IMG/VR virus record: IMGVR_UViG_3300028048_000105
Length of the DNA stretch: 13,673 nt
Reading direction: 5' to 3' (one strand)
Source of the DNA: a virus
Lineage: Duplodnaviria; Heunggongvirae; Uroviricota; Caudoviricetes
Part shown: piece by piece, positions 1-13,673 of the stretch
How the letters are laid out: the number at the start of each line of letters is the position of its first letter
Position numbering within the stretch: position 1 is the stretch's first letter
The notes under the pieces: generated by a model
The model's input: only the letters and a program-made list of their open reading frames with translations
What the model was told of the DNA's origin: nothing
The model's database searches: none
Translations under genes and position numbers: made by a program

Positions 1-103
1 CTTGGCTGGGAAGCTCCTGTAGTTGCCGCATAAGCCTTTCAGTTAAGTTCAAAATGAACGTTTAAAAGCTTGATAGGGGTAGTCTGCGCTTTTTTGGCTA
101 CCC
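1..103 (+). other. Structured non-coding segment, possibly the right end / omegaRNA 3' remnant of an IS200/IS605-IS607 family element
   Basis: GAAGCTCCT (10-18) ... AGGGGTAGTC (75-84) brackets an internal stem (AAGCCTTT 32-39 / AAAGCTT 65-71) and a GTTCA-AAA-TGAAC hairpin (47-59). A second hairpin is GGGTAGTC 77-84 / GGCTACCC 96-103. The layout resembles GAAGCYCC...GGRGTAG right ends of tnpB elements, but no transposase or tnpB lies in the window. Confidence 0.25.
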
Positions 104-135
104 GGAAGTAATTGTTTCAGAGTAAATATTTCATT

Positions 136-170
136 AAAAGAGTTCGTATGCAACGCGGACTCTTTTTTTT
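136..170 (+). terminator. Rho-independent terminator
   Basis: AAAAGAGTTCG (136-146) / CGGACTCTTTT (156-166) stem with one G-U pair; T-tract 163-170. Confidence 0.75.
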
Positions 171-172
171 CG

Positions 173-195
173 TTTCATATTGAATATGTAAACAA
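173..195 (+). repeat. Conserved 23-bp unit-start site, copy 1 (TTTCATATT-GAAT-ATGTAAACAA)
   Basis: Matches copies at 942, 3741 and 4970. It follows a terminator T-tract and starts 38 nt before GGAG. It contains a perfect dyad CATATT-G-AATATG. Confidence 0.9.
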
Positions 196-222
196 TTTGA
201 TGTATTGAAAGGAGAAAATGAT

Positions 223-903
223 ATGACAATTATCAAAATTGAACACGAATTAACAGAAGAACAGGAAAAGAAGATCATGGATGCAATCAATGCAATCGTA
301 CCTGACGATATGTTTTGCTGTCCACCAAGAATGATTGATGATGTAATCGCTTCAAAAATATGGACAAAAGATGATGTAAAAGGAGCGATTGAAGAATCTG
401 GCTATGAGCTTACCGAAGATTTACTTAACAAGACACTCCAAAATATGGGTAAAATGGATCAGCTTAATGATAGCCTGGACTATGAATGGAATTTCATACA
501 AGGGGCAGTAAATGATTCATACGAGGAACTCATTGAAGAGCTTGGATGGGGAAAATCTAATGATAACCAGTATATTAAGAAGCTAAGAGACGGTGTTTAC
601 AGATTGGTACAAAGCAGCAAAATGCCAGACGATAGTTACATCGTCTATATGAATACCATCATTCTTGCAAACTGGATGGATTCTGACGGTATGTACGATG
701 CAGATTGCACATCTATCGTTGAATCTTACTACGGATCAGTTGAAAACTTTAAATCAGAATATCCAGATTCGGATGACCAACAACAAATACTTGCAGAGAT
801 GATTTTCGAAAGCACTGCAAGTCGCGGTTGCGAAGCACGCGAAATAGTCACCGGGGAAAATGTCCAGAGAACAATTGACAAATTTCTGTTCCTGCAAGAG
901 TAA
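223..903 (+). CDS. Acidic hypothetical protein (226 aa)
   Basis: Long ORF. The start is moved from TTG 205 to ATG 223 because GAAAGGAG (207-214) sits 8 nt upstream. It ends TAA followed by a terminator. No family recognised with confidence. Confidence 0.85.
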   Translation: MTIIKIEHELTEEQEKKIMDAINAIVPDDMFCCPPRMIDDVIASKIWTKDDVKGAIEESGYELTEDLLNKTLQNMGKMDQLNDSLDYEWNFIQGAVNDSYEELIEELGWGKSNDNQYIKKLRDGVYRLVQSSKMPDDSYIVYMNTIILANWMDSDGMYDADCTSIVESYYGSVENFKSEYPDSDDQQQILAEMIFESTASRGCEAREIVTGENVQRTIDKFLFLQE

Positions 904-910
904 AAAAATT

Positions 911-940
911 AAGAAGAGCCTTCGGGTTCTTCTTTTTTTT
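911..940 (+). terminator. Rho-independent terminator with UUCG loop
   Basis: AAGAAGAGCC-TTCG-GGTTCTTCTT followed by a T-tract, 7 nt after the TAA at 903. Confidence 0.9.
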
Positions 941-941
941 A

Positions 942-964
942 TTTCATATTAAATGTGTAAACAA
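942..964 (+). repeat. Conserved 23-bp unit-start site, copy 2 (TTTCATATT-AAAT-GTGTAAACAA)
   Basis: Same motif and context: directly after a terminator, 37 nt before GGAG (979-982). Confidence 0.9.
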
Positions 965-990
965 AACTATTCACGAAGGGAGAAACAACT

Positions 991-2412
991 ATGAGCGAAA
1001 GATTAAACAAAAGTATCGAAATCCTTGAGAAAACAGCAAAGGAAATTGAGGATAAGAAGATTTCTGAGAAAAAGAAAGCCGACACCGAAAGAGCCTGTCT
1101 GATGCAGGAAATTCGGGATCTGAGATCACGGATTACTGACCTGATCAAAGCAGGACAGAAATGCCAGGAACTTGGAATTGATTTTCCAATAAAAAATGAA
1201 ATGTCCAGGTTCGAATACGACAGCTGTTTTGAAGCGGATGGCGTCAACCATGATCTTGGATTTATCACAAAGGAATTCAAGATCCGGTATCTTGGCATCA
1301 AAAACGGTGGATTTAACGGTCCATGGGATTTTTACACGGACGGAACAGAAATTGTATCTGTCAGAAACCGTGAATATGATAAGGAATCAGCAGAGCCACA
1401 GAACTGCGATATGAAAAAATTCCTGAAGCAGTTTGATTCCTTTGAATCTGCCTTTTACCAGTGGATCGAATCACTGAATAATGCAGAAGAGGATACTGAT
1501 GAAGCAGTTAATGATGAGTGCGTAAAGAGAATCAACCTGCGGAATCTGTATGAGAATGGAATCAAGTCTCTTACATTTGGAGGAACAGGAGAGATTATCT
1601 TCCGGGATGGACGGTATGTGCTGGAACATAATGCGCTTCCATTTATTGAAGATGGGGAAGAACTGAAATTCCAGTTCTTTGCTGATGCCGGTGATGGAGA
1701 AAGATTTGCCCTTGGTACTTCCAAAGAAGAACATGGGGTGTATCTGACAAAAGAGGAGTATGAGCTTGCCGTTGAGAACCCTGCGTTTTTAAAACTTCCA
1801 TCGTTTATCGAACTTGGCAAAACATACAAGTTTGCCGGATATAACTGGACAGCATGTGAGCTGATCAATAAAGGTAAAACCCTTGTGATCCAATCTCATG
1901 GAGTAACTGCGGGAGCATGGCCAGGCCTCGAAATGGCTCAATTTGGAAATGGCAATTACTATACAAATTCCATTGATGGCGAAGATATCAGTGCTTATGA
2001 CAACAAGATGAAAGAATTGTACGATGCCATCAAAGACGTAGAGGATACATCAGCTTCCTATGGAAACGGCCTGTATTTAGTATCCAGAGAGAAAGCCGGT
2101 TTTATAAAATTGGACAAACCTGGTTCTGGTAATTACTGGCGGGCATTGAAGGCGGCGGCAGCAAATTACAGTTTGTTCAGGGCTTCCAGCAGCAGCGCGT
2201 GGCTCAGTACTGTCTACAGCAACAACTACGCGCGGTATGTCTACTCGAATGGCCACGTCTACGGCAACTTTCAGAACAGCGACTTTGTTGTTGCTCCCAC
2301 ATTTAACCTCGATTTATCCAAAGTTGAGATTATTAATGATGAAATTATCATCATAGGGAATGACAATAACGATCAGTCTAAAAATCCATCAAATTTTGCA
2401 GAAAAGAAGTAA
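991..2412 (+). CDS. Multi-domain hypothetical protein (473 aa) with a C-terminal DUF6273/C-type-lectin-like segment; candidate DGR target
   Basis: RBS GAAGGGAG; N-terminal coiled coil. The C-terminal AWLSTVYSNNYARYVYSNGHVYGNFQNSDFVVAPTFNL resembles the W-L-x-[ST]...V-x-P-x-[FL] end of DUF6273-type domains. Confidence 0.85.
   Translation: MSERLNKSIEILEKTAKEIEDKKISEKKKADTERACLMQEIRDLRSRITDLIKAGQKCQELGIDFPIKNEMSRFEYDSCFEADGVNHDLGFITKEFKIRYLGIKNGGFNGPWDFYTDGTEIVSVRNREYDKESAEPQNCDMKKFLKQFDSFESAFYQWIESLNNAEEDTDEAVNDECVKRINLRNLYENGIKSLTFGGTGEIIFRDGRYVLEHNALPFIEDGEELKFQFFADAGDGERFALGTSKEEHGVYLTKEEYELAVENPAFLKLPSFIELGKTYKFAGYNWTACELINKGKTLVIQSHGVTAGAWPGLEMAQFGNGNYYTNSIDGEDISAYDNKMKELYDAIKDVEDTSASYGNGLYLVSREKAGFIKLDKPGSGNYWRALKAAAANYSLFRASSSSAWLSTVYSNNYARYVYSNGHVYGNFQNSDFVVAPTFNLDLSKVEIINDEIIIIGNDNNDQSKNPSNFAEKK
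2185..2310 (+). other. Putative DGR variable region (VR)
   Basis: 22 of 33 codons at 2185-2283 end in C, mostly AAC and AAC-derivable codons (TAC, AGC, GGC, CAC, GAC). The segment is visibly GC-richer than the DNA right after it. No template repeat or reverse transcriptase in the window. Confidence 0.55.
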
Positions 2413-2433
2413 GTATAAAATGGAGGAAATTTT

Positions 2434-2619
2434 ATGACAAATGAGCTTGCAAAAAATATTATTACAGAATACGTTTTCGCAGATTATGATATTTCATCAA
2501 TTTATAAATTTCTTAATACAGAAGCATCATTAGATGAATCGGAAAAACAATTATATTCCGAAGCATTGCTCACAAGGGCTATGCAAAAAGCGGTAATTGC
2601 ATTATCAAAGCCGGTCTGA
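2434..2619 (+). CDS. Small hypothetical protein (61 aa)
   Basis: GGAGG RBS 7 nt upstream; starts 21 nt after the preceding stop; AT-rich codons. Confidence 0.7.
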   Translation: MTNELAKNIITEYVFADYDISSIYKFLNTEASLDESEKQLYSEALLTRAMQKAVIALSKPV

Positions 2620-2674
2620 GAGACTATTTCGCAAAATATTTCTACAAAAAAAAGAGTAATATTTATCATCCCGA

Positions 2675-2745
2675 TGCACCGGGAACTAAAAATTGAGGTT
2701 CCCGTGCAAAGGGGAGCCTCTTTGTTTACCCGGTATGTAACCGGG
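2675..2745. other. Two intergenic hairpins
   Basis: TGCACCGGGAAC (2675-2686) / GTTCCCGTGCA (2698-2708) with one bulged base and no T-tract; CCCGGT-ATGTA-ACCGGG (2729-2745). Confidence 0.6.
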
Positions 2746-2761
2746 AGAAAGAGAGGAAAAT

Positions 2762-3697
2762 ATGATGAACAGACAGGATACAATTAAAACATTACAGCAG
2801 ATTGCTGCAGAGATTGCACAGGAAATGGGTTATACCGAGATGAGGGTAGGAGAAGACCGTCAGAAAGGTATCTGGGGAGAAAGTTTCACCCGATATCTTG
2901 AAGAAACCTACGGGGAATGTACCAAGGAAATCAGATGGTTTAAACCCGATGCACCAAAAGATCTGGCATTCGGTGACAACATCGAATTTTCATTCCGTTT
3001 CAGCGACCCACAGGTCTGTATTGACCACCGGAAAACAGATGGAAGCCTTGCAAATGTTGAATTTTCTGACTGGAATTCAGAGATTTACAACGAATACGAG
3101 AAAGAGAAATCTATCATGGAAGAACAGCTTGGAAGAAAGCTGACAAAAGAGGAAGATGCTCCCATTGAAGCAAAGCACCCATACCGCACCGGAAACTTCC
3201 GACCGAAGGAATACCAGGTATTTGAGAACGATAAGATGCAGGGTATGGAATTCCTTAACATGATTCTTGAAAAGTGGAACAAAGCTGTTTGCCGGAAAAC
3301 TGCCCTTACAGATAAGAATTCGATCATTGATAAGGTATGCATTAACTATCGGGAATACGACACAGAGCTTACCTCATTATTCTTCGATTTCCCTGTAAAA
3401 GCGGATAAGAATCTGCTTCTTGAGGCATACGCACATATCCAGAAAGCCTGTAACGGCGATACCGTTGTCCGCCTGCTCAACCCTGTTTTAACCAAAAACG
3501 GGGAAGAAAAGGAACTGGAAGGAGAAAAGATGGATGTGTTCTTCACGGAAGAAGAAAACGGGATATACGAAGGAAACTACAAGGATTTCCTCGAAAGCTT
3601 CAACGGACGGGAACTGGAAACAGGAATCTGCCGGCTGATGGACAGCGAAATGGATGGAAATACCACCAAAGGATCCATTTTGGATTTCATCTGGTAA
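2762..3697 (+). CDS. Acidic hypothetical protein (311 aa)
   Basis: Long ORF with GAGAGG RBS, ending TAA before a terminator. No family recognised. Confidence 0.85.
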   Translation: MMNRQDTIKTLQQIAAEIAQEMGYTEMRVGEDRQKGIWGESFTRYLEETYGECTKEIRWFKPDAPKDLAFGDNIEFSFRFSDPQVCIDHRKTDGSLANVEFSDWNSEIYNEYEKEKSIMEEQLGRKLTKEEDAPIEAKHPYRTGNFRPKEYQVFENDKMQGMEFLNMILEKWNKAVCRKTALTDKNSIIDKVCINYREYDTELTSLFFDFPVKADKNLLLEAYAHIQKACNGDTVVRLLNPVLTKNGEEKELEGEKMDVFFTEEENGIYEGNYKDFLESFNGRELETGICRLMDSEMDGNTTKGSILDFIW

Positions 3698-3707
3698 GAA
3701 AAGGAAG

Positions 3708-3739
3708 AAAAGTGTAGCTTAATGCTGCACTTTTTTTTT
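3708..3739 (+). terminator. Rho-independent terminator
   Basis: AAAAGTGTAGC-TTAAT-GCTGCACTTTT stem with one G-U pair, 9-T tract. Confidence 0.9.
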
Positions 3740-3740
3740 G

Positions 3741-3763
3741 TTTCATATTCCCTATGTAAACAA
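3741..3763 (+). repeat. Conserved 23-bp unit-start site, copy 3 (TTTCATATT-CCCT-ATGTAAACAA)
   Basis: Directly after a terminator, 39 nt before GGAG. Similarity to copy 4 extends about 44 nt through the RBS. Confidence 0.9.
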
Positions 3764-3787
3764 TTTTTTAAAGACGAAAGGAGAAAA

Positions 3788-4870
3788 ATGATGAAGAAAG
3801 ATGACTTTTCAAAGAGATTTCTGACAACAATCACATGCCCGGAGTGCGGAGGACGGATGATTGTAGAAGCGACAAGGGGAAACAGAGAAGATGCATTTTA
3901 GGCTTCCTGTTTTTTCTGTAATGAGTGCGGCAGAGACACGATCACGTTTGATGATCCGGATTTTGAATGGAAGAATGATGGAATCGTCCTTTCCCCTTCA
4001 CAGGCTGCTAGTATGCCTATCGGAGCAGGTAATGTCCGTAAGATTTTTGGATACTGCGATGATTTTCACAGCGGAGATGGAGAAAGAATCCTTTTCCGTA
4101 ATGGTGGCACTTATGTAGCTTTCCTCTGGGACAGAAAGCCGTATCTTAAGCAGGTTGCCGCTGTTGTTGAGAAATGCTGCAACAAGCTCATGGATGAAAT
4201 GTCTGGATAGACAAGCTACTGCAATAATAAGTCCATCAGCCGTACCGCATATGAAAGATACCAGCTTGACTGGATGATTTCGCATGGTCATTCGCTGGAA
4301 GAACTGTTCAGCATAATAGACAGCATCTGGAGTGATGACGAATATCCGGATGATCACTGTCCATCAGACTACTTTGAGGATTTCGAAAGCGATACAGGAT
4401 TTGGTGGCGAACTTTACGTCTGCTATGATGAATTCCTCGGCGCAGAATACCAGAACAAGGCGTATGTCAAGACGCTGCTGTCGCCAGAGGAGTATATCGT
4501 TTACTTAAACGACATTACTCCAACAGAAGTTCCATCCGGTGTATATCCTGCCGTGTGCAAGGCATGCCAGCATTGCTTTGAAAACGAAGATGGACGGGGC
4601 AATTGCGGATATTACGAGGAAAGTATTGATCCGGAGAACCCGATTGACGACTGTCCTCATTTTGTTAACAATAATGAGTACGGCATTTACCATCTTCTAT
4701 ACGACGAGACATATGTTTCCGAAAATGTCCAGACGGAAGAGGATATCACTGTCTTCGATGTTGTGAAATTTTTAAAGGAACACGGTACAAAGAAAGAACA
4801 GGATGAAATCAAGGATATCCTTTCACTGTCTGATTACGACGAAGAGCTCTGGACCCTGTCCGCAATTTAA
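3788..4870 (+). pseudogene. 361-codon reading frame (two CxxC motifs plus a YQLDWMISHG-type domain) interrupted by two in-frame TAG codons; pseudogene or amber-readthrough gene
   Basis: ATG 3788 follows GAAAGGAG. The frame is continuous to TAA 4870 except for TAG 3899-3901 and TAG 4208-4210. ORF-track fragments 4013-4210 and 4274-4870 are in this frame and lack their own RBS. The first TAG falls between CPECG and CNECG. Confidence 0.75.
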
Positions 4871-4893
4871 AGAAATCACAGGAGAAAAGAAGA

Positions 4894-4924
4894 AGAATGG
4901 GGTAACTATTCCCACTCTTTTTTT
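4894..4924 (+). terminator. Rho-independent terminator
   Basis: AGAATGGG (4894-4901) / CCCACTCT (4911-4918) with one mismatch, followed by a T-tract. Confidence 0.65.
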
Positions 4925-4969
4925 GTAGACATAATGGTAAAATACGCGTCTGTTAGTTCAAAAATTTCA

Positions 4970-4992
4970 TTTCATATTCCCTATGTAAACAT
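4970..4992 (+). repeat. Conserved 23-bp unit-start site, copy 4 (TTTCATATT-CCCT-ATGTAAACAT)
   Basis: 22 of 23 bases identical to copy 3; 38 nt before GGAG (5008-5011). Confidence 0.9.
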
Positions 4993-5020
4993 TTTTTAAA
5001 AGCGAAAGGAGATAAACTTT

Positions 5021-5440
5021 ATGATGAAAGAAAATGCATATAAGTCTGATATGGAGTCTTTTGTACGTGGTGAGATGTTATTTATCCGTGATTCCCTCTG
5101 TAATCGGTATAACGGCTACGGTGTTGTATTTGAAACAGGGGATGCAATTTTGAGAAAAGCCTCAGAAATCGCAAAACATCCTGTATCAAAATTTGATGCG
5201 CTCATCGGACAGTGTATCACGCTTCCTGACAGCAGGGAAATTCTACTGTATCCGTTAAAGCCTGCAGATTCTTCCAAATGTGCATCCGTTGTATATGCAC
5301 AGATAGGCAGTGAAGAACCGGGAGAAACGGGGTATTGCCAAACCTTCTGTCTGGCCGGGGATCTTGCCAAAGACCATGATGTGTTTGTTAAGATTCACGA
5401 ATGGGCTGACAGAAGCATCAAGGGAGGTGTGGCAGCATGA
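5021..5440 (+). CDS. Hypothetical protein (139 aa)
   Basis: GAAAGGAG RBS; the stop overlaps the radC start (ATGA), indicating translational coupling. Confidence 0.85.
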   Translation: MMKENAYKSDMESFVRGEMLFIRDSLCNRYNGYGVVFETGDAILRKASEIAKHPVSKFDALIGQCITLPDSREILLYPLKPADSSKCASVVYAQIGSEEPGETGYCQTFCLAGDLAKDHDVFVKIHEWADRSIKGGVAA

Positions 5441-5907
5441 GAGTAACGAATTACGAAGTGTTTCTTAATGAAGACAGAATACCTATGCTTGTTAAGGAAT
5501 CCGCAAGAAACTATGCAGGGAATATTTGTTTAACCAATCCTTCGCAGATTGCAGAATTTATGCGAGAATTGTATCATGCAGATATTCTTCCTGAAGAAAA
5601 GCTTTGGATGATTGCTATGAATACCAAGTGCAAGCCGCTCGGCGTATTTGAGCTGGCGCACGGAAGCATGGATTCAGCAGTGATGGATCCAAAGTCAATC
5701 TTTATAAGGCTGCTTCTTTGCGGAGCTAGAGGGTTCGTTCTGGTTCATAACCATCCAAGTGGGGACAGCACCCCAAGCGCGATTGATATTTCAAATACAA
5801 AGAAAGTAAAAGAAGGCGCAGAACTTCTTAGTATCGAGCTATTTGACCACATCATCGTAGGGGCGGATGCAACTTATTGTTCTTTACGAGAACAGGGAAA
5901 TTTTTAA
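5437..5907 (+). CDS. radC: RadC-family JAB/MPN domain protein (JAB domain only, 156 aa)
   Basis: EKLWMIAMNTKC, FVLVHNHPSGDSTPSAID and LFDHIIVG match the RadC JAB metal-binding motifs; GGAGG RBS. Confidence 0.92.
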   Translation: MRVTNYEVFLNEDRIPMLVKESARNYAGNICLTNPSQIAEFMRELYHADILPEEKLWMIAMNTKCKPLGVFELAHGSMDSAVMDPKSIFIRLLLCGARGFVLVHNHPSGDSTPSAIDISNTKKVKEGAELLSIELFDHIIVGADATYCSLREQGNF

Positions 5908-5942
5908 CATCAGAGGAAATACATGAGAAAAGGAGACTAACT

Positions 5943-6218
5943 ATGACTATTAGACAATATATCAAAAAGAATGGATGGGAAAACGAATGTGAACTGGTGC
6001 CGGGATACCGGTACATGATCGTCCACATCAATTTCCTTAACAAAAATAAGGCAGAAATTGAAACGAGCCTTGATATCAAGGCTTTTGATGAACATGATTT
6101 ATCATCACTGTTCAACAATTTCTGCAGAGAAAATGGTTTCCCACGAAACACCGTGACAGGTGTCACCGTTGTGGCTTCAGCAGTCACCATGGAAGAGTTA
6201 CAGGAAATCGATCTTTAA
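5943..6218 (+). CDS. Hypothetical protein (91 aa)
   Basis: Start moved to ATG 5943 behind AGGAG (5931-5935); in frame with ORF-track 5877-6218. Confidence 0.8.
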   Translation: MTIRQYIKKNGWENECELVPGYRYMIVHINFLNKNKAEIETSLDIKAFDEHDLSSLFNNFCRENGFPRNTVTGVTVVASAVTMEELQEIDL

Positions 6219-6229
6219 AAACCAGACAA

Positions 6230-6261
6230 GAGGAATCCATGAAGGGTTCCTCCTTTTTTTT
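6230..6261 (+). terminator. Terminator between convergent genes
   Basis: GAGGAATCC-ATGAA-GGGTTCCTC stem followed by 8 T, at the strand switch. Confidence 0.85.
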
Positions 6262-6274
6262 CGTCGTATTTTTC

Positions 6275-7339
6275 TCATTTGTGTTTCGCCACTGTATGGA
6301 GCCAGTCACTGGCAGCAGAAGCAGCTTCCTTCCGTTTTTCTTCACTGATATCCGCATAACGCGCGGTCGTGTTCACTGATTTGTGCCCCAGCGCGTTCTG
6401 CACCAGATAAATGTCCCCTGTGGAGTTGTAGACACCGGTCGCAAAGGTGCTCCGCAACTTATGAGGGGTAATATGCTTGCTCTGTACCGCAACCGAAGCA
6501 TATTTCTTAACCAGACGTTGCACAGACCGTGGAGTGATGCGGGTTCCGTTGCGGGAAATAAAGAGGGCATTATTGTCGCTTTCAAGTTCCATTTCTTCCC
6601 GTTCCTCCATATAGGCACCAAGCAATTCCGCGGCAGTTTCGTCAAAGTAGATATTCGAATATTTCCGTCCTTTCCGCACAACAAGGATGCTGTTTTCCTC
6701 CCAGTCGATATCCTGAATGTCAAGCCCCACGCATTCGGAAATACGGATTCCCGTAGAGAGCATGAGATAGATCATTGCTATATCACGCGGTTTCTGCTTG
6801 TCAGAGAAAGCGTGCTGATGCCTGGTGAGCCCATCCCCGGTTTTAATGGTATCTAAAAGGAGAGTGATCTCCTCATCTTTTAAGTAAGTGATCGGCTTCG
6901 TAATTAGCTTTGGGGACGGGAACATTGCTGCAGCATTGTTCGCGATTAAGCCTTTTCCTATCAGATATTTGTATAGAGCGCGGATGGAAGCAAGTTTTCT
7001 TGCCCGGGCAGGATTGTCATCCATATAGATTTCCCCGTCTTTTTCGTAGCCTGTCTGTAGCCTCATCATAATGTCTTCGAAATCATCTGTATTCAGATGA
7101 TCCAGAACGTCCACTGTTATATCTTTTTTACTTTTGATAACAGGATTGATTTCCATGATAATCTGGAAAATAATGGAGATATCCCTGACGTATTCGTACA
7201 CCGTAAGGATACTGGCATTCTTTACGGTTGTCATGTGCGTGACAAAACGCATCATGTAATCCGGCAGATCCTGTATAGTCTTGCTTATTTTCTCACTTGT
7301 AGATGTATTTCGTTTCTTCTGATAGTTTTTCTCGTCCAT
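6275..7339 (-). CDS. XerC/XerD-like tyrosine recombinase (354 aa), clostridial Xer type
   Basis: Full catalytic set: LSTGIRISE (R), RKGRK (K), TPHKLRST (HxxR), LGHKSVNTTARY (H, Y). An N-terminal core-binding domain is present (RARKLASIRALYKYL). Start moved to ATG 7339 behind GGAGGT. Confidence 0.93.
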   Translation of the reverse strand: MDEKNYQKKRNTSTSEKISKTIQDLPDYMMRFVTHMTTVKNASILTVYEYVRDISIIFQIIMEINPVIKSKKDITVDVLDHLNTDDFEDIMMRLQTGYEKDGEIYMDDNPARARKLASIRALYKYLIGKGLIANNAAAMFPSPKLITKPITYLKDEEITLLLDTIKTGDGLTRHQHAFSDKQKPRDIAMIYLMLSTGIRISECVGLDIQDIDWEENSILVVRKGRKYSNIYFDETAAELLGAYMEEREEMELESDNNALFISRNGTRITPRSVQRLVKKYASVAVQSKHITPHKLRSTFATGVYNSTGDIYLVQNALGHKSVNTTARYADISEEKRKEAASAASDWLHTVAKHK

Positions 7340-7398
7340 AAATACCTCCATGGCACATTTATTCGCACCAAATCGTAACTTTTTGTGTATGGTTGAGG

Positions 7399-7618
7399 AA
7401 AATATGTGGTATAGCATATTTTGCCCAAAATAAGGCGAATAAACTGGTGTATACGGTGCCTTTTTTATTTTCGCCCTTATTGCGTCGTAAAATGATTATT
7501 TTGCGACGCAATATAAATATATAATACCACTATCCCATCCGGGTGTAAATGGGAAAATCAATGCTTCCCGCAGTGGTGTCATTTCCTGTAGCAAAAATAT
7601 GACAGGTGACGCCACTGC
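7399..7618. repeat. Cluster of five inverted repeats upstream of the recombinase
   Basis: AAAATATG-N8-CATATTTT (7399-7422); AATAAGGCGAA / TTCGCCCTTATT (7429-7481); ATTGCGTCGTAAAAT-GATT-ATTTTGCGACGCAAT (7479-7512, 14 of 15 Watson-Crick); TCCCAT / ATGGGA (about 7532-7554); GCAGTGGTGTCA / TGACGCCACTGC with inner CCTGT/ACAGG (7570-7618). Confidence 0.8.
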
Positions 7619-7638
7619 AAGAAACACAGCGGCTTACA

Positions 7639-8331
7639 TCATGGACTTCCCATGCCTCCCAGGTTTTCTTCCCCCTGTCTGGAAATCTTTAGGTACCGGA
7701 AATACGTTGCCTTACTGATCCCCATTTTTCCCATGATCTCTGACATTGGATGTCCCTCACCCAGAAGCTTATCAAACAATGCAAGGCGATCTCGCATTTC
7801 CCTGTTCATCTTTTTTCTTCCTGCTCCGCGAGCGTTATGCACCTGTCCGGAATTCTTCTGGCAAATACTTAATTTCTTCTGTAGTTCTTGGATCTTATTC
7901 TCCCGGTTCTCCAAAACCTCTTTAAGCTGTGCAATCTTTCCCTGTAACTTCAGTATATTTTTTTTCATCTGCATCCAGTCTTCTGCACCATGCTGATATT
8001 CCGTAATACCAACAAAATACTCTTCATTTGTCTTTTCTTCAATGAGACGTTTGTTGTCAATGTAAACCTGTCTGGTTTCCTCATCGAAGATTAGTCTCCG
8101 TGATTTTTCCCCAGCTAATGCCTTCTCATTAAAGGAATTAAGACTTGAAAACCACTTGATACGTTCCGTCATTTCAATAAAATCCGGGCTGTCATGAAAT
8201 AAAAGATCTTCCCTTTCTCTTATTTCCCTGTTTTCTTTGCTTATCGCCATAAGGAGTTCTTCGTATTGCTTAATCTGCTTTTCCTGCTGTTTAATAATTT
8301 CCTGCTTTTTGCGGAGCGTGTTTCCTGCCAT
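7639..8331 (-). CDS. Coiled-coil protein with a C-terminal resolvase-type helix-turn-helix (230 aa)
   Basis: Long K/E/Q-rich heptad segments, then HNARGAGRKK and HPMSEIMGKMGISKATYFRYLK, typical of the resolvase C-terminal HTH. No catalytic serine-recombinase domain. Confidence 0.75.
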   Translation of the reverse strand: MAGNTLRKKQEIIKQQEKQIKQYEELLMAISKENREIREREDLLFHDSPDFIEMTERIKWFSSLNSFNEKALAGEKSRRLIFDEETRQVYIDNKRLIEEKTNEEYFVGITEYQHGAEDWMQMKKNILKLQGKIAQLKEVLENRENKIQELQKKLSICQKNSGQVHNARGAGRKKMNREMRDRLALFDKLLGEGHPMSEIMGKMGISKATYFRYLKISRQGEENLGGMGSP

Positions 8332-8413
8332 AAGCCACTACCTTATCTTTAAAACAATGAGGGAACTGATACACTCCATCCCCTCATTCTCCCTGTTTTT
8401 CTTACATAAACCT

Positions 8414-8442
8414 ATTATACATATGCAATGTATTAGTTTCAA
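8414..8442 (-). promoter_or_regulatory. Sigma-A type promoter for the coiled-coil/HTH gene
   Basis: Minus strand TTGAAA-N17-TATAAT, with the -35 overlapping the HD gene stop. A leader hairpin AATGAGGG/CCCTCATT lies at 8356-8388. Confidence 0.75.
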
Positions 8443-9452
8443 TAATTATTTTTTGAGACTATCTGGCTGTTTTGTGCAAGTTCAAGGATTTTCTCGACAT
8501 CCGTCTCAAAAACGGCATCTTTTGGATATACATGGTCATTCCTGTCCGCAATCCGCAATTTGCACCACCTCTGTAAGAAGCCCTCCTCCGAGTTTTCCAT
8601 GACAGCTCTTACGTTTTCTTCTGATGCCAGCAGTTTCATCCCATGGTATCCGACCAGTTCCAGAATGATCCTCGTTTCTTCTGCAGAAAATTCAAAGCGG
8701 CAAAGGATCTTTTTTGCAATCTCCTCACTAGCTGTTGCATGTCCTCTAAAATGCCGATGCCCGGATGCATCTTCTGTGCATACCGATGGTTTACCAATAT
8801 CGTGTAGAAAGGCTGCCATTTTTGTGCAGAAATCATCCGTTTGACAGCCATCCACAACCGCAAGTGTATGTTCGTACACATCATGCTTGTGGTATATGCT
8901 TTTCTGATCAAATCCAATGCACGGTTTCATCTCCGGAAGAATCGCTGCAACTACATCGGAAAATTCCAGGAATGCACAGGAAATGCTTTTTCCACAGGTT
9001 AGCACTGTACGGAACCAGTCCGTGTTTGAATGTGTCTGCTCTTTTATTGTGGATACGAATGCCGGGTCTTTTGTTAACCTATGTATCATTTTGGTTACTT
9101 TATCCAGTCTCGGCATCTGCGGATTAAAAACAAGTGAAGTAATCGTGTCTCTGACCATTTTACAGGCATCCCTCACATTTAAGTCGCTGCCAAACTTGAA
9201 ATCGTTCTTACACAGCTCACTGTAGTTGATTTCCTTATCTTTCAGATGCTTCAGATATTGGCATCTTTTCATTTCCTCCGCTGTCTGTGGTATTTCCATA
9301 AGAATGTTTTCAATTTCATCAAGCAGGTTGATAATCTTCTGCGTGTGCATATCTGCTTCTTCCAACGCCTCATCGTCTTCCGGTAAGACTGCCATGCGGT
9401 ACACGGATGCTTTTATCTCTTTAATTTTCTCGTGTATTTCCATATTTTCCAT
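8439..9452 (-). CDS. HD-domain protein resembling the C-terminal HD region of CCA-adding enzymes, without a nucleotidyltransferase domain (337 aa)
   Basis: LPEMKPCIGFDQKSIYHKHDVYEHTLAVV ... AAFLHDIGKP ... HFRGHATASEEIA ... ADRNDH matches CCA-enzyme HD domains. No DxD polymerase motif is seen upstream. Start moved to ATG 9452 behind GAGGT. Confidence 0.85.
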   Translation of the reverse strand: MENMEIHEKIKEIKASVYRMAVLPEDDEALEEADMHTQKIINLLDEIENILMEIPQTAEEMKRCQYLKHLKDKEINYSELCKNDFKFGSDLNVRDACKMVRDTITSLVFNPQMPRLDKVTKMIHRLTKDPAFVSTIKEQTHSNTDWFRTVLTCGKSISCAFLEFSDVVAAILPEMKPCIGFDQKSIYHKHDVYEHTLAVVDGCQTDDFCTKMAAFLHDIGKPSVCTEDASGHRHFRGHATASEEIAKKILCRFEFSAEETRIILELVGYHGMKLLASEENVRAVMENSEEGFLQRWCKLRIADRNDHVYPKDAVFETDVEKILELAQNSQIVSKNNY

Positions 9453-9472
9453 TTGCAATTACCTCAGTGTAT

Positions 9473-10222
9473 TCAAATTTTGATTTCGATCTTGCTATTT
9501 TCATAAAATCCCAGTTTGATTTTTCCATTTTTTTCCACTTTGACATACGCATCACGCGGGTAACCTGTCGTCATCTTGACTGTCCTAACTGCAACAAAAT
9601 TTCTGAAAGATTCCGGGCACATCCGGCAGTCCTCTGCCTCAAGGTCAAACAAGGAACCGTTATTTTCAAACAGGGCAAGACACACCAGAAGCATTTCCCG
9701 AAGATCCTCTTTCTTAAGCGGTAAATACACCTTCTTCTTTTGCGTACGATTTCTTTTCTCAAACGTTAATCCACCATCTGGAATGATTGTATCTGTATAC
9801 TCAAGTAAGCGGCATACATAAGAAAAATACTCTCTGGCATTCTTAAATCCTTTCTGAAGAACTTCCTCTTCTGTTAGAGGAATGTAGCAGTAATTCCGGA
9901 TCGCACGCATTTTCCGGACATTCGTGCAGATATACGGAATGAAAATGTATCTGATATTGACGTATGCCGCCCATGCGACGACCGCGACTACCACATTCCC
10001 GATCAGAAGAAAACCGTAAACAGTAAAAATGTCTGGCAACGAATAGTTATCAAAATAATCCAGCCATCCCAATGCATTATGTTCCAAATACGACACCAGG
10101 AAAACCGCGGCAGCAATTACCACAAATATCAGAAGCACTTTTATCTTCCGGAACAAATCCGATTGTTCACTTAATTCTTTTAAAATCTTATGTTTCTTTG
10201 ATATTTTCTCAATTTTTCTCAT
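9473..10222 (-). CDS. Membrane protein with two N-terminal TM helices (249 aa)
   Basis: Hydrophobic VLLIFVVIAAAVFLVSYL and IFTVYGFLLIGNVVVAVVAWAAYV, followed by a soluble domain; AAGGAG RBS. Confidence 0.8.
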   Translation of the reverse strand: MRKIEKISKKHKILKELSEQSDLFRKIKVLLIFVVIAAAVFLVSYLEHNALGWLDYFDNYSLPDIFTVYGFLLIGNVVVAVVAWAAYVNIRYIFIPYICTNVRKMRAIRNYCYIPLTEEEVLQKGFKNAREYFSYVCRLLEYTDTIIPDGGLTFEKRNRTQKKKVYLPLKKEDLREMLLVCLALFENNGSLFDLEAEDCRMCPESFRNFVAVRTVKMTTGYPRDAYVKVEKNGKIKLGFYENSKIEIKI

Positions 10223-10239
10223 ATATTTTTCCTGCTCCT

Positions 10240-10872
10240 TTAAAATTTAAGTTTCTGCACTGATTCCCATACAAAACTGATGATATCCGGCTGCCAGCAC
10301 CCAAATGCATATACTATCAGGCAGACGATTGCCAGCCGAGATATCTTTACCACCGGCCAGTACCATGTCATCCGTCCCAGGAACGCTTTTCGTATCCACC
10401 GTCCCATATGGGTACCCTTCCGCAGATTACACCGTCTGCAGGCGGCACAGAGATTCTTTACATCATTTGATCCTTTAATTCCATGCAGTGCCGCCCGCCT
10501 TCTTACGGCAGCCGAAGTCTCCATTTCATGGATAGGAAAAATGTGATCCACAGTTATCTTCTCTTTTGGAAGTTTTCTGCCACAATAAACACAGCGGTAT
10601 ATTCCTGCCCTAGATGGATTCTCTCGAAAATACTCAGCCCGGTAACTGCGGCTCCTGGTATACTTCGTAGGTACCGCTTCCAGCACAAATCCCCGCCGTC
10701 GGCACCATCTTAGCATATGGTTCTTTTCCATTACAGAACATTCTTTTTTCTGATAAAAATCCCGGTTTTTCTGCCTTGGAACATGTTCGTAATCTTTCAA
10801 CCAGAAATACAGCCTCTTTTTATGTACTTTATTCCTGCCATTTCTTATCTTTAAGGTGTATGTTTCCGGCAT
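10240..10872 (-). CDS. HNH endonuclease with a C-terminal transmembrane helix (210 aa)
   Basis: YRCVYCG ... TVDHIFPI ... NDVKNLCAACRRCNLRKG is an HNH domain with two CxxC pairs. C-terminal LAIVCLIVYAFG is hydrophobic. Start moved to ATG 10872 behind AGGAG. Confidence 0.88.
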   Translation of the reverse strand: MPETYTLKIRNGRNKVHKKRLYFWLKDYEHVPRQKNRDFYQKKECSVMEKNHMLRWCRRRGFVLEAVPTKYTRSRSYRAEYFRENPSRAGIYRCVYCGRKLPKEKITVDHIFPIHEMETSAAVRRRAALHGIKGSNDVKNLCAACRRCNLRKGTHMGRWIRKAFLGRMTWYWPVVKISRLAIVCLIVYAFGCWQPDIISFVWESVQKLKF

Positions 10873-11024
10873 TGTTTCTCCTGCGCTTTCTTCTGTGTCC
10901 TTAAGTAGTACGGTTCCACATGGAACCACTTTGATGCATTCTTATCCGGATGTTTTTCCTGACGGAATAAACGGTCATGTATCTCGGTTTTTTGTGCGGT
11001 TTTCTCCTTGTTTGTCAGTTTCAT
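10851..11024 (-). CDS. Small basic hypothetical protein (57 aa, MKLTNKEK...)
   Basis: GGAGG 8 nt before ATG 11024, downstream of a promoter-like repeat; overlaps the HNH start by 22 nt. Confidence 0.55.
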   Translation of the reverse strand: MKLTNKEKTAQKTEIHDRLFRQEKHPDKNASKWFHVEPYYLRTQKKAQEKQCRKHTP

Positions 11025-11060
11025 CGGAAAATCCTCCAATCTTCTTTTTATTGTCATTAT

Positions 11061-11091
11061 ATATATTGTGCCTTTTTGTAAATCGTCAAAG
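11061..11091 (-). promoter_or_regulatory. 31-bp promoter-like repeat, copy 1
   Basis: Minus strand CTTTGACGATTTACAAAAAGGCACAATATAT, 28 of 31 bases identical to 13643-13673. Contains TTGACG, and TATAAT (11056-11061) overlaps its 3' end. Confidence 0.75.
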
Positions 11092-11118
11092 TAATTGGAG
11101 AAAAATTTAAAAAAATGC

Positions 11119-11153
11119 AAAAAAATCCTTGGCAGCTATTTAACTGCCAAGGA
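11119..11153 (-). terminator. Rho-independent terminator
   Basis: Perfect 10-bp stem TCCTTGGCAG / CTGCCAAGGA followed by 7 T on the minus strand. Confidence 0.9.
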
Positions 11154-11158
11154 AATTC

Positions 11159-11266
11159 TTATACGGAATACTGCAGTACCAGTTCTGCCACAAATGTGAC
11201 AATCATCGCCGCAACAACTACACTGGCAATTACCCTTGCCGCAACCTGTTTTCTCTTGTTTCTCAT
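11159..11266 (-). CDS. Small single-TM protein (35 aa), absent from the ORF track
   Basis: MRNKRKQVAARVIASVVVAAMIVTFVAELVLQYSV: basic N-terminus plus one hydrophobic helix; AGAAGG RBS; stop immediately before the terminator. Confidence 0.7.
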   Translation of the reverse strand: MRNKRKQVAARVIASVVVAAMIVTFVAELVLQYSV

Positions 11267-11284
11267 TATTTTTCCTTCTTTCCC

Positions 11285-11371
11285 TTAAATTCTCTCAAAC
11301 GAAGCGGTTTCGTCTTTTAACGTATCCGCGATCTTCGTATTATCCTGCATCTTTTCGGAAATCTTATCCAT
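11285..11371 (-). pseudogene. 28-codon ORF resembling the extreme C-terminus of a methyl-accepting chemotaxis protein; possible gene remnant
   Basis: MDKISEKMQDNTKIADTLKDETASFERI has a heptad pattern and a terminal L..E...F..I* reminiscent of clostridial MCP ends. No clear RBS. Confidence 0.35.
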
Positions 11372-11391
11372 GTCACCGACAATTATTCGAA

Positions 11392-12246
11392 CTATTTCGT
11401 TATATATGCATGGAAATCAATGATCTTAACATCTGACGGACAAAATCCGTAATTTAAAATTGCATAGCTTGGACGCGAATTTGCCGGAAGAACAATTTCT
11501 TCTGTTTCCCCGCAGGAATTAATCTTTCCATTCTCATCCAGATTTGCATAGCTGATTTTAACCGTGATTTTCTGATTTGTATTATTTGCGTAGTTAAATA
11601 ACGTCTGCTGCTGGTTAAACGAGTCAACTGCCGTATATACATCATTCTCTGACACGGACTGATACTTGGATTTTGTAACACTTACACTGTTTTTTGAGTA
11701 CGGCATACACGAATAAACGAAAAATGTGTACGATTCTCCAGGAGTTAAGGCCTTTTCTGTATATTTTCTTGATTCAAACAGTGTTGTTTTGTCTTTGTAA
11801 TCGCTGTGCGTATAAGTTACATCCACATCGTAGTCATTGGAGTTATATACCGTTACCCAGCTGTCAAGATTATCCTTGCGCTCTGTGTAGTAAATTCCGT
11901 TCTTACACTTAAGCGATCCGAGCTTAAAGTTATTCTTTGGCAGGTTATCAGGAATCACAAGAACCCGGTAATTCTTTCCACCAGCTTTAAATTTCACAAG
12001 CCCTTCCTGCTTACTCTTGAATTTGACACCCTTTGATGTTTTCGAAAAAGACACTTTTGTCCCGCTGCTGACAGTCGGCACAGTCTTTAGATCCGCAATC
12101 GTCTTTGTTTTCCCGCATATCGCACTGATATTTACTGTTTTTGTGGCAGCCTGCACTGTTACCGGCATACTCCCTGCCAGTCCAACCAACATTCCAGCAC
12201 AAAGTGCCGCACCCATGAATTTTCTGAATACTTTTGTTTTCTGCAT
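11392..12246 (-). CDS. Secreted or surface hypothetical protein (284 aa)
   Basis: Sec signal peptide (MQKTKVFRKF, hydrophobic core, VQA-A cleavage site); T/S/K/N/Y-rich mature region consistent with beta-sandwich domains; ends TAG. Confidence 0.85.
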   Translation of the reverse strand: MQKTKVFRKFMGAALCAGMLVGLAGSMPVTVQAATKTVNISAICGKTKTIADLKTVPTVSSGTKVSFSKTSKGVKFKSKQEGLVKFKAGGKNYRVLVIPDNLPKNNFKLGSLKCKNGIYYTERKDNLDSWVTVYNSNDYDVDVTYTHSDYKDKTTLFESRKYTEKALTPGESYTFFVYSCMPYSKNSVSVTKSKYQSVSENDVYTAVDSFNQQQTLFNYANNTNQKITVKISYANLDENGKINSCGETEEIVLPANSRPSYAILNYGFCPSDVKIIDFHAYITK

Positions 12247-12251
12247 CTTTC

Positions 12252-12491
12252 TTATTCCTTTCTTTTCTTAATTTGGCAAAATCCTTTCCCCGGAAAGAAT
12301 GTGTACCCTTTTTTTGCAAGAACAGGCAGCACATTGAGAAGTGTATCTTTTTCCCCTTTCATTGAGGAAATTTCTGCATCACTGCATTCCATTCCCTTAA
12401 GCTCTGCCCTGACACCCTCTTCGTCCGCCACAAGGACGAAGTTAAATTCATCCAGTGGAGGCCGCATGATTTTGTAATCTACAATCCGCAT
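12252..12491 (-). CDS. Hypothetical protein (79 aa)
   Basis: Packed between neighbours with 11-nt and 5-nt gaps; AGGA RBS. Confidence 0.7.
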   Translation of the reverse strand: MRIVDYKIMRPPLDEFNFVLVADEEGVRAELKGMECSDAEISSMKGEKDTLLNVLPVLAKKGYTFFPGKGFCQIKKRKE

Positions 12492-12502
12492 CGTTTTTAG
12501 TC

Positions 12503-13576
12503 CTATTCCTCAAGTCTCTTCTTTAATTCCAGATTTTCCTTCATCAGTCTGGATACTTCCGCCTTAAGGTCTGTGACTTCTTTTAATGCAGCATTTTTCT
12601 CCAAAAGTTTCTTATCCACAAACGTTTCCGGTGTATCAGGGTCTTTCTTAAACGAAGAAGCATAGGAATCCGAAATCTGCTGTGCATAAGCTTCTTCAAA
12701 TCCTGCTCCCTGCGCGGCATCCAGGACTTCCTCTGCAGTCAGTGGTTCATCGCTTTCTGTCGCTTCCCTTTCATCGACAAGCGCATTTAAGTTTTCATGA
12801 AATGAATAGATCTTTTCCTCTGCGTCCCGGACTTCTTCTAACACCTTTTCTACAATTGAGTCGAATTCCACTTTCTTCTCCGATTTAGAACGCCCACTTT
12901 CGCAGCACATAAGATCATCAATAAAACAATGGTCAATTTCCTTTGGCTTTTTGCTAAAGAAAAGGGCTTCATTCACGTCCGAACTTCTCTCATTAAAGGA
13001 AGGATACAAAAAACCGGCAACAGGTGTCTGTACCACCCAGTCACGGATACGAAGGTCTACCTTATCCTCTGTTTCATAATATCCAAGCCCTGGCTTTGAC
13101 ATTTTGACCGGGCAAATGGAACAAAGAATATAGGTGTATACCTCTTCGGAATCATCCAGTTCCATTTCATCCGATGCCTTTACCGGCACGTCGTAGGCAT
13201 CATAAAAGAGGATGATATAGTAGGGATCATCCGTGATATAGGATTCGATCACACGGTCATAGAACTGGTCTAACAGTTTTTCATCTCCCAGTTTGCTATC
13301 TTTAATACCAAGCAGAAGATCTATCATCTCCTCCTGGTCGGAACGGCCGTTGTGCATGTCAATGTTTAAGAGCGCATCCCCGACTTTCCCAGAGAGCGTC
13401 TTTTTAGCGATATCCAGATACTTAAACATGACATCTTCATCAAGGTTTAAGAACTGCATATTCATGGCTGCCTGCTTATTTTTGTTCACATCCACATAGA
13501 TTCCGCAGACACGCGGGAATGTGCAGGAATCTTTTGTAAAACGTTTCTTTAATTCTGTTACTTCCTTCTGGTTCAT
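12503..13576 (-). CDS. DUF4317 family protein (357 aa)
   Basis: MNQKEVTELKKRFT...RVCGIYVDVNKNK, KYLDIAKKTLSG, YDAYDVP, YILCSICPV and GFLYPSFNERSSDVNEALFF match recalled DUF4317 motifs; GAGG RBS; ends TAG. Confidence 0.85.
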   Translation of the reverse strand: MNQKEVTELKKRFTKDSCTFPRVCGIYVDVNKNKQAAMNMQFLNLDEDVMFKYLDIAKKTLSGKVGDALLNIDMHNGRSDQEEMIDLLLGIKDSKLGDEKLLDQFYDRVIESYITDDPYYIILFYDAYDVPVKASDEMELDDSEEVYTYILCSICPVKMSKPGLGYYETEDKVDLRIRDWVVQTPVAGFLYPSFNERSSDVNEALFFSKKPKEIDHCFIDDLMCCESGRSKSEKKVEFDSIVEKVLEEVRDAEEKIYSFHENLNALVDEREATESDEPLTAEEVLDAAQGAGFEEAYAQQISDSYASSFKKDPDTPETFVDKKLLEKNAALKEVTDLKAEVSRLMKENLELKKRLEE

Positions 13577-13642
13577 AAAACAATCCTCTCTTTCTCCAAT
13601 ACTGGAATCTAATTTTTAAGAAGCATAAACCGCTTCCATGTG

Positions 13643-13673
13643 ATATATTGCGCCATTTTGTAATTCGTCAAAG
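13643..13673 (-). promoter_or_regulatory. 31-bp promoter-like repeat, copy 2 (reaches the window edge)
   Basis: Minus strand CTTTGACGAATTACAAAATGGCGCAATATAT, 28 of 31 bases identical to 11061-11091, upstream of DUF4317. Confidence 0.75.

Follow-up and report, generated by a model that had tools for sequence, protein, structure and literature searches.

A repeated 22-bp box, probably the core of a non-canonical promoter, within terminator-box-RBS cassettes on a plasmid-like conjugative element from gut Lachnospiraceae

The window analysed here, a stretch of 13,673 nucleotides, carries a repeated 22-bp box, which we take, with a probability of roughly 70%, to be the core of an element-specific and non-canonical promoter within a portable terminator-box-RBS cassette, at which units are exchanged. 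The window lies within a large, plasmid-like conjugative element that encodes VirB4, PrgI and TopB upstream of it and a MobV relaxase downstream. The hosts are human-gut Lachnospiraceae, and further conjugative elements in them carry such cassettes as well. Together with the preceding intrinsic terminator and a strong GAAAGGAGA ribosome-binding site (RBS), the box would form a portable regulatory cassette of about 70-90 nt, which would end transcription of the preceding unit and then restart transcription. Since such a cassette both stops and restarts transcription, each accessory unit (1-3 genes) would be an insulated transcription unit. The features of the window are listed in Table 1.

Table 1. 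Location of boxes, terminators and genes along the window
Feature	Position	Strand	Basis or content
Intrinsic terminator (hairpin and T8), closing the upstream unit	136..170	+	terminator scan: 12-pair stem 136-166 and T run
Box copy 1, TTTCATATT GAAT ATGTAAACA, heading unit 1	173..194	+	PWM score 30.1
Unit 1 gene, 226 aa	223..903	+	no family match
Unit 1 terminator	911..940	+	terminator scan
Box copy 2, heading unit 2	942..963	+	pattern scan
Unit 2 gene, 473 aa, from a multi-copy family	991..2412	+	
61-aa gene of unit 2	2434..2619	+	
Alternative conserved leader with two hairpins, in place of a box before the 311-aa gene	2658..2760	+	
311-aa gene	2762..3697	+	no family match
Terminator	3703..3739	+	
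Box copy 3	3741..3762	+	
Unit 3 (box copy 3)	3788..4870	+	zinc-ribbon-like ORF, ORF pieces, 198-aa gene
Weak terminator, about 45 nt 5' of copy 4	4898..4924	+	
Box copy 4, heading the three-gene unit 4	4970..4991	+	
Unit 4: 139-aa gene, RadC-like JAB protein, 91-aa gene	5021..6218	+	
RadC-like JAB protein	5437-5907	+	RadC E 9e-34
Array-closing terminator	6230..6261	+	terminator scan
Xer-like tyrosine recombinase	6275..7339	-	Phage_integrase E 3.7e-37
Conserved control block of the recombinase gene	7479..7549	-	

Scanning the window for TTTCATATT-N4-RTGTAAACAW recovered exact matches at 173, 942, 3741 and 4970, the four positions given in an earlier note on this DNA; every match is on the + strand. 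By chance none is expected, and none was found in 200 shuffles of the sequence. The same four copies were recovered by an independent repeat finder as a 51-nt family (168-218, 937-987, 3736-3786 and 4965-5015). The terminator scan agreed with the arrangement described before: terminator-like hairpins with T runs (136-166, 911-934 and 3703-3739) stop 1-2 nt upstream of copies 1-3, and the hairpin preceding copy 4 (4898-4914) ends about 45 nt upstream. The GGAG sequence starts 37-39 nt from the motif start at all four copies, again as noted earlier, and the proposed modules of terminator, site, RBS and gene are real. The array, once thought to begin at 136, extends further upstream, where more degenerate copies are located (8900, 9944, 11939 and 18377 of locus L125). 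The orientation is direct for the four window copies, the four further upstream copies and all copies on each contig of a second carrier, genome G001. The fuller box consensus reads T-run, R, TYTCATATT, N4, R, TGTAAAYA.

The units extend from a box to a terminator; where a unit holds several genes, those inside it lack both. The family of the 473-aa protein shares a C-terminal domain (aa ~273-470) with a weak match to phrog_9958; the Atlas yields just a DUF6273-like lead for this protein and gave nothing for the 311-aa protein. The leader before the 311-aa gene had no match in an Rfam search; at locus L162 the same gene is instead located behind a degenerate box, of which the centre is five bases rather than four. 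In unit 3, the short zinc-ribbon-like ORF is interrupted by a TAG codon at 3899-3901, ORF pieces continue to 4210, and the last gene (198 aa) occupies 4274-4870. The control block of the recombinase gene is composed of a promoter-like site, TTTACA-17-TATTAT, followed by a palindrome with 14-bp arms, and is retained upstream of every recombinase allele. A full NAD+ salvage operon was observed among the box-headed units just upstream of the window.

Within 333 kb of related loci, a total of 45 distinct box copies were detected. All 45 are oriented towards a gene start, with the RBS at +33 to +42 and the start codon at approximately +45 to +57, and 28 have a stable hairpin and a T run directly upstream. 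Most of the hairpins on the 5' side of boxes resemble strong terminators, with stabilities of -12 to -21 kcal/mol and a tract of T6-9. The same combination of terminator hairpin and box recurs in elements that have almost no proteins in common. Genome G001 alone carries 19 copies on four contigs (reversed control, 0). The box is a feature of these elements and not of the host: its frequency stays at or close to background across a set of 400 other genomes of Lachnospiraceae, at background in 185,579 species genomes with the exception of a few gut Firmicutes, and likewise at the background level in IMG/VR (nine single matches). An exact-pattern scan of genome contigs gave about 90 loci, nearly all of them single chance matches in unrelated taxa; genuine matches were confined to three contigs of Lachnospiraceae MGYG-HGUT-00136 and to one gut bin, which has two copies. 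Megablast of positions 1-7500 of the window against phage and plasmid collections gave no match, and a literature search with the box sequence returned nothing relevant. The preprint describing the "Hodor" megaplasmid mentions neither promoters nor sigma factors (PMC12934698).

From its anatomy, its orientation, its spacing and its restriction to these elements, the box would most likely act as a promoter. The T run and the RBS are separated by only about 40 nt, and the box is the sole conserved element in between. At none of the four copies did the scan find, 5' of the RBS, a sigma-A promoter with TTGACA/TATAAT-like hexamers 16-18 bp apart; the only sigma-70-type matches nearby, at 205-233 and 4996-5025, are weak (9/12) and overlap both the RBS and the start codon. 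The position of a -35 element relative to the box falls within the variable hairpin stems. The two conserved blocks of the box start 14-16 bp from each other, a tighter spacing than that of a normal -35/-10 pair, which counts against the promoter reading. In a comparison by eye, neither the consensus sites of sigma-E, -K, -H, -D, -54, ECF and TcdR-type factors nor T4 late and MotA promoters, cre, Spo0A and LacI-type sites are known to fit the box in both sequence and spacing. The box is asymmetric: 13 copies have C in place of the second T (T2), and the opposite half does not change to match, as is expected of a directional signal. One small bovine-gut metatranscriptome yielded only four short RNA contigs, too little to place a start site; over the unit 1 gene, contigs from it cover window positions 214-534 and 704-854, which is a weak signal. 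The earlier note had held a promoter or operator role to be an equally live explanation; such a role is now the better reading.

An element-encoded factor would read the box, and the element encodes a 236-aa protein of the sigma-70 family (regions 2 and 4), which is a tentative candidate for this reader, with the odds against it. Its gene is preceded by a box copy of its own, with neither terminator nor array, and this box is identical in a relative of which the sigma protein is only 56% identical and the flanks differ. The box before the sigma gene may merely place this gene within the regulon. No homolog of the sigma protein was found in box-carrying G001 or G002, the contigs that carry boxes have no sigma gene, and other sigma genes on small contigs have no box nearby. 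G002 is a 1.7-Mb bin and probably incomplete.

Alternatively, the box could be mainly an operator or activator site, at which an element DNA-binding protein switches the regulon, the contacts of RNA polymerase being weak and located within or beside the box. We consider this rather unlikely. It would agree with the quasi-palindromic consensus, in which 88% of cells pair, and with the restriction of the box to these elements, its misfit to any sigma-70-type geometry and the sigma homolog not found in G001. Against it, the two halves are unequal, one of them having an extra T and the T2-to-C change being uncompensated, and a start signal is still required within the same 40 nt, so that the operator model overlaps with the promoter model more than it replaces it. 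The imperfect dyad with one unpaired T, described in the earlier note, shows no covariation.

Still less probable is a function in RNA, by which the box, transcribed through leaky terminators, would be a processing, stabilising or translation-control element of the 5' leader. The box is always located between the terminator and the RBS, and its consensus can form a 6-bp bulged hairpin, in line with such a function. This stem is, however, weak and AT-rich, compensatory changes are absent (0/6 pairs, with an equal result for the shuffle control), and Rfam gives no match at the box. The strong appearance of most upstream hairpins argues against leaky terminators, and the RNA contig on the unit 1 gene starts at 214, past the box, which is weak evidence in the same direction.

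Related elements differ by the gain, loss and replacement of whole modules, and many of the boundaries are located in or adjoining the cassette. Block boundaries were mapped at -8, -7, 0, +29 and +65 to +68 from the box or in the preceding T run (loci L162-L172, L187 and L189), and several other breakpoints are located inside genes such as RadC. Selection for intact genes alone would concentrate the surviving breakpoints in the intergenic cassettes. Since the cassette is repeated, it would serve as portable homology for the gain, loss and exchange of units, probably by homologous or microhomology recombination and not by a dedicated recombinase. In relatives, an extra module of box, gene and terminator directly follows the T run of the array-closing terminator. 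T runs located 22 nt ahead of the box delimit the module adjoining the recombinase gene, and no box is present at the empty junction (6253-6275 of the window); site-specific excision of a cassette that leaves one copy of the site is contradicted by this boxless junction. Neither box-to-box joints nor circle junctions were found in the contigs of three runs, although contigs alone cannot show their absence.

The shuffling of modules first proposed is supported, but the mechanism proposed for it is very unlikely: a dif/pdif- or integron-like site used by the adjacent Xer-type recombinase, or by host Xer, to excise and insert gene cassettes. The observations behind this proposal were reproduced. 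An intact tyrosine recombinase gene occupies 6275-7339, convergent with the array and not divergent as in integrons; the right halves of the box match the XerD arm of Bacillus subtilis dif at 8-9 of 11 positions (dif sequence from PMC3025954); and the left half is unlike a XerC arm. Also in its favour, the module content is variable directly beside the recombinase gene, and the box can accommodate the exchange point in two cases at the 942-type site. The right arm alone resembles dif, however. A dif/Xer site is 28-31 bp long, with two partly palindromic arms of ~11 bp, both like the dif consensus, on either side of a 6-8-bp centre; the match over the whole 28-bp site is 16-18/28, as compared with 17-19 in shuffles, and the CAT and ATG of the dyad are separated by 7 nt instead of 10 in dif. 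Both results argue against a dif/Xer site. The recombinase is Xer-like in a broad sense only: it resembles Xer proteins more closely than it does phage integrases, and all of its scores against curated models are below the cut-offs, in bits 204 for XerS (267), 182 for XerC (335), 161 for XerD (330) and 70.9 for integron integrase (265), excluding an ortholog of XerC/D/S or IntI. The centre of the box takes 30 different forms among the 45 sites. No box was found at 17 loci (305 kb) carrying 72-75% identical relatives of the recombinase, the contigs of the G001 box arrays lack such a recombinase, and the copy before the sigma gene is solitary.

Modules of the pdif type are known from Acinetobacter plasmids. 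Like the present array, pdif/dif systems (XerCD, XerS-difSL) combine an AT-rich site having a ATGTAAAC-type arm with a Xer-like recombinase nearby and accessory genes between sites. A pdif module, composed of a C/D and then a D/C site as an inverted pair, is contradicted by the direct orientation of all copies, each tied to an RBS at a fixed distance. Integrons, too, line up unrelated genes in one orientation next to a tyrosine recombinase, but the IntI signature is missing here and the recombinase gene is convergent. An attC site was also rejected, as the boxes lack compensatory changes and a GTTRRRY core and are located at the 5' ends of units, after terminators and next to the RBS, whereas attC sites form the 3' end of promoterless cassettes. 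A cassette integron should not be read from resemblance to one dif arm and a Xer-like gene nearby.

Should the box be a private promoter, it would mark an entire regulon of accessory genes of unknown function, RadC included, on a conjugative element that is very common in the human gut, and one 22-bp motif would serve as a simple handle to find and express these genes. Repeated terminator-promoter cassettes would also explain how single genes are collected and exchanged without a dedicated recombinase.

Among known systems, Bacillus phage SPO1 uses a sigma cascade (gp28 and gp33/34) with private promoter motifs. The element is similar in encoding a sigma-70-family protein and in carrying one non-host motif before many genes, the sigma gene included, but differs in that the spacing of the blocks does not fit -35/-10 and that no sigma homolog was found in box-bearing G001 and G002. 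The other system for comparison is the promoter-early stem-loop (PeSL) cassette of T4-type phages (Arbiol et al. 2010, PMC2839356; Comeau et al. 2014, PMC4122927). The present cassettes would extend to Firmicutes plasmids a mechanism not known outside those phages. A more far-reaching version, which we regard as improbable, is that the box represents a new promoter class, with blocks about 14 bp apart and no -35 element, read by a specificity factor encoded by conjugative megaplasmids of gut Firmicutes, and that the cassette is truly mobile and carries single genes between unrelated conjugative elements, as the first case of PeSL-like shuffling outside T4-type phages. In PeSLs and in the present cassettes alike, a composite of terminator stem-loop, promoter (a putative one here), Shine-Dalgarno sequence and start codon is repeated before small, mostly unknown and non-essential genes in variable regions, and cassettes delimit the insertions, deletions and replacements that set close relatives apart. 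Promoter activity and mini-circles have been demonstrated for PeSLs. The present cassette is carried by a plasmid-like conjugative element of Firmicutes and not by a phage, its putative promoter part is not sigma-70-like, and its stem-loop is always located upstream of the box, while that of PeSLs is interleaved with the -35/-10 elements.

The pattern TTTCATATT-N4-RTGTAAACAW matched the window at four positions (173, 942, 3741 and 4970), all on the plus strand, and gave no match in 200 dinucleotide-preserving shuffles of the window. A repeat finder independently returned a 51-nt family of four members, spanning the T run, the motif (hereafter the box) and GGAG. Terminator-like hairpins with T runs end 1-2 nt upstream from box copies 1-3 and about 45 nt upstream from copy 4, and GGAG is located 37-39 nt downstream from the motif start in all four. 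After the re-scan of motif and terminators, and with the recombinase ORF found intact, the earlier note's description of these elements and their spacing proved accurate. By running a weight matrix over 333 kb of related loci, a total of 45 distinct box copies were collected, all of which have the RBS at +33 to +42 and the start codon at about +45 to +57. A T run of at least 5 lies just upstream in 37 copies, and an upstream hairpin of −12 to −21 kcal/mol was detected at 28. The consensus is composed of a T-run, R, TYTCATATT, N4, R and TGTAAAYA, the centre taking 30 different forms among the 45 copies. Units span from box to terminator, and the internal genes of multi-gene units (e.g. 5021-6218) carry neither element.

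The gap between T run and RBS is only about 40 nt, and its sole conserved element is the box. If the terminators work, transcription must restart within this gap. A sigma-70 scan of the gap gave only weak (9/12) matches, lying over the RBS and the start codon. The two conserved blocks of the box start 14-16 bp apart, too close for a normal −35/−10 pair, and the expected −35 position falls in the variable hairpin stems. The asymmetry of the box is in agreement with a directional signal. Its best reading is a promoter/operator within a mobile regulatory cassette (terminator, box and RBS, about 70-90 nt) resembling the promoter-early stem-loop (PeSL) cassettes of T4-type phages, a role that the earlier note had offered as its alternative. 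From the sequence, we estimate the probability that the box is a promoter at roughly 0.7. In one bovine-gut RNA library, four short contigs are identical to the window (214-388, 384-534, 704-854 and 5733-5967), the first of which starts downstream from the box; the depth is about 3, and DNA carry-over is possible.

As the reader of the box, a 236-aa protein of the element with sigma regions 2 and 4 is a doubtful candidate. Its gene, always beside dUTPase and TopB genes in the nine clusters of its family, is preceded at the usual RBS distance by TTTCACATT-AATA-TTGTAAACA, without terminator or array, and the identical 22-mer is found before a homolog only 56% identical, with diverged flanks. This arrangement would fit self-activation by a private sigma or, alternatively, a sigma gene that is itself one member of the regulon. 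No homolog of this protein was detected in the two box-carrying genomes, Lachnospiraceae MGYG-HGUT-00136 (G001) and a gut bin (G002), and none of the many sigma genes of G001 shares a contig with a box or is close to one. Both estimates, for promoter and for sigma factor, take into account this absence, the block spacing and the place of the −35 position in the hairpin stems.

After reconstruction of the surroundings from public contigs encoding the same proteins, PrgI, a VirB4-type ATPase, TopB topoisomerase, a penicillin-binding protein, dUTPase and the 236-aa sigma-70-family protein were found upstream of the window, followed nearer to it by further box-headed units and a five-gene NAD+ operon. 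A relaxase gene of the MobV (Mob_Pre) type is found 7-8 kb past the window end. With type IV secretion and TopB genes on one side and the relaxase on the other, the window comes from the interior of a large conjugative plasmid-like element and does not represent the terminus of a small integrated one. Together with RadC, the NAD+ operon suggests counter-defence or host-takeover cargo. The HD-domain protein adjoins an HNH nuclease and an HTH protein; HD-nuclease MOBH-like relaxases are described from gut 'Hodor' megaplasmids in a 2026 preprint (PMC12934698).

The array extends upstream of the window with more degenerate copies (8900, 9944, 11939 and 18377 of the related locus L125), and no box was found in the secretion genes of the upstream locus. 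Among 185,579 species genomes, nearly all matches were single and attributable to chance, except for G001 and G002. G001 carries 19 copies at no more than 2 mismatches, 17 of them on four contigs and on one strand per contig, and none of a reversed control pattern. These contigs encode a VirD4-type coupling protein, an actin-like partition protein and a 3,766-aa surface protein, and share almost no proteins with the element of the window. Since the box stayed at control level in 400 further Lachnospiraceae genomes and gave nine single matches in IMG/VR, it is confined to a set of conjugative elements and is no host signal. No published description of it was found in the searchable literature.

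Features of the window and of related loci (L119, L128)
Feature	Coordinates	Strand	Description
473-aa protein	991-2412		Multi-copy family
Leader before the 311-aa gene	2658-2760		About 100 nt, conserved, two hairpins; takes the place of the box
RadC	5437-5907
Tyrosine recombinase	6275-7339	minus	Intact
Recombinase control block	7479-7549	minus	About 75 bp: TTTACA-17-TATTAT promoter-like site, then palindrome with 14-bp arms
HD-domain protein	8439-9458	minus
Sigma-70-family factor of the element	L128:5975-6685		Narrow family: nine clusters, the most distant 56% identical
NAD+ salvage/synthesis operon, among box-headed units	L119:4204-9286, just upstream of the window		NrtR-like Nudix, nucleotidyltransferase, isochorismatase/PncA-like, NAPRTase, NAD synthase

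Several genes of the array deserve description in their own right. The 473-aa family has a conserved C-terminal domain (1810-2350) and variable N-termini, and is present as several paralogs in tandem, with a box in front of each, in G001 (contigs C49, C78 and C28) and in loci L168, L171 and L189; a DUF6273-like assignment is only a lead. Unit 3 begins with a zinc-ribbon-like ORF (3788-4210) that meets a TAG stop at 3899-3901 and whose frame is open again at 4013-4210; several independently built assemblies give the same split gene calls, which may reflect a pseudogene or read-through. The leader before the 311-aa gene, without a match in Rfam, is kept in L166, L168, L169, L171 and L189. RadC is a hotspot of damage in relatives, with an internal 340-bp deletion in L164 and an insertion of about 3.07 kb at about 5751-5755 in L168 and L171.

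The B. subtilis dif sequence of the earlier note agrees with the published one (PMC3025954), and the right halves of the box do agree with the right dif arm in 8-9 of 11 positions. As a full 28-bp dif site, the four copies score 16-18 versus 17-19 for the best sites in shuffled windows. The inner CAT-ATG gap is 7 nt in the box and 10 in dif, and thus the arms cannot sit round a 6-8-bp centre in dif register. On the consensus, TTTCAT can pair with ATG-T-AAA, but among 40 distinct rows no pair shows compensatory changes, shuffled controls score equally, and the common T2-to-C change (13 rows) stays unpaired; nothing here points to a folded attC-like or hairpin site.

The recombinase is closest to XerS (204 bits; NCBIfam cut-off 267), then XerC (182; 335) and XerD (161; 330), is far from the integron integrase model (71; 265), and has XerA, XerD and XerH as best solved relatives. 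It is Xer-like but orthologous to none of them. The recombinase and the box are only weakly linked: no box was found within 10 kb in 17 metagenome loci (305 kb) with recombinases 72-75% identical, and the nearest homolog in G001 (39% identity) sits on a box-free contig. In L187 and L189 the gene is swapped for an allele 71% identical in DNA between flanks 92-95% identical. Over 6300-7551, alleles of L187, L189 and L172 are 71-80% identical and flanks 88-95%, and L187 has an additional 1.4-kb insert beside the gene. The control block is kept upstream of every allele, including those in the box-free loci, and may be a promoter block or the recombinase's own operator.

Compared with the window, ten loci carrying closely related arrays show gain, loss and replacement of whole units, bearing out the modular, swappable architecture proposed earlier. 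In L162, L163, L164, L166 and L168, an extra box-gene-terminator module separates the last terminator from the recombinase gene; diverged variants are present in L170, L187 and L189 and a decayed remnant in L165, L169 and L171. At the 942 copy, the upstream neighbour is a paralog in L168, L171 and L189, homology beginning 8 nt 5' of the box, and the gene behind is replaced in L166, L170, L172 and L189, homology stopping at +65 to +68. L162 lacks the 473-aa and 61-aa genes, the 311-aa gene standing directly behind a degenerate box (five centre bases, not four) in place of the leader. In L165, a unit 12.6 kb upstream in the reference is now beside RadC, homology beginning 7 nt before its box. 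By our count, about 9 of some 20 distinct boundaries fall within −31 to +68 of a box, a span making up about one-tenth of the sequence; selection to keep genes intact would likewise concentrate the surviving breakpoints in the cassettes between genes. Others lie within genes, namely the deletion and insertion in RadC and a gene fusion in L165.

Two exchanges at the 942-type site could have occurred within the box itself. The recombinase-side module has its limits in T runs belonging to two different terminators, 22 nt upstream from its box, and the empty junction of the window contains no box. Because a site-by-site recombinase should leave one site, exchange of the dif, pdif or integron type is not indicated; with the shuffle-level match to dif, the lack of covariation and the weak recombinase link, the mechanism suggested in the earlier note is not supported. 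Recombination anywhere along the repeated cassette, or alternatively at T-run microhomology, would fit both the T-run-bounded module and the spread of boundary positions. The same exchange pattern has been described for the PeSLs of T4-type phages (PMC2839356, PMC4122927), which the cassette resembles, but its carrier here is a conjugative plasmid-like element.
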